From contig DFGI01000080.1 of the NCBI GenBank assembly GCA_002371705.1, positions 7,530-71,529 on the forward strand: a stretch of 64,000 bases of DNA, written 5' to 3'. The position numbers were made by a program, and so were the translations under genes. The notes under the pieces were generated by a model. It saw only the letters and a program-made list of their open reading frames with translations, was not told where the DNA came from and did no database searches. This document shows, in pieces, positions 1-64,000 of this stretch; positions within the stretch are counted from its first letter, which is position 1, and the number at the start of each line of letters is the position of its first letter. The DNA is from Bacteroidales bacterium UBA3754 (GTDB lineage: Bacteria; Bacteroidota; Bacteroidia; Bacteroidales; UBA1715).

Positions 1-1455
1 TGGGATTATTTGTTAGAAAAGCGTAACAACGCCTCAAGTAAAAAAGGATACGCGATGGTTAACGGAGTGCATGGTCTAATTCTTTTACCCGATAATTGGA
101 CTTTGCCAGAGGGACTTACATTTAAGAGCGAATCGTCAAGCCCAACATATGGTGCGAGCTATTCTGACAACGAATATTCTTCGTCAGAGTGGAGAAAAAT
201 GGAGGCGAACGGTGCGGTATTCCTTCCTGCTGGTGGTTATCGTTACAACGGTGTATTTAATACTGATAGAGGCTATTATTGGTCGGCTTCGGCAGACGGT
301 GATGAATATGCCTACTATATGGGCTTTAAAAGTAACATTGCATGGGCGGACAGCTTTTTCAACCGACGTTTCGGAATCTCTGTCCGCCTTGTGTGTGATG
401 CGCCAATGGTTACAACTTGGCCAGCAACCGTCACAAAACATTCCGCCATCATTAGCGGAAACGTGACCAAAGACAACGGAGCAACTATAACAGAGCGAGG
501 CATATGTTGGGGTACAACAAACAATCCTACCATTACAGATAATAAAATAATATGCGGAACGGGAATAGGCGAATTATTTAGTGTTAAACTTACCGATCTA
601 CCCGAGAACACAACATATTATGCTCGTGCCTATGCTGTGAATAGTGCAGGAATATCTTACGGAGAGATCATTACATTTACCACGAAGTATCTAGAAAACG
701 GAACGATTAGGGCTGCATTCTCTACTGGAAGTAACACTCAGATTTATTTCTCGCAGGGCAACCTGCAATACCAAGCAAGTACAGGCACGTGGCGATTCGC
801 AGACCAATGGGAGATAGTTGGCCAAGATAACAACAACATTTCTTCAAACTATGAGGGTTGGATAGATTTATTCGGTTGGGGAACGAGTGGCTACAATGGC
901 AAGAATCCATATATGACAAGCTCAAATTATAGTGACTACGGCGACGGTTCAAACAACATTACCAGCACAAATTACGACTGGGGCGTTTATAACAAGATTT
1001 CCAATGGTGGGAACCAAGTGGAAATGTGGCGGACACTCACAAGGGGGGAATGGGAATATCTAATCAATAAAAGAACTGACGCGTCAAACAAGAAAGGCTA
1101 TGCCACGGTGAATCACGTTTCGGGGTTAGTTTTGCTTCCCGATAACTGGACATTACCAGCAGACGTAACATTCACAAGCGAGAGACTACTACAAGAACGA
1201 AACACATATTCAATTGAAGACTGGGCTAAAATGGAGGCTAATGGTGCGGTATTTCTTCCTGCTGCGGGCTACCGTTCCGGTACGGATGTGAACGGCGTTG
1301 GTTCCGGCTACTATTGGTCGAGTTCGGCTAACACCGTCCACGACGCGTACTATCTGTATTTCAACGGCAATGGCACGCAGCAAACGAACAACGAAGGTAA
1401 CTACTACGGCCGCAGATATGGGCGATCTGTCCGCCTTGTGCGTGATGTAAAATAA
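1..1455 (+). CDS. Surface protein with two FISUMP-type (Fibrobacter succinogenes major paralogous / DUF1566-like) domains and one Ig/Fn3-like repeat; 5' end cut by the window edge
   Basis: Frame 1 is open from base 1 (WDYLLEKRNNASSKKGYAMVNG...). This parallels the internal WEYLINKRTDASNKKGYATVNH... of the second module, so the real start lies upstream of the window. There are two copies of the FLPA(A)GYR...GYYWS(A/S)S...SVRLV motif block typical of the FISUMP family. Confidence 0.75.
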   Translation, partial: WDYLLEKRNNASSKKGYAMVNGVHGLILLPDNWTLPEGLTFKSESSSPTYGASYSDNEYSSSEWRKMEANGAVFLPAGGYRYNGVFNTDRGYYWSASADGDEYAYYMGFKSNIAWADSFFNRRFGISVRLVCDAPMVTTWPATVTKHSAIISGNVTKDNGATITERGICWGTTNNPTITDNKIICGTGIGELFSVKLTDLPENTTYYARAYAVNSAGISYGEIITFTTKYLENGTIRAAFSTGSNTQIYFSQGNLQYQASTGTWRFADQWEIVGQDNNNISSNYEGWIDLFGWGTSGYNGKNPYMTSSNYSDYGDGSNNITSTNYDWGVYNKISNGGNQVEMWRTLTRGEWEYLINKRTDASNKKGYATVNHVSGLVLLPDNWTLPADVTFTSERLLQERNTYSIEDWAKMEANGAVFLPAAGYRSGTDVNGVGSGYYWSSSANTVHDAYYLYFNGNGTQQTNNEGNYYGRRYGRSVRLVRDVK

Positions 1456-1526
1456 AAAATAGAGATAAGGATAAAAATGATATGAATAAAGGAAAAATAA
1501 TTGAAGAAATAAAAATATATATACGT

Positions 1527-3575
1527 ATGAGAAAATTTTATTCGATTTTAGGAGCGTTGCTGATGGGAGCAACGAGTTTATTCGCACAAACTAACTACAC
1601 GGTTACGTTTTCGGCGAATGTTGAGATGGAAAAAGTACAAGTAAAGGATCTGTCTTCGGGAAAAACAAAAATGTTGTACAGCCCTGACAATGTGATTACA
1701 TTGCAAAAAGTGAAAAAACAAGAAACACCGATTGCCTCAGTTGACAATCCAATGTTTTTGCAACAGACGGCAAGCAATGCCGTGGCAGTGAACATGGAAA
1801 AAGCAGGGCATTTATCCCTTACACTATATTCGTTGAACGGCACGTTTGTGGCACGCTACTCAAACAACATTGACGCAGGGCAGAATGCGTTCCAAATTGG
1901 TGCATCAACAGGTATGTACGTGTTGGTTGCTACGGCGGGTGGCAAATCAGCTTCGTTGAAACTTTCGCTCACGCAAAATTCACAACCTGGCATTTATGAG
2001 ATTATTACGAGCAAATCAGATGTTTTCTTAAAGTCTGTTGAAGATGTTATTACTTTTTACGAAGGCGATACATTTGAGTTCATAGGATATTATTATAGAC
2101 AGACCGACAAGAAGACGGCGGTGATAACCAGTGACCAGGCAATAACGTTTTCTTTTACAAAAGCAACTGCACCAACGGTTACAACCATGCAGGCAACCGA
2201 CATAACATACGATGCCGCCACCGTTGGCGGGAAAGTGAACAAAGACAACGGAGCACCTGTAACAGAGCGAGGTATATGTTGGAATACGACCAGAAATCCG
2301 ACTATTGAAGATAATAAAGAAACGAGTGGAACAGGAACTGGCAGTTTCACAGCAACGCTCTCTTCGCTTTCTGACGGGACAACGTTTTATGCACGTGCCT
2401 ATGCCATAAATAACGAGGGAACTTCGTATGGCGATGAAATTACATTTACCACTATGAAAATTATGGCTCCGAGTGTTTCTACCTTACAAGCAACGAACGT
2501 ATTTATTGATGTTGCAACCATTGATGGTAATGTAACAGCCGACAACGGAGCCTCTGTTACCGAACGAGGAATTTGTTGGGCAACCTCATTAAATCCAACA
2601 ATTGCAGACAATAAGGAAGCGAGTGGTACAGGAACAGGCAGTTTTTCTGTTACGCTTTCTTCGCTTTTGGAAGGGACAACCTATTATGTGCGTGCATACG
2701 CTATAAATAAGGAGGGGACTTCGTATGGTAATGAGATTACGTTTACCACGAAGAAGAAAGTTGCTATTGTAGATGGTGCCATACAGAGTGACTTTTCCGT
2801 TTCGAGGACCAAAAAAGTGTATTTCTCACAAGGAAACTTGCAATATCAGGCGAGTCCTAACAAAAAATGGCGATTTGCTGAAAATCAATGGGATTTTGTC
2901 GGAACACAAAAACCAAAGCTTGGAAAAGCTGGTGGAACAGTTGGAGGTAGTGATAACAAGAAAATAGGCAATGTTTATACTGGTTGGATAGACTTGTTCG
3001 GTTGGGGAACAAGCGGGTTTGGGAGGACAAAACCATATGAGAGTAGCACCACCTCCTCCGATTATGCAAAAACTGCCACGGGAAGCATAGCAGGCACGAA
3101 TTACGATTGGGGGGTATATAACAAAATTTCCAACGGCGGAAACCAAGAGGGATTGTGGCGTACGCTCACATACAGCGAATGGGATTATTTGATTTCTGGT
3201 CGTGCACAGGCAAGCGACCTTTGGGGATATGGTAGTGTGAACAACGTGAACGGAATAATATTGTTGCCTGACGGTTGGGAAACTCCATCGTCGGTAAAAT
3301 TCACATCTGGCAAAGAGCTTAAATATTCAACCAATGTGTACACACAGGATGAGTGGATGGTTTTGCAGTCGTATGGTGCGGTGTTTCTTCCTGCTGCGGG
3401 CCGTCGTCGCGGTACGGATGTGGACAGCGTTGGTGAGTCCGGCTACTATTGGTCAAGTACGGCTAATACACAACTGGATGGCCAACCTTACTATCTGGGA
3501 GGAAATAGTGTGACTTCCTCCGGCGTATCTCGTGCCAATGGGTTCTCTGTCCGTTTAGTACAAGATGTTAAATAA
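1527..3575 (+). CDS. Secreted FISUMP-domain protein with three tandem ~85-aa Ig/Fn3-like repeats
   Basis: The ATG at 1527 gives the signal peptide MRKFYSILGALLMGATSLFAQ; the ORF-track start at 1482 only adds a lysine/isoleucine-rich extension. Three repeats match (T)ERGICW.T..NPTI.DNK..SGTGTGSF...LSSL..GTT(F/Y)Y.RAYAIN.EGTSYG.EITFTT. The C-terminus is FLPAAGRR...GYYWSST...SVRLV. Confidence 0.8.
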   Translation: MRKFYSILGALLMGATSLFAQTNYTVTFSANVEMEKVQVKDLSSGKTKMLYSPDNVITLQKVKKQETPIASVDNPMFLQQTASNAVAVNMEKAGHLSLTLYSLNGTFVARYSNNIDAGQNAFQIGASTGMYVLVATAGGKSASLKLSLTQNSQPGIYEIITSKSDVFLKSVEDVITFYEGDTFEFIGYYYRQTDKKTAVITSDQAITFSFTKATAPTVTTMQATDITYDAATVGGKVNKDNGAPVTERGICWNTTRNPTIEDNKETSGTGTGSFTATLSSLSDGTTFYARAYAINNEGTSYGDEITFTTMKIMAPSVSTLQATNVFIDVATIDGNVTADNGASVTERGICWATSLNPTIADNKEASGTGTGSFSVTLSSLLEGTTYYVRAYAINKEGTSYGNEITFTTKKKVAIVDGAIQSDFSVSRTKKVYFSQGNLQYQASPNKKWRFAENQWDFVGTQKPKLGKAGGTVGGSDNKKIGNVYTGWIDLFGWGTSGFGRTKPYESSTTSSDYAKTATGSIAGTNYDWGVYNKISNGGNQEGLWRTLTYSEWDYLISGRAQASDLWGYGSVNNVNGIILLPDGWETPSSVKFTSGKELKYSTNVYTQDEWMVLQSYGAVFLPAAGRRRGTDVDSVGESGYYWSSTANTQLDGQPYYLGGNSVTSSGVSRANGFSVRLVQDVK

Positions 3576-3590
3576 GTAAAAAATAGAGAT

Positions 3591-4355
3591 ATGAGAAAAA
3601 AGATTCGCAATATTTTAATTGTAATTTGTATAATATGCGTAGCAGTTATATTACAAATTATATTTCAGTTCTTTACAATTAGACCTTTGGAATGGGGAGA
3701 AAATAAAATATATCAAATAAATGATTGTCTTATTGGAATTTGCACAAGTATTATAACTGGAATACTTATTTATTTCCTTACTGTTCCATTAGCAGATTCT
3801 TTTTATAAGAAAAAAGCTAAACCCATTTCAAAACCATATATTCAAGATTTATATTATTGTTTACAAAGAAGTCAAGCGTATTTGGTATACAAAAAGAACA
3901 CACAAGGTGATAATTATACGAATTTCACTCAATTGGAAAACTCACAGAAATTTACTATAGAGGAACTAAGAGATGCTGGTTTCCAAACAACTCAAACTTA
4001 TACGGAACTTCAATTATGGCATGAAGAACAAGAGTTAGTTTATAGGAATATAGATGCTATTCTTGCGATTCCGTATCGTACGATTATAGATGAAGAACTT
4101 CATATGAATTTGTGTCAGTTAAGATATTGTTTGTTTTATATTGGTGTTAATGAGAATTTTCAGAATAAAAATGTTTGGACGCAGATTGAAACCATAAAAA
4201 ATCACGGTAATTATCAATGGCAGAACTTTCTTAATTTTACACGACCGAATTTTGGGAAAGAGTTAGAAGAGTATTCACAAACAATAAAAGAACTTTTAGA
4301 TATTATCCCCAAAGTGTACATGGACATTAATAAGCGTCATTATAAAATTGTATGA
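3591..4355 (+). CDS. Hypothetical membrane protein (two N-terminal TM helices plus a ~180-aa soluble domain)
   Basis: Intact 254-aa ORF with an ATG start 15 nt after the preceding stop. Hydrophobic segments are ILIVICIICVAVILQIIFQFF and CLIGICTSIITGILIYFLTV. GC is very low (about 25% in the 60-nt line at 3661) against about 58% in the line at 3361. I recognise no family motif. Confidence 0.55.
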   Translation: MRKKIRNILIVICIICVAVILQIIFQFFTIRPLEWGENKIYQINDCLIGICTSIITGILIYFLTVPLADSFYKKKAKPISKPYIQDLYYCLQRSQAYLVYKKNTQGDNYTNFTQLENSQKFTIEELRDAGFQTTQTYTELQLWHEEQELVYRNIDAILAIPYRTIIDEELHMNLCQLRYCLFYIGVNENFQNKNVWTQIETIKNHGNYQWQNFLNFTRPNFGKELEEYSQTIKELLDIIPKVYMDINKRHYKIV

Positions 4356-4398
4356 AAATAATTTAGAGCAAATACAATAAAATCTTGACCATTGAAAA

Positions 4399-4426
4399 GG
4401 GATTCCCGCAAGGGAGTCCCTTTTTT
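4399..4426 (+). terminator. Rho-independent terminator hairpin (copy 1 of a duplicated hairpin)
   Basis: GGGATTCCC-GCAA-GGGAGTCCC followed by TTTTTT. It forms a 9-bp stem with one G-U pair, 44 nt after the stop at 4355. Confidence 0.6.
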
Positions 4427-4460
4427 CTTGCCTACATACCGGAATCCAAGAGAAATCGTA

Positions 4461-4468
4461 TATCTTTG
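4461..4468 (+). promoter_or_regulatory. Candidate Bacteroidetes -7 promoter box (TAnnTTTG)
   Basis: tatctttg lies 28 nt upstream of the ATG at 4496. Confidence 0.35.
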
Positions 4469-4495
4469 CATTGTAATCAATACATAAAAAGTATA

Positions 4496-5038
4496 ATGCA
4501 AATGATAAAAATTGAAGACGTGCAGGACAAGGTCTTGCAACTTCGCAATGAAAATGTGATTATCGATAGTGATGTGGCTACGCTGTATGGCGTGGAAACC
4601 AAACGAATCAACGAAGCGGTGAAAAACAATCCAGAAAAGTTTCCGGAAGGGTATGTCTTTAAACTGACTCAACAAGAGAAAACAGAGGTGGTCGAAAATT
4701 TCGACCACCTTAATCAGTTGAAATTTAGCAAAGTAGAGCCAAGAGCCTTTACAGAACGAGGTTTATATATGCTTGCAACCATACTCAAAGGCGAACAGGC
4801 GGTACAAACGACTTTGCTTATTATCGAGACATTTGTGAAAATTCGGGAGTTGTCGAGAACCATTGCCGCCTTGCCACAAACAGAAGACAAAACCGTTCAA
4901 AAATCACTTATGCAAAAAGGTGGCGAACTTATTTCCGATATTTTGGGCAACGACCTCAATACAACAGAATCGGAAACCGAACTGGAACTAAATTTCGCAA
5001 TGCTGAAATTGAAACACAAAGTTGTAAGAAAAAAGTAG
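4496..5038 (+). CDS. ORF6N-domain (KilA-N/Bro-N-like DNA-binding) protein
   Basis: VIIDSDVATLYGVETKRINEAVKNNPEKFPEGYVFKLTQQE...PRAFTERGLYMLATILKGEQAVQTT fits the ORF6N domain pattern common in Bacteroidales. The ATG at 4496 was chosen because the longer ORF (4385) would run through the upstream terminator hairpin. Confidence 0.7.
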   Translation: MQMIKIEDVQDKVLQLRNENVIIDSDVATLYGVETKRINEAVKNNPEKFPEGYVFKLTQQEKTEVVENFDHLNQLKFSKVEPRAFTERGLYMLATILKGEQAVQTTLLIIETFVKIRELSRTIAALPQTEDKTVQKSLMQKGGELISDILGNDLNTTESETELELNFAMLKLKHKVVRKK

Positions 5039-5047
5039 AACAATTAA

Positions 5048-5074
5048 GGGATTTCCGCAAGGGAGTCCCTTTTT
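5048..5074 (+). terminator. Rho-independent terminator hairpin (copy 2, one mismatch to copy 1)
   Basis: GGGATTTCC-GCAA-GGGAGTCCC followed by TTTTT, 10 nt after the stop at 5038. Confidence 0.6.
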
Positions 5075-5123
5075 AGTGCGTGAAAACGGGAAAAGGAAAA
5101 AATTTTATTTTGATATAACATCG

Positions 5124-5131
5124 TATATTTG
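5124..5131 (+). promoter_or_regulatory. Candidate -7 promoter box (TAnnTTTG)
   Basis: tatatttg lies 92 nt upstream of the ATG at 5223, which is a long leader, so this call is weak. Confidence 0.25.
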
Positions 5132-5222
5132 CTTGATTTTATGAGGAAAGTTTTCGTAGAATTTTCGTTCAAGACACAAGTAATTTTTACAAAAAATAAA
5201 AATGCTCAACGGATAAAAAATT

Positions 5223-5996
5223 ATGGCCTTAACAAACATAGAAAAGCATTACAACAAGCACAACGAAGACCTTCGCTTGTGCCGACGGCATGGCATTGTG
5301 GAGTTCGAAACCACTATGTACCACCTGCGTCGGTTTTTGCAGCAGGGGCAGACAATCCTCGACGTTGGGGCGGGAACGGGACGATACTGCTCAGCACTGA
5401 TGGCTGAAGGTTATCGGGTGAAAGCCGTGGAACTCGTCCGCCGCAATATTGAAATGTTTCTCAAACGTGAACCCACGGCCGATGTGATTCAGGGCGATGC
5501 CAGAAATATGTCGCCTATAGCGACGGATTTTGCCGATGTTACGCTTTTGCTCGGTCCGCTGTACCATCTTATAGGCGACGACGAAAAACTAAAGGCACTG
5601 AACGAGACAAAACGCGTGACCAAGCCTGGAGGACTGATTTTTGTGGCGTATCTGATGAACGAATACAGCATTCTTTCGTATTGCTTCGACGAGGAAAGAA
5701 TCGAGGGGCTTTTGGCGCAAGGAGCTGTGGATAAGGATTTTCACGTGAGAGTTCAGGAGGGGGAATTGTACGACTACGTGCGTCTGGAAGACATAAACCG
5801 TCTTAACGAGAAAGCAGGTTTGGAACGTGTCACAATCTTTTCGCCTGAAGGAGCCGCCGACTATATGCGTACCCGCATCAATCACATGAGCGACGCGACA
5901 TTTGCCCGTTTCATCGAATACCAAAAATGCGTGTCGGAACGGCAGGAACTTATTGGAGCAGGCAGCCACGTGGTAGATGTGGTGCGTTGTTCATAA
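5223..5996 (+). CDS. Class I SAM-dependent methyltransferase
   Basis: Motif I ILDVGAGTGRY is followed by an acidic motif II (KAVELV) and a post-I/III pattern (GGLIFVAY). Confidence 0.85.
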   Translation: MALTNIEKHYNKHNEDLRLCRRHGIVEFETTMYHLRRFLQQGQTILDVGAGTGRYCSALMAEGYRVKAVELVRRNIEMFLKREPTADVIQGDARNMSPIATDFADVTLLLGPLYHLIGDDEKLKALNETKRVTKPGGLIFVAYLMNEYSILSYCFDEERIEGLLAQGAVDKDFHVRVQEGELYDYVRLEDINRLNEKAGLERVTIFSPEGAADYMRTRINHMSDATFARFIEYQKCVSERQELIGAGSHVVDVVRCS

Positions 5997-6046
5997 CTCG
6001 TAAATTATTCCTATTCAATAAATTCTTCCAAATTCATAGGAAAAAG

Positions 6047-6054
6047 TACCTTTG
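6047..6054 (+). promoter_or_regulatory. Candidate -7 promoter box (TAnnTTTG)
   Basis: tacctttg lies 23 nt upstream of the parE ATG. Confidence 0.35.
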
Positions 6055-6077
6055 CTACCAAATTCCGAACAGAATAA

Positions 6078-7937
6078 ATGGCAGAAATCGCAGAATATAC
6101 CGAAGAAAACATCAAGACCCTTGAGGGTGTGGAACATATACGGCTCCGTCCGGGTATGTACATCGGAAAATTAGGCGATGGTTCCCACTCCGACGACGGA
6201 ATTTATGTGCTGATAAAGGAAGTAATCGACAACTCCATTGATGAATTCCGTATGGGCGCGGGCAAAGTAATTGATGTGACCGTAAAGGACGGGAAAGTCC
6301 GTGTGCGCGACTATGGGCGCGGTATTCCGCTTGGAAAGCTTTTGGACTGCGTTTCTATTCTCAACACGGGTGCGAAATACGACTCAAAAGTTTTCAAAAA
6401 ATCAGTTGGGTTGAACGGTGTGGGTACAAAGGCCGTGAACGCATTATCATGGAAATTTTCCGCCCAATCGTTCCGCAACGGCGAAACGCGCCGCATTGAA
6501 TTTAAACAAGGTGTGCTTGCGAGCGACACCAATGTGATACAAGATGAGAGCAAATCACAAAACGGCACTCTTATTGAATTTGAACCCGATTCCAGCAAAG
6601 GTTTGTTCGAAAATTACGCATTCCACGACGATTTCATCGAAACGATGATGCGCAATTATTCGTATCTAAACACTGGACTTACAATCAATTACAACGGACA
6701 AAAATTTAATTCAAAAAATGGTCTTCTTGATTTGTTGACCGAAACATTTGCAAAAGATCAAATTGAGCCATTATATCCGATTATCCACCTCAAAGGCGAT
6801 GATATTGAAATTGCGCTGACGCACACTGAACAAAACGGAGAAGATTATTTTTCGTTTGTCAACGGTCAGCACACTATTCAAGGAGGAACGCACCAAGCAG
6901 CCTACCGTGAGGCAATTGGACGCACAATAAAGGAATTCTTCAACAAAAACCAGGAACTTGCCGACATCCGCAATGGCGTGGTTGGGGCTATTGCGCTCAA
7001 TGTGGAAGAACCTGTGTTCGAAAGCCAAACAAAAGTAAAACTTGGTTCACGCGATATGGCGCCAACTGAAGGCAGCATTTCGGTCAATAAGTTTGTGAAT
7101 GATTTTGTAAAACAGGAACTTGACGATTATCTGCATAAACACCCCGAAATCACCGAGGTGATGGCAAAGAAAATCCAAGATTCAGAAAAAGAACGCAAGG
7201 CAATTGATGTGGTGCGCAACAAAGCAATGACAAAGCGTGCGAGCTTGCACAACCGAAAACTCCGCGATTGCCGCATACACTACAACACGAACCACGAACT
7301 TCGCGACGAGACCTGTATTTTCATTACCGAAGGTGATTCGGCAAGCGGTTCAATCACAAAATCAAGAAACGCAGCCACACAGGCAGTGTTCAGTCTTCGA
7401 GGAAAACCGCTCAACGCTTATAAGAAAAAGCAAAAGGATATTTACGAAAACGAAGAGCTGAACCTTCTCCAAGCTGCATTGGATATTGAAGGTTCGTTGG
7501 AAAATCTTCGTTACAACAAGGTAATCATCGCAACCGATGCCGATGTTGACGGAATGCACATCCGTATGTTGTTGGTCTCATTCTTCTTAATGTATTGTCC
7601 GAACCTCATCCGCGAAGGACACGTATATATTTTGCAAACGCCACTATTCCGTGTCCGCAACAAGAAAATAACAAAATATTGCTATAGCGACGAGGAACGG
7701 CTTGCAGCCCTTAAAGCAATTTCCGACCCGGAAATCACTCGATTCAAAGGTTTGGGAGAAATTTCGCCAGATGAATTTTCGGTATTTATTGGGAAAGACA
7801 TACGTTTGGAACCCGTGGTTATCGACCACGACACGCAAATCAACGATATTCTCAGCTTCTATATGGGCGACAACACTCCCGAGCGACAGAATTTCATCAT
7901 CGAAAACTTGCGCATCGACACCGACGAGCTACGATAA
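6078..7937 (+). CDS. parE: Type IIA topoisomerase subunit B (DNA topoisomerase IV subunit B)
   Basis: [16 protein letters not shown], a GHKL ATPase N-terminus (EVIDNSIDE), the Toprim motifs TEGDSASG and DADVDGMHI. The 619-aa length fits Bacteroidetes ParE better than GyrB. Confidence 0.8.
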
Positions 7938-9032
7938 ACGCGCATATACATCTAACACCGTTCGCTCCTCACGTTCCCAACACAATTCCCGAGCCGCCGC
8001 ATCGCAATTTGCAGCATATTCACGCCATTTTTCCTGATGTTCCAATATGTTGGCAATCTGCATCGCCAAATTCTGCTCCGTGCGTTCTGCAAGCACCTCT
8101 CCACAGCCATACTGCCGTATAATCCGCGCCATTTCAGGTAAATCGGAAACAAGCACAGGCGTTCGCGCCTGAATGTAGTCGAAGAGTTTGTTTGGCAACG
8201 CAAAACGATAATTCGCACAACAACCCTCCTCCAACGAAACGCCAATTGCCACCTGCCGAGTATAGTTTTTCACTTCGGAATAGGGAATTTTTCCCGTAAA
8301 CTCTACCCTATCACCAAGTCTCCGCTGACATACAAGTTTCTGTAAATCAGCCTTTATGTCGCCATCGCCCACAATAAGCAATTTCGCATCGGGAAGATAT
8401 TCCATAGTAGAAATAAGCATCTCCAGACCACGTCCAACATTCAACGAACCCTGATACAAAATCATTTTCTCATTTCGTTGATTTTCAACACATTGCTCTT
8501 GTAAAAACGGAAGATTCCGCACTACCCGAACAGGCACGCCGTATGTTTTTGTGTATATGTTTGCAATTGATTCACAAACAGTTATACAATTTTTCAATCG
8601 GGGAAACAAACAGCGTTCTATCGCCGTCCAAATTCGTTTTACTAAGGGACGATTCGCAAGTTCAGGCACTTCGGTAAAATATTCGTGGCTGTCATAAACT
8701 ATTTGTTTGCGACGAATCCAAGTAGCGCAATACACGCCTAAGAGTGTGTCCAAATCATTGGCAGTGGCTATGTCAAACCGACGGAACAGCAAAAAAAAGA
8801 AATATCGCAGATTCATTTCCGCATAAAACAGCGGTCCTTTCGAAAACACAAAGCGCAGTCGTTTTGTATTATACGGCACATCACGTAGCGGCAGGCTATC
8901 CGAACGTTTTCGTCCAACCACAAGCACGTTGAAGCCAGCATTCGTCAACGTTGACGCCATTTTATGCAACCGATTGTCGCACACCAAATCGTTGCTGACA
9001 AACAAGATAACCTTTTTCGTATTGGTTTCCAC
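7929..9032 (-). CDS. Glycosyltransferase family 4 (GT-B fold)
   Basis: N-terminus [10 protein letters not shown]..., a C-terminal EE...[26 protein letters not shown] pattern (E-x7-E-like region). The start is GTG at 9032, directly abutting the stop of the upstream gene (9034). The 3' end overlaps convergent parE by 9 nt. Confidence 0.75.
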
Positions 9033-9033
9033 G

Positions 9034-9585
9034 TTATTTCAAACTGGAATATTGGTTTTGCCAATCGGGGTCTTGGGAATCCTTAACCAGCCGCCACATA
9101 TCTTCACCATACAGGAATTGATCCATTGCGCTGTAGTTGTAGTTCCGTTTCAAAAAACTCCATTGCGCATCGCTTGGGGCAAAGTCGCGTCCAGCCCATC
9201 CTTTCTCCTCCGTGCCATCGTAGGGATATTCTGCATAACGGAGTTTCCAAAGGTTTTCGAACGACTGCCACATAATTTCCTTTTCCTCCAACAAATTTCT
9301 CTTTTCAGGATTTGCCTTCGAAACGGCCTGTCCCGAGGCCTGCTGTATGAATTGGTCACGCGAAAGCCACGTGAGTTGCTGCTCGCCCGTCGATTTTATT
9401 TGAATATAGCCATAACGGATAAATCCCGTGTAGCTCGTCATCAAACTGATGCCAAAATAGCCAGTCACTGTAACCTTCAGCTCGGGATTATCCTCTTTCC
9501 GAACAAAAATGTTGTTGTTCTGCCCCATGCTGCCGTAGGCCATAAGGGCAAACAATACCATTATTATAATCCGTTTACAGAACAT
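9034..9585 (-). CDS. Hypothetical secreted protein
   Basis: The ATG at 9585 gives the signal peptide MFCKRIIIMVLFALMAYGSMGQ. The ORF-track start at 9618 is a TTG preceded by an A8 run. No family is recognised. Confidence 0.55.
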   Translation of the reverse strand: MFCKRIIIMVLFALMAYGSMGQNNNIFVRKEDNPELKVTVTGYFGISLMTSYTGFIRYGYIQIKSTGEQQLTWLSRDQFIQQASGQAVSKANPEKRNLLEEKEIMWQSFENLWKLRYAEYPYDGTEEKGWAGRDFAPSDAQWSFLKRNYNYSAMDQFLYGEDMWRLVKDSQDPDWQNQYSSLK

Positions 9586-9701
9586 ATTCTTTTTTTTACG
9601 AAAATAACTAAAAATCAACGAATTCCAAATATCAGGCCAAAAACTTCGTCATTTTTTACAAAAAATTTTCGGAAAACGAACAAAGCATAGCATTTTTTTA
9701 T

Positions 9702-9709
9702 TATATTTG
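9702..9709 (+). promoter_or_regulatory. Candidate -7 promoter box (TAnnTTTG)
   Basis: tatatttg lies 31 nt upstream of the csp ATG. Confidence 0.4.
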
Positions 9710-9739
9710 GGATATTATTAACATTAATTTTTTTTCATT

Positions 9740-9937
9740 ATGAAAGGTACAGTAAAATTCTTTAACAAAACCAAAGGTTATGGTTTTATTAAAGAGGCTG
9801 AAACAGACAAAGAATGGTTTGTCCACGTTTCAGGTTTAGTTGACAAAATTGCCGACAACGACAACGTTGAATTCGAAATTGACCCGAACGGCAAAAAAGG
9901 ACCTTGTGCTGTTAACGTAAAAAAAGTTACAGAATAA
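9740..9937 (+). CDS. Cold-shock protein (CspA family, S1-like OB fold)
   Basis: GTVKFFNKTKGYGFI (RNP1-like) and FVHVSGL (RNP2-like); 65 aa. Confidence 0.9.
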   Translation: MKGTVKFFNKTKGYGFIKEAETDKEWFVHVSGLVDKIADNDNVEFEIDPNGKKGPCAVNVKKVTE

Positions 9938-9960
9938 TATCTTTTTTCAACAAATGAATT

Positions 9961-9993
9961 GAGAGACTATAGTTTTCTATAGTCTCTTTTTTT
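9961..9993 (+). terminator. Rho-independent terminator
   Basis: GAGACTATAG-TTTT-CTATAGTCTC forms a 10-12 bp stem followed by T7. Confidence 0.75.
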
Positions 9994-10013
9994 GTCCAAA
10001 TTCTTCTTTGTTT

Positions 10014-10287
10014 CCGACTTAGCTGATTGGCGTCAAGAAAATCAACGGAGTGCAGCGTGAAAAAGGCGTTGGTGCCTTCTAACGAGATTCTTTATTATAC
10101 GATAATGTGGCACTTCAACGCCTTTAGCGGAACGCAGTTGATTTTTAGCCAAGCAGGTACGTCGGCGGCCTTTCTTTGGGTTCCGTTTCCTTTTGGCATT
10201 TTGCTCACGTTCGGCAAAGAAAATACATTTCCTTTGCTCTCACTTATTCGCAAAATTCTTTCGCCGCCGAAAGAAATGGAACAAAAT
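10014..10287 (+). repeat. Structured intergenic repeat, copy A (full-length, with a 69-nt nested insertion at 10190..10258)
   Basis: It aligns end to end with copy C (58390..58591): the CCGACT(T/G)AG head, the AAAATCAACGGAGTG...GGCGTTGGTGCC / GGCACTTCAACGCC...GTTGATTTT long imperfect hairpin, and the TTCCGTTTCTTTCG-CCGC-CGAAAGAAATGGAA hairpin, which is split here by the insertion. Confidence 0.8.
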
Positions 10288-12224
10288 CATAACGAAACTT
10301 GCACCAAAACATGTACCGCAAGTTTTCGGTTATCTCTATATAAATCATACGATTCGGGCAATTCATATTTGTCGGAATAGTTGGTTTGCATAAGTTTGAT
10401 TTGCAGATTGATGTTTGATGTTGATTTCCATTTCAGCAGCACGTACCAATACGTTCCTGCATAAAAATACTGCGAACTCGAAAACGCATACTGCACATCG
10501 TCTTCCCATGCATAGAGACGATTTTCGTATGAGGCATCGAACTGGGCAAAACGTGTGTTCAGCGTAAATGAATGATTTTCAGGTTTATACACAACATCTT
10601 CATACACCAAATACCCCGTCTCACCGTTTTGCGACGACAGCTGTGCGGCAATTTTTAGCTGAACCCTTTTCTCGGGGAAAAACGACAGCATTCCACTCTG
10701 CTTCAACCTCTTACACATCTCATAACCAGATTCTGATTTCTGGGTCTGTGTAATAAGCGAATATTGGTAATACGCTTTAAAAAGCGTTCTTCGCACATAC
10801 GAGAGTTTTACGCGGACAGCATCTCCCTGAGACGGAGTCCGTATGTTAGTCCGTTCATTTGGCATTGTAAACAAATCATTATCAAAAATCAGCGTAAGAT
10901 TCTGATTTAGGGGAAGTTTCACATTTGAACGCCAGCCAATCTCGTTTTCCACAGCCGACTGCCTACCCTCCGCCGAAGCATTAAAACTCTGATAATCATT
11001 TTGATAGAATCGGACATTGGTCGAAAACAGAACGCCGTCGGCAAACGAATACTGCATTCCGTGTATGGTGGCGAATCGAAATTGCTTGTCGGTTGCACAT
11101 TCGCCGTACATTCTTATTTTCTGTTTACGATAATTATATGTAACCGTAGCATTCCGCATTACGTAGTCCACGGAATCCTTCTCAAATTGCTGTTGCAGAA
11201 GAGCAAACCCGAGACGCAACCGTCTCATTTCGAGTTGAATATGCGTTCCTGCCACAGTATATGCTATTGTTTGTTTTGTCGCGCACTCTGATTCTGTACG
11301 ATGATAGCCCGTTTTTTGTATGGTAAATGGGAACTCGTCTTTTTCGGAACATTTCCCGTCCAATTTCCTATACGACAAAAAAGGCGTTACCTGTATCTGT
11401 TTCACGTTGATAGTAGCGCCAATACCACGAAAATACGCAAATTCGGAACTTGAGCTGTGTTTTGCAAGCACATACGCCTGTTTTCCTCCAGCCTGTTCCA
11501 AGGAACTGCCGCCGAATCCACCCTGCGCGGCGACAAGCCCCTGCCCTATGTTCAGCACGTAATCGCCGAACACAAGATTTGAAATCATTCCATTGCTTTT
11601 TTTCTGAATATAGCACGATTGGGAATCAAATCCATCGCGGAATGTCAGCTGCTCGCCCATATCCTTTTTCAGCGTAATGCCAGCATACAGCTCGTTGTGC
11701 GACTGAAACCGATAACGGACAATTTCTTTGTTGGCACCGCCCCGATATCCATTTTCATGTTTGTAGTCGTTATTGGAAACGGCATTCACCGTAGATTGCA
11801 CAGCAAACAGATGTGTTCCGTCGTCCAACAAATCGGAGATGGATTTGCGTGGTTTTACAGGCTCAGCCACACACAGTTGCGCCAACAGTTGTGCTTTTTC
11901 CAGCGGTAAGCCAAGCACATGTTGCAACTCATACACGCTGAGCAACGACTTGTTATGTTCCACATAATATAATAGGCTCATTTTTTCAAATTCTGTGAGA
12001 AAGAAAAACTGCTGGCAATCAGATTCCGTGAGCTCGTTTAGATTACATTTGTGGGAGAACAAATCATCCAACACGGCGATTTCCTCCTCCGAGACCTCAT
12101 CGGAAGCCTCGCCAACAACAGCGTACAGCAGTTCGTCCCAGTCCTGCGCAAAACAGGTCAGGGAAACACATAAGCACACACACAACAAGCTTATGAACCT
12201 CAGTGGAACACGCGGCATTTCCAT
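10287..12224 (-). CDS. Secreted protein with N-terminal helix-hairpin-helix-like repeats and a large beta-rich (outer-membrane-barrel-like) C-terminal region
   Basis: Signal peptide ...LLCVCLCVSLTCFAQ. Two HhH-like segments (LNELTESDCQQFFFLTEFEKMSLLYY; SVYELQHVLGLPLEKAQLLAQL). Alternating aromatic/hydrophilic strands run to the C-terminus. The family assignment is tentative. Confidence 0.55.
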   Translation of the reverse strand: MEMPRVPLRFISLLCVCLCVSLTCFAQDWDELLYAVVGEASDEVSEEEIAVLDDLFSHKCNLNELTESDCQQFFFLTEFEKMSLLYYVEHNKSLLSVYELQHVLGLPLEKAQLLAQLCVAEPVKPRKSISDLLDDGTHLFAVQSTVNAVSNNDYKHENGYRGGANKEIVRYRFQSHNELYAGITLKKDMGEQLTFRDGFDSQSCYIQKKSNGMISNLVFGDYVLNIGQGLVAAQGGFGGSSLEQAGGKQAYVLAKHSSSSEFAYFRGIGATINVKQIQVTPFLSYRKLDGKCSEKDEFPFTIQKTGYHRTESECATKQTIAYTVAGTHIQLEMRRLRLGFALLQQQFEKDSVDYVMRNATVTYNYRKQKIRMYGECATDKQFRFATIHGMQYSFADGVLFSTNVRFYQNDYQSFNASAEGRQSAVENEIGWRSNVKLPLNQNLTLIFDNDLFTMPNERTNIRTPSQGDAVRVKLSYVRRTLFKAYYQYSLITQTQKSESGYEMCKRLKQSGMLSFFPEKRVQLKIAAQLSSQNGETGYLVYEDVVYKPENHSFTLNTRFAQFDASYENRLYAWEDDVQYAFSSSQYFYAGTYWYVLLKWKSTSNINLQIKLMQTNYSDKYELPESYDLYRDNRKLAVHVLVQVSL

Positions 12225-12290
12225 ACCGCAAAGATAGAAAAAAGAATGAAGTTGATTCTACAGTTCCCGAAAAATCCCAATGATTTTTGG

Positions 12291-12725
12291 CTATTCAGCC
12301 TTTTTCCACGCCAATTTTTTCCCGAATCCTAACGTATTGTCGGTGTATTTTGCATCAAAGATTGAGATTTTCCAGAGAATTTTCGGGGTGAGAGTCGTCA
12401 GTGGAAATCGTTTGATATACACTTTTTTAGCCTGTTTTTCATCTTCGTTTTCGCACAGAACCATTTCGCCAGAAAATTGAAGACCTTGCACTTTGCCAAC
12501 AATTTCAGTTTCAAGCACTACGGAACCAGCAATTTTTTTGTTTTGCAACACTTCCTGAATATGACGGGTATCGTCGTGCGATGTGATGATAAATGCTTGA
12601 TTTTCTTCGTCAAACGCATAAAATGCGTTGAAGCACCACGGTTGACCGTCTTGTACCGTGGCAACGGTAATCACGTGATGGCGATGGATAAAATCAGTGA
12701 TTTTTTGAGGAAACGCTTCTGCCAT
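12291..12725 (-). CDS. YhbP/UPF0306 family protein (pyridoxamine 5'-phosphate oxidase-like FMN-binding fold)
   Basis: HHVITVATVQDGQPWCFNAFYAFDEE...RHIQE...GLQFSGE...KYTDNTLGFGKK closely parallels E. coli YhbP (QHVVTWC...LWCANAFYLFD...KFTDNTLGFGKK). The start overlaps the thrH stop as TAATG. Confidence 0.8.
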   Translation of the reverse strand: MAEAFPQKITDFIHRHHVITVATVQDGQPWCFNAFYAFDEENQAFIITSHDDTRHIQEVLQNKKIAGSVVLETEIVGKVQGLQFSGEMVLCENEDEKQAKKVYIKRFPLTTLTPKILWKISIFDAKYTDNTLGFGKKLAWKKAE

Positions 12726-13333
12726 TAGTCTTCGTAAATATGTTGTTCAATCAAGGCTTTCAATTCAGCATAATTATGTGCCACAGGCAATTCCGGGAAT
12801 TCGTCTATCACCTTTTGCGGTGGGCAGAACAAAATTCCGACTTCGGCTTTTTTCAGCATTGACACATCATTATAGGAATCGCCGAACGCAATCACTTTGA
12901 AATTCATACTTTGGAACGCCTCAACGGTATGGCGTTTCGGATCAGACTGACGAAGTTTGTAGTTCGTGATTCTGCCATCTTTGTCAATCTCGAGAGAATG
13001 GCACAAAATAAACGGGTCGTCCAATTGCTTCATAAGCGGTTTCGCAAATTCCTGGAATGTGTCGGACACAATCACGAAACGGCTAATGTCGCGAAGCCAC
13101 TTGGTAAATTCCAAGGCTCCGTCAAGCGGTTTGATGTTCGATATAACTTGCTGAATATCTTGAATTTTCAAACTATGTTCATCAAGAATATTCAAACGAT
13201 ATTTCATTAATTTATCGTAATCAGGTTCGTCGCGAGTGGTGATTTTCAACTTTTCGATGCCAGTAATTTTAGCAACATTAATCCACACTTCGGGAACAAA
13301 AACGCCCTCTAAATCAGAACAAACAACCCACAT
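12725..13333 (-). CDS. thrH: Bifunctional phosphoserine phosphatase / homoserine phosphotransferase ThrH (HAD superfamily)
   Basis: CSDLEGVFVPEVWINVAKITGIEKLKITTRDEPDYDKLMKYRLNILDEH...GDSYNDVSML parallels Pseudomonas ThrH as I recall it. The ATG at 13333 (MWVVCSDLEG) is preferred over the TTG at 13354. Confidence 0.75.
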   Translation of the reverse strand: MWVVCSDLEGVFVPEVWINVAKITGIEKLKITTRDEPDYDKLMKYRLNILDEHSLKIQDIQQVISNIKPLDGALEFTKWLRDISRFVIVSDTFQEFAKPLMKQLDDPFILCHSLEIDKDGRITNYKLRQSDPKRHTVEAFQSMNFKVIAFGDSYNDVSMLKKAEVGILFCPPQKVIDEFPELPVAHNYAELKALIEQHIYED

Positions 13334-13391
13334 AGCAATTGTATTTTTTTGCAAAATAAAGGAATAATTCTGTATTCAGCACGCTTTTTAT

Positions 13392-13399
13392 TACTTTTG
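13392..13399 (+). promoter_or_regulatory. Candidate -7 promoter box (TAnnTTTG)
   Basis: tacttttg lies 21 nt upstream of the coaD ATG. Confidence 0.35.
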
Positions 13400-13420
13400 T
13401 AAAAATTCATCAACAAGAAA

Positions 13421-13861
13421 ATGGAAAAAATTGCTGTCTTTCCCGGAAGTTTCGATCCATTCACGATTGGACACAAAGCGATTCTGGACATGGCGTTGCC
13501 CTTGTTCGACAAAATCATAGTTGCCGTAGGCGTAAATTCCGCGAAGAACTATTTTCTCGAAGCGCCGCAACGGGTGCGGGCTATAGCGGATTTGTACGCT
13601 GGAAATCCTAAAATAGCGGTTGAAACCTACGATTCGCTTACTGTTGATTTCTGCAAAAAACGGAATGCCACCGCTATTCTTCGTGGTTTGCGGAACACCA
13701 CCGACTTTGAATACGAAAAGACTATGGCGCAAACAAATAGGGCTTTAGCGGGAATTGAAACCGTGTTTTTAATGACGCCGCCCGAATACGAACACATTTC
13801 TTCGTCGATAGTACGGGAATTGTTGGCGTATGGCGCCGACGCGTCGAAGTTTTTGCCGTAG
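13421..13861 (+). CDS. coaD: Pantetheine-phosphate adenylyltransferase
   Basis: KIAVFPGSFDPFTIGH (H/TxGH nucleotidyltransferase motif) and ISSSIVRE near the C-terminus; 146 aa. Confidence 0.9.
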   Translation: MEKIAVFPGSFDPFTIGHKAILDMALPLFDKIIVAVGVNSAKNYFLEAPQRVRAIADLYAGNPKIAVETYDSLTVDFCKKRNATAILRGLRNTTDFEYEKTMAQTNRALAGIETVFLMTPPEYEHISSSIVRELLAYGADASKFLP

Positions 13862-13983
13862 AAAATTGTTCATAAATATCCAAGCGATATTTGCAGAAAA
13901 AGAAAACAATTGCTACTTTTACATCGAATGTAAAAAATTATTAATCCGCGTGGATTGCGGTTCACGCACAAAACAAAAGTATT

Positions 13984-14811
13984 ATGGCAGAGAAAAAAGA
14001 ACACAAAATCATTCAAAGTGAAGCTGCAAAAACTGCAAGTGGCAAGGGTGTGGCAGCTCAACAAATCGCACAATCAACAGTGGGATTGCGTATTGGCGCT
14101 GTAGTTGGATGGATTCTCGCACTTGTGGCAGAATTCCTTGCAATCAAGGCAAGTTTCATTCCGTCACCGGCTGAAGACGAAGAAGCAGTCTTATTTATGG
14201 GCATGGCTCCATTCACGGCGCTCATCGTATTCTTGGTTATCGACCTTATCTGCGTGATTGTAGGTTCGTTGTTGTGGAAAAAAGCCAACCACATTCATCC
14301 AGCATCGGAGAAAAATGCGCTTACATTCTGGTTGTGGAACAACTTGGGTGTTATTATGGCGGCTATCGCATTCATTCCGTTCATCATTTTGTTGTTGACT
14401 AACAAAAACGCTGACCAAAAAACAAAAACTGTAGGCACAATCGTTGCCGTTGTGGCAATGTTGATAGCAGGTTTCAGCAGTTATGACTACAATCCATATT
14501 CCGCTGAAGAGCAACAGGAAATTCTGAATATGGAAGAAGCAACAGCCACAGTATTTTGGACAGAAGGTGGTAAAGTATTCCACATTTACGAGGACTGCCA
14601 ACATTTGAACAAATCAGAAGAATTGCACCAAACAACCACACAGGAAGCTGAACAAGCTGGCAAAGAACGGTTATGCAAAACGTGTTTGAAACGCCACGAA
14701 AAAGAGGCTGCCGAAACTCCTGCAATCGAAGAACAATCAGCTCTCGAAAGCTCAGCTGAAGCACCAGCGGAAGTTGAAGAACAAGAAGTTGAGGAAACTG
14801 TGGAAGAATAG
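13984..14811 (+). CDS. Hypothetical membrane protein (about 4 TM) with a Cys-containing C-terminal module and an acidic tail
   Basis: Four hydrophobic segments, then VFWTEGGKVFHIYEDCQHL...CKTCLK (a possible small metal-binding module) and a Glu-rich tail. No family is recognised. Confidence 0.55.
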   Translation: MAEKKEHKIIQSEAAKTASGKGVAAQQIAQSTVGLRIGAVVGWILALVAEFLAIKASFIPSPAEDEEAVLFMGMAPFTALIVFLVIDLICVIVGSLLWKKANHIHPASEKNALTFWLWNNLGVIMAAIAFIPFIILLLTNKNADQKTKTVGTIVAVVAMLIAGFSSYDYNPYSAEEQQEILNMEEATATVFWTEGGKVFHIYEDCQHLNKSEELHQTTTQEAEQAGKERLCKTCLKRHEKEAAETPAIEEQSALESSAEAPAEVEEQEVEETVEE

Positions 14812-14828
14812 TAGAATACTCTTCATAC

Positions 14829-14863
14829 AAAAAAGCCTTCCCCAATTTGGAGAAGGCTTTTTT
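14829..14863. terminator. Bidirectional rho-independent terminator between convergent genes
   Basis: AAAAAAGCCTTC-(11 nt loop)-GAAGGCTTTTTT, with A-run and T-run on the two sides. Confidence 0.7.
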
Positions 14864-14872
14864 ATTGCGTTG

Positions 14873-15205
14873 CTATTCATATTTTGCAAACTTATCGGTA
14901 CCTGCAACACGTTCAAATTCAGAGCCTTTCTTCCATTTCAGATACGGAATGATTGCAGGGTCGAGATTGGCGATGTAGTTCACATCGAACATCATAAAAT
15001 TCTGCTGGTTGTCAAGATATTCATCGGTTTCGTCGCCAGCAAGGAAACGCCATCCGCTGTCGTCTTCGTCCTCTTTTTCCTCGCGGTACATAAATCCAAC
15101 TTTTGCGCCGTCAACAGTAATTCTGTCTGACGCGATGCAATATCCCATAGGTTTTATTAAATCCTGTAAATCAGCGACTTGAAGTTTGTATTTATTATCT
15201 GCCAT
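14873..15205 (-). CDS. DUF2185 (Imm33-like) domain protein
   Basis: GYCIASDRITVDGAKVGFMYREE...DDSGWRFLAGDETDEYLDNQQNFMMFDVNYIANLDPAIIPYL matches my recollection of the DUF2185 signature. The ATG at 15205 (MADNKYK) is preferred over the TTG at 15214. Confidence 0.65.
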   Translation of the reverse strand: MADNKYKLQVADLQDLIKPMGYCIASDRITVDGAKVGFMYREEKEDEDDSGWRFLAGDETDEYLDNQQNFMMFDVNYIANLDPAIIPYLKWKKGSEFERVAGTDKFAKYE

Positions 15206-15223
15206 TGTATTCAATTTTGATTA

Positions 15224-15231
15224 CAAACATA
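15224..15231 (-). promoter_or_regulatory. Candidate -7 promoter box (TAnnTTTG, minus strand)
   Basis: The minus-strand tatgtttg lies 19 nt upstream of the ATG at 15205. Confidence 0.35.
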
Positions 15232-15294
15232 CATAATTAATTTGTAATCGCCGTAATTTTCCCGCTACCGACATCAATTCTCAATTAAAAATAC

Positions 15295-15302
15295 TACTTT
15301 TG
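15295..15302 (+). promoter_or_regulatory. Candidate -7 promoter box (TAnnTTTG)
   Basis: tacttttg lies 10 nt upstream of the ATG at 15312. It overlaps the TTG at 15300, which argues against that start. Confidence 0.3.
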
Positions 15303-15311
15303 ACACGGTTT

Positions 15312-17801
15312 ATGAATAGGAAAAGACATATCTCGATTTTTCAGCTGTTGTTCCCGCTGTTTTTCGCGCTTCCGTTCCCGTTTGCGCTTATGAACTGCGC
15401 GCGGGAATCTGCACCAACAGGTGGCCCGATTGACACAATTGCGCCATACGTGGTGTTCGAAAAACCAGAAAACAACCTACAAAACAGCAACCCGCAGAAA
15501 ATTGTGGTAAAATTCAATGAATTCATTGCGCTCGAAAATATTGAAGACAACTGCATGATTGCGCCAATTATGGAGGAACGCCCTGAAATCACGGTCAAGA
15601 AAAAGAAAATGACAATTGACCTGCGCAAACAAACATTGCAGCAAGGAACCACCTACAGCTTCAATTTCAACAATGCAATAAAGGATTTGACCGAGAAAAA
15701 CGTGACAGAACAATACATTTATGCGTTTTCCACAGGTGCCGGCATTGACAGTATGAAAATCGCCGGTTCGGTCACGTACGCAGCCGACGGGAAAGTCCCC
15801 GAACGTGCATACGTTCTGCTCTACGACAATTTAAGCGACACGGCGTTCAAAACACAGAAACCCCGTTACGTGACGCAAACCACCAAGAAAGGCGACTTTG
15901 CATTCTCGAACATTGAAGCCAAACCGTATAAAATCTACGCTCTGGAGGATTCCGACAAAGATTTCACATTTAACCAAGTGTCGGAAAAAATTGCGTTCCT
16001 CGACACACTTTTCAATCCAACGGCGGAACGCTATATCGACAGCGTGTGGTTTACACACATTGACACTATCCGCATGAAAACCGACGAAGGCACCGACAGC
16101 GTGCGCTACGAAACGGTGAAGGATTCCTTCAACTTGGAGGAAAAAACTCGTTGGTCTGACCAAAATGTGAAACTGCAACTATTTGAAAATGAAGTTTGGG
16201 ACCAAGAAATCCTCATCAACAAACGGGAATCAAAATATGGGACTTCGGTGAAGTTGGCGGCAAAAAATTTGTTTCCAACGAGCATCACCAGCATTCCCGA
16301 CGGACAAATCCAATCGGAACGAATTGGCTCCGACAGCCTTATGTTGTGGATTCTCGACACCACACTGCAAAATAACGACACGGCGAAAATCATTGTAAGT
16401 TACCAAAAGAACCGCAACGATTCACAAATCGTAACCGACACCTTTATGCTTGAACAGGCAAAAGATTTGCCCAAACGGCTTACAATACACTCTCCACTTG
16501 AAAAAAATGCGAAAGTATTTCCAAACGACACAGTTTTCATAACTGTTTCGCGACCGGTTGCCGAGAAATATTTAGGGAAAATCAAACTCTATGAGGCGTG
16601 CGACACGTCGAAAACAACGTGCGAAGAACTGAAACCCGCCACCGATTACCATTTCCGACCGAAAAGCCACTACGCGGAGCAATCAATTCTGCGCTACAAA
16701 GAAGCGAGCGACCGATTTGCGCTGTATTTCAGCAAACCAATTAAACCCGAAGATGTGACGGTGACACTCGATGGACTGCCAACACTTACGGATTGGTATT
16801 ACTGCGAACACGATGAAAAAAGCAACGCACTACTCTATTGGATAAAACCAACAACCAATGCGCTTCGTCTTAAAAATCAAGCAATTACGGTTGTATATAC
16901 CGACTCGGACGGTTCACGGGTGACAAAAAATTTCAACACGAAAAAAGATGTGCCTGTACAAAAAATGTATAAACTGCCCATATCGAACAAGCGGTTGCTG
17001 CTGCACGTAACCGACGAACAGAAGTCGAAACTGAAAACCTACGAACCCATCCGCATTTTCTGCAACAACCCTATCCTATTGTTTACCGACAGTTTGTTTA
17101 CGCTCGTAAACGCCAACGATTCGTTGGAAACATCGGTCATTACAAATATTTCGGTTGTAACGCCACGAATCCTTGAAATTTCGCACGAAACGGAAAACGG
17201 ACAGTCGTATATACTTACACTAAAACGTGGAGCTATAACAGACACATTCGGCGTGGCATCGCGCGAGTTTATTGCCGATGTGCAGACGGAGCCCGCGGCA
17301 AATCTGTTTGTAAAGGATATTCCATACACCATCACGCCAGTGGAAGGCAGAACATTTGCCATTACAGCCGATTGGAAAACAAACTTTTCGTACCGGCTTT
17401 CCATTCCCGACACCACGTTTACCGACGTGTTTGGCGACGCCAACGATTCTATTGCATTTTCGTTCCAATGTCCTAAAAAAGAAGGACTTGGCAACCTATT
17501 GGTGAAAAACACTCAAGGCTACCCTGCCGGCAATTTAGTATTTATACTGCAATCCGCCGACCCGAAGGAAAACATAACCGTAATGGGAACCCAAAAGAAC
17601 GAAGGCTTCCGTTTTGAAAACATTCCTGCCGGAAACTACACATTGCATTGCTTTGTGGACGAAAACCAAAACAAAAAATGGGATTCTGGTTGTTTGGAAA
17701 TCAAACGCCAGCCCGAGACGAAATATTTCTACAAAGGCACCATCACCATTAAATCCGAATGGGAAAACAGCGTGTTCTGGGAAGAATTTGAAACAAAATA
17801 A
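15312..17801 (+). CDS. Large lipoprotein with an N-terminal Ig-like (SbsA/Big_5-type) domain
   Basis: Lipobox-like FALMNC, then ESAPTGGPIDTIAPYVVFEKPENN...KIVVKFNEFI, typical of Bacteroidetes Ig-like-domain lipoproteins. Confidence 0.65.
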   Translation: MNRKRHISIFQLLFPLFFALPFPFALMNCARESAPTGGPIDTIAPYVVFEKPENNLQNSNPQKIVVKFNEFIALENIEDNCMIAPIMEERPEITVKKKKMTIDLRKQTLQQGTTYSFNFNNAIKDLTEKNVTEQYIYAFSTGAGIDSMKIAGSVTYAADGKVPERAYVLLYDNLSDTAFKTQKPRYVTQTTKKGDFAFSNIEAKPYKIYALEDSDKDFTFNQVSEKIAFLDTLFNPTAERYIDSVWFTHIDTIRMKTDEGTDSVRYETVKDSFNLEEKTRWSDQNVKLQLFENEVWDQEILINKRESKYGTSVKLAAKNLFPTSITSIPDGQIQSERIGSDSLMLWILDTTLQNNDTAKIIVSYQKNRNDSQIVTDTFMLEQAKDLPKRLTIHSPLEKNAKVFPNDTVFITVSRPVAEKYLGKIKLYEACDTSKTTCEELKPATDYHFRPKSHYAEQSILRYKEASDRFALYFSKPIKPEDVTVTLDGLPTLTDWYYCEHDEKSNALLYWIKPTTNALRLKNQAITVVYTDSDGSRVTKNFNTKKDVPVQKMYKLPISNKRLLLHVTDEQKSKLKTYEPIRIFCNNPILLFTDSLFTLVNANDSLETSVITNISVVTPRILEISHETENGQSYILTLKRGAITDTFGVASREFIADVQTEPAANLFVKDIPYTITPVEGRTFAITADWKTNFSYRLSIPDTTFTDVFGDANDSIAFSFQCPKKEGLGNLLVKNTQGYPAGNLVFILQSADPKENITVMGTQKNEGFRFENIPAGNYTLHCFVDENQNKKWDSGCLEIKRQPETKYFYKGTITIKSEWENSVFWEEFETK

Positions 17802-17820
17802 GCTCCAACTTACAAAAATT

Positions 17821-17860
17821 GGCACTTCAACGCCTTTAGCGGGGCGCAGTTGATTTTTAG
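17821..17860 (+). repeat. Structured intergenic repeat, copy B (only the 3' arm of hairpin 1)
   Basis: GGCACTTCAACGCCTTTAGCGGGGCGCAGTTGATTTTTAG matches 10109..10147 and 58482..58520 with 2-3 mismatches. Confidence 0.7.
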
Positions 17861-17871
17861 AGAAAAAGTAA

Positions 17872-17885
17872 CAGAAAGCTTTCTG
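17872..17885. promoter_or_regulatory. Perfect 14-bp palindrome, a possible operator
   Basis: CAGAAAGCTTTCTG lies 83 nt upstream of the wHTH gene that heads the polysaccharide locus. Confidence 0.25.
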
Positions 17886-17967
17886 CATTATTGTTTGATT
17901 ATATCAAGAATTTTCTCGTACTTTGATGCAAAGTTATTTGTGAAAGGAGAGGCTTACTTGAGCGTAT

Positions 17968-18234
17968 ATGGAAAATCGGACGACAGTAGTGTTTGAAGGA
18001 AATGGAAACATTGTAAGTAACATACAAAATGTTACAGAAAATGGTCAATTAAATGAGTCCCAAAAAGAAACACTGGAATATATCAGAACCCATGAGGGAT
18101 GTAATACAACAATGATTTCGAATGGGTTAGGAAAACCGTTTAGAACTATTGACAAACACATACAGTTTATGATTGCTACAAAAATTATTGAACGTCGTGG
18201 TAGTAAAAAAACTGGAGGATATTATATTGTTTAA
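17968..18234 (+). CDS. Small stand-alone winged-helix DNA-binding protein
   Basis: LNESQKETLEYIRTHEGCNTTMISNGLGKPFRTIDKHIQFMIATKIIERRGSKKTGGYYIV resembles the C-terminal wHTH module of larger AlbA_2/ATPase-type putative regulators. It may be a truncated remnant. Confidence 0.55.
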   Translation: MENRTTVVFEGNGNIVSNIQNVTENGQLNESQKETLEYIRTHEGCNTTMISNGLGKPFRTIDKHIQFMIATKIIERRGSKKTGGYYIV

Positions 18235-18278
18235 AAAGAAGAAGTTAATATTGAGGAAAAACAGAAAGTAATCATAAA

Positions 18279-19793
18279 ATGCCAGTAGACAACAAGAAAG
18301 TAGCTAAAAACACATTATTCTTATACTTTAGAATGATTCTGATGATGCTTATAAATTTATATGCGTCAAGGGTTATTTTGAAATTGCTTGGTGTTGAGGA
18401 TTATGGTATTTACAATGTGGTTGGTGGCGTTGTTACACTTTTTACATTTGTAAGTAATGCAATGATGGCTGCCACTCAACGATATTTAAATGTTTATATC
18501 GAAAAAGGTAATCCAGAAGAAACAAAGAAAATTTTTAGCGCATGTGTAGTGATACATATGGTTGTGGCACTGATTGTTATTTTTTTGTCCGAAATAGCGG
18601 GATTATGGTTTATGTATAAGAAAATGGTAATTCCAGAAGCAAGAATGGACGCCGCATTTTGGACATTTCAATGTTCTGTGATATCAACGGCAATAGTTGT
18701 TTTTTCCTCGCCATACAAAGCTATGATTGTCGCTTATGAAAAAATGAGTGCTTTTGCCTATGTGTCAATAATTGAAGCTGTTCTAAAGTTAGCAATTCTA
18801 TATGTTGTTGCTATTTTTTCTGTTGATAGACTAATATTCTATTCAATTCTTTTTATGGCAGTAACGAGTTTAATAGCCCTTAGTTATGCAGCATATAGTA
18901 AAATAAATTTTTCGGAATCTTCAATTGTGGTTCGAGGAATTGATGCCTCATTATATAAAGAGTTAATTTCTTTTTCTGGATGGAATTTTCTAGGAAACAT
19001 TGCGAATGTTTGTTTGACACAAGGAACAAATATTCTATTAAACGTTTTTTTCGGTCCAGTGGTAAACGCTGCAAAAGGCATTGCAGTGCAGGTTCAACAT
19101 GCTGTTGAACAATTCTGTACAAACTTCCAAATGGCTCAAAATCCCCAAATTGTGAAAATGTATGCGGCAAACGAACTAAATGAGATGCATAATTTAGTTT
19201 TTCGGTCCTCGCGTTTTTCGTTTTATCTTGTACTAATTTTTGCAGTTCCTATTATGATGAAGACCGATGCCTTGTTGGTTATTTGGTTGCAGAATCCTCC
19301 CGAATATTCATCAGTGTTTGTTCGTTACACAATGGGATTTATATTAATACAATCTTTGGCAAACCCCCTATTGACAAGCAGTTTGGCAACAGGAAATGTA
19401 AAAAAAATTATGCTTATTATTGCCACATTGTTTTGTTGTGTGATTCCTATTAGTTATATAGCATTGAGATTCGGAGCATCCCCTATTTCAGTTTTTCAAA
19501 TTCAATTAGCATTGTATGTTGTGGCGCATATATTAAGAATTTGGATTGTAAGTGAGCAAATACAGTTTTCGGTAAAACAATATCTTTTACAAGTAATCAA
19601 ACCAATTATTTTTGTAAGTTCTCTTGCGTTCTCGATAAATTATGTGTTAGAATTGTTATTTTTGGACACTATAATTTCGTCTATTGTGTATTGCATAATT
19701 AGTTGTTGTATATCTGTTGTGATATCATTGTTTATTGGATTATCCAAAGATGAACGTAGAGGAATTATGAATTTTGTTAAAAGTAAATTTTAA
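18279..19793 (+). CDS. wzx: Polysaccharide/O-antigen flippase (MOP superfamily, Wzx-like)
   Basis: 504 aa with about 12-14 TM segments. The N-terminus KNTLFLYFRMILMMLINLYASRVILKLLGVEDYGIYNVVGG is typical of Wzx-type flippases. It sits first in the glycan gene string. Confidence 0.75.
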   Translation: MPVDNKKVAKNTLFLYFRMILMMLINLYASRVILKLLGVEDYGIYNVVGGVVTLFTFVSNAMMAATQRYLNVYIEKGNPEETKKIFSACVVIHMVVALIVIFLSEIAGLWFMYKKMVIPEARMDAAFWTFQCSVISTAIVVFSSPYKAMIVAYEKMSAFAYVSIIEAVLKLAILYVVAIFSVDRLIFYSILFMAVTSLIALSYAAYSKINFSESSIVVRGIDASLYKELISFSGWNFLGNIANVCLTQGTNILLNVFFGPVVNAAKGIAVQVQHAVEQFCTNFQMAQNPQIVKMYAANELNEMHNLVFRSSRFSFYLVLIFAVPIMMKTDALLVIWLQNPPEYSSVFVRYTMGFILIQSLANPLLTSSLATGNVKKIMLIIATLFCCVIPISYIALRFGASPISVFQIQLALYVVAHILRIWIVSEQIQFSVKQYLLQVIKPIIFVSSLAFSINYVLELLFLDTIISSIVYCIISCCISVVISLFIGLSKDERRGIMNFVKSKF

Positions 19794-20596
19794 TGAAAGA
19801 TTTAATTAAAAGAATACTTTATCCGTTGTTTGGTTTATCGGTTCCTGATAGAAAGGTAAATGTTTATAAAACCATTATCTTTAACCTAATAGCTTTTGGA
19901 TTAAAGGGTTTACGTTTTCCCGTATATATTTACAATAACACTAATGTTTATAAAGTTGGAAAGATCATTTTACATTGCCCGATAAAACGCGGTTTGATAA
20001 GAATAGGACAATTAGATTTGAAATCACAGGGAAAAACAAAATTCAGAAATGCTGGTACTATAGAGGTTTGGGGGCCAGTGAAAATAGAAGGTTGTACAAT
20101 CTTGGAAAATGATGGAATAATTGAATTCCATGGCTTTAATCGAATTGCCGATGGTTCGTTGGTTGTGATACGGGAAAAGTTAGTTATCGGTGAACAATCT
20201 CGTATTGGATTTCAATCATTTGTGATGGATAGCGACGACCATTTTACTATTGATGTGGAAACTCGCCAAGTAAAGAAAAACAGAAAAGAAATTGTTATTG
20301 GACGTTACAATTGGATTGCCAGTCGAACGGTAATCAAAAAAGGCGTTAAGACCCCTGATTATTTGATTGTGGCATCGGCAAATGCATTACTTACAAAAGA
20401 TTATACTGATTTGCCTCCTTATTCTGTGATTGGTGGATGTCCAGCAAAATTGCTGAAAACAGGAGTAAGACGAGTTTACAATACCGACAAAGAAAGAGTT
20501 TTAAATAAGTTTTTTTATAAAGGAAATACAAAATTCATAATAGAAGAAAAGGTTGATTTAGAAGAATTTTGTGCTCAAACGACGAACAGGCTTTAG
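19793..20596 (+). CDS. Hexapeptide-repeat (left-handed beta-helix) acyl/acetyltransferase
   Basis: IGRYNWIASRTVIKKGVKTPDYLIVASANALLTKD...VIGGCPAKLLK resembles the C-terminal region of WcaF/LacA-type O-acetyltransferases. The start overlaps the wzx stop (TAATG). Confidence 0.6.
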   Translation: MKDLIKRILYPLFGLSVPDRKVNVYKTIIFNLIAFGLKGLRFPVYIYNNTNVYKVGKIILHCPIKRGLIRIGQLDLKSQGKTKFRNAGTIEVWGPVKIEGCTILENDGIIEFHGFNRIADGSLVVIREKLVIGEQSRIGFQSFVMDSDDHFTIDVETRQVKKNRKEIVIGRYNWIASRTVIKKGVKTPDYLIVASANALLTKDYTDLPPYSVIGGCPAKLLKTGVRRVYNTDKERVLNKFFYKGNTKFIIEEKVDLEEFCAQTTNRL

Positions 20597-20606
20597 TATT
20601 ACGTAA

Positions 20607-21851
20607 ATGAGGAATTTCTTCGTGAATATATTAGAATATGTGTTAGTTTCTATCATTTTAATAGAATTTAATACACCATATTTGATTTTACCATCTGTTC
20701 AATTCGTGATACGCTTTGTTCCGATGTTATTGTTGTTTGTATTGATTTTGTTGAAATATAAATATATAAAATTTGACTGGTTGTTTATTCTTATTATTGT
20801 TGGAGCGATACTACCATTAATACACGTACGCTCTGATTCAATGTTTAGATATGTACGATTTTATATGTTGTTTTTCCCATTTTCATATCTCTATTTAAAA
20901 GCAGGTCTTCGCGAAAGTTTAAAGGCAGCATATTCTTTGTTGTTTAAATTGTCGTCAGTTGTTTTGATTTTGTCAGTCGTTTCTTTGTTTTTTTGGATAT
21001 TCGGTACAACATTAAATATTATGCAGCCAACGGCAACGTTTCCGTATGAATGGGATAATGTAAGAGATTATATTTCTACATATTATGGATTATATTTTGA
21101 AACTCAACACACTCAATTTTTAGGCGTGGAGTTAAATCGAAATTCTGGAATCTTTTGCGAAGCGCCTATGTATAATATGATTTTGTGCATAGCATTATCT
21201 ATAGAACTTTATTTACGGGAGGAAAAATCAAAACTAAGAATTTTGATACTTTCCCTTACGATAATATCTACATTTACAACAACAGGTCAGTTCTTTTTAA
21301 TTATTAATATATTTCTGTTGTTGTATAGAGGGCTTAATAAGTATTTGAAAGTAATTTTATTTGTTATGATGCCTTTTGTTATAGTAGGATTTTATATGGT
21401 AGTATCATTATTGCTTATAGATAAAAAACAGACTATTGAGGGAGAAAGTTCTGTGAATTCACGAGAAAAAGATATCGAATTATGTATAAAAAATGGATTG
21501 GAGAATCCAATTCTGGGAAAATCATTGTTTTATAGAATGGATGATCATGGAAATTCATATTTTGGATATAGTAATTCAATATTCACATTATTCGCTCATG
21601 GAGGAATATATACCATATTGTTGTATGTGGTATCTTTGTTGATTGTCCCATTTTTGTATTATATAAAAAAACATGATCTGGATTGGTTGTTATTAATGAT
21701 TTGTTTTTTCATTTTGTTTGCTGTTACAATGTCACATTATAGGTATTTAACGATATTTTATGTCGCCTTTAATTTAACAAAGTTGCCAGAACTTATGTAT
21801 AAAAGACGAATCAAAGGAGCGTTTTTATTAAAAGAGAATAAAGTCATATAA
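20607..21851 (+). CDS. wzy: O-antigen polymerase-like membrane protein (Wzy type)
   Basis: 414 aa with about 10 TM segments and one larger loop; very low GC. The position between the flippase and the glycosyltransferases supports the call. No conserved catalytic motif can be verified by eye. Confidence 0.55.
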   Translation: MRNFFVNILEYVLVSIILIEFNTPYLILPSVQFVIRFVPMLLLFVLILLKYKYIKFDWLFILIIVGAILPLIHVRSDSMFRYVRFYMLFFPFSYLYLKAGLRESLKAAYSLLFKLSSVVLILSVVSLFFWIFGTTLNIMQPTATFPYEWDNVRDYISTYYGLYFETQHTQFLGVELNRNSGIFCEAPMYNMILCIALSIELYLREEKSKLRILILSLTIISTFTTTGQFFLIINIFLLLYRGLNKYLKVILFVMMPFVIVGFYMVVSLLLIDKKQTIEGESSVNSREKDIELCIKNGLENPILGKSLFYRMDDHGNSYFGYSNSIFTLFAHGGIYTILLYVVSLLIVPFLYYIKKHDLDWLLLMICFFILFAVTMSHYRYLTIFYVAFNLTKLPELMYKRRIKGAFLLKENKVI

Positions 21852-22876
21852 TGGAAAAAGTACTGTCTATAATAATTCCAACATATAATATGTCTAAATA
21901 TTTATCAAAATGTTTAGATTCAATGATAGTTGATGGAATGAAATGTCTTGAAATATTGGTGATTAATGATGGAAGCACGGACAACTCATCGGAAATTGGG
22001 CATACGTATCAGGAGAAATATCCAGAAACGTTTCGGGTTATTGATAAGGAGAACGGAAACTATGGTTCGTGCGTTAACCGTGGATTACAGGAAGCAAATG
22101 GAAAATACGTGAAAATTCTTGATGCCGATGATTATTTCGACAACAAGGTGTTCGAGAAATATTTGACTATTTTGAAAGAAATTGATGTGGATCTTGCTTT
22201 AACCGACTTCAATTGTGTTTATGAAAATGAAAGTGAACAGCCCTCGGAAAAATTACCATTTCCAATAGGACAACCATTGAATATTAACGAATTGTTTGTG
22301 AACAAGTCTGTTAGTATGAGTATGAAAATGCACAGAATCACATATAAAACTGCTATGATCAAACAATTGCAGTATAGGCAAATGGAAGGGGTTTCTTATA
22401 CAGACCAACAATGGATGTTTTTGCCTATGTCAGTTGTGAAAACATTCGTGTATTATGATATAGAATTATATAAATATCTTTCCGACCGTGAAGGGCAAAC
22501 TGTCTCTGTTCCCTGTCTAAAGAAATCAATGCCCCAGTACATGGCTGTTGTCATGTCATTAATAGACTCTTACAATGCAACAAAAAGCATCGTTTCTCAA
22601 AATTGTAAACTTTATTTTGAATATCGTATAGAATGTCAGTTAGGTATAATTTATAGAAGTTATCTCGCCTATGGTTATCATCTTGATTTAAAGGAATTAA
22701 AGTGTTTTGATGAGGAACTATTCTCAAAAAATGCGTTTTTTTATGAAAAATTAAATCGACATACTATTTTGCGCAGATATAGATATATAAAAATGTGGAG
22801 ACGATTTGATTATAAAAGTGATTATGGTATTATAACATTTTTATTTCGATTAATTCATAAACAGATGAGACGATGA
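21851..22876 (+). CDS. Glycosyltransferase family 2
   Basis: LSIIIPTYNMSKYLSKCLDS...VINDGSTDNS...KILDADD (DxD). Confidence 0.85.
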   Translation: MEKVLSIIIPTYNMSKYLSKCLDSMIVDGMKCLEILVINDGSTDNSSEIGHTYQEKYPETFRVIDKENGNYGSCVNRGLQEANGKYVKILDADDYFDNKVFEKYLTILKEIDVDLALTDFNCVYENESEQPSEKLPFPIGQPLNINELFVNKSVSMSMKMHRITYKTAMIKQLQYRQMEGVSYTDQQWMFLPMSVVKTFVYYDIELYKYLSDREGQTVSVPCLKKSMPQYMAVVMSLIDSYNATKSIVSQNCKLYFEYRIECQLGIIYRSYLAYGYHLDLKELKCFDEELFSKNAFFYEKLNRHTILRRYRYIKMWRRFDYKSDYGIITFLFRLIHKQMRR

Positions 22877-23589
22877 ACATTGCTGTAATTTTTGCCGGAG
22901 GTACGGGAAATCGCATGAATACGGTTTCCAAGCCCAAACAGTTTCTTGAATTGCAAGGGAAACCAATAATAATATACACATTGGAATTATTCGATGAACA
23001 TCCGTTGATAGATGGTATTGTTGTGGTTTGTTTACAATCGTGGATTCCATTTTTGCAAAAACAATTAAAGAAGTTTGAAATCACAAAAGTGGTGGATATT
23101 GTTGCTGGTGGAGAAACAGGACAAGAAAGCATTTATAACGGACTGAAATCAGTGCAGTCGCATTATGGCTCCGATAGTATCGTGCTAATTCACGATGGCG
23201 TGCGTCCCTTGATTACGCAACAAACCATTACAGAGAATATTGAAACTGTGGGAAAGTGTGGCAATTGTATCACCTGTGTTCCCGCAACGGAAACTTTTAT
23301 TGTGAATCAATCCGACGGCACATTGGAAATACCTTCACGAAAAGATTCTCTGATAGCAAGAGCCCCACAAAGTTTTTATTTAAAGGATATTCTTTCCACA
23401 CACGAAAAGGCACTTTCAGAAGGAAAGCATGATTTTATTGATAGTTGCACAATGATGAGTCATTATGGACATCAGATGCATACGATAATTGGACCGATGG
23501 AAAATATAAAGATTACAACGCCAACCGATTTCTTCATTTTTAGAGCAATGGTTGAGGTTCATGAAAACCAACAGATATTTGGATTTTGA
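22873..23589 (+). CDS. IspD/TarI-family cytidylyltransferase (probable CDP-ribitol or related CDP-alditol synthase)
   Basis: IAVIFAGGTGNRM...KPKQFLEL.GKPII.YTL and VLIHDGVRPLI motifs. It has a 4-nt overlap with the upstream GT2. Confidence 0.75.
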   Translation: MNIAVIFAGGTGNRMNTVSKPKQFLELQGKPIIIYTLELFDEHPLIDGIVVVCLQSWIPFLQKQLKKFEITKVVDIVAGGETGQESIYNGLKSVQSHYGSDSIVLIHDGVRPLITQQTITENIETVGKCGNCITCVPATETFIVNQSDGTLEIPSRKDSLIARAPQSFYLKDILSTHEKALSEGKHDFIDSCTMMSHYGHQMHTIIGPMENIKITTPTDFFIFRAMVEVHENQQIFGF

Positions 23590-23615
23590 TGTGAAACCAA
23601 AGGTGTGACAAAAGA

Positions 23616-24659
23616 ATGTGTAATGAAATGAGTAACCAAGTGTTAATAGATGATGTGTCGGAGTTTGTGGAACAATTTAAATTAAAAGATGTTCTCAAAG
23701 ATTCCACATTTTTAATAACTGGAGCAACGGGATTAATCGGTTCCATACTGATACGTTGTTTGTTGGCAATGAACAAAAACATTCATGTGATTGCTCCTGT
23801 ACGAAATGTGGAAAAGGCACAAAGGATGTTTGGCGTGGTCGGCAATGAATTACAATTTCTCCCATATAATATTGAAACCTACGATTACGAAGACATAAAG
23901 AACATTGATTATATAGTGCATTGTGCGGCACCAACATCATCGAAGTTTTTTGTGGAACATGCGGTGGAAACGTTCAATACAATATACAAAGGGACATCTT
24001 TATTGCTGGAATACGCGAGAAAACATAAGGTAAAAAGTATGGTGTATTTGTCATCGTTGGAGGTTTATGGAAGTATCTACGATGACAGCAAATTAGTGAC
24101 TGAAGATGTGCAAGGGGACCTGGATATAATGAGTGTTAGAAGTTCATATCCTATGGCAAAGCGTGCAATGGAAACATTGTGCTGTTTGTATGAAAAAGAA
24201 TATTCTGTTCCTGTGAAAGTGGCTCGTCTTACCCAAACAACAGGTGCGGGAATTGCGGCAGACGATAATCGTGTGATTGCACAGTTTGCACGTTTGGCAG
24301 CGGAAGGGAAGGATATAGTGCTTCATACTACGGGAGAGGCGGCACGTCCGTATTGTTATACAACTGATTGTATTTCGGCAATTTTATATGTTTTAATAAA
24401 AGGAACTTCGGGCGAAGCCTACAATGTTGCAAATGAAGAAACCTATATTTCTGCAAGAAATATGGCGGATTATTTAAAAGAAAACTTCAATCCCAATATA
24501 TCAGTTCGTGTGGAACTCAACGATACTATGGGGTATGCACCAGTGACGAAACTGCGGCTATCATCTGCAAAACTGCGCGCTTTAGGTTGGACTCCTAAAT
24601 ATGGATTGAAGGAGATTTTTTCAAGAATAATATATTATTATCAAACGGTAAACCAATGA
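23616..24659 (+). CDS. NAD(P)-dependent extended SDR (epimerase/dehydratase/reductase family)
   Basis: Rossmann motif FLITGATGLIGS and catalytic YPMAKRAME (YxxxK). Confidence 0.8.
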   Translation: MCNEMSNQVLIDDVSEFVEQFKLKDVLKDSTFLITGATGLIGSILIRCLLAMNKNIHVIAPVRNVEKAQRMFGVVGNELQFLPYNIETYDYEDIKNIDYIVHCAAPTSSKFFVEHAVETFNTIYKGTSLLLEYARKHKVKSMVYLSSLEVYGSIYDDSKLVTEDVQGDLDIMSVRSSYPMAKRAMETLCCLYEKEYSVPVKVARLTQTTGAGIAADDNRVIAQFARLAAEGKDIVLHTTGEAARPYCYTTDCISAILYVLIKGTSGEAYNVANEETYISARNMADYLKENFNPNISVRVELNDTMGYAPVTKLRLSSAKLRALGWTPKYGLKEIFSRIIYYYQTVNQ

Positions 24660-25843
24660 AGCAATTTTTAGTAAAAGTCAAATCAGGACTTATTATTTTC
24701 TTAATATTTGCGGCGAGAGTAATCTTACGTGTCTTTTATATATTCCCTATAGATCAGAAAAAGATTGTTTTTTCTAGTTTTAACGGAGAACAATATTCTT
24801 GTAGTCCGTATTATATCTATCAATATATAATATCTAAATATCCAGATGTATATAAAGTATATTGGCATACTCGAGATAAAAATCAAAATCATCATATGCT
24901 AAGAACTAAGGATGCCATAATTGTTCAATCAACATTACCGTATTTTTACCATATGTTAACATCTCGATTTATTATAGTCAATAATTCTATACACGTAATT
25001 CTGCCTATACGTAAACATCAGATTGTTATAAATACGTGGCATGGTGGTGGACTTTTTAAAAAAATAAATAAAACCATAGAGTCTCGAAAATTTGTAGATA
25101 CTATCATTAGGAAAATTCATAATCAAACAAACAATCTGTTTCTAGCTTCTAGTAATGCTTTTGAACAAGTGGTAATTCGCAAACGATTCAACTATAGCGG
25201 GCAGGTTTTAGAAACAGGATTACCTAGAAATGATATATTCTTTACTGCGAATACAATTGACATTAGTACAAATGTTAAAAAGTATTTTAATATACCACCA
25301 GAAGGAAAAATTATTTTATATGCTCCTACTTATAGAGGAGCATGGAATTCCCCTTCAATGAATATCTTAAAAGAAAATACCATAGATATACCAAATCTTG
25401 TAAAACAATTAAAGCACAAAACGGGTAATGATTATTACTTTATTTTTAGAGGACATCATGCCTTTAAAGATTCTATATGTTATGATTGTATAGATGCAAC
25501 AAATTATCCCGATATGCAAAAATTGTTGGTTTCAACTGATATTTTTATAACAGACTACTCTTCGTCATTATGGGATTTCTCATTAACATTTAAACCATGT
25601 GTTATGTTCATTCCTGACATTGAAAATTATTTGTCTGACCCAGGATTGGAAACGGACTATAGAGAGTGGCCATTCCCTTCTGCAAAAAACAATGATGAAT
25701 TGTGTTATCAGATATTAAACTTCAATAATGAGGATTACAAAAAAAATGTCTTAATGTATCATCAACAATATGGTTCTTTTGAAAATGGTTGTGCAACGGA
25801 AAAAGTTGTAGAGTATATTAGAAATAATGGGATTATAGGATAG
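24656..25843 (+). CDS. CDP-glycerol/CDP-ribitol poly(alditol-phosphate) phosphotransferase family protein (TagF/TarL-like)
   Basis: ILYAPTYRG and DIFITDYSSSLWDF motifs are characteristic of the TagF-type Glyphos_transf family. It has a 4-nt overlap with the upstream SDR. Confidence 0.7.
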   Translation: MKQFLVKVKSGLIIFLIFAARVILRVFYIFPIDQKKIVFSSFNGEQYSCSPYYIYQYIISKYPDVYKVYWHTRDKNQNHHMLRTKDAIIVQSTLPYFYHMLTSRFIIVNNSIHVILPIRKHQIVINTWHGGGLFKKINKTIESRKFVDTIIRKIHNQTNNLFLASSNAFEQVVIRKRFNYSGQVLETGLPRNDIFFTANTIDISTNVKKYFNIPPEGKIILYAPTYRGAWNSPSMNILKENTIDIPNLVKQLKHKTGNDYYFIFRGHHAFKDSICYDCIDATNYPDMQKLLVSTDIFITDYSSSLWDFSLTFKPCVMFIPDIENYLSDPGLETDYREWPFPSAKNNDELCYQILNFNNEDYKKNVLMYHQQYGSFENGCATEKVVEYIRNNGIIG

Positions 25844-25900
25844 ATCCTAAGTAGCGAGATTACATAAGTTACTTATTAATTCTCTATTGTTAATGTATTT

Positions 25901-27115
25901 ATGAAAACTATTTTTTTTAAGGCTGATTCAAATGGAGGCTCCCCCATTCCCGTTGTAAAAGGGGGGGCTGTGTCAACTTTAGTTGAGCATCTAGTAAATT
26001 CAAATAACAAGCAACAATTATTTGAAATGACTATTGTTTCAATATACGACAAAGAGGCTCAATTAAAATCAAAGGACTATGCAAATGTGAATTTTGTATG
26101 GATAAAGATTCCTGCTGTCATTCGTGTATTTGACAAAATACTTTTTTTTATTGTCTTACATTTTTTTAAAAAGCGTAAGGCGATTTCGTATCGGACGTTC
26201 TTTTCTCTTATTTATTACATTATAAAATCTGCTTCGTTCTTGCATAAGTCGTTATATGATTGTGTGATACTGGAAAATAACATTCCATTGATATGGATAA
26301 TCCGTTTATCAAAATATAAAGGAAACATATGGTATCATTTACACAATATTCCTCGAACTGCTGCAAGAAGCAAACCCACATTTAAAAAATGTAAATATTT
26401 GTGTGTGAGTAGATTCGTCGCTGATCAGTTGCAAAGTTGTCCATTAGGACCTATTGACAAACAAAACATTAAAGTATTATATAATTGCATAGACACCAAT
26501 TTATTCTCAAAAAAGAATATAGATATTGATATGCGGGAAAAATTGGGGATTTCAAAAGATGAGTTTGTTCTCATTTTTGTTGGTCGAATGTCTCAAGAAA
26601 AAGGAATTGATAAATTATTGGAAGCAATTCCACTAATGCAAGAGCAAAAGATTAAAGTGCTGATAGTAGGTAGTTTGATTTCAGATACAAAAGCAATTGA
26701 TTCGTATCAAAAAGAACTTATAAAGTTGTCTAATGCATTGAAAGACAAGATTATTTATACAGGTTTTGTGAAACAGTCAGAATTACCAGATTTCTATAAT
26801 ATTGCTGATGTTGCTGTGTTACCATCTATTTGGGAAGAACCTGCTGGTTTAACAATGGTAGAAGCAATGTCATGTGGCACACCCGTAATTACAACTAAAA
26901 GTGGTGGAATACCAGAATATGTCGCGGATTGTGGTATTTTGTTGGAAAACGATGAGTCTTTATCTGTAAATATTGCTAAAAGCGTAGATAGATTGTTGTC
27001 TGACGAAAAACTACGTCACGAAATGTCTCTGAAATCAATTTCACGTGTTAAAGAAAATTTTTCTTCCGTGGTTTATTTGGACAACTTTATAAAAAGTATA
27101 AACGATAATTTCTAG
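25901..27115 (+). CDS. Glycosyltransferase family 4 (GT-B)
   Basis: LIFVGRMSQEKGIDKLLEA...LPSIWEEPAGLTMVEAMSCGTPVITTKSGGIPEYV. Confidence 0.85.
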   Translation: MKTIFFKADSNGGSPIPVVKGGAVSTLVEHLVNSNNKQQLFEMTIVSIYDKEAQLKSKDYANVNFVWIKIPAVIRVFDKILFFIVLHFFKKRKAISYRTFFSLIYYIIKSASFLHKSLYDCVILENNIPLIWIIRLSKYKGNIWYHLHNIPRTAARSKPTFKKCKYLCVSRFVADQLQSCPLGPIDKQNIKVLYNCIDTNLFSKKNIDIDMREKLGISKDEFVLIFVGRMSQEKGIDKLLEAIPLMQEQKIKVLIVGSLISDTKAIDSYQKELIKLSNALKDKIIYTGFVKQSELPDFYNIADVAVLPSIWEEPAGLTMVEAMSCGTPVITTKSGGIPEYVADCGILLENDESLSVNIAKSVDRLLSDEKLRHEMSLKSISRVKENFSSVVYLDNFIKSINDNF

Positions 27116-27132
27116 TATTAAAATTCTTACAT

Positions 27133-28287
27133 ATGGATCAGATTAGGATTGCACTAGCGACATTGCAAGAGATGAACTACGGTTCCCGTTTGCAGAACTA
27201 TGCATTACAGCATGTGATTGAAAAAAAAACAAATACACCTGTTGAAAGTTTATGCTATGTAAAAGGGATAAGTCCATTATATCCTAATTATATTTCGCGT
27301 TGTCGCCAGTATTCGTTTATTGAAATTATAAAAAAGTTCACACAATTATTTGGAGAGAAGGTGTTTTCAAAACAAACAGAAAAACTACTTAGAAACAGAA
27401 TAAAGAAATTTGATGATTTTATTATAAATTACATTCATTGTTCCAAACTCCTTCGAGTTGAAGATAGATTAGAGTGGAAAGATAAATATGATTTATTAAT
27501 TATTGGTTCCGATCAAGTGTGGAATCCTAATGTGATAGATGATGTTTATGTTGGGGAAGGCACTGGCATTAAACGGATTATCTCGTATGCGGCAAGTATA
27601 GGTAGAGAGTATGTCAGCGATTATGAGGCGAATTATATCGTCGGACATATTGAGAAAATGGATGCCATATCTGTTCGCGAACAATCGGCGAAACGAATAC
27701 TTGAAAATGCTGGATTGCGGAAATCTGTTGAAGTTGTTGTAGATCCTACAATGTTGCTAACACGGGAAGATTGGGACGAGGTTGCCGCCCAACGTGTTAT
27801 AAAGGAGCCATACGTTTTTGTGTATTCATTTTCTGATTGCAAATTCAAACAAACAATTGTTGATTTTTTTGCCGCAAAAGGCATCAAAGTATATTTTATA
27901 CCGTATGCTAAACGGGTGTGGAATTCCTATGACGGGAAAAGTCCAATGGAACCACTATATGACGTGGGGCCAAGGGAATTTTTGTCCCTAATAAAAAATG
28001 CGGAAATGGTTTTTACGGATTCATTTCACGGCGCTGTTTTGTCAATTATTTTCAATAAACCATTTTACGTATTTGAACGGAACAAAAAAGGGAAAACTTC
28101 TATGAACACACGATTGTCGGATTTGTTAACGTCGTTTGGATTAAATTGCCGTCTTATTAAAACAATGCCCGTAAACGTGTATCAAGAGATAAATTATTCC
28201 GAAATAAATAAACAACTTGAGGAGCGACGAGAGAAATCGTTACATTGGTTGTTTGAACAGATACAAGATGATAGATCTATCAAATAA
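27133..28287 (+). CDS. Polysaccharide pyruvyl transferase family protein
   Basis: NYGSRLQNYAL..., IIGSDQVWNP and FTDSFHGAVLSIIFNKPF motifs are typical of the PS_pyruv_trans family. Confidence 0.7.
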   Translation: MDQIRIALATLQEMNYGSRLQNYALQHVIEKKTNTPVESLCYVKGISPLYPNYISRCRQYSFIEIIKKFTQLFGEKVFSKQTEKLLRNRIKKFDDFIINYIHCSKLLRVEDRLEWKDKYDLLIIGSDQVWNPNVIDDVYVGEGTGIKRIISYAASIGREYVSDYEANYIVGHIEKMDAISVREQSAKRILENAGLRKSVEVVVDPTMLLTREDWDEVAAQRVIKEPYVFVYSFSDCKFKQTIVDFFAAKGIKVYFIPYAKRVWNSYDGKSPMEPLYDVGPREFLSLIKNAEMVFTDSFHGAVLSIIFNKPFYVFERNKKGKTSMNTRLSDLLTSFGLNCRLIKTMPVNVYQEINYSEINKQLEERREKSLHWLFEQIQDDRSIK

Positions 28288-29407
28288 AGAAAACTGTACT
28301 GGTTGTAGAGCTTGCTTGGCGAGTTGTCCAAAACATTGTATAACAGGAGCTTTTGACCACGAAGGTTTCTGGTATCCGAAAATAAACACAAACCAATGTG
28401 TGGACTGTCACGTTTGTGAAAAAGTATGCCCTGTAAATACGGGTTCTACATCAGATGGAGCATCGGAACAATATGCTGTTTATTGTAAAACAGCACTTAT
28501 TCGTAAAAAAAGTAGCTCTGGTGGAATTTTCCCGTTAATGGCAAAAACTATAATAGGCGATGGTGGAGTTGTGTTTGGGGCTGCATTTGACTCTGATTTT
28601 GTCGTAAGGCATATTTGCATCGATAAATACGAGGATATAGCTAAACTGAGAGGAAGCAAGTATGTGCAAAGCGATATGGGTGATAGCATTTCACAAGTTA
28701 AAAGTCTGCTAAAAGAAGGGAAAAAAGTCTTGTTTTCGGGATGCCCATGTCAAGTAAACGGTTTGTTGAATGCAATTGATAAAAATCTCTCAAAAAATTT
28801 AATAACGATTGATTTTGTATGCCATGGTGTTCCGTCCCCAAAAATATTTAAGTCGTATTTACAAGAGAGAAAAAAGAGTGGAGATATTGTTGAGGTTTTG
28901 TTTCGTAATAAAAAATATGGTTGGAAAACATATTCAATGAAAATAGAATCCAAAAACGGAAACGTTTATCGAAAAGTCTTCGTGCTGGACACATACATGC
29001 AATTATATTTACGGAATCTTATATCAAGACCATCATGCTATGTTTGCAGTCAGAATCACAGAAGTGATATTACGTTGGCGGATTATTGGAATATTGCGAA
29101 AAAACATCCCGAGATGAATGATGGAATGGGCATTACAAAAATGCAAATCCATTCTCAAAAAGGACAACTTTTGTGGGGAGAGATACAAAATCAATGTGTA
29201 AGTATTTGTGATGAAATTAGAGATCTGGACATCCAAAAACCACGCATTGTACCCCCAAAAAGGCAATTGATTTTTGATAATATTGATAAATATAGTTTTG
29301 GTGAATTGTATTCAAAATATGGAAAGCAAGGTTTCTTGTATGAAGTAAAGAATAGGGTAAAAACTTTGATAAAAATAGTATCATATTTTTTAGGTAAAAA
29401 TCTATAA
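28268..29407 (+). CDS. 4Fe-4S ferredoxin-domain protein of the coenzyme F420 hydrogenase/dehydrogenase beta-subunit-like family
   Basis: CTGCRACLASCP and CVDCHVCEKVCP clusters, then a FrhB-like region (SSSGGIFP...GCPCQVNGL...DFVCHGVPS). The ATG at 28268 was chosen; it overlaps the pyruvyl transferase by 20 nt. This pairing with pyruvyl transferases is common in Bacteroides capsule loci. Confidence 0.7.
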   Translation: MIDLSNKENCTGCRACLASCPKHCITGAFDHEGFWYPKINTNQCVDCHVCEKVCPVNTGSTSDGASEQYAVYCKTALIRKKSSSGGIFPLMAKTIIGDGGVVFGAAFDSDFVVRHICIDKYEDIAKLRGSKYVQSDMGDSISQVKSLLKEGKKVLFSGCPCQVNGLLNAIDKNLSKNLITIDFVCHGVPSPKIFKSYLQERKKSGDIVEVLFRNKKYGWKTYSMKIESKNGNVYRKVFVLDTYMQLYLRNLISRPSCYVCSQNHRSDITLADYWNIAKKHPEMNDGMGITKMQIHSQKGQLLWGEIQNQCVSICDEIRDLDIQKPRIVPPKRQLIFDNIDKYSFGELYSKYGKQGFLYEVKNRVKTLIKIVSYFLGKNL

Positions 29408-29573
29408 AACGTGTACAAGATGTTTCTCAACACTCTTTGCGCGTTTGAAACAACTGGACAATCCAATAACTAAACCCTCCATAGCATACGATTATTTCAT
29501 CAATGGTTCGAGGTTGTTTGGAATAACGTTAGTATCTAAAAAACGTATATCTTGTGGGGAATAAAAAAAGTTG

Positions 29574-29581
29574 TACATTTG
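29574..29581 (+). promoter_or_regulatory. Candidate -7 promoter box (TAnnTTTG) for the Panacea gene pair
   Basis: tacatttg lies 33 nt upstream of the ATG at 29614, inside a 206-nt intergenic gap, the largest gap within the locus. Confidence 0.35.
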
Positions 29582-29613
29582 CATAAGAAAAATAACCACG
29601 CAAATAACACGTT

Positions 29614-30201
29614 ATGCAGAAATTAAAATATACCGATTCCGACAAACAAAAATTAGGGAACGCAATTGTGTATATTGCTAGTAAAACAACTGATTTAAGT
29701 AAGACAAAATTGCTTAAGTTGTTATTCTTTATGGAGGAATATAGCGTATGTCGTTTTCACACCCCATTTTTAGGTTTGCAATACGAAGTGTGGCAGGCAG
29801 GCCCTGTAATTAAGGATGTCTTTATAGACTTATCGGAAACACCTGTTTTGTTGGAAGGTTTTATTGAAAAAACAAATAAAGACGGGAATACCTATATAAA
29901 ATCAGCAAAAGTTTTTTCTGATGACGAATTTTCGGATAATGATTTGTTGGTAATGAATGAGATTATTGCCAAATATGGGAACAAAACAGCAACAGAATTG
30001 GTGAAAATTACACATAAAAAAGGATCTTTGTGGTATAACACAGCAAAACGAAATGATTTGCTTAATGCCTTTGAACAAAAGCAAATAAATAATTCGGATT
30101 GTGTTATTGACTTTGGAGAAGAGCTGTCGGGATGTAATCGCGAATTTTATAATGAACAGTTAAATTTTCTGCAAATATCCCGTCAATATGGAGCGCGATA
30201 G
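29614..30201 (+). CDS. Panacea (DUF4065, SocA-like) domain antitoxin
   Basis: KLGNAIVYIASKTTDLSKTKLLKLLFFMEEYSVCRFHTPFLGLQYEVWQAGPVIKDVF fits the DUF4065/Panacea pattern (K(L)LY/FF.d... aw..GPV). Confidence 0.75.
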   Translation: MQKLKYTDSDKQKLGNAIVYIASKTTDLSKTKLLKLLFFMEEYSVCRFHTPFLGLQYEVWQAGPVIKDVFIDLSETPVLLEGFIEKTNKDGNTYIKSAKVFSDDEFSDNDLLVMNEIIAKYGNKTATELVKITHKKGSLWYNTAKRNDLLNAFEQKQINNSDCVIDFGEELSGCNREFYNEQLNFLQISRQYGAR

Positions 30202-30643
30202 TAGATTTGAAAAAGGTTCCATATTGTATTTTTCGCCATTTATATTTGACAATGGTAATGCGCCCAAAAATAAATATTTTTTAGTGTTGCAGTGCACGGA
30301 ACAAAATGTTATCCTTGCTTCATTGCCAACTTCGCAAGATCATGTTCCAACTATGTTGGAAAAAACGCATGGTTGTATAAATCAATCGGATATAAATTTT
30401 AATTGTTACTTATTCGAGAAAGGAAGAGTGGTTTGCACAAATGGATTCTCTTTTCCCAAAGAAACTTATGTGTATGGCTTCCGATTACAATTGTTTGATT
30501 TGTATGTATTTGCGGTACAAGAAAACAATGATGAGACAAAAATAGAAGTAAAAGGCTGTTTGTCGGAAGAAGAATACAATGCTGTGGTTTTGTGTTTGAA
30601 AAACTCCTCATCAGTAAAGAGAAAATTTAAAGCAATGTTGTAA
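30188..30643 (+). CDS. Uncharacterised 151-aa protein, putative toxin partner of the Panacea antitoxin (possible MazF/PemK-like SH3-barrel fold)
   Basis: The ATG overlaps the antitoxin 3' end by 14 nt. KGSILYFSPF...KNKYFLVLQ...VILASLPTSQ resembles the strand layout of PemK/MazF toxins by eye only. Confidence 0.45.
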   Translation: MERDSRFEKGSILYFSPFIFDNGNAPKNKYFLVLQCTEQNVILASLPTSQDHVPTMLEKTHGCINQSDINFNCYLFEKGRVVCTNGFSFPKETYVYGFRLQLFDLYVFAVQENNDETKIEVKGCLSEEEYNAVVLCLKNSSSVKRKFKAML

Positions 30644-30648
30644 CTTTG
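30641..30648 (+). promoter_or_regulatory. Candidate -7 promoter box (TAnnTTTG) for the phosphonate module
   Basis: taactttg overlaps the TAA stop of the 151-aa ORF and lies 45 nt upstream of the ATG at 30693. Confidence 0.3.
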
Positions 30649-30692
30649 ACCGTTCCAAAAGGAATGGTCTGTTCAAGCAAAATATAGTATAG

Positions 30693-32702
30693 ATGAAGGC
30701 ATTGATTTTGAATTCCGGGTTAGGTTGCCGAATGGGTGTGATAACAAAAGAACACCCCAAATGTATGACCGAAATATCGCATACTGACACCATTTTAAGC
30801 CGGCAACTGAAACAACTGGTATCGTTTGGCATTGAGGAAGTTGTGATGACCACGGGATATTATGATGATGTTCTGGTTGATTATTGCAATGTGTTGCATC
30901 TTCCGCTGAAATTCACGTTTGTGAATAATCCTTTATACGACCAAACAAATTATATCTATAGTATTTACTGTGCGAAAGAACACTTGCGGAACGACGATAT
31001 TATTCTGATGCATGGCGACTTGGTGTTCGAGAATTTAGTAATGGAAGCTGTTGTTGATTCTCCGAACAGCTGTATGGTGGTAAGCAGCTCGCTCCCTTTG
31101 CCTGAAAAGGATTTCAAGGCGGTTGTCACCAATGGACGAATTGAAAAAATTGGCATAGAATTTTTTGAAAATGCCGTGGCGGCGCAACCATTATACAAAA
31201 TCAAAAAAGAAGATTGGTTGGTTTGGCTGGGAAATATTGAAACATTTTGCGAGAACAACAACCGCAAGTGCTATGCGGAGAATGCGTTCAACGAGGTTTC
31301 CAATCAATGCAACATATATCCGTGCGATGTACACGATATGCTTTGTGCGGAGATTGACACTCCTGAAGATTTGAAAATCGTAAGCGAAAAACTGGTGGCG
31401 GTCAACGAACGGACGGTGTATATGTGTTTTTCCACAGAATATATCCATTCCGGGCATACGGCAATCATCAACAAGGCTCGTCGTTTGGGACGCTTGATAA
31501 TCGGAATCCTCTCCGACGAGGCGGTTGCAAGCTACAAACGATTTCCGTTGATACCATTTGAGGAACGTAAGGCTCTATTTGAAAACATTGCCGGCGTGGA
31601 ACGGGTTGTGGAACAAAAAATGTTGTCGTATGCCGAAAATCTTCGCTGGCTGAAGCCCGATTATGTGGTGCACGGAAACGATTGGGTTGAGGGTTTCCAG
31701 AAACCGATTCGTCAGGAAGTGTGCGATGTGTTGTCGGAATATGGCGGTAAACTGGTGGAATATCCTTATACCAATAACCCAAAATATAAGGAATTGGACG
31801 CAAACCATCGTTCCGAAGCCTCTATGCCCGACGTGCGGCGGGGAAGGTTGCGTAAACTCATCAATATGAAGGGTTTAGTGACAGCTTTGGAAGCGCACAG
31901 CGGCATTACGGGTTTGATTGTTGAAAACACCAAAGTGCTTCAGGACGGAAAAACCTACCAATTCGACGCAATGTGGGTTTCGTCGCTTTGCGATTCAACG
32001 GCGAAAGGAAAACCCGACATTGAGCTGGTTGATATGACATCGCGTTTCCGTACCATCGACGATATTATGGAGGTTACTACCAAACCTATCATTTTCGACG
32101 GCGATACGGGAGGTTTGACGGAGCATTTTGTTTATACTGTCCGTTCTTTGGAACGTATGGGCGTTTCTATGGTTATCATAGAAGACAAGACTGGATTGAA
32201 GAAAAATTCCCTATTTGGCACCGAAGTTAAGCAAACGCAGGCATCCATTCCTGATTTTTGCGAAAAGATTCGGGCGGGAAAAAATTCCCAAAAGACCAAA
32301 GAATTTATGATTTGCGCGCGTATTGAATCACTGATTTTGGAACGAGGAATGGCCGATGCGTTGGAACGTGCCTTTGCTTTCAGTGAGGCTGGCGCTGATG
32401 CCATTATGATTCATTCACGCAAAAAGGACCCCTCGGAAATTTTTGAATTTGTGGAAAAATTCCGCGAAAAAAATACCACAACACCAATAGTGGTCGTTCC
32501 AACATCGTTTAACACGGTGACGGAAGCGGAATTCAAAAAACGTGGCGTAAATGTCGTTATTTATGCAAACCAACTCACACGCACGGGATTTCCTGCAATG
32601 CAGGACGCGGCCCGAACAATTTTGGAGAACCACCGTGCTAAGGAATGCGACGATAAATGTATGTCTATCAAGGATATAATCACATTGATTCCTGAAGAAT
32701 AA
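30693..32702 (+). CDS. aepX: Triple-domain protein: LicC/PntC-like NTP-transferase + HxGH cytidylyltransferase-like domain + phosphoenolpyruvate mutase
   Basis: aa 1-235: MKALILNSGLGCRMG... (sugar/phospho-alcohol nucleotidyltransferase). aa ~240-370: VYMCFSTEYIHSGHTAIINKARRLGRLIIGILSDE (HxGH). aa ~385-669: ALEAHSGITGLIVEN...FDAMWVSSLCDSTAKGKPD...IIEDK (PEP mutase/isocitrate-lyase superfamily). Confidence 0.85.
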   Translation: MKALILNSGLGCRMGVITKEHPKCMTEISHTDTILSRQLKQLVSFGIEEVVMTTGYYDDVLVDYCNVLHLPLKFTFVNNPLYDQTNYIYSIYCAKEHLRNDDIILMHGDLVFENLVMEAVVDSPNSCMVVSSSLPLPEKDFKAVVTNGRIEKIGIEFFENAVAAQPLYKIKKEDWLVWLGNIETFCENNNRKCYAENAFNEVSNQCNIYPCDVHDMLCAEIDTPEDLKIVSEKLVAVNERTVYMCFSTEYIHSGHTAIINKARRLGRLIIGILSDEAVASYKRFPLIPFEERKALFENIAGVERVVEQKMLSYAENLRWLKPDYVVHGNDWVEGFQKPIRQEVCDVLSEYGGKLVEYPYTNNPKYKELDANHRSEASMPDVRRGRLRKLINMKGLVTALEAHSGITGLIVENTKVLQDGKTYQFDAMWVSSLCDSTAKGKPDIELVDMTSRFRTIDDIMEVTTKPIIFDGDTGGLTEHFVYTVRSLERMGVSMVIIEDKTGLKKNSLFGTEVKQTQASIPDFCEKIRAGKNSQKTKEFMICARIESLILERGMADALERAFAFSEAGADAIMIHSRKKDPSEIFEFVEKFREKNTTTPIVVVPTSFNTVTEAEFKKRGVNVVIYANQLTRTGFPAMQDAARTILENHRAKECDDKCMSIKDIITLIPEE

Positions 32703-32729
32703 GTTCCATGAACCTATAGTATTTGAAAT

Positions 32730-34973
32730 ATGATACAGCCAAAATTTTTCTATGATACACTATCATCGTATGGCATTAATTTCTTTGCTGGCGTGCCCGA
32801 TTCATTGTTGAAGAATCTATGCGCCTACATCACCGACCATGCCGACGATTCCCATAACATTATTGCCGCTAACGAAGGAGGTGCAATGGGACTTGCAGCC
32901 GGGCACTATCTGGCAACGGGACAGATTCCTGTTGTATATATGCAGAATAGTGGTGAAGGAAATATCATCAATCCGCTTGCGTCACTCACCGACCCCGATG
33001 TGTATAATATACCCGTGCTGCTGGTGATTGGTTGGCGAGGCAAACCGGGCGTTCACGACGAGCCACAGCACGTTAAACAAGGGAAAATCACCACCGACTT
33101 ACTTTCTGTGATGGGTGTTGATTTTTCAGTCCTTTCAAAAGACGAGGAAACCGCGGCGGAACAAATAAAAAAGGCTGTTGCATATATGCGCGACACAAAA
33201 CAGTGTTACGCTTTGGTGATTGAAAAAGACACATTTGACAGCTATCAATTGTCTAAATCCGATTCGCAGGCGGGGCTTTCCCTTTCACGGGAGGAGGCTA
33301 TTCAAACAGTTGCCGCCGCTCTTGGCGAAAAAGATGCCATAGTTTCTACCACAGGTATGATTTCGCGCGAGTTGTTTGAATACCGCACAGCAATGAATCA
33401 AGGCCACGAACGCGATTTTTTGACCGTTGGTTCCATGGGACATGCTTCGCAAATTGCGTTGGGCATCGCGCTGGAGAAACCAGATCGTGGCGTTTGGTGC
33501 TTCGACGGCGATGGCGCGGCGATTATGCACATGGGAAGTATGGCGATTGTGGCGCAGAAATCACCTAAAAATTACGTGCATGTTGTTTTTAACAATGGTG
33601 CGCACGATTCCGTCGGCGGTCAGCCAACGGTTGGCTTAAAAATCAACATTCCTGCCATAGCCAAGGCTGTGGGCTACAAACACGCCTTTTCTGTGGAAAC
33701 AAAAGATGACTTGCTGAAACAGTTGGCAAAGGTCCGTCTGCTTTTAGTAAATGACGAGGGACCGATTTTTCTTCAGGTTTGCGTGAAAAAAGGGAACCGT
33801 AAGGATTTGGGACGTCCTACCACAACACCAATACAAAATAAAGAAGCATTAATGGATTTCCTAAAAAAAATAAGTATGCAACAAATAGTTGACGGCATTG
33901 GGACACTACAAACAGTTCTTGCAGGAAGCAAGAAAATTTTTCTTGTTTGTGGCCATTCGTTTTCTTCGTTAAGCATCAAAAACGATTTTGAAAATGTGCA
34001 TATTCCGTATGTGAAATTCGATAGTTTCACACCAAATCCATCGTATGACGAAGTTTGTAACGGCATTGATGTGTTCAATGCGGAAAACTGCGACACCATT
34101 GTGGCTATTGGCGGTGGGAGTTGTATGGATGTTGCAAAATGTATAAAATTATTTTGCCGAATGTCGAAAGATAAACCGTATTTGGAGCAGGAATACTCCG
34201 ACACGGGAATCCCGTTGATTGCCATTCCCACAACAGCGGGTTCAGGAAGCGAAAGCACTCGTTTTGCGGTTATTTATTACGAAGGCAAAAAACAAAGTGT
34301 AACGCACGAAAGCATCATTCCCAATGTGGCGATTTTAGAGCCAAGCGTATTGAAGCCATTGCCTCTCTATCAAAAAAAATGTACGCTGATGGATGCGCTT
34401 TGTCAGGGAATTGAGGCCTGGTGGTCGGTAAATTCAACTGATGGCAGCAAACGGTTGTCAAAACAAGCCGTGGAAACAATCATGCACTGGTGGCGGGAAT
34501 ATATTTTCGAAAACAGCGATGAATCGGCAAAACATATTATGCAGGCTGCAAATCTTGCCGGGCAAGCCATTTGTATAACCCAAACCACAGCAGCCCACGC
34601 GTTTAGCTATAAAATAACGTCATTGTATAATATTCCTCACGGATACGCCGTGGCTGTTTGTTTGCCCAAAATATGGCGATATATGGCGGCGAACCTCAAC
34701 AAGTGCGTTGACACACGGGGGGAAAACTATGTGGAGCAGATTTTCACCGATATTGCTACGGCAATGGGGTTCGAAAATGTACCAGCTGCGATTGACGGAT
34801 TTGAACACATTCTAACAGAAATGGCTTTGGTAAATCCCACTTCAGACACACGTCGTCGAAGCGCAGAAATAGAGGTATTATCCACGTCGGTGAATCCAAT
34901 CCGATTGAAAAACAATCCCATTGAACTCGACAACGACGCAATTAGAAGTTTGTATGAACAAATAATTTTGTGA
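32730..34973 (+). CDS. aepY: Fusion of phosphonopyruvate decarboxylase (ThDP-dependent) and iron-containing (group III) alcohol dehydrogenase, a probable phosphonoacetaldehyde reductase
   Basis: aa 1-380: YGINFFAGVPDSLLK..., GSMGHASQIALGIAL, CFDGDGAAIMHMG...NNGAHDS (ThDP motif). aa 383-747: VAIGGGSCMDVAKCI, LIAIPTTAGSGSE (Fe-ADH motifs). The junction runs through an A8 tract. Confidence 0.8.
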   Translation: MIQPKFFYDTLSSYGINFFAGVPDSLLKNLCAYITDHADDSHNIIAANEGGAMGLAAGHYLATGQIPVVYMQNSGEGNIINPLASLTDPDVYNIPVLLVIGWRGKPGVHDEPQHVKQGKITTDLLSVMGVDFSVLSKDEETAAEQIKKAVAYMRDTKQCYALVIEKDTFDSYQLSKSDSQAGLSLSREEAIQTVAAALGEKDAIVSTTGMISRELFEYRTAMNQGHERDFLTVGSMGHASQIALGIALEKPDRGVWCFDGDGAAIMHMGSMAIVAQKSPKNYVHVVFNNGAHDSVGGQPTVGLKINIPAIAKAVGYKHAFSVETKDDLLKQLAKVRLLLVNDEGPIFLQVCVKKGNRKDLGRPTTTPIQNKEALMDFLKKISMQQIVDGIGTLQTVLAGSKKIFLVCGHSFSSLSIKNDFENVHIPYVKFDSFTPNPSYDEVCNGIDVFNAENCDTIVAIGGGSCMDVAKCIKLFCRMSKDKPYLEQEYSDTGIPLIAIPTTAGSGSESTRFAVIYYEGKKQSVTHESIIPNVAILEPSVLKPLPLYQKKCTLMDALCQGIEAWWSVNSTDGSKRLSKQAVETIMHWWREYIFENSDESAKHIMQAANLAGQAICITQTTAAHAFSYKITSLYNIPHGYAVAVCLPKIWRYMAANLNKCVDTRGENYVEQIFTDIATAMGFENVPAAIDGFEHILTEMALVNPTSDTRRRSAEIEVLSTSVNPIRLKNNPIELDNDAIRSLYEQIIL

Positions 34974-34977
34974 TGCA

Positions 34978-36108
34978 ATGACACATGTTTTACACATATC
35001 CCAGGCTGATGGCGGTGTAGCTGTTTATCTGCAAATGTTGTTAAAGCATTTGGACAAACAGAAAATCACCAACAGTTTGGTGTGTGCCCAGCAATTCATT
35101 TCCGACGATTTCACGCCGTTAATTTCTGATTTTCAGCAAATTGAAATGGTTCGTGAGATTTCTCCCAAAAAAGATTTGCAGGCTGTGTTTCGTCTTCGGA
35201 AATGTATCAAACAGGTGAATCCCGATATTGTATATTGCCACAGCAGCAAAGCTGGCGCATTGGGAAGGCTTGCCGTGCTGGGAATGCGGAAACCCGTGGT
35301 GTATAATGCGCACGGATGGGCGTTCAATATGAAATGTTCACGAACTAAAGTGTTGATTTACAAATACGTGGAGAAAATTTTGGCATATTTCACGGATACA
35401 ATCATCTGCATTTCCGATTTTGAAAAAGAATCCGCTTTACGAAACGGCGTGGGTAATCAACAAAAGTTGCATGTAATCTACAATGGTGTTGATGTTGAGG
35501 CAATTGAGACAAATATTTCCACAACGAAACTGTCACGAAATCAATTGAATATCCCCGAAAATGCCTTTGTGGTGGGAATGATTGGACGAATTTCCGACCA
35601 AAAAGCCCCCGATTCATTTGTAAAAATGGCGGAGATAATCAAACGTTCTATTCCCGAAGCGTTTTTTGTTATTGTAGGCGACGGTCCCGATAGAGCGGAA
35701 ATTGAATCAATGATTCAAGCGAAAGGGTTACACGATTCGTTTTTCATTTCTGGTTGGGTATCGAATCCCAACGATTATATGGCGTTGTTCGATGTGGGCG
35801 TGTTGCTTTCGCGGTGGGAAGGCTTCGGCTATGCCATTGTGGAATATATGGTGGCGAAGAAACCTGTTGTGGCAACCCGTGTCGATGCGATTCCCAACAT
35901 TGTGGAAACCGGGAAAAATGGTCTTCTTGTTGCGGTTGATGATTTTGAAGATGCCGCGGCACAAGTCATACGGCTACATTCCAGCAGCGAATTGCGTAAC
36001 ACATTGATAGCCAACGGCTACGGACTCGCCTGCCGACGGTTCTCTATTCAACGTGTTGCAAAAGAACACGAAGATTTGTTTGATGCGTTACAAAATAGAG
36101 GCAAATAA
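34978..36108 (+). CDS. Glycosyltransferase family 4 (GT-B)
   Basis: VLHISQADGGVAVY..., VGMIGRISDQKAPDSFV, LLSRWEGFGYAIVEYMVAKKPVVATRVDAIPNIV. Confidence 0.8.
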   Translation: MTHVLHISQADGGVAVYLQMLLKHLDKQKITNSLVCAQQFISDDFTPLISDFQQIEMVREISPKKDLQAVFRLRKCIKQVNPDIVYCHSSKAGALGRLAVLGMRKPVVYNAHGWAFNMKCSRTKVLIYKYVEKILAYFTDTIICISDFEKESALRNGVGNQQKLHVIYNGVDVEAIETNISTTKLSRNQLNIPENAFVVGMIGRISDQKAPDSFVKMAEIIKRSIPEAFFVIVGDGPDRAEIESMIQAKGLHDSFFISGWVSNPNDYMALFDVGVLLSRWEGFGYAIVEYMVAKKPVVATRVDAIPNIVETGKNGLLVAVDDFEDAAAQVIRLHSSSELRNTLIANGYGLACRRFSIQRVAKEHEDLFDALQNRGK

Positions 36109-36127
36109 CATATGCCCCTATTGGAAT

Positions 36128-39100
36128 TTATTCCACCACAACTTTCACCGCCTTGTTGCCGACAATCACAATGTAGATGCCTTTTTCAACATTGAATGAT
36201 TTAACAGCTTCGTTGTTTCCTTTGGCACGGACGATTGTCTGACCAATAGCGTTGCAGATTACAATCTGATTTTCTCCAGCATTTTCAACTACGATTGCGT
36301 TGTGTGCCGCATACACGTTCACAGGTTTTTCTTCTACAAAAGAAATTGCTGTTTTGTTTTCAACTTCGGCAATGTTGCTGATTGCCAAATTGAACGGCCC
36401 ACTTTCTGCTTTTACGAATGGATCGTTAATATCAATCGTATTAGGCAATTCAACGCCGACATAATATGAGATGGTTCCTTGTGCAGGTTGTAAATCGGTG
36501 TAAGTCAATACACTTGAATTGACTTTCTTGATTTCTTCCACGCCATCTTTCGTTACACGGAAAATGGAGTATGTCAAGAAATCGAATCCTTCGTATGCCG
36601 TCCACGAAAGGTTGTTTTCGGTGCCGATACTTTTGTTTTTCTGTAAATGTATCGTTTTGTGGCTTGGACTCAGCTCCGATTGCTTTCCGCAGTTGTCGGT
36701 AGCCGAAATCTTATATCGGTACGGAAATTCAAGACTGTTGGCAGTCACATCAACGTAGATGCTTGTCTCGTTATATTGCACGTCGTCTAATTTTACATAT
36801 TCACCTAATCTTTCTGTTTCTCGGTATATTGTGTAAAAGTCGATTGCCTCCGATGCTTCTTTTTGCCAGATAATCAAGTTGTACGGCGATTGTTCCTGAC
36901 TTACCGACACCAAAGCCAATTCTGGTTGATATTTGAACGATTCATATTTGATTTCTGTTTCATCGGTTATCGTACAACCGTAATAATCGGTAATGGTGAA
37001 CGTGTATGTGCCTTCCGCCAAGTTCTCACGTTTCAAATCAGTGCTTCCATCCTCCCACGAATATTCAACTGGCTCGTTTCCTTTTTCATACGAAATTGTG
37101 ATTTCGCCCACATCGTGGCCGCAGATTGCATTTTTGAAATCTTTGGTAAGGACTGGCTTGTTGCTTTCGTCTTTGGTCAATTCCGCATAGTTGGTGTATT
37201 CACAGCCGTATGTGTCGGTCACCTTTAATTTATACGTTCCTGCCGAAAGTCCATTCTGGTCTTTTGAGATAACATCCGATGAATGTCGCCACATAAATTT
37301 TATTTCGTCAATTTGGAATTGCATTGAGCTTTGATATTCTTCCGCTCCTCGGTACGACCAGTAGAAATTCTTAGGAGCAAAACCTTCATCGAAATAATAT
37401 GTTACCAAAGTCCAGTCTTCGTGTTTTGGTATTGTTCTCGTGAACATATCTTCTCCCATGGCTCGAAATTCGATATTCTCACCCTTGTGGTAGAACGAAA
37501 TTCCATCAACTAAACTTGTCATACCGCCAAGTTCAGCACCTATATAGGTATATAATCCTGCCAAGTCGCCCATGATGTTTTTGCTTATCGACGATGCTTT
37601 TATAATTACAGAATGAGCTGTTCCCAACGCACCGTCGTCTGCAATTCCCGAACCGTCGGTTTTTGTGGTTCCTCCGTAATTGGCATCGTTGAATATGATA
37701 AAGTTAGTGTATATCTCGTTTGTTAATCCATCTTCAAAATTACTAACAAGTTCTGGCTGAATAGTACTCCACGTAAACGAATATGGCTCCGTTCCGCTTT
37801 TGACGGTTGTAGTGATTTCTCCATTTTGGGTTTCACAGATAGGATTTTTTATGTCGAATGAAAATTTAGGCAAAACGTTGTAATTCTTTTCAAGTGTGGC
37901 AGTTTCCGATGTGGCACAACCGTATGCGTCGGTAACGGTTAGGGTATATTCGCCTTCTGCCAGATTTTCTCTGTCTTTGTCGGTTGCACCGTCAGACCAT
38001 TTGTAGGTGTATGGTTCAGCTCCTTCACCCACCGTTGCTGTAATGGTACCGTTTTCAGTTTCGCAGATAGGATTTGTTGATGTCAATTCAACAGAAGGCA
38101 CAACAGAGAAATCTTTGTTCAAAGATGTTGTTGCGATTGTCTTACATCCATAACTGTCGGTTACGGAGAACATGTATTGACCAGCAGCTAAATTTTGCAC
38201 CTCTTTTTCCGATGAGAACGATTCGGCATCGTCGTCGTATGCCAAAATGGATAGTTCGTCTATCCAGAAATCAGGATTGGTATTTATATTCCAGTATATT
38301 TCACTTATGTATGGTATTTGATATGGTGCAATATTCATTTCTTGCCATGAAAGGTCAACTTTCGTCCAATCGCTATGATACGGAATTGTGAAATTCCCAT
38401 TTGATTCATAACCATCAATAGAGATATTGAATTCAGCCGACGAACCTTTGTGGTAGAACGAAACCCCGTAAGAGTTAGATGTCGCGTGGTTTAAAGATAG
38501 TTCATCGGATAGATATAATTGCAGTAGGTATATTACATTGTCATTTTCATTACCTTGTACGTGAATAGCTTGTTCAGAGCTGGCTGCACCACTATTTTCG
38601 ATGGGAATATCAATCATGGAATAATCTCCATTTTCTATGTAGATTTCCCATAGATAGAATTGGTTGTTGGTTATCCCATTTTCAAAGTTCTCAAACGTGG
38701 ATTCTTTTATCTTTGTCTTGCCCCAATTATAGGTATATGGTTCTGTTCCTTCGCTCACCGTTGCTGTAATTGTACCATTTTCTGTCTCGCAAATTGGATC
38801 GGTAGGATCCAACGAAATCTGTGGCATATTGTCATCGATAGGCGAAAGGGTAACGTATGTTCTATCCGAAGTATATCCTTCTGCATCTGTGGCAACAAAA
38901 TAATATTCTCCAGCTGTCATTCTAGTACGAGGATTGTCGGTGTTATCATCGTTCCAAAGTATGGTGTATGGACCAACGCCGTTGATTACATCAAAAGAAG
39001 CCGAACCTGTTGCCGAGGTACAGATTGGTTTTACTGTTTCTAAATTGAGAATTTTGGGCTTTTTGCCAAATGTAGCTATAAACGAAGTGTCTTTTGTTAC

Positions 39101-40198
39101 TGTTATGGTACGTGGGTTTTCCTTATTGCCATCGTTCCAACTGCCAAATTGGTAATCGCTCTCGTTTGTTGACGTTGCCGTTAAAACCATTGTAAATTCA
39201 TCGTCGCAGGCATTCTCCAACTCAATAGTGACAACTCCATATTCAGAGTTTGATGAACTTACGGAAAATTTATGCGATGAGGTTGCCAAGTTTGATTTGT
39301 ATGGTATCCAATCCTCGTCGTTCATATAATTTTCAATCGCGTCACATGGCACGTAGATTTTGACATCCTCAGGGAAAGCATTTTCTCCTAAAGCAGGAGG
39401 AGTTTGTGATTCAATAAAGATAGTATGTAAATTTTCACAATTATTAAATGCGTCCACATCAATATCTATTACAGAAGCAGGAATAACAATTGACGTGAGA
39501 CTTTTACAAGATTGAAACGATTCTTTCCCAATAGTGGTAAGGGTATTAGGGAAAGCTATGGAAGACAAGCTGTAACAGCTTGAAAATGTACTTTCTCTGA
39601 TTTTAGTAAGACCATCGGGAAGTTTTACTGATTTCAGATTATAACAGAGATAGAATACGGACGTACCCATTGTAGTGACGGAGTTTGGAATTTCTATAGA
39701 TTCCAAATTTTCACAACCCCAAAACAGACCTTCACAGAGATTTGTAAGGGAGTTTGAAAGCGTTATGGATTGTAGATTTTTACACTCTGCAAACGCATAG
39801 TTAAGTTCCTCAAGGGAATTAGGAAGTACAACGTTTTTTAATTTAGTACATGATTGAAATGCCTGGTCTCCAATAACCTTGACACCTTCTTGTATTGTTA
39901 CAGATGTTAATTTCGTGCAATTGTAAAAAGGTCGATCGTATCTTTTCCCGACTCCTATCACAGTGTACGTTTCCCCATCGTATTCCACTGTTCCAGGAAT
40001 AATCAAATCTCCAACTGGTGGATTTTCATACGGCTCATTTGTGTTTTTTTCATAAGTTACATTAACTGTTTTATCTTCTTGAGAAATAATGTCGTAATAT
40101 AACATGTGTCCACTTGGACTTTCAGCCGAAAATTGATACGCATTTGCCTGAACTGCCGCAAAAACGGCTACCAATAAAGGGAAGAAAAGTTTTTTCAT
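36128..40198 (-). CDS. 1356-aa cell-surface protein: BspA-type leucine-rich repeats, five SprB-like repeat modules, two paralogous ~150-aa beta-sandwich-like inserts, Fn3-like domains and a T9SS C-terminal sorting domain
   Basis: Signal peptide MKKLFFPLLVAVFAAVQANA. LRR_5-type repeats (IPNSVTTMGTSVFYLCYNLKSVKLPDGLTKI...). Repeated NPICETENGTITATV.EG.EPYTY.W ... L..G.Y...VTD.YGC modules. The C-terminus is ...KGIYIVIVGNKAVKVVVE, typical of Por_Secre_tail. Confidence 0.8.
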   Translation of the reverse strand: MKKLFFPLLVAVFAAVQANAYQFSAESPSGHMLYYDIISQEDKTVNVTYEKNTNEPYENPPVGDLIIPGTVEYDGETYTVIGVGKRYDRPFYNCTKLTSVTIQEGVKVIGDQAFQSCTKLKNVVLPNSLEELNYAFAECKNLQSITLSNSLTNLCEGLFWGCENLESIEIPNSVTTMGTSVFYLCYNLKSVKLPDGLTKIRESTFSSCYSLSSIAFPNTLTTIGKESFQSCKSLTSIVIPASVIDIDVDAFNNCENLHTIFIESQTPPALGENAFPEDVKIYVPCDAIENYMNDEDWIPYKSNLATSSHKFSVSSSNSEYGVVTIELENACDDEFTMVLTATSTNESDYQFGSWNDGNKENPRTITVTKDTSFIATFGKKPKILNLETVKPICTSATGSASFDVINGVGPYTILWNDDNTDNPRTRMTAGEYYFVATDAEGYTSDRTYVTLSPIDDNMPQISLDPTDPICETENGTITATVSEGTEPYTYNWGKTKIKESTFENFENGITNNQFYLWEIYIENGDYSMIDIPIENSGAASSEQAIHVQGNENDNVIYLLQLYLSDELSLNHATSNSYGVSFYHKGSSAEFNISIDGYESNGNFTIPYHSDWTKVDLSWQEMNIAPYQIPYISEIYWNINTNPDFWIDELSILAYDDDAESFSSEKEVQNLAAGQYMFSVTDSYGCKTIATTSLNKDFSVVPSVELTSTNPICETENGTITATVGEGAEPYTYKWSDGATDKDRENLAEGEYTLTVTDAYGCATSETATLEKNYNVLPKFSFDIKNPICETQNGEITTTVKSGTEPYSFTWSTIQPELVSNFEDGLTNEIYTNFIIFNDANYGGTTKTDGSGIADDGALGTAHSVIIKASSISKNIMGDLAGLYTYIGAELGGMTSLVDGISFYHKGENIEFRAMGEDMFTRTIPKHEDWTLVTYYFDEGFAPKNFYWSYRGAEEYQSSMQFQIDEIKFMWRHSSDVISKDQNGLSAGTYKLKVTDTYGCEYTNYAELTKDESNKPVLTKDFKNAICGHDVGEITISYEKGNEPVEYSWEDGSTDLKRENLAEGTYTFTITDYYGCTITDETEIKYESFKYQPELALVSVSQEQSPYNLIIWQKEASEAIDFYTIYRETERLGEYVKLDDVQYNETSIYVDVTANSLEFPYRYKISATDNCGKQSELSPSHKTIHLQKNKSIGTENNLSWTAYEGFDFLTYSIFRVTKDGVEEIKKVNSSVLTYTDLQPAQGTISYYVGVELPNTIDINDPFVKAESGPFNLAISNIAEVENKTAISFVEEKPVNVYAAHNAIVVENAGENQIVICNAIGQTIVRAKGNNEAVKSFNVEKGIYIVIVGNKAVKVVVE

Positions 40199-40252
40199 AA
40201 GAATGACTCTATCTGTTTATCACTTATTTTTCGGCGCAAAAATACACTTTTT

Positions 40253-42100
40253 TTGAAAACGAGAATACGTCGGGAAATTTCCTATTTTTGCAAAAATCAT
40301 TTGCAAGTGGAATTACCTACGTCGAAAAAGGAAATGGAACGTCTGGGATGGGATTACGTTGATGTGATTCTCATATCGGGCGATGCGTATATTGACCACC
40401 CTGCGTTTGGCACGGCAATAATTGCACGCGTGCTGGAGCATGCGGGGTTTCGTGTCGCCGTGGTGCCACAACCGAATTGGCGTGACGACCTACGGGATTT
40501 TAAGAAATTGGGCACGCCACGTTTGTTTTTCGGCGTAAATTCGGGCAGTATGGATTCTATGGTGAACCATTATACCGCCACAAAACGACTCCGCTCCAAC
40601 GATGCCTACACGCCAGGCGGATTGGCGGGACAACGGCCAGATTACGCTGTAACGGTTTATTCCAACATTTTGAAACAACTTTTCCCCGAAACTCCCGTGG
40701 TTATTGGCGGTATAGAGGCTTCGCTCCGCCGATTTTCGCACTACGATTATTGGTCTGATTCATATAAAAAATCAATCTTAATTGACAGCAAAGCCGATTT
40801 GCTGGTGTATGGAATGGGCGAACAAGCCATTGTTGCAGTTGCCAAAGCATTACAGGAAGGCAAAACTATTTCTGAAATGACAGAAATTCCACAGACGGCG
40901 TATGTGGCTCCGTCGATTGACGGCTGTGCGAAAAAGCCTGTGGAACTATATTCCTACGAAGATTGCCTGAAAAACAAAATTCTTGATGCCAAAAATTTCC
41001 GCATCATCGAAGAACAATCTAACTTGTGCAAACCAGAGAAAATCGCACAACGATTCGGGGATTTGTATATTATTGTAAATGAACCAAATCCAACAATGAC
41101 CACCGAAGAACTTGATGTAGTATATGCTTTGCCATATTCCCGTCTCCCCCACTCCCGCTATGCGAAAAAACCGCCGATTCCCGCCTATGATATGATAAAG
41201 GACTCAGTAACGATTCATCGTGGTTGTTTCGGTGCGTGCAGTTTCTGCACTATTTCAGCACATCAGGGCAAGTTTATTGCAAGCCGAAGCGAAGAATCCA
41301 TTATCGCTGAACTGGAGAAAATTGCACAATCGCCTCATTTCAAAGGACATATAACCGATTTGGGCGCGCCATCGGCAAATATGTATGGCATGCACGGCAG
41401 AGACCAACGTTTGTGCGAAAAATGCAAACGACCGTCATGTTTATTCCCGCAAAAATGCAAGAATTTGAACGACAGTCATATCCGTTTAGTTCGTTTATAC
41501 GAACGTGTGGAACGGATTCCTGGAATCAAACACATAACTATCGGTAGCGGCATTCGCTATGATTTGTTGCATGGAGCCGAAGGCGAACACGAATATATGT
41601 CGCAGTTGATTCGCAAACACGTGTCAGGACGGTTGAAAGTGGCACCCGAACATACGGAAGATTCCGTTTTGAAACTGATGCGTAAGCCGTCGTTTTCGTT
41701 GTTCGAGGATTTTAAAAAGACATTCGACGAATTGAATCAAAAATATGGCTTGAAACAGCAAATCATCCCCTATTTCATTTCGTCACACCCTGGTTGTAAG
41801 GCACAGGATATGAGCAAATTGGAACAACGGCTCCGTTCTCTTCACGTGATGCCCGAACAAGTGCAGGATTTCACACCAACACCTATGACGCTCTCAACCA
41901 CAATGTTTTACACAGGCGTAAATCCATACACGTTGGAGCCAGTTTTTTCGGCAAAAACGAAAGATGAAAAAGACAAACAAAAGTCGTTTTTCTTTTGGTA
42001 TAAAAAGAATGGAATGGAAACCAAACCTCACGAAAATCCCCGATTCCACAAGGGAAAAACAACGAAGAAACCATTTGTAAATAAGAAAAGAAACAAGTAA
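40253..42100 (+). CDS. ygiQ: YgiQ-family (UPF0313) radical SAM protein
   Basis: LPTSKKEMERLGWDYVDVILISGDAYIDHPAFG (YgiQ N-terminal signature) and the radical SAM cluster motif CFGACSFC. The start is uncertain: 40253 is a TTG, with alternatives TTG 40301 and GTG 40307. The conserved LPTS motif excludes the first ATG (40334). Confidence 0.85.
   Translation: MKTRIRREISYFCKNHLQVELPTSKKEMERLGWDYVDVILISGDAYIDHPAFGTAIIARVLEHAGFRVAVVPQPNWRDDLRDFKKLGTPRLFFGVNSGSMDSMVNHYTATKRLRSNDAYTPGGLAGQRPDYAVTVYSNILKQLFPETPVVIGGIEASLRRFSHYDYWSDSYKKSILIDSKADLLVYGMGEQAIVAVAKALQEGKTISEMTEIPQTAYVAPSIDGCAKKPVELYSYEDCLKNKILDAKNFRIIEEQSNLCKPEKIAQRFGDLYIIVNEPNPTMTTEELDVVYALPYSRLPHSRYAKKPPIPAYDMIKDSVTIHRGCFGACSFCTISAHQGKFIASRSEESIIAELEKIAQSPHFKGHITDLGAPSANMYGMHGRDQRLCEKCKRPSCLFPQKCKNLNDSHIRLVRLYERVERIPGIKHITIGSGIRYDLLHGAEGEHEYMSQLIRKHVSGRLKVAPEHTEDSVLKLMRKPSFSLFEDFKKTFDELNQKYGLKQQIIPYFISSHPGCKAQDMSKLEQRLRSLHVMPEQVQDFTPTPMTLSTTMFYTGVNPYTLEPVFSAKTKDEKDKQKSFFFWYKKNGMETKPHENPRFHKGKTTKKPFVNKKRNK
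40283..40290 (+). promoter_or_regulatory. Candidate -7 promoter box (TAnnTTTG)
   Basis: tatttttg lies inside the 5' end of the maximal ygiQ ORF. If it is functional, the true start is the TTG at 40301 or the GTG at 40307. Confidence 0.3.
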
Positions 42101-42630
42101 TGGACAGAACATTTCATCCTCAGAACGTTTTGCAATATTGTCCTCGTTGCGGATGCAGACAGTTTGAACCGTATGGCGTAAAGGCAAGCAAATGCGGAAC
42201 GTGCGGATTTGTGTTTTATTACAATGCGGCAACGGCTGTGGCAGCAATTATTCGGGATTCCCAAAACCGTGTGTTGCTGACCAAGCGGGCGTTTGACCCA
42301 GGAAAAGGAACACTTGATTTGCCAGGTGGCTTTGTCGATCCGTTGGAATCGGCGGAAACGGCGTTGTGTCGGGAGATTAAGGAAGAATTGGAACTCGAAA
42401 TTGTGTCGAAGGACTATAAAGGTTCATTTCCAAACACATACGTATATGGCGGAGTGATGTATTTCACCTGCGATTTGGTATATGAATGCACGGTCGCCTC
42501 ATACGAGCATATTGCCGCAAACGACGATGTGGTGGCGGCACAATTTTATAAAATCACCGAACAAGTGATAGAACAAGTTGGTGCTGAGTCAATTAGAAAG
42601 ATTTTACGGAGGTTCTGTTTGTCAAAATAA
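42100..42630 (+). CDS. NUDIX hydrolase with an N-terminal zinc ribbon
   Basis: CPRCG...CGTCG zinc ribbon. Nudix box GGFVDPLESAETALCREIKEELEL. The start overlaps the ygiQ stop (TAATG). Confidence 0.85.
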   Translation: MDRTFHPQNVLQYCPRCGCRQFEPYGVKASKCGTCGFVFYYNAATAVAAIIRDSQNRVLLTKRAFDPGKGTLDLPGGFVDPLESAETALCREIKEELELEIVSKDYKGSFPNTYVYGGVMYFTCDLVYECTVASYEHIAANDDVVAAQFYKITEQVIEQVGAESIRKILRRFCLSK

Positions 42631-42639
42631 GGATGCGTT

Positions 42640-43713
42640 ATGAAAAAACAAAAAGTTGCAGTTGCAATGAGTGGCGGAATCGACAGTAGCATTACTACTT
42701 TGCTGCTGCAGGAACAAGGATATGAGGTGGTCGGAATCACATTGCAGTTGTGGGATTCGGGCGAAATTCAAACAGGATGCTGTAGTTCCAAATCGGTGGA
42801 CGATGCCCGTGCATTTGCACAAAAACTTGGCGTGCCACATTATGTTGTCGATGTGAAAGATGCGTTCAAAGCATGCGTTGTGCGGAATTTCGTTGATGAA
42901 TATATGAACGCCCGTACACCAAATCCGTGTGTGGTCTGCAATCCAAACGTAAAATGGAAATATATTCTGCAAAAAGCTGAAGAATTGGGCTGCGAGAAAA
43001 TCGCCACAGGACACTATGCGCAAATTTCGTCGAACGACGGGAAATATTTCGTAACTCGTGGTGTTGATTCCACCAAAGACCAATCCTACGTGATGTGGCA
43101 TCTTTCGCAGGAACAATTGTCGAAAACGCTGTTTCCGCTGGGTAAATACAAAAAAAACGAAATTAAGGAACTCGCTGAAAAACACGGATTTATAGATTTA
43201 GTACAAAAATCTGAAAGTCAGGAAATATGCTTTATTCCCGACGATGATTATCGTGGATTTTTACGAAGCTATGTGCCAAACATTGACTCTATTATAAAGA
43301 AGGGCGATTTTCTTTCCATGGATGGCAAAAAAATCGGTGAGCATCAAGGATTTCCGTTTTACACAATTGGACAACGGAAAGGTTTGGGCATTGCTTTGGG
43401 CATTCCCGCATACGTGCAATCGGTTGACAAAGAATCGAATACAATAAAAATTGGCTTCCGCGATGATTTGCTCACACGGGAATTATACGTGTCGAATGTG
43501 CATTTTTCAAAATACGACTCGTTTGATCCTGTGGAAAAATTATGCGTCAAAATCCGTTACAACACGCAACCTGCTCCATGCATGGTGGAACGGCAGGAAA
43601 ATGGCTGGTACAAGGTTTCATTCGAAAATCCGGTATGGGCGGTCACACCGGGGCAGTCGGCGGTTTTCTACGAAGACAACGATTTGGTTGCTGGCGGCAT
43701 TATTGAGAAATAA
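42640..43713 (+). CDS. mnmA: tRNA 2-thiouridine(34) synthase
   Basis: PP-loop KVAVAMSGGIDSS, CNPNVKW, ATGHYA, KDQSY. Confidence 0.9.
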   Translation: MKKQKVAVAMSGGIDSSITTLLLQEQGYEVVGITLQLWDSGEIQTGCCSSKSVDDARAFAQKLGVPHYVVDVKDAFKACVVRNFVDEYMNARTPNPCVVCNPNVKWKYILQKAEELGCEKIATGHYAQISSNDGKYFVTRGVDSTKDQSYVMWHLSQEQLSKTLFPLGKYKKNEIKELAEKHGFIDLVQKSESQEICFIPDDDYRGFLRSYVPNIDSIIKKGDFLSMDGKKIGEHQGFPFYTIGQRKGLGIALGIPAYVQSVDKESNTIKIGFRDDLLTRELYVSNVHFSKYDSFDPVEKLCVKIRYNTQPAPCMVERQENGWYKVSFENPVWAVTPGQSAVFYEDNDLVAGGIIEK

Positions 43714-43739
43714 AAAAGGCGGAAATGAATCCGCCTTTT
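43712..43739. terminator. Bidirectional rho-independent terminator between convergent mnmA and feoB
   Basis: AAAAGGCGGA-AATGAA-TCCGCCTTTT. Confidence 0.7.
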
Positions 43740-43763
43740 CCGTCAAACAAAACTTAAAAAAAA

Positions 43764-46172
43764 TTATAAAAACACATTTCCAACTTTAAATGCAATAAAG
43801 GCAAGTATCCAAGCGACAAGGGTGTTATATATAATTGTAAATGCCGCCCAGCGTTTTTTGCCTGACTCTCCGTATATAGCTGCTATTGTCGCCAAGCAAG
43901 GGAAACAGAGTAACATGAATATCATCATTGCCAGTGCCACAGCCGGCGAATACGAGCCTGATTTTATTAGAGCTTCCCCAAGTGAATCTTCGTCAATATT
44001 TCCATACAATACGCCTAATGTACTGACAGCGATTTCTTTAGCTGGAAGACTCGCCACAACAGCCACGCTTGCTTTCCAATCAAATCCCAATGGTCGCATA
44101 ACGGGTTCTATAATTTTCCCGAATTTGCCTAAGTATGAATTCTCGCAATCAACTTCACCTGCTGGAGCCTCTACCAATATGGTTTCGCCCGTTTCGGTTG
44201 TTTCTTCAATCATTGGACGGGGGAAATAACTCAACACCCAAATTATGACGGATGCGCCAAGTATTACCGTTCCGATTTTTCGAAGATACTGCACGCATTT
44301 TTCCCACATGTGTTTCAATACCGCAAGTGCCGTTGGCATTCGATATGGAGGAAGTTCCATAACAAAAGGAGTCTCGTCTTCGCCAAATTTCACAATACGA
44401 AGCAATTTCGCACTGATTGCCGCCACTAAAATACCTGTAATATAGAGCAAAATCATCATCGTTGCAGCGTGATTGGGGAAGAACGTCCCCGTAAACAACA
44501 CATAAATCGGCAACCGTGCGCTACACGACATAAATGGAATCACCAACATTGTTATAAGTCGGCTACTTCGGCTCTCGATTGTTCGCGTTGCCATAATTGC
44601 CGGCGCATTGCAGCCAAATCCCATCAACATTGGAATGAACGATTTTCCGTGAAGTCCCATCTTATGCATCAGATTGTCCATAATAAACGCCGCCCGCGAC
44701 ATATAGCCAGAATCTTCCATCAGCGAGATGAACAAATACAACAGCAAAATGTTCGGGACAAACGAACAAACTGCTCCAATCCCGGCGAGAATACCATCAA
44801 CAATCAATGAACGTAGGAAATTTTCGGGCAAAATTAAATTGAACCAATCGGCTAACGCACTGAATCCCATTTCAATCCAATCCTGTGGATACGAACCAAG
44901 TTCGAATGTCACATAGAACATCAGCCACATTAAGAAAATAAAAAATGGGAAACCTAACCACCTGTTAGCCACCAGCTTATCTATTCTTCTTGTATATTTG
45001 TTTATATCAACTTTACCTTCGGTGAATGTTTCGTGCAATGCGCCCGAAATAAAACCATATTTTGCATCGCTCAGTGCAGTTTCCACATCAGTATCCAACT
45101 GACGCTGAATCATTTCCGCCGAAGATTTCGCTATTTCCGTCCATTCCTGATACTGTTCGCAGGATTGAAGCACCGAAATTGCCTCTTTGTCGTTTTCTAT
45201 CAGTTTGATTGCCCAGTATCGTGCCGGAAATTCTTGTGGCAAGTCGGTCGCCTTATGTAGAATCTCGCTCAACGCAGTGATTTCGGGTTCCATCACGCTA
45301 CCATAATTTATATGTACGTGACGGGCTTCCGCATTCTTTCCCTCGAACAATTCTATCACCGTATCAAGCAGTTTATCAAGTCCTTGTCCGTTTTTTGCAA
45401 CAGTTGGAACCATTGGTATGCCCATCATGGAACCAAGTTTTTCGTAGTCAAGTTTAGCTCCGCTTGCCGACAGTTCGTCGTACATGTTTAATGCGACCAC
45501 CACGCGCTGGTTTAAGTCAATCAATTCGGTTGTCAGATATAAATTCCGTTCCAAATTCGAAGCAACCACCGAGTTGATTATCACATCGGGCAAAGAATCC
45601 TTCAAATGCCGACGAACGTACACTTCTTCTGGCGAATATGCTGATAACGAATATGTTCCTGGTAAATCAGTCACGTTGAAATGATAGCCACGATAGTTAA
45701 AATGACCTGTTTTTATATCAACTGTCACGCCGCTATAGTTGCCCACATGTTCGTGACCACCCGAAAGAGCGTTGAACAACGATGTTTTTCCGCTATTGGG
45801 ATTTCCCACAAACGCAATGTTGATGATATTTCGTTGGGTAGTTTTATGAAGATTTGAGAAACATCCATTATTGCAGGCGCAACATTCACCGCAGGCATAG
45901 TAATTCGGAGCTTTTGCGTCTTCCGCCGAAAGCATTGCGTCGGCTTCTTCAGGCGAAAGCACCGTGATAAGTTCCGCTTCACTTCGTCGCAATGAAACAT
46001 CGTACCCCATTATTGAGTATTTGATAGGGTCGTTCATTGGTGCGTTTATAACCGAGGTCACATCCTGCCCACGGACAAAGCCCATTTCCATTATTCTCTT
46101 CCGAAACCCTCCGTGTCCGGAAACCCTTACAATCACGGCGGTCTCACCGTTTTTTAACTCCGAAAGTTTCAT
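43764..46172 (-). CDS. feoB: Ferrous iron transporter, FeoA-FeoB fusion
   Basis: The N-terminal FeoA SH3-like domain (LSELKNGETAVIVRV...RKRIMEMGFVRGQDV), the G-domain GNPNSGKTSLFNALSG and DLPGTYSL, followed by a polytopic membrane domain. Confidence 0.9.
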   Translation of the reverse strand: MKLSELKNGETAVIVRVSGHGGFRKRIMEMGFVRGQDVTSVINAPMNDPIKYSIMGYDVSLRRSEAELITVLSPEEADAMLSAEDAKAPNYYACGECCACNNGCFSNLHKTTQRNIINIAFVGNPNSGKTSLFNALSGGHEHVGNYSGVTVDIKTGHFNYRGYHFNVTDLPGTYSLSAYSPEEVYVRRHLKDSLPDVIINSVVASNLERNLYLTTELIDLNQRVVVALNMYDELSASGAKLDYEKLGSMMGIPMVPTVAKNGQGLDKLLDTVIELFEGKNAEARHVHINYGSVMEPEITALSEILHKATDLPQEFPARYWAIKLIENDKEAISVLQSCEQYQEWTEIAKSSAEMIQRQLDTDVETALSDAKYGFISGALHETFTEGKVDINKYTRRIDKLVANRWLGFPFFIFLMWLMFYVTFELGSYPQDWIEMGFSALADWFNLILPENFLRSLIVDGILAGIGAVCSFVPNILLLYLFISLMEDSGYMSRAAFIMDNLMHKMGLHGKSFIPMLMGFGCNAPAIMATRTIESRSSRLITMLVIPFMSCSARLPIYVLFTGTFFPNHAATMMILLYITGILVAAISAKLLRIVKFGEDETPFVMELPPYRMPTALAVLKHMWEKCVQYLRKIGTVILGASVIIWVLSYFPRPMIEETTETGETILVEAPAGEVDCENSYLGKFGKIIEPVMRPLGFDWKASVAVVASLPAKEIAVSTLGVLYGNIDEDSLGEALIKSGSYSPAVALAMMIFMLLCFPCLATIAAIYGESGKKRWAAFTIIYNTLVAWILAFIAFKVGNVFL

Positions 46173-46191
46173 TCCTTAAAATTTTGCTTCG

Positions 46192-46199
46192 CAAAAATA
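46192..46199 (-). promoter_or_regulatory. Candidate -7 promoter box (TAnnTTTG, minus strand) for feoAB
   Basis: The minus-strand tatttttg lies 20 nt upstream of the ATG at 46172. Confidence 0.35.
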
Positions 46200-46370
46200 T
46201 TTCATTCTTTGAAAATTGGCAATCACTATTTATTATGAATTGCAATTATCTACTTCTGTTATATGTAATCACATTTGTCAATTCACTTTTTCCTATTATT
46301 TTGTTTTAACGATAAAAAGTAGTTAATGAACGCCGTCACGTCAGACCAAAATTTTTGTAAACACGAATTC

Positions 46371-46421
46371 CCGACTGAGTTGGGTTCCGTTTCTTTCGCC
46401 GCCGAAAGAAATGGAACAAAA
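46371..46421 (+). repeat. Structured intergenic repeat, copy D (head joined directly to hairpin 2; hairpin 1 absent)
   Basis: CCGACTGAG + TTGGGTTCCGTTTCTTTCGCCGCCGAAAGAAATGGAACAAAAT. The last 41 nt are identical to 58551..58591. Confidence 0.8.
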
Positions 46422-46506
46422 TGGATTTCCGAATTTGAAAAACAATGGTGAGAATATCAGTTTTGATTTTTTATTAACACATTGTTTTTCATAAACGTAT
46501 ATTGAC

Positions 46507-46514
46507 TACTTTTG
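46507..46514 (+). promoter_or_regulatory. Candidate -7 promoter box (TAnnTTTG)
   Basis: tacttttg lies 23 nt upstream of the ATG at 46537. Confidence 0.35.
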
Positions 46515-46536
46515 GCTCGGAAAATTGATTGTAGAG

Positions 46537-47076
46537 ATGAAATTACAGAAATTAGTTCTATTATTAGGTTTATTGGTGGTGGGCACAACCGCATTCGCCC
46601 AGTACGACGACGATGAAACAGTTCAATCACGGAAAACAAGTCACCGTAAGGAAAAAGTGAGCGCTCCAAAAGCTTCGCGCGCAAGCAAAAAGCAAATGAA
46701 GCAACAGGACAACTTTAAATCAAGCGTGAACAAAACCACTCATTTGAGCAAAAAAGAACAAGCGAAACTTCAGGCTAAAAAGGAAAAAGAACACACCGAA
46801 CGCTACGAAGCAAGCCGCAAGCGCATGCAGAATAAAAAGACGGTGAAACGAATGAAACAAAACGAGAAATATTCGTACCGTTATAATTCCGCAAAACACA
46901 ACCAAATGGGTTCCCACCCGAACGCAGCAACACGCAAACGCGCCAAAGCTCTTGAGAAAAAACAGGACGAGGCACGCGACCGCTACGAAAACAAGGACTA
47001 CAAACCGGGAGCCCGTAAAACAACGAAAAAAGGAAAAATTAGAGAATTTTACAATCCGTTCAAAAAGAATGACTAA
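46537..47076 (+). CDS. Secreted, extremely lysine/arginine-rich low-complexity protein
   Basis: The ATG at 46537 gives the signal peptide MKLQKLVLLLGLLVVGTTAFAQ. The remainder is rich in K/R/E/Q (KKEQAKLQAKKEKEH...). No family is recognised. Confidence 0.55.
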   Translation: MKLQKLVLLLGLLVVGTTAFAQYDDDETVQSRKTSHRKEKVSAPKASRASKKQMKQQDNFKSSVNKTTHLSKKEQAKLQAKKEKEHTERYEASRKRMQNKKTVKRMKQNEKYSYRYNSAKHNQMGSHPNAATRKRAKALEKKQDEARDRYENKDYKPGARKTTKKGKIREFYNPFKKND

Positions 47077-47081
47077 TCCGT

Positions 47082-48026
47082 ATGAAGAAACGCATTTTTG
47101 GCATATTAGCAGCCTGTGCGCTGGCGTTTGCTGCCCAAAGCCAAAAATGTGATTCTCTTTACTCGGTCTCACTTTCCCTTTTTGATTCCAAAGATTATCA
47201 AGGTTCGCTCGAAGTGGTCAACGAGGTGCTGGGCGTGTGCCCGTTGCGTTCCGACTACTACGTTCACCGTGCAAAATGCTATAAGGAACTGAAAAACTAC
47301 TTAGCGGAGCTCCATTCGTTAGAAGCGGCGATTTCCATTGACTCCAATTGCGTGGAAGCGTGGATGGAAAAAGCATTGTGGGAAGTTGAGTTTGAAAAGT
47401 ACCAATCGGCGATTCATAGCCACTTAAAAGTGTTGTCGTTGCTCTACTCCGGCGATTCCACAAAAGTGTTTTTCGAAGCGAATTTGGGCGCTATGTATGT
47501 GCTTACAAATCAAAACGAAAAGGCATTTGAACTTTTGCAACCGTTGTGCCACAAGGATTCCACTAATATCAGCCTTCTTACTAATCTTTCGGCAAGCGCA
47601 ATTTATTTAAACCGTTTTCCCGAAGCGGAATGGGCTCTTGAAAAGATTCTCGCCCAAATGCCACAAAGTATTGAAGCTCTGGTTAATATGGGATTGTGCA
47701 AGTCGGAACAGGGAGAGTATGAATCTGCTATAACATATTTTGATAAAGTTCTGAATAGCAATCCTGATGACGCATACGCCCTCAATAATGCCGGGTGGGC
47801 GTACTTAAAACTCGGGAAGATTCAGACCTCGCTGGATTACATCAACAAATCAATACAATTGAATCCGTCGAATTCTTACGCATACCGAAACAAAGCGTAT
47901 GCGTTGCAGGCAAAAGGAGCATCAGCGAAAGAAATCTGCAAAACAGTAAAACTCGCTCTCGACAATGGTTTCACAGATATGTATGGCGACGAAATGCTTC
48001 GGATGCAACAGGAATATTGTAAATAG
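47082..48026 (+). CDS. Tetratricopeptide-repeat protein with a signal peptide
   Basis: MKKRIFGILAACALAFAAQSQ, then multiple TPR units (e.g. AYALNNAGWAYLKLGKIQTSLDYINKSIQLNPSNSYAYRNKAYAL). Confidence 0.8.
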   Translation: MKKRIFGILAACALAFAAQSQKCDSLYSVSLSLFDSKDYQGSLEVVNEVLGVCPLRSDYYVHRAKCYKELKNYLAELHSLEAAISIDSNCVEAWMEKALWEVEFEKYQSAIHSHLKVLSLLYSGDSTKVFFEANLGAMYVLTNQNEKAFELLQPLCHKDSTNISLLTNLSASAIYLNRFPEAEWALEKILAQMPQSIEALVNMGLCKSEQGEYESAITYFDKVLNSNPDDAYALNNAGWAYLKLGKIQTSLDYINKSIQLNPSNSYAYRNKAYALQAKGASAKEICKTVKLALDNGFTDMYGDEMLRMQQEYCK

Positions 48027-48034
48027 GTTTTGCT

Positions 48035-50800
48035 ATGGAAGAAAAAAAACTTTTTTTGATAGATGGTCATGCAGTATTGTATCGTTCATACTTTGCGTTC
48101 ATAAACAATCCCCGTGTGAATTCCAAGGGCGTGAACACATCGGCGGTGTTTGGCTTTGTGAACACGCTTTACGAAATGATTCGTTCGCAAAAACCAACCC
48201 ACATCGGCGTGGTGTTCGACCCTAAAGGCAAAACGTTCCGCCACGAGATGTATGAAAGCTACAAAGCCAACCGACAAGCGACACCCGAAGATTTGAAGGC
48301 CTCTATTCCAGAAGTGTTCGACATTGTAAAGGCAATGAATATTCCCGTTGTGCAAGTTGAAGGCTACGAGGCCGATGACGTGATTGGCACTCTGGCAAAA
48401 CAAGCGTCACGCAAGGGCTTTATGGTTTATATGGTCACGCCCGACAAGGATTACGCACAGCTCGTTGAGGACACTATTTATATGTACCGCCTCGGTCACA
48501 ATGGCATCGACATAATGGGACCGAAACAGGTTGCAGACAAATTCAGCATTCAACGGCCAGAACAAGTAATTGATTTATTAGGACTTTGGGGCGACAGCTC
48601 CGATAATATTCCCGGAGCTCCCGGCGTTGGTGAAAAAACTGCGAAGGCGCTCATTTCACAATTCGACAGCATTGAAGGCATTTATGAGCATATCAACGAA
48701 TTGAAAGGCAAACAAAAGGAAAAACTTGTCGAAGCAAAGGAACAAGTGCTGCTGTCGAAGAAATTAGCAACAATCTGCACAAGCGTTCCTATTGATTTTG
48801 ATTCGTATAACTTTGAAAAAGAAGAATATAACAAAGAAGCTCTTCAAGCAAAATTCAACGAACTTGAGTTGTTTGGACTTGCGCAACGAATGTTGCAAAC
48901 TACTATAGAGCCGAAAAAAATTGTTGTAAAAAATGAAGAAAAACAAGATGGTTCATTGCAATTGGATTTGTTTGCCACGGAAACTCCGCAAGTACAAAAG
49001 CAAGCTGAACCTCAACAAATTACAGGGAATTACCGAATAGTAACGCAGATTGATTCTTTTGCGAAGACGCTTTCGAAACAGCTAGAATATTCATTCGCTG
49101 TGTGTGGAAGTTCGCAGGAGGCAATCAATGCCGAACTTGTGGGTATCGCGTTTTCGTGGAATAACGGCGAGGCACATTATCTTCCATTTCCAAAAGACGA
49201 ACAAACTGTAAATGAATTAATTACAAAATTTTCTCCCATATTTGCATCGTGTAGCACAAAATACACCTATGACCTCAAATATGCGGTGTCTTTGTTGTCA
49301 AAATACGGTATCCGCTTAGGCGGCGAGTTACACGATTGTATGTTGGCGCACTATATTTTGCAGCCCGAGACACGCCATTCGTTGGAAACAATTGCGCGTC
49401 AAACATTGTCGCATAATTGTATTAGAATTGAGGACGTTGTGGGGAAAAAACTTGGACAGTTTTCGTTTTTCGATGTGCCACTCAACGATGTTCGAAACAT
49501 TTTCGGCGAACAAGCCGACTGCATTTTTCAAGCCACACCGTTGTTGGAAACTGAGCTGAAACGACTTGGGCAATATGAATTGTATAAAACAATAGAATGT
49601 CCGTTGGCACCCGTATTGAGCGAAATGGAAATGACAGGCGTACGGATTGATTCCGAGGCGTTGAAAGAGTTGTCGAAAGTGATTTCCGCAAAAGTTTCCG
49701 AAATCGAAGCAAAAATATACGAACACGCTGGAACTCAATTCAATATAGGGTCTCCGAAACAGTTGGGCGAAATCTTGTTTGATAAACTTGAAATCACCGA
49801 AAAAGCTAAAAAAACAAAAACGAAACAATATGCCACTGGCGAGGAAGTTCTTGATAAACTGAAAGATGCACATCCGATTGTGCCTCTGATTTTGGAATAT
49901 CGGGAAATGAAAAAATTGCTGTCAACCTACATTGATAGTTTTCCATTGTTGGTGAACAAACGCACGGGAAACATCCACGCTTCGTTTAATCAGGCGGTTG
50001 TTGCAACGGGACGGTTGAGTTCCACAAATCCGAACTTGCAAAACATTCCCGTTCGTACCGAAATGGGACGCGAAATCCGCAAGGTGTTCATTCCATCGCA
50101 AGCAGGCAATGCCTTCCTTTCTGCCGACTATTCACAGATAGAATTGCGGCTGATTGCGCATTTCAGCGGTGACGAGCATTTTATTTCCGCCTTCCAGAAT
50201 GGCGAAGATATTCACAGTGCAACGGCGGCAAAAATCTTCAATGTCCCTCTTGGCGAAGTCACTTCTGACCAACGCCGAAAGGCAAAATCGGCGAATTTCG
50301 CCATCTCCTACGGAACAACGGCGTTTGGTTTGTCACAAAACTTAAATATTCCCCGCAAAGAAGCGCAAGAGTTGATTGACAGCTATTTTGCAAATTATCC
50401 AAAAGTAAAGGCGTTGATGGATTCATACATTAATTCGGCACGCGAAAAAGGCTATGTGGAAACCATGTTTGCCCGTCGTCGTTATGTGCCAGACATTAAT
50501 TCGCAAAATGCCACAATTCGAGGCGTTGCCGAGCGAAACGCCATCAATGCACCTGTACAAGGTTCTGCCGCCGACATTATAAAAATTGCGATGATTCGCA
50601 TTTTCGAGCGGATGAAATCAATGAATATGCGTAGCCGCATGATTTTGCAAGTTCACGACGAATTGAATTTCGATGTTTTTCCTGATGAATTGGAAACAAT
50701 GAAAACAATCGTTTCAGAAGAAATGCAAAACGCCGTGTCGCTCAAAGTTCCGCTGATAGCCGAAATGGGCGTTGGAAACAATTGGCTTGAGGCGCATTAG
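48035..50800 (+). CDS. polA: DNA polymerase I
   Basis: 5'-nuclease N-terminus (LFLIDGHAVLYRSYFA), and Pol A motifs DYSQIELR, RRKAKSANFAISYG and QVHDEL; 921 aa. Confidence 0.95.
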   Translation: MEEKKLFLIDGHAVLYRSYFAFINNPRVNSKGVNTSAVFGFVNTLYEMIRSQKPTHIGVVFDPKGKTFRHEMYESYKANRQATPEDLKASIPEVFDIVKAMNIPVVQVEGYEADDVIGTLAKQASRKGFMVYMVTPDKDYAQLVEDTIYMYRLGHNGIDIMGPKQVADKFSIQRPEQVIDLLGLWGDSSDNIPGAPGVGEKTAKALISQFDSIEGIYEHINELKGKQKEKLVEAKEQVLLSKKLATICTSVPIDFDSYNFEKEEYNKEALQAKFNELELFGLAQRMLQTTIEPKKIVVKNEEKQDGSLQLDLFATETPQVQKQAEPQQITGNYRIVTQIDSFAKTLSKQLEYSFAVCGSSQEAINAELVGIAFSWNNGEAHYLPFPKDEQTVNELITKFSPIFASCSTKYTYDLKYAVSLLSKYGIRLGGELHDCMLAHYILQPETRHSLETIARQTLSHNCIRIEDVVGKKLGQFSFFDVPLNDVRNIFGEQADCIFQATPLLETELKRLGQYELYKTIECPLAPVLSEMEMTGVRIDSEALKELSKVISAKVSEIEAKIYEHAGTQFNIGSPKQLGEILFDKLEITEKAKKTKTKQYATGEEVLDKLKDAHPIVPLILEYREMKKLLSTYIDSFPLLVNKRTGNIHASFNQAVVATGRLSSTNPNLQNIPVRTEMGREIRKVFIPSQAGNAFLSADYSQIELRLIAHFSGDEHFISAFQNGEDIHSATAAKIFNVPLGEVTSDQRRKAKSANFAISYGTTAFGLSQNLNIPRKEAQELIDSYFANYPKVKALMDSYINSAREKGYVETMFARRRYVPDINSQNATIRGVAERNAINAPVQGSAADIIKIAMIRIFERMKSMNMRSRMILQVHDELNFDVFPDELETMKTIVSEEMQNAVSLKVPLIAEMGVGNNWLEAH

Positions 50801-50844
50801 TAGCACTATTGTTTTTGAGATAAGGTTGTTTTGATCAGATTTCG

Positions 50845-50852
50845 TATCTTTG
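50845..50852 (+). promoter_or_regulatory. Candidate -7 promoter box (TAnnTTTG)
   Basis: tatctttg lies 16 nt upstream of the ATG at 50868. Confidence 0.35.
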
Positions 50853-50867
50853 TGAAAAATAAATGAT

Positions 50868-51266
50868 ATGAAAAGGATTCTATTAGTTTTTGCGATTTTG
50901 TTGCCATGTTTGGGGTTTTCTCAAAAGTATGTTAGTTGTGATGTTGTTTGTACTTACGAAAATGGTCGTGACACATCGTATTCTGTTGGTAAATGTTATG
51001 TGTTTGAATATGTTGAGGACGATAGGCATGTTTATATGCATATAGAAGATAGTTCTAATGGTGGTGTTGATGTGTATAGATGTAATACATTCAAATACTT
51101 GCCTGATGGTACTACAAAGGTGATATGTTCCGAAGTTGATACGGGTTCCCGTATTGAGATTAGTATTGATAAGAATGTTGACCCCTGGAAAATAGTTATC
51201 TGTCGTTATGGTGGTTTTATGTTTAATTCACTTGTGAATCGAAGGGAGTACACCATAAGTCGCTGA
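50868..51266 (+). CDS. Hypothetical small secreted protein
   Basis: Signal peptide MKRILLVFAILLPCLGFSQ; 132 aa; low GC. No recognisable motif. Confidence 0.5.
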   Translation: MKRILLVFAILLPCLGFSQKYVSCDVVCTYENGRDTSYSVGKCYVFEYVEDDRHVYMHIEDSSNGGVDVYRCNTFKYLPDGTTKVICSEVDTGSRIEISIDKNVDPWKIVICRYGGFMFNSLVNRREYTISR

Positions 51267-51278
51267 ACTCACCGTAAA

Positions 51279-52325
51279 CTAAATATTCAATCTCCGCAAA
51301 ATCAAATCTGCATTGAAAACAGCGTCCAACGCTGGAAAATATTGTTCCACAGCTTCTTTTTTCAGCTTTTTCGCATAACTGTCGGAGAAGAAGTAGATGC
51401 CATTACTGATTACATAATGCAGAATAAAGAATCGGTAGGCTTCCTTGATAAAGCGGACTTCGTTTTCGGTCAGCGGGAAAATTGCGTGGTATTCCTCCAA
51501 AAACATAAGGAATCGTTCCTCGTTGAGCTGCGTGGCGGTGTAACTGAAATCGGTTTTGTCGCCAATATTTGAAACCACGCGGCTGCACATATAAAAATCC
51601 ATTATGCGCGAACTCATTCGAAACCAGTCGTAGTCCCAACGGGAATAGAGCGAGCCGTCGCTCCGAACCGAAAAATTTCCAATGTTCCAATCAACAAACA
51701 CAGGAATTTTCGGAAACAAATTGAATCCTAATTCATCAATATTTTTCAGGAAAATATTGCATTGCTCGCGGATTAAATCCACATTGCCACGAAATTGCTC
51801 CGCATGTTCGGGATTTTCGAGGTTTCGCATCAATTGCATAATGTCTTTTTGCAGATTTTTCGATGAATGCGGCAACACTGGTGCTAATTTCGCACACATT
51901 TTGTGGAACTTCGCCATTTCTTGTCCGAAAACCCGCACTTGATTGTCGCTCAGCCGTTTAGGAAGCCGTTCCGCAATTCGTACTGGACGGTAGAACACCA
52001 TCCACACATCGGCAACAGTGTCTTCGTAGCGGTATAAAAACAATTCGTCGTTTTTCATCAGCGAGCTCGACAGGAACGATTCGTAGGGATATTCCAAGTT
52101 GTTGGCAAGCACATTAATAATAGTGTGGTCGTCCTTGAAATTCTCGAATTTCCCGAAACTCGAAACTTTCACCATCAAGCAACCGCCGTCAACCAATGTA
52201 AGTTTAAAAACCTTGTTGGTTGACACATTCACGCTCAAATCCTGCACATCGGCAATTTCGCGCTGCGGGTTGTATTCTTTCCAACCCAAACGGATAATAT
52301 ACTGATAATCAATAGGTGTATTCAT
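51279..52325 (-). CDS. Phosphotransferase of the APH/choline-kinase-like protein-kinase fold
   Basis: VFVDWNIGNFSV (Brenner-like DxxxxN catalytic loop with the His replaced) and WDYDW (metal-binding DxD-like). The family-level call is tentative. Confidence 0.5.
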   Translation of the reverse strand: MNTPIDYQYIIRLGWKEYNPQREIADVQDLSVNVSTNKVFKLTLVDGGCLMVKVSSFGKFENFKDDHTIINVLANNLEYPYESFLSSSLMKNDELFLYRYEDTVADVWMVFYRPVRIAERLPKRLSDNQVRVFGQEMAKFHKMCAKLAPVLPHSSKNLQKDIMQLMRNLENPEHAEQFRGNVDLIREQCNIFLKNIDELGFNLFPKIPVFVDWNIGNFSVRSDGSLYSRWDYDWFRMSSRIMDFYMCSRVVSNIGDKTDFSYTATQLNEERFLMFLEEYHAIFPLTENEVRFIKEAYRFFILHYVISNGIYFFSDSYAKKLKKEAVEQYFPALDAVFNADLILRRLNI

Positions 52326-52331
52326 AGCAAT

Positions 52332-53861
52332 TTATGTAATGATGGGCAAACTCACCCGAATGGTGGTGCCTTTGTCAATTTCCGACGATTTTACTACAAT
52401 TTTTCCATTATGATATTCTTTTACAATGCGTTGCGCCAAACTCAATCCTAATCCCCAACCACGCGACTTTGTGGTATATCCAGGATTGAAAATCGTCTTG
52501 AACTTCTTTCGTGGCAGACCTTTCCCCGTGTCGGTCACATCAATATTCACAATGGAATTTTCCTGAGAAACCTCAACCGTAAGTTGCCCTTTCCCCTGCA
52601 TTGCGTCGATGGCGTTTTTCCAGATGTTTTCAATTACCCACGCGAGCAACGATGGATTTAATTTCGCATAAATCGGCTCTGACGGCATAATTGTTTTATA
52701 TTCAACGTTTTTCGAAGTTCTCGTTTTCATATAATTAACGGAATTCATCACAATTTCCACCACATTTTCTTTCGAAAGATTGGGTTGTGAGCCGATTTTC
52801 GAGAATCTGCCAGCTATGGTTTCCAATCGGTTGATGTCTTTTCCTATTTCGTCAATCACTTCAGGTTCAATGTCTTTCATTTTCAACAATTCCAACCATG
52901 CCATCAACGACGAAATTGGCGTACCAAGCTGATGCGCGGTTTCCTTCGACATTCCAACCCACAGTTGGTCTTTCTCGTGTTTGTCGAACGAGCGGAATGT
53001 TACGTACGCGCCAAGCAAAATCAACAATGAAATGATAATCAAAATGGTTGGATAATAAGTCAGTCGGGTGATGAGTTCCGAATCCTTGTAGAAAATCAGC
53101 CCTGCCGTATTTTGGTCAATCATTATTGGAATTGCCTGATTTTCATACATATTGTCTTGAACAAAATCCTTTACCGATTCCGATGAAAGTTCACGAATCC
53201 GTTTTTCCGTGATATTTCCATAGGCAAAAATGTCTGTCGTGTCGCTGTTGGTAATCACCACAGGAACTGAAACCGCGTTCTGCGCGACTTCCACAATGAA
53301 GGAATGAATCATATTATTAATCATTTCCTGTAACTCGTTGAAAATCTGCGAATCGGAATAAAACAAGTAATTGATTACTTTACCTTTGTACGAAACCTTC
53401 AGCGGCTCGTATTTGCGGAACCGCTCCGAAATATTTGCAGGAATAGGCTTGTTCACCGACAGATTCTCGTTGAGATTCATCGTGGTAATCACATTTTTGT
53501 CGGCATCGGTCAAAATAATAGGAATATCCTTATTATTGGTTATAATCGAAAGTAGGAACGTAAGGAATTGAGAATCTTCTACTTCCATAATCAATTGTTG
53601 CGATTCACGCCACAGCTCAACCTTCTGAAGTTCCTCGTCTTTCAGTTTATCGAACAATTTTGTGGCGTATTCCAACAGCGAGTTGCGTTGTTGTACGGCA
53701 TCGGCCCACAGCATTACTTTTACCCGTTCTTCCTTGCGTATGTCGTTAATAGTTGTGTTGAAGAAGACAAAACCAACAACCAAAATCACGACGGCTATCG
53801 TGAAAAACAACCATTTAATTCTTCGTATGGTCCGGTAGTTGGATACGTTCATTAATCCCAT
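52332..53861 (-). CDS. Sensor histidine kinase (two TM, periplasmic sensor domain, HisKA + HATPase_c)
   Basis: H-box ETAHQLGTPISSL, N-box VIENIWKNAIDA, G-boxes DTGKGL and GWGLGLSLAQRIV. Confidence 0.85.
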   Translation of the reverse strand: MGLMNVSNYRTIRRIKWLFFTIAVVILVVGFVFFNTTINDIRKEERVKVMLWADAVQQRNSLLEYATKLFDKLKDEELQKVELWRESQQLIMEVEDSQFLTFLLSIITNNKDIPIILTDADKNVITTMNLNENLSVNKPIPANISERFRKYEPLKVSYKGKVINYLFYSDSQIFNELQEMINNMIHSFIVEVAQNAVSVPVVITNSDTTDIFAYGNITEKRIRELSSESVKDFVQDNMYENQAIPIMIDQNTAGLIFYKDSELITRLTYYPTILIIISLLILLGAYVTFRSFDKHEKDQLWVGMSKETAHQLGTPISSLMAWLELLKMKDIEPEVIDEIGKDINRLETIAGRFSKIGSQPNLSKENVVEIVMNSVNYMKTRTSKNVEYKTIMPSEPIYAKLNPSLLAWVIENIWKNAIDAMQGKGQLTVEVSQENSIVNIDVTDTGKGLPRKKFKTIFNPGYTTKSRGWGLGLSLAQRIVKEYHNGKIVVKSSEIDKGTTIRVSLPIIT

Positions 53862-56380
53862 TGTATTTGGAAATCGGTTTCAACTTTGGGTTCTTCAGTT
53901 TTTTCTTTTTTCTCTGTTGGTTCGTCCGATGATTCTTTGCCAAAAATCTCCTTCCACTCCGACTTTTGCGAGTCGAGGCTCGTCTTCACGTTTTCCTTCG
54001 ATTTTTTAAAATCGTAGTCAACGGTATAGTCATCAGGATTGCCAATAATTTTTATAGGAATCTTTAGATTTGTATCGTTATTCTTCTCGATTTCTCCAAA
54101 ATCTTCGTTTTCTTTATTTTTATTTCGGAACTTCAGCGACAATGTTTTTTTCAGAAATATCGTCGCGTAATAACTGAAAGTATTATTTTCAATGTTATGT
54201 TTTCCCGAAAATAGCATTTCGAATGCGCTTGCCGCGATATTCATATCGGGAATATATAATGTGTCGTTTTTCAGACAGATTGTGTTTTTCAGCGTTGAAA
54301 ATGAGATATTTGCGAATTCCTCCTGCATTTTCATTTTTTTGCCAATTTCCATCAACGTTTCCACGTTGTTCACCGAACCGTCCTCTATCACAATGTCAGC
54401 CAGCGCGTTAGTTGTTGAATAAATTGGATTGTAGTCCTTGTCCATCATTGTGGAAAGTTTCACAGAACCCGAAAGTGCGCCGTCGATTTGGTTTGCGGTG
54501 ATGATGGTTTGGTCAAAATTGTCGAACGTGTTGAAAATATCCTTTGCCGACATTTTTTCTATCACGCCCGAAGCATCGCATTTAATGGTGCTGTTGGGCA
54601 TATCGGTCAACTTCAGCGAGCCTGTTGTGAGCCGTCCCTGCAATGTGCTTGCATTGATTTCCGACAGTTCAATTGAATTTTCGGTAAATCTTATGATTGA
54701 CGCAAGATTCATCACGTAATATGGGTCGAAGTCAAGTTTTTTCGTCTCGAAGCGGATGCTTCCGAGAAATTGCCCCGTTCCCGATGATGGTTCCAATGAT
54801 TTATAATGATCGTAGAACGGTGTTACGTTGATGCTTTCTATGGTACAATTGAGGTTACAATGTGTGTTAACGTCGTCAAACAGAACATATTGCAGAAAAT
54901 CAGACGCCCGTCCCTGCAACGTGAACGATTGCGACTGCAAAGTTCCCGACACGCTGTCGAGCGAAACAGTACCGCCTGAAAACACAAAATGTCCCGCCAC
55001 GTTGCTGAAATCGTATGGCGAATTTTCGGGCGCCGAAACCGACACGTTGCCACATCGAACATCAGCCTCGAATTTTGTTTTTTTGAAGAAATCCTGTGAA
55101 AAATTCACAACATCGTCGCACAATCCACTGCACGAAAGCGTTCCCGTTACATTTCCCGCAACGCCGTAGTCGTTTATTTTCATCAAAAACGCAATGTCGT
55201 CAATGGTAAGGTTTAGCAATCCTTCAATTGCAAATCGTGGATTGTCGAAATTTGTAATCTCACCTGATTTTAGTGATAATTTTGAATTTCCCGTTTCAAC
55301 CGAAGTGGCGACCGAAGTGTAGGAATACGATTTCAGTTGCGAAATGTCGTTCGCTTTCAGAGTGCCTTTGGTTGAAAAACTGTATTTCGTTTTTTCGAAT
55401 AACACGCTTCCCCGTGTGCACGCCACATTGCAGACTATTCCCGGCATCGTTTTCTTTGTGATTTTTCCCTTCACGTTGCCCTCAACAAAAATGTCGGAGC
55501 GCAATTTATATTGTGCAAGGCTGTCAACGGTGTTTTGGGGAAGGACACGGAAAATTTTGTCAATCGTGGTTTCCACATTCATTGAAAGATTCACGGCATA
55601 GTCGTTGTTTTTCAAGCAGTTAACCGTTCCTTCGGAAAGAACAAGCCCAATCGGCGTTTCGAGTTTCAATTTTTTCACCATATATGTTGAGCTGTCACGA
55701 AGCAACGACACATCGCATTTAAACGACGAACGAGGAAAATAATCTTTTGATTTATAGGTAAACTGTTTGTTGGTAAACGCCGCAAACACATCCACGAAAA
55801 AGTCGTCACCTTGAAATTTTCCCGCAAAATTAATTTTGTCGAACCATTCCGAAGCGGAAATGTTCGATGCCGCATCGTGGTATTCCAGCAACGTGTTACG
55901 GAATCGGATTTTCGACAGTTCCACAAACATATCGTTTCCCGAGCTATCCGACTCAATTGAAAATCCCCAGTTGTGGTGCGACTGCGAATCCATAAAGAAA
56001 TTCACCTTTGCGTCGTGCGCAACCACTTGTTGCACAACGTAATTCTTAAACAAAAAATCCAGCACATTAAACGACAGCAACACTCGTTTTGCATAAAAAG
56101 CCGTGTCGGTTGAAATTCCGCGGAATTCGCTTCGGCGAAACGTTTCTGTTGACCTTGCAAACACATCGTGCATCTGGATTGAAATTGTGGGAATGTTTCC
56201 AAACACGCTCACATCGACTTTGCTCAATGAAATATCTGCTTTGATTTGCTTGCCGACCTTTTCGGTCACCACATGCATTATCTCGTCTTTATAGAAATAC
56301 GGGACAGCCACCGCCGCAACCACAAGAACGAACACTACAACTGCGAGACTTATCCCTATTATTTTGAAAACTTTTTTCAT
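53852..56380 (-). CDS. AsmA-family (AsmA/TamB-like) envelope protein
   Basis: N-terminal membrane anchor MKKVFKIIGISLAVVVFVLVVAAVAVPYFYKDEI...ISLSKVDVSVFGNIPTISIQMHDV, then a long beta-rich repetitive body; 842 aa. Confidence 0.65.
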   Translation of the reverse strand: MKKVFKIIGISLAVVVFVLVVAAVAVPYFYKDEIMHVVTEKVGKQIKADISLSKVDVSVFGNIPTISIQMHDVFARSTETFRRSEFRGISTDTAFYAKRVLLSFNVLDFLFKNYVVQQVVAHDAKVNFFMDSQSHHNWGFSIESDSSGNDMFVELSKIRFRNTLLEYHDAASNISASEWFDKINFAGKFQGDDFFVDVFAAFTNKQFTYKSKDYFPRSSFKCDVSLLRDSSTYMVKKLKLETPIGLVLSEGTVNCLKNNDYAVNLSMNVETTIDKIFRVLPQNTVDSLAQYKLRSDIFVEGNVKGKITKKTMPGIVCNVACTRGSVLFEKTKYSFSTKGTLKANDISQLKSYSYTSVATSVETGNSKLSLKSGEITNFDNPRFAIEGLLNLTIDDIAFLMKINDYGVAGNVTGTLSCSGLCDDVVNFSQDFFKKTKFEADVRCGNVSVSAPENSPYDFSNVAGHFVFSGGTVSLDSVSGTLQSQSFTLQGRASDFLQYVLFDDVNTHCNLNCTIESINVTPFYDHYKSLEPSSGTGQFLGSIRFETKKLDFDPYYVMNLASIIRFTENSIELSEINASTLQGRLTTGSLKLTDMPNSTIKCDASGVIEKMSAKDIFNTFDNFDQTIITANQIDGALSGSVKLSTMMDKDYNPIYSTTNALADIVIEDGSVNNVETLMEIGKKMKMQEEFANISFSTLKNTICLKNDTLYIPDMNIAASAFEMLFSGKHNIENNTFSYYATIFLKKTLSLKFRNKNKENEDFGEIEKNNDTNLKIPIKIIGNPDDYTVDYDFKKSKENVKTSLDSQKSEWKEIFGKESSDEPTEKKEKTEEPKVETDFQIQWD

Positions 56381-56455
56381 ACAAACGCAAAGGTATAAAA
56401 AACGTAAATGATTTGCTGTTTCGTATAACGCAAAATTTCGTACTTTCGCTTCAAA

Positions 56456-56995
56456 ATGGTGATTATGACATACGAACAGCTACTTGAAACGGCAGAATTG
56501 CGTCTTCGCGCGTTGGAACCGAGCGACGAGGAATTGCTTTACCAGTGGGAAAACAACACGAAAATCTGGCAAGTGAGCTCAACCATTGCACCGTTTTCGC
56601 GACAAATGCTCCACGACTATATTGAAGCTGCGCAAACCGATATTTACGCGGCAAAACAACTTCGCTTGATGATTGAAGACAAGTCAATCCGTAAAACAGT
56701 GGGAACCATTGATTTATATGATTTTGACGCGCACAATCGTCGTGCTGGCATAGGGATTTTTGTTGCGGAACAGTTCCAACACAAACAATTTGCCACCAAA
56801 GCATTGGATTGTTTACTAACATATTGTCGTTCAATGCTTTTGCTTCATCAAACGTATGTGGAAATTCCCGTCGGAAATACCATTAGCATCTCGTTATTTT
56901 CCAAAGCAGGATTTCAGCAAGTCGGCATAAAAAAAGACTGGCTGATTCACGAAACAGGCTACGAAGACGTGATTGTGATGCAAAAAATTCTTTAA
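56456..56995 (+). CDS. GNAT-family N-acetyltransferase (RimJ/RimL-like)
   Basis: LRLRALEPSDEELLYQWENN...IGTIDLYDFDAHNRRAGIGIFV...GFATKALD. Confidence 0.8.
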   Translation: MVIMTYEQLLETAELRLRALEPSDEELLYQWENNTKIWQVSSTIAPFSRQMLHDYIEAAQTDIYAAKQLRLMIEDKSIRKTVGTIDLYDFDAHNRRAGIGIFVAEQFQHKQFATKALDCLLTYCRSMLLLHQTYVEIPVGNTISISLFSKAGFQQVGIKKDWLIHETGYEDVIVMQKIL

Positions 56996-57049
56996 AAAGA
57001 ACTTTGTATGAAAAAATCAACTACCTTGCACTTATAAAAATTCATTGCA

Positions 57050-57781
57050 ATGAAAAAACATATTCCAAATATACTTACACTCTGCAATCTGCTGTGCGGA
57101 GTATTTGCTGTTGTTGTCGCAACCTCGCAGTTTGCATCGCTCGAATGGACGGTTGCACTGATATTCTGCGGCGCAGTTTTCGATTTTTGTGACGGATTTT
57201 CGGCGCGCTTGCTCAAGGTTTCGTCGCCAATCGGCAAAGAGCTCGATTCGCTTGCCGACCTCGTCACCTTTGGTTTCGCACCAGCTGCAATCACTTCGGG
57301 AATTATCCAACATATATTGTTTGCTGGCACATTGGTGGAAAACGAACCGCTTGAATGGTACTACTACGCATTGGTGTTCTTTCCATATATTATTGTGGCG
57401 TTTTCGGCGCTTCGCCTTGCTAAATTCAACATTGACGAACGCCAAACGTGCTCATTTATAGGGTTGCCAACGCCAGCAAACGCGATTTTCTTTGCATCGT
57501 TCGCATTTATGCCTAACCTCGACTACATTCCTGTGATAATAATCGACGTGCTGGTGCTTGTATTCTCGGTGTTGCTGGTTTCCGAAATACCAATGTTTTC
57601 GCTCAAGTTCAAAAATTATAGTTGGAACGACAACAAAATCCGCTACGGATTTCTGATTTTGGCGGTTCTGCTGCTTGCAATTTTGCAACTCCGCGCCCTT
57701 ACGTACATCATTCTTTGCTACATACTATTATCGGTAATCGAGAATTTATTCTTGAAAAAGAATTGTTCGATAGAAGAGTAA
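57050..57781 (+). CDS. pssA: CDP-diacylglycerol--serine O-phosphatidyltransferase (CDP-alcohol phosphatidyltransferase family)
   Basis: DFCDGFSARLLKVSSPIGKELDSLADLVTFG matches D(x)2DG(x)2AR(x)8G(x)3D(x)3D. The size and TM layout are typical of Bacteroidetes PssA. Confidence 0.8.
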   Translation: MKKHIPNILTLCNLLCGVFAVVVATSQFASLEWTVALIFCGAVFDFCDGFSARLLKVSSPIGKELDSLADLVTFGFAPAAITSGIIQHILFAGTLVENEPLEWYYYALVFFPYIIVAFSALRLAKFNIDERQTCSFIGLPTPANAIFFASFAFMPNLDYIPVIIIDVLVLVFSVLLVSEIPMFSLKFKNYSWNDNKIRYGFLILAVLLLAILQLRALTYIILCYILLSVIENLFLKKNCSIEE

Positions 57782-57784
57782 TTG

Positions 57785-58270
57785 ATGAAGAAAATTGTAC
57801 TCATAGTTTGCGTAATAGCAACATCGTGTAAAACAATCGAATGTGACCCTTTTCCCAATGTGCCCTTCTTTTCGTATGAAAAAAATCAAAAATGTCAGTT
57901 CATTAGCGACAATGACGCATTAACGTTTACGGTGACCGAATTTCATGGCAGCGAAGCTTGGTCGTTCAAAAGTAATTGTGACTGTGGATGTCTTCCATTT
58001 GCAAGTATGCGATTAGAAAACCAGAATATAATTATTTCGGGTGAGAGTTTCATAGATTTAAATGTAGATAAAAATACGTTTAACTTCCGATATATCATAC
58101 AGCAATCATATGAAGTTCAGAATGAATTTTCGTTTTCCATGCGCAACAAATCTGCAATCGACACCATCATCGCCAACAAAGAAAATCCTACCTACACGTG
58201 GATGAGATTCTCTTCCGATAAAGGTTTCTGTGGTTTTGGGAATGACAATATGGAGTGTGTGTTGAAATAG
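57785..58270 (+). CDS. Hypothetical lipoprotein
   Basis: The ATG at 57785 gives MKKIVLIVCVIATSC (lipobox Cys). Low GC; no family recognised. Confidence 0.55.
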   Translation: MKKIVLIVCVIATSCKTIECDPFPNVPFFSYEKNQKCQFISDNDALTFTVTEFHGSEAWSFKSNCDCGCLPFASMRLENQNIIISGESFIDLNVDKNTFNFRYIIQQSYEVQNEFSFSMRNKSAIDTIIANKENPTYTWMRFSSDKGFCGFGNDNMECVLK

Positions 58271-58389
58271 AACACGTTTTTACGTTCCATTCAAAGATAT
58301 GTTCGCTCATCTGCGAAGGCGAACCCTCCTCGTTCAGTGAGGTTTAATACATAATGTAACTAAAAGAGAATCTTTGTTAGCACAATCAT

Positions 58390-58591
58390 CCGACTGAGCC
58401 GAGAGGCGTGAAAAAATCAACGGAGTGAAACGTGAAAGGCGTTGGTGCCATGTAACGATAATCTATTCCATACGATAGTGTGGCACTTCAACGCCTTTAG
58501 TGGAACGCAGTTGATTTTTAGCCGAGCGGGTCCGTCGGCGGCCTTTCTTTGGGTTCCGTTTCTTTCGCCGCCGAAAGAAATGGAACAAAAT
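58390..58591 (+). repeat. Structured intergenic repeat, copy C (uninterrupted reference copy, ~202 nt)
   Basis: Head CCGACTGAG. Hairpin 1 arms are AAAATCAACGGAGTG..AAAGGCGTTGGTGCC (58413..58449) and GGCACTTCAACGCCTTT..GTTGATTTT (58482..58518). Hairpin 2 is TTCCGTTTCTTTCG-CCGC-CGAAAGAAATGGAA (58554..58585), a 14-bp stem. Confidence 0.85.
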
Positions 58592-58660
58592 AGATTTTGG
58601 ATTTTTGCAAGGGTAAAGTGGATAATTTCGAAACAAAATGAGTTTTTCAAATTGAAATTG

Positions 58661-58668
58661 TATATTTG
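58661..58668 (+). promoter_or_regulatory. Candidate -7 promoter box (TAnnTTTG)
   Basis: tatatttg lies 22 nt upstream of the ATG at 58690. It contains the TTG that the ORF track used as a start at 58666. Confidence 0.4.
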
Positions 58669-58689
58669 CCACATAAACACGTACACAAA

Positions 58690-58848
58690 ATGGGAAAATT
58701 TAAGACATACAAAACAAGAGAAGAAGCCGCCGAGGCCTTTCGGCAGGCAATCGCACTGCGTTCAAAGTGGGAATACGCTATTGAACATAATTTATCGTTG
58801 GAAGAAATGAAGAAAATTGGCGTAGTTCCTTTGCGGGTAGGCAAATGA
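58690..58848 (+). CDS. Small (52-aa) hypothetical protein, possibly DNA-binding
   Basis: MGKFKTYKTREEAAEAFRQAIALRSKWEY... The F.T.EEAA.AF..A pattern is reminiscent of AP2-type or other small DNA-binding modules (weak). The stop overlaps the next start (ATGA). Confidence 0.45.
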   Translation: MGKFKTYKTREEAAEAFRQAIALRSKWEYAIEHNLSLEEMKKIGVVPLRVGK

Positions 58849-59342
58849 AAATTATACTTTCCGCTGCCAAGATAAATAAAACTGCACCATATAAAGTTTC
58901 TTTTCAATCAGATACCTCTTTTGAATTCCATACTGACAATGGTTGTCAATTGCAGATTGGATTTACAGAAGATTTTATGATTTCAGAAATTGGTGTATAT
59001 CAATTTTATATCCAAAATAAAACGAAAACGCCATCGCTTAAGGATGTAAAACTGAAAGAAACAATAATTGCAGTTTTTGAACATTTCTTTGAAGAAAAAA
59101 ATCGTGTAGCTGTTTATATCTGCGATTCAATGGATGGAAAACAACACATTCGGAACAGATTGTTTCAAATGTGGTTCAATTCCTATTTGCATAAAGAAAA
59201 ATATACTCTTCAAACGGCAACCATTGATTTTGATGGTATATCGTATTATTCGGCAATGTTGATACATAAGGACAATGCTGATTACGATGTGTATTTGCAA
59301 TTATATCAACGATTTATAGAACAGTTAACAGAAAAATTATAA
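58845..59342 (+). CDS. Hypothetical 165-aa protein (possibly DUF6169-like; unverified recollection)
   Basis: Intact ORF, translationally coupled to the 52-aa ORF. It contains VAVYICDSMDGKQHIRNRLFQMWF and LIHKDNADYDVYL. No catalytic motif is recognised. Confidence 0.5.
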   Translation: MKIILSAAKINKTAPYKVSFQSDTSFEFHTDNGCQLQIGFTEDFMISEIGVYQFYIQNKTKTPSLKDVKLKETIIAVFEHFFEEKNRVAVYICDSMDGKQHIRNRLFQMWFNSYLHKEKYTLQTATIDFDGISYYSAMLIHKDNADYDVYLQLYQRFIEQLTEKL

Positions 59343-59473
59343 TTATTGCAATGGTTGTGTGTGGTGCTGTGCGAGCAAATGTGCAGAATTATGTTAACGG
59401 GAAAATGCAAATTGAGAAGAACCACTAATTCAAAAAAATCCATTTCATTTTTGCGTAAATTCAGCAATTGTAT

Positions 59474-59481
59474 TACTTTTG
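59474..59481 (+). promoter_or_regulatory. Candidate -7 promoter box (TAnnTTTG)
   Basis: tacttttg lies 21 nt upstream of the thrA ATG. Confidence 0.35.
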
Positions 59482-59501
59482 GAGACTTTTGAATAACATC
59501 T

Positions 59502-61952
59502 ATGAAGGTTTTAAAATTTGGTGGAACTTCGGTGCAGAACGCCGAAAACATTACGAAAACGATTGCGATTATTAAGGAAAATCTCGCAAAGGAACAGTTA
59601 GTTGTTGTGGTATCAGCTCTTGGCGGTGTCACAAATATGTTGATTGAATGCTGCACAAAGGCAAAAAAAGGCACAACCGATTTCACCCAAACGTTGACCG
59701 AAATCAAAAATCGTCATTTTGAAACGATAAACAATTTATTGTCTGGCAGTTACAAAGACGACTGCGAGCAATACACCAACGATGTCCTTTCTGAACTTAA
59801 GGATATTCTCACAGGTATTTCGCTTATCCGCGAACTTACTCCTCGCTCGTTGGACTTGGTTTCCAGCGTGGGCGAACGTCTTTCAGCATACATCATCGCA
59901 AAAACTATCGCTCAGAGTGGCGTAAACTGCGAATTTCTTGATGCACGCACGGTAATCAAAACAGACAAAACGTTTGGTGCGGCAAAGGTCAACTTTGAGA
60001 AAACCGACGAACTCATTCAGAAAAAAATCAATAATACTAACACATTGTTTGTGGCAACAGGATTCATTGCCAGCACCGACGACAACGAGACTATTACACT
60101 CGGCCGTGGCGGCTCCGACTATTCAGCTGCAATTTTCGCTCGTGCCATCAATGCTTCCATCTTGGAAATCTGGACCGACGTTGACGGTATGATGACTGCC
60201 GACCCACGTAAGGTGAAAAAAGCATACCCGCTTGAACACGTGACTTACGCCGAGGCAATGGAGTTGTCGCATTTCGGCGCAAAAGTGCTTGAACCACGAA
60301 CTGTTATCCCAGCAATGTCAAAAAATATTCCCGTGATTATAAAAAATACTTTCAACCCAACGGCAAAAGGAACGCTCATCTCGAAGGAAAACACAAATTC
60401 AGAATTGCGCGTTCAAGGTATTTCTTCCATCGACGAAGTAAGTTTGATAACCGTGCAAGGTAGCGGTATGATTGGCGAAGCAGGCATTTCTATGCGTCTG
60501 TTCCGTGCCGTTGCCGAAGCGTCAATCAATGTAATTTTGATTACGCAATGTTCGTCGGAACATTCCATCACGTTCGCCGTGCTTCCTAACGAGGCACAAA
60601 AGTCGAAAGACGCTCTGAACAAAGAGTTTGAGATGGAATTGAAATCGGGATTGATTGACTCTATCAAGGTTGAAAACAATCTTTCGATTATTGCCGCCGT
60701 AGGTGAAAATATGAAAAACATCCCCGGCGTGGCAAGCAAGTTCTTCAACGCTTTGAGTATCAACGGAATCAACGTTGTTGCAATTGCACAAGGAGCAAGC
60801 GAGCTGAACATCTCGGTTGTTATCAACGAAAAAGATAAAATCAAGGCACTCAATTCATTACACGAATCATTCTTCTTGTCGAATACAACTACGTTGAATG
60901 TGTTTGTTGTGGGAACGGGAACCATTGGTGGCGAGCTTATCCGTCAGGTGAACGCACAACACGACACATTGATTAAACAAAATAAAATCGATGTAAAGAT
61001 TGTAGGTATTTCAAATATTGACGGCTATTTGATTGATACTGACGGTATTGATTTGAATAATTGGGAAGAATTGATTAAGACAAAAGGTTGCAAACCCGAT
61101 TTGGATGCATACGTTGCAGAAATCAAGGCCTTGAATTTGAGAAATAGCGTATATGTCGATAACACAGCAAGTTACGCTGTTGCCGACAAATACGAGGAAA
61201 TGTTGGAAAAACACATTTCGGTGGTTACGCCGAACAAAGTTGCCAACGCAAGCGACTACAAACGCTATGCAAACATTCACGCTCTTGCGGCAAAAACAGG
61301 TGCCCGTTTCTATTACGAAACCAACGTGGGCGCAGGTTTGCCAGTCATCAGCACATTGAAGGACTTAATCAAGAGTGGCGATGAAATCATCAAGATTGAG
61401 GCAATTCTTTCGGGTTCGCTGAACTTTATTTTCAGCAACTGCTCGTCAACAAAAGATTTTGCAACAACGGTGAAGGAAGCACGTCAGAAAGGTTACACCG
61501 AGCCAGACCCGAAAATCGACCTTGGCGGAAAGGACGTTGCCCGCAAGATTTTGATTCTTTCGCGCGAAATTGGTTGTACGTTCAATTTGGAAGATGTTGA
61601 CGTAGAAAACTGTCTTTCAGAAGAAAGCCAGAAAACCAATACGGTGGAGGAATTGTGGGATTCTCTTGAAAAATACGACAACGAGAAATTTGCAAAACTA
61701 TTCGCACAAGCCGAAAAGGAAGGCAAACATTTGAAATACATCGCAACATACGAAAACGGCAAGGCTCGCACCGAAATCAAAGCTGTTGACGCATCGCATC
61801 CGTTCTACAACATTACGGGCAGCGACAACATTATTTCGTTCACAACGGCGCACTACCGCACACAACCATTGATTGTCATCGGGCCAGGTGCCGGTGCGGC
61901 AGTTACAGCAGCTGGCGTGTTCGCCGACATTATTAGAATTGCGAATTTCTAA
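59502..61952 (+). CDS. thrA: Bifunctional aspartate kinase / homoserine dehydrogenase I
   Basis: MKVLKFGGTSV (aspartokinase), ACT-domain region, a second Rossmann motif VFVVGTGTIGG, and C-terminal homoserine dehydrogenase; 816 aa. Confidence 0.9.
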   Translation: MKVLKFGGTSVQNAENITKTIAIIKENLAKEQLVVVVSALGGVTNMLIECCTKAKKGTTDFTQTLTEIKNRHFETINNLLSGSYKDDCEQYTNDVLSELKDILTGISLIRELTPRSLDLVSSVGERLSAYIIAKTIAQSGVNCEFLDARTVIKTDKTFGAAKVNFEKTDELIQKKINNTNTLFVATGFIASTDDNETITLGRGGSDYSAAIFARAINASILEIWTDVDGMMTADPRKVKKAYPLEHVTYAEAMELSHFGAKVLEPRTVIPAMSKNIPVIIKNTFNPTAKGTLISKENTNSELRVQGISSIDEVSLITVQGSGMIGEAGISMRLFRAVAEASINVILITQCSSEHSITFAVLPNEAQKSKDALNKEFEMELKSGLIDSIKVENNLSIIAAVGENMKNIPGVASKFFNALSINGINVVAIAQGASELNISVVINEKDKIKALNSLHESFFLSNTTTLNVFVVGTGTIGGELIRQVNAQHDTLIKQNKIDVKIVGISNIDGYLIDTDGIDLNNWEELIKTKGCKPDLDAYVAEIKALNLRNSVYVDNTASYAVADKYEEMLEKHISVVTPNKVANASDYKRYANIHALAAKTGARFYYETNVGAGLPVISTLKDLIKSGDEIIKIEAILSGSLNFIFSNCSSTKDFATTVKEARQKGYTEPDPKIDLGGKDVARKILILSREIGCTFNLEDVDVENCLSEESQKTNTVEELWDSLEKYDNEKFAKLFAQAEKEGKHLKYIATYENGKARTEIKAVDASHPFYNITGSDNIISFTTAHYRTQPLIVIGPGAGAAVTAAGVFADIIRIANF

Positions 61953-61964
61953 TTGGAGTAATCT

Positions 61965-63341
61965 ATGGCACAGCAACCGTCAATTCCAAAAGGAACGCGT
62001 GACTTCTCCCCTGTGGAGATGATGAAGCGGAACTATATTTTCGACACAATCCGTTCGGTATATAAAACCTATGGCTATCTTCCAATCGAAACGCCAGCAA
62101 TGGAAACCATGCAAACGTTGATGGGGAAATATGGCGAAGAAGGAGATAGATTAATTTTTAAAATTCTGAATTCAGGAGATTTCAAACAAAAAGTTGGTGC
62201 AGAGGAATATACAAATGCTTCGCCACTTGCGTTGGCAAACGCATTCTGTGAAAAAGCACTCCGCTACGATTTGACTGTGCCGTTTGCTCGTTTTGTGGTA
62301 ATGCACCGCAACGAAATCCAGTTGCCCTTCAAACGGTTCCAGATTCAACCTGTTTGGCGCGCCGACCGTCCACAAAAAGGTCGCTACCGCGAATTTTACC
62401 AATGCGATGCCGACATTGTTGGCAGTGATTCGTTGCTCAACGAAGTGGAACTTGTGCAAATTATTGACACTGTGTTCTCTAAATTTGGCATCAACATAAC
62501 GGTAAAAATCAACAATAGAAAAATTTTAACGGGAATTGCCGAAATTATTGGCGAACCTGAACGCATAGTTGACATTACGGTTGCAATTGATAAACTTGAA
62601 AAAATCGGACTTGACAATGTGAACGCCGAGCTGATGGAAAAAGGTCTTTCCGAGGGAAAAATCAAGGCATTGCAACCAATTATTATGCTCCAAGGTTCTA
62701 CGGATGAAAAAATTGCCGCGTTAAAAACCATTCTTGCCGCTTCAGAAACGGGAATGAAAGGCGTTGCGGAATTGGAATATATTTTTGGAATACTTGCTAA
62801 TTGCGGCATTCGTGCCACATTGCAACTCGACCTGACACTTGCCCGTGGACTGAATTACTACACTGGCGCAATTTTCGAAGTAAAGGCAAACGATGTGGAA
62901 ATGGGAAGTATATGTGGCGGAGGTCGTTACGATAATCTTACGGGAATTTTTGGAATGCCGGGATTATCGGGTGTGGGAATTTCTTTTGGTGCTGACAGAA
63001 TCTATGACGTTCTGAATCAATTAAATGCATATCCTAACGACACCATTGAATCCACAAAATTACTATTTATCAATTTTGGTGACGCCGAAGCCGTATATTG
63101 TATGCCGATAGTGGCGAATCTCCGTGCAAATGGCATTGCTTGCGAATTGTATCCCGATGCTTCGAAAATGAAAAAACAGATGCAGTATGCTAACGAACGT
63201 AAAATTCCGTTTGTAGCTATAGCCGGCAGTGACGAAATTGCTCAAAACAAGGTGATGCTGAAGTGTATGGAAACGGGAGAACAAATGTTGGTGGAAAAAG
63301 ACGGTATCGCACAATGCGATTTATTCAAAAACCATCTTTAA
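61965..63341 (+). CDS. hisS: Histidine--tRNA ligase
   Basis: Class II motifs: [39 protein letters not shown]..., and a C-terminal anticodon-binding domain. Confidence 0.9.
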
Positions 63342-64000
63342 AATTTCTAACGATTTAATATTCTGCGTCTTGCAGATATGCACATCGTAGTATCGCAACA
63401 ATATTTGCAGTAATTCTTGTCGCTCCGAATTCGTCAACGCAATGGAATCAGTAATTTCATTGGTTTGCAAAATCCTGTGTAACAGCACACTTTGTTTCTC
63501 CGACAAACAATCGTTGTTCGTGTCGGCATCCACAAATTGCGCGTGCAAAAGCGAAAACATTGTTTTTTCCACTGAGAAATTGTCCTGCGGCGCAACGCCC
63601 ATAAATTTTGTAAGATGTAACAGAAACAGAATGTGGAGATTAGCATAATTGCTTGTCGTGTTTTCCAATAGGACTACAAACGACTTGAAAAACGCAAAAA
63701 ACGATGGATTTTCTTCTTCTTCGGTAAAAATTCGGTTTACCATTTCGCCAATGAAAAGCGCCATAGATGATTTTGAAAACGTACCTGTAATACTTTGTGG
63801 CACTTGCACAAACGAGATTGATGTGAGTCGATGGATTTGCTTCGGGTCTTTTTTGCGATAAGCTGTGATATGAACAAGCGAAAGTGGTTGGAAAAACGCC
63901 ATTTTCGAGCGATTTGTCCGCACATTGTTCATTATGTATGTGCCATTGCCGAACGCTTGGGTGTAAATGTGCGCAATAATGCTCGTTTCAGAGTATTTCA
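63321..64000 (-). CDS. recO: DNA repair protein RecO (5' end runs off the window)
   Basis: The minus-strand frame stays open upstream of the ORF-track Met (…[44 protein letters not shown]…). This is the RecO OB-fold N-terminal pattern, so the gene continues past 64000. The 3' end overlaps convergent hisS by 21 nt. Confidence 0.7.

Follow-up and report, generated by a model that had tools for sequence, protein, structure and literature searches.

Overlapping genes for a Panacea antitoxin candidate and a partner of predicted MazF/PemK fold in a Bacteroidales glycan locus

Within a window of 64 000 nt of DNA from Bacteroidales bacterium UBA3754 (the whole stretch that was analysed), two overlapping genes lie inside a capsule-type cluster of genes for glycan biosynthesis. 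This locus raises the question of whether the two genes form a toxin-antitoxin (TA) module and, if so, what kind of toxin is encoded by the second gene. Sequence profiles, a structural model, a survey of related loci and the published catalogue of Panacea-associated systems were combined to address it. The pair is likely to be a real and well-conserved TA module, consisting of a Panacea protein and a very divergent MazF-like protein with predicted toxicity.

The gene pair and its glycan-locus setting

The first gene, panA (29614..30201, + strand), encodes a 195-aa Panacea (DUF4065) antitoxin candidate, as indicated by Pfam PF13274, dN/dS and identity to the PanA of F. urumqiense. The second, panT (30188..30643, + strand), encodes a 151-aa toxin candidate of MazF/PemK fold, belonging to the T8 cluster of Kurata et al., based on AF2, Foldseek and dN/dS. 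Both genes are on the + strand and the end of panA overlaps the start of panT by 14 nt (30188-30201), so that the two-ORF layout is the same, in lengths, overlap and coordinates, as in a preliminary description of this sequence. Translation of panT is probably coupled to that of the upstream panA. The absence of a transmembrane segment from the 151-aa protein, also proposed in that description, agrees with a maximum Kyte-Doolittle 19-residue mean of 0.87 and with an AF2 model in the form of a compact, beta-rich globule.

PanA was matched by the PF13274 SocA_Panacea profile across the full length of the domain (positions 1-113 of 113, residues 33-141 of the protein) with 71.2 bits against a cutoff of 25.7, and the DUF4065/Panacea domain first suggested from the letters alone is hence placed above the Pfam gathering threshold (E 1.7e-19). 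This Panacea core (residues 33-141, nt 29710-30036, + strand) is followed by a C-terminal tail of about 55 residues (residues 142-195, nt 30037-30198, + strand), delimited by its conservation and carrying a family-conserved I-D-F motif. NCBI annotates the protein as a "SocA family protein", and the NCBIfam SocA equivalog model NF047745 gave 44.1 bits, under its cutoff of 190 bits. No solved structure was related to PanA by sequence.

Two Bacteroidetes-type -7 boxes (TAnnTTTG) noted previously, one ahead of the pair and one directly after it, were both located by motif scan on the + strand. The first, TACATTTG (29574..29581), lies 40 nt before the panA ATG and is the probable promoter of the module itself. 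The second, TAACTTTG (30641..30648), extends across the panT stop codon, 45 nt before the ATG of the PEP-mutase gene, and is a candidate promoter of the downstream phosphonate genes rather than a part of the TA module. With 78 matches vs 73 +/- 9 in shuffled sequences, the window shows no enrichment of the TAnnTTTG motif, and a single box alone therefore proves nothing. Among 30 related loci, 25 had a box at most 160 nt upstream of the Panacea ORF, while about 10 % of loci would be expected to do so from the window-wide rate. In the proposed mechanism the pair would have a TAnnTTTG promoter of its own, and read-through from the glycan operon would probably contribute to its transcription as well. 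No intrinsic-terminator-like sites were found flanking the pair, a search for operators and palindromes in the 206-nt upstream region gave short imperfect repeats only, and Rfam gave only one sub-threshold chance match.

The neighbouring genes on both sides of the pair encode glycan or phosphonate functions, in line with the original reading of a pair embedded in a string of glycan genes. Upstream are genes for a GT2, an IspD-like cytidylyltransferase, an epimerase, a glycerophosphotransferase, a GT1, a pyruvyl transferase and an FrhB-like protein; downstream are a nucleotidyltransferase-PEP mutase fusion, a phosphonopyruvate decarboxylase/Fe-ADH and a GT4. In the four closest lineages the pair occupies four different glycan loci, one in each lineage, and more distant family members lie outside glycan loci. 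This four-lineage placement in differing glycan loci is a feature absent from Kurata et al. 2022. An empty-site allele, i.e. the glycan locus without the pair, was sought through the exact PEP-mutase protein, and all seven contigs recovered carried the pair (7/7). The literature searched yielded nothing specific on DUF4065 or TA modules within the capsule loci of Bacteroides. The module may benefit the glycan locus, either by stabilising a mosaic locus post-segregationally or through phage-triggered abortive infection.

Linkage, co-divergence and decay in the family

The PanT family comprises 501 representatives at 50 % identity and, as far as the named matches show, is found only in Bacteroidota. 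Related loci (n=43), gathered with a 12-sequence sub-alignment of the family, came from Bacteroidales, Flavobacteriales, Sphingobacteriales and others. A PanA homologue was located directly upstream and on the same strand in 38 of these 43 loci, with gaps of -23 to +6 nt in intact loci. The five exceptions consisted of two loci at contig ends (L003 and L026), one ORF-calling artefact (L030) and two degraded copies (L033 and L037). Genomic surroundings differed among all loci compared, so that the association of the 151-aa family with Panacea, anticipated from the single locus, is consistent across unrelated neighbourhoods. By the two-gene criterion of Kurata et al., PanA has a small partner at most 100 nt away in several species.

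The two proteins co-diverge: pairwise identities of PanA and PanT were correlated (Spearman 0.60) and none of 2000 Mantel permutations reached 0.60. Both genes are under purifying selection (dN/dS 0.03-0.16), with values of 0.03-0.12 for PanA and 0.07-0.16 for PanT. Decay strikes the toxin and spares the antitoxin. In four loci (L034, L035, L038 and L043) the toxin was disrupted and PanA retained, intact in three of them and 174 aa long in L038, while an intact toxin without PanA was not found among the 43 loci.

These patterns bear on whether PanT is a toxin at all. The two genes could instead form a conserved module that causes no growth arrest. PanT would then bind nucleic acid or a ligand and partner PanA without being toxic, for instance as a regulator or as a sensor-effector whose action is confined to phage components. 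We regard this as unlikely, though deserving of some weight. The sole published test of a Bacteroidota T8 toxin, that of F. xanthum, which may or may not be of the same subfamily as the window PanT, found the protein harmless in E. coli (PMC8832971), and PanT is without the canonical MazF sequence signature. However, real toxins are often non-toxic in a heterologous host, as was the case for 8 of the 16 pairs in Table S1 of the same study, SocB included (PMC8832971). The disruptions described above also fall on the toxin and not on the antitoxin, and the tight, overlapping, antitoxin-first layout and the patchy, mobile genomic distribution argue in the same direction. A chromosomal type II TA module of the PanAT class is the reading that we consider probable, on the combined basis of domain identity, fold, linkage, co-divergence, purifying selection, decay and T8 membership.

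Predicted fold and conserved residues of PanT

Sequence searches with PanT gave no match in Pfam, NCBIfam, PADLOC, PHROGs or PDB sequences. PF02452 PemK_toxin was absent from per-member Pfam scans of 38 family members at E-values up to 10, PDB phmmer and profile searches with the PanT family returned no MazF match, and none of the 118 matches of a PanT-family profile search carried a Pfam domain. Neither PanA nor PanT was matched by any defence family in PADLOC-DB at E-values up to 1. A homologue search with the MazF alignment recovered only NdoA proteins, which were >93 % identical to each other. Comparison of the PanT family with the MazF alignment by hhalign was colinear but non-significant (E 0.24-0.68) with a thin MazF profile of 3-5 sequences. 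One Pfam match below the cutoff, to the PH domain SOS1_NGEF_PH (E 0.043), was discarded as chance. As judged from these searches, PanT appears to have diverged past sequence recognition from canonical MazF.

The AF2 model of PanT was of high confidence (pLDDT 93, pTM 0.87), and Foldseek ranks 1-25 against the PDB consisted exclusively of MazF/Kid/PemK structures, with probabilities of 0.8-1.0 (>=0.9 in 23) and target-normalised TM-scores of 0.51-0.64. The best match was 4mzp_A (E 2.5e-3, probability 1.0, target-normalised TM-score 0.62). Foldseek E-values were modest (1e-3 to 1e-1), as were the query-normalised TM-scores (0.43-0.50). PemK-like endoribonucleases from phages led the Foldseek matches in BFVD. 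PanT is thus predicted to have the MazF/PemK SH3-like barrel with a C-terminal helix. The strands picked out by eye in the preliminary description coincide with strands of the model (residues 11-18, 27-36 and 40-45) and SEEEYNAVVLCLKN with its helix at residues 127-138, and the tentative guess of a MazF/PemK/CcdB fold has gained firm support from the model for its MazF/PemK part, with CcdB a weaker match.

CcdB has the same fold, and its structures 7epj, 2vub and 7epg did appear in the Foldseek list with probabilities of 0.4-0.6, which would be compatible with PanT being a CcdB-like gyrase poison and not an RNase. This is highly improbable, given that the top 25 matches were all MazF/Kid, whereas those to CcdB were at rank 30 or lower with E about 1. 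Killing and GyrA binding by CcdB require the C-terminal residues Trp99-Gly100-Ile101, and the window PanT lacks Trp altogether and has KAML as its last four residues.

For a MazF-type ribonuclease the residues of interest are the catalytic Arg and Thr, which in published MazF structures are R25 and T48 in B. subtilis and R29 and T52 in E. coli. In the colinear, non-significant hhalign alignment K29 of PanT pairs with R25, and T48 with T48 of MazF. K29 and S49 are each conserved in at least 90 % of the PanT family, and residue 48 is Thr or Ser in most members. K29 together with T48/S49 may take the places of the MazF catalytic Arg and Thr.

Compared with canonical MazF, PanT has an insertion of roughly 25 residues at residues ~52-78 (30341..30421, + strand), delimited from alignments A1 and A3, the secondary structure of the model and the non-significant hhalign comparison, and apparently forming a beta-hairpin that carries H61, G62, C63 and C73. 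A further cysteine, C136 (nt 30593-30595, + strand; alignments A1 and A3), is situated in the C-terminal helix. C63 and C136 were invariant among 53 diverse PanT members, G62 was conserved in at least 90 % of the same 53, and H61 was near-invariant (at least 90 %) among 38 closer members (alignment A1). The insertion cysteine or cysteines probably pair with C136. The Cys63/Cys136/His61 insertion is absent from the description of Kurata et al. 2022.

The MazF scaffold could serve a different chemistry or regulation at Cys63/Cys136 and His61, residues that might bind a metal, act as a redox switch or provide a Cys-His catalytic pair, with a target other than that of MazF-type mRNA cleavage. The invariance of both cysteines, the high conservation of H61 and G62, the location of these residues in an insertion and a helix where MazF lacks or does not conserve them, and the replacement of the MazF catalytic Arg by Lys would all fit such a function. 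Nevertheless, K29 and T48-S49 are conserved where the active site would be expected, and in small cytoplasmic proteins a cluster of conserved Cys and His residues is usually a structural zinc site. On this sequence evidence, a different chemistry or regulation seems decidedly unlikely.

Under the preferred reading of a PanAT-class TA module, free PanT would be a sequence-specific endoribonuclease that arrests translation. PanA would bind PanT directly and block it. The contact could be made by the Panacea core or, much as in MazE, by the conserved acidic tail with its I-D-F motif. Co-divergence of the two proteins and the one-sided decay support such neutralisation indirectly. There is published precedent: PanA-PanT complexes form and two HHpred-MazF-like PanTs have been validated (PMC8832971), and neutralisation occurs via Panacea or via appended C-terminal elements (PMC10440598).

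A broader proposal is that the Bacteroidota T8 branch is a distinct toxin family, in which a MazF scaffold has acquired the Cys/His insertion (H61-G62-C63 and C73, with C136), which could be a switch controlled by metal or redox state or could form a new active site. In rumen and gut Bacteroidales the module has repeatedly settled at module junctions of differing glycan loci, and on the same proposal this siting may reflect a functional tie to capsule loci, through addiction of mosaic cassettes or through abortive infection triggered by capsule-targeting phages. We consider this proposal unlikely.

Comparison with published PanAT systems and other TA modules

The pair had initially been put forward as a candidate new PanA/PanT pair. 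This novelty does not hold: the F. urumqiense homologue WP_103998234.1/WP_103998233.1 is already catalogued as a predicted PanAT of cluster T8 ("MazF") with a gap of 1 (Kurata et al. 2022, Dataset S1, PMC8832971). The toxin of one related locus (L028) is WP_103998233.1 itself and is 37 % identical to the window PanT (BLASTP E 2e-33); the window PanA is 42 % identical to the F. urumqiense PanA (BLASTP E 2e-49). The family of the window pair is therefore one already predicted in the published catalogue (Kurata et al. 2022) and, by homology of both proteins to the F. urumqiense pair, the window pair is assigned to PanT cluster T8. A MazF-like PanT of cluster T5, from Chryseobacterium bovis, was toxic, and because its PanA was toxic too, neutralisation could not be demonstrated (PMC8832971, Table S1).

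Since neutralisation of MazF-like toxins by Panacea is already published, the conceptual gain is modest. If PanT is active, it would add a well-populated Bacteroidota branch (~500 clusters at 50 % identity) to the MazF superfamily. Members are annotated as "hypothetical protein" everywhere because Pfam, NCBIfam and PADLOC models miss the family entirely, and Bacteroidota from gut, rumen and marine habitats would be better annotated with a family model for PanT. A concrete structural question is posed by the invariant Cys pair, and the recurrence of the pair in variable glycan loci makes it possible to test whether a TA module stabilises capsule cassettes or hitch-hikes with them.

The closest published systems are the PanAT pairs of cluster T8, and also of T5 and T6 (Kurata et al. 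2022), which share with the window pair a Panacea-only PanA ("noNTD") encoded first and followed by a small toxin; most listed T8 pairs have gaps of -26 to +5 nt (PMC8832971). The window pair differs in its origin from an uncultured Bacteroidales bacterium and in its location within a glycan locus. The T8 representative with an HHpred value of 99.66 % to PemK is a Pseudomonas protein, whereas the sequence and profile searches used here linked no protein of the Bacteroidota subfamily to PemK.

With SocAB, the type VI TA system of Caulobacter, the likeness lies in the Panacea domain shared by SocA and the window PanA. The latter scored under the SocA equivalog cutoff, its partner has the predicted MazF fold and is not SocB, and nothing in the data points to neutralisation by a ClpXP adaptor.

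MazEF, PemIK and Kis-Kid resemble the pair in toxin fold, strand order, C-terminal helix and an antitoxin-first arrangement of overlapping genes, and the conserved Lys and Thr-Ser of PanT stand at the MazF catalytic Arg/Thr positions in a colinear, non-significant alignment. PanT differs from MazF in its length (151 aa, not about 110), the Cys/His-bearing insertion, the Lys in place of Arg and the lack of a PF02452 signal; its invariant Cys pair and His have no MazF counterpart. The antitoxin here is a Panacea protein whereas MazE is an AbrB/MazE-fold DNA binder, although the tail motif of PanA (IDFGE) resembles that of MazE (IDWGE).

The panA–panT pair and its conservation

The feature is real, and comparison across loci gives good support for reading the two genes as a PanAT-type module whose toxin candidate has a MazF fold. 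The ORFs for the antitoxin candidate PanA (29614–30201, plus strand, 195 aa) and its downstream partner PanT (30188–30643, plus strand, 151 aa) overlap by 14 nt, exactly as laid out in the preliminary description. The Panacea/DUF4065 domain reported there for PanA was borne out by a match to Pfam PF13274 (SocA_Panacea, formerly DUF4065; 71 bits with a cutoff of 25.7, E 1.7e-19) spanning residues 33–141 and covering the whole model. The score against the NCBIfam SocA equivalog (44 bits) was far below its cutoff of 190; PanA is therefore a Panacea protein and not a SocA orthologue.

Both promoter-like boxes noted around the pair (TAnnTTTG, the Bacteroidetes-type -7 box) are present, at 29574–29581 and 30641–30648. 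The motif is not enriched in the window (78 matches versus 73 ± 9 in shuffles), so that one box by itself says little. Its recurrence upstream of Panacea ORFs is better evidence, as a box lies within 160 nt upstream of the ORF in 25 of 30 related loci, where roughly 10 % would be expected from the window-wide density.

The neighbourhood survey suggested for the 151-aa family was carried out on 43 loci from metagenomes and species-representative genomes. A homologue of the window PanA was encoded immediately upstream of the PanT homologue, on the same strand, in 38 of these loci, with a gap of -23 to +6 nt where the locus was intact. The five exceptions comprised two contig ends (L003 and L026), an artefact of ORF calling in which PanA is present (L030) and two degraded copies (L033 and L037). 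The genes around the pair differed by lineage with no shared flank, and included aminotransferase/DHquinase, two-component system and ClpX/ProRS genes and, in other lineages, Fic/RadC, integrase/Wzi, QueC/SurE and sugar dehydrogenase genes. A constant pair with unrelated flanks is what a two-gene unit that moves as a whole would show. One member (L013, 5463–6758) lies next to a tyrosine integrase and mobile-element genes, with Wzi on the other side, and another (L012, 5785–6885) adjoins Fic and RadC genes; such neighbours fit a module carried on mobile DNA or in defence islands. Pairwise identities of PanA and PanT were correlated (Spearman 0.60), with none of 2000 Mantel permutations as high. 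Among closer relatives dN/dS was 0.03–0.16 for both genes, with dS near saturation.

Four loci contained a disrupted toxin gene: a frameshift and stop in the isolate genome of Flavobacterium xueshanense (L034, 2927–3357), a frameshift in a Sphingobacteriales MAG (L035, 2980–3425), about 470 nt of inserted sequence in a horse-faeces MAG (L038, 2586–3545) and an in-frame deletion of residues 22–84 in Proteiniphilum (L043, 2938–3204). PanA was kept in all four; three copies are full-length (193–200 aa) and that of L038 is cut to 174 aa. No intact toxin without PanA was found among the 43 loci. A downstream protein that does harm unless its partner is present would be expected to leave this asymmetry. 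The chance of all four disruptions falling in the shorter gene is about 0.03–0.04 if disruption is proportional to gene length; the support that this asymmetry gives is modest, because errors in MAG assembly could contribute. The insertion in L038 is flanked by duplicated codons 82–93, and the two halves of the toxin homologue appear in the database as separate proteins (P0032 and P0070).

Predicted fold and sequence family of PanT

An AlphaFold2 model of PanT, built from a 38-sequence alignment (A1), was confident (pLDDT 93.1, pTM 0.87). It bears out the strands singled out in the preliminary description and the C-terminal helix predicted there. All of the first 25 Foldseek matches in the PDB were MazF, Kid, PemK or EndoA structures, led by Staphylococcus aureus MazF (4mzp_A; E 2.5e-3, probability 1.0, target-normalised TM-score 0.62), so the tentative assignment to a MazF/PemK fold proved correct at the fold level. 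CcdB appeared only from rank 30 (E about 1). PemK-like endoribonucleases also led among predicted viral structures.

The family is elusive by sequence. PanT had no credible match in Pfam, NCBIfam, PADLOC, PHROGs or PDB sequences, and its maximum Kyte–Doolittle mean over 19 residues was only 0.87, in agreement with the reported lack of a transmembrane segment. A search of 5.8 billion proteins gave 72 homologues, all unnamed or 'hypothetical' and, where an organism was named, from Bacteroidota without exception. When 1.84 billion cluster representatives were searched with a profile, 501 matched at E up to 1e-3, and the 150 listed among them included many complete proteins of about 140–175 aa, plus shorter fragments. 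At a limit as loose as E 10, PF02452 matched none of the 38 family members scanned, and none of the 118 proteins retrieved by the profile from a protein collection carried any Pfam domain. The profile did not find MazF among PDB sequences, and hhalign comparison with MazF alignments gave E 0.24–0.68. The sequences in these alignments were checked against the PDB, and the alignments stayed small, as a search for further MazF sequences gave near-identical NdoA proteins only. These searches found no link between the family and PemK by sequence or profile.

A permissive hhalign alignment with MazF was colinear but statistically non-significant; it placed PanT K29 on the catalytic Arg25 and T48 on Thr48 of Bacillus subtilis MazF, treated residues of about 52–78 as an insertion and aligned the C-terminal helices. 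Because the alignment lacks significance, the correspondence of K29 and T48 to these residues is putative. A wider alignment of 53 diverse members (A3) shows at least 90 % conservation of K29, S49 and G62, and C63 and C136 are invariant in it. In A1, conservation of at least 90 % extends to T48 and H61; at position 48, most of the divergent sequences that A3 adds have Thr or Ser. The Cys/His set sits in the insertion hairpin and C-terminal helix and has no counterpart in MazF.

The C-terminal tail of PanA (residues 142–195, window 30037–30198), a 55-residue stretch outside the Pfam domain, carries an S/T-D-x-x-I-D-F motif that is conserved in the family. The window version, CVIDFGEEL, resembles the tail of Escherichia coli MazE (ENIDWGEP, verified against the PDB), a likeness that may offer a lead to neutralisation. 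In published PanA proteins, neutralisation is the work either of the Panacea core or of elements added to it, a Phd-like C-terminal extension being one example (Ernits et al. 2023, PMC10440598). We infer toxicity, RNase activity and the mode of neutralisation for PanT.

The glycan locus around the pair

The pair was said to lie within a glycan locus, and the neighbours on both sides confirm this. Upstream are genes for GT2, an IspD-like cytidylyltransferase, an epimerase, CDP-glycerol glycerophosphotransferase, GT1, pyruvyl transferase and an FrhB-like protein; downstream are a nucleotidyltransferase–PEP mutase fusion, phosphonopyruvate decarboxylase/Fe-ADH and GT4. The location held for the four lineages nearest the window, each in a different polysaccharide locus, but not for remoter members, which lie elsewhere. 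The pair is found between pyruvyl transferase/FrhB and PEP mutase at 99 % identity (window and L046–L053), between acetyltransferase and epimerases at 85 % (L044), after a WecG-type transferase at 69 % (L045) and between GT4 and a PDDEXK/GT2 pair at 56 % (L001). In L001 an AAA-ATPase_like/PDDEXK_9 gene follows the pair (5634–7196) and adds a further non-glycan insert there. In the closest relatives (L046/L047, 1–5220) the pyruvyl transferase and FrhB-like genes upstream are tandemly duplicated; the window has a single copy.

G+C was 0.29–0.40 in the upstream glycan genes (24.5–30.7 kb), 0.33 in the pair, 0.40–0.50 in the downstream phosphonate and GT4 genes (31–36 kb) and 0.40 in the whole window. 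The step, at about 30650–31000, directly follows the pair and fits a junction between recombined cassettes, which suggests that the locus is a mosaic with the pair at a seam. No empty site was found, the pair being present on all seven contigs that encode an identical PEP-mutase protein. Within glycan loci the module may stabilise cassettes, merely ride along or defend against phages; no PADLOC model matched PanA or PanT.

The adjoining phosphonate branch (30693–36108) encodes a fusion of PEP mutase with two nucleotidyltransferase domains, followed by phosphonopyruvate decarboxylase and Fe-ADH, and suggests a phosphonate-decorated polysaccharide, perhaps with hydroxyethylphosphonate. Near-identical contigs have an A7 homopolymer where the window has A8 (33863–33870, in ORF 32730–34973). 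With A7, a TAA stop separates decarboxylase (380 aa) and Fe-alcohol dehydrogenase (365 aa). With A8 the two are merged in a single 747-aa ORF, through either sequencing error or slipped-strand variation. Beyond the glycan locus, a 1356-aa LRR_5/SprB-repeat/DUF6383 surface protein (36128–40198, minus strand) occupies a hypervariable slot, as strains with identical neighbouring genes carry other giants there (3465 aa with FBA/Ig domains; 364 + 978 aa; 1093 aa).

Comparison with published PanAT pairs

Panacea was named in a study that predicted 1268 PanAT pairs in 88 toxin clusters and validated two PanTs related by HHpred to EndoA/PemK/MazF (Kurata et al. 2022, PMC8832971). Its Dataset S1 lists a pair from Flavobacterium urumqiense CGMCC 1.9230 (PanA WP_103998234.1, PanT WP_103998233.1; toxin cluster T8, order A|T, gap 1). 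One of our loci (L028) comes from this strain, with the same 1-nt gap and a 144-aa protein identical to WP_103998233.1. The window PanT is 37 % identical to that protein (E 2e-33) and the window PanA 42 % identical to its PanA (E 2e-49). The family is therefore already catalogued as a predicted MazF-like PanT, and the description of the pair as new does not stand.

The T8 representative run through HHpred (99.66 % to PemK) was a Pseudomonas protein (PMC8832971). Table S1 of the same study records the T8 toxin ('MazF') of Flavobacterium xanthum as not toxic in E. coli; for the MazF-like T5 toxin of Chryseobacterium bovis it records toxicity of both the toxin and its PanA. The F. xanthum toxin is likely to belong to the same subfamily as the window PanT, since its dataset row adjoins those of F. 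aquatile and F. urumqiense. The window pair is one more member of the PanAT kind already catalogued; what goes beyond the literature consulted is a family invisible to current profile libraries, an invariant Cys/His insertion, one-sided toxin decay and repeated lodging in distinct glycan loci.
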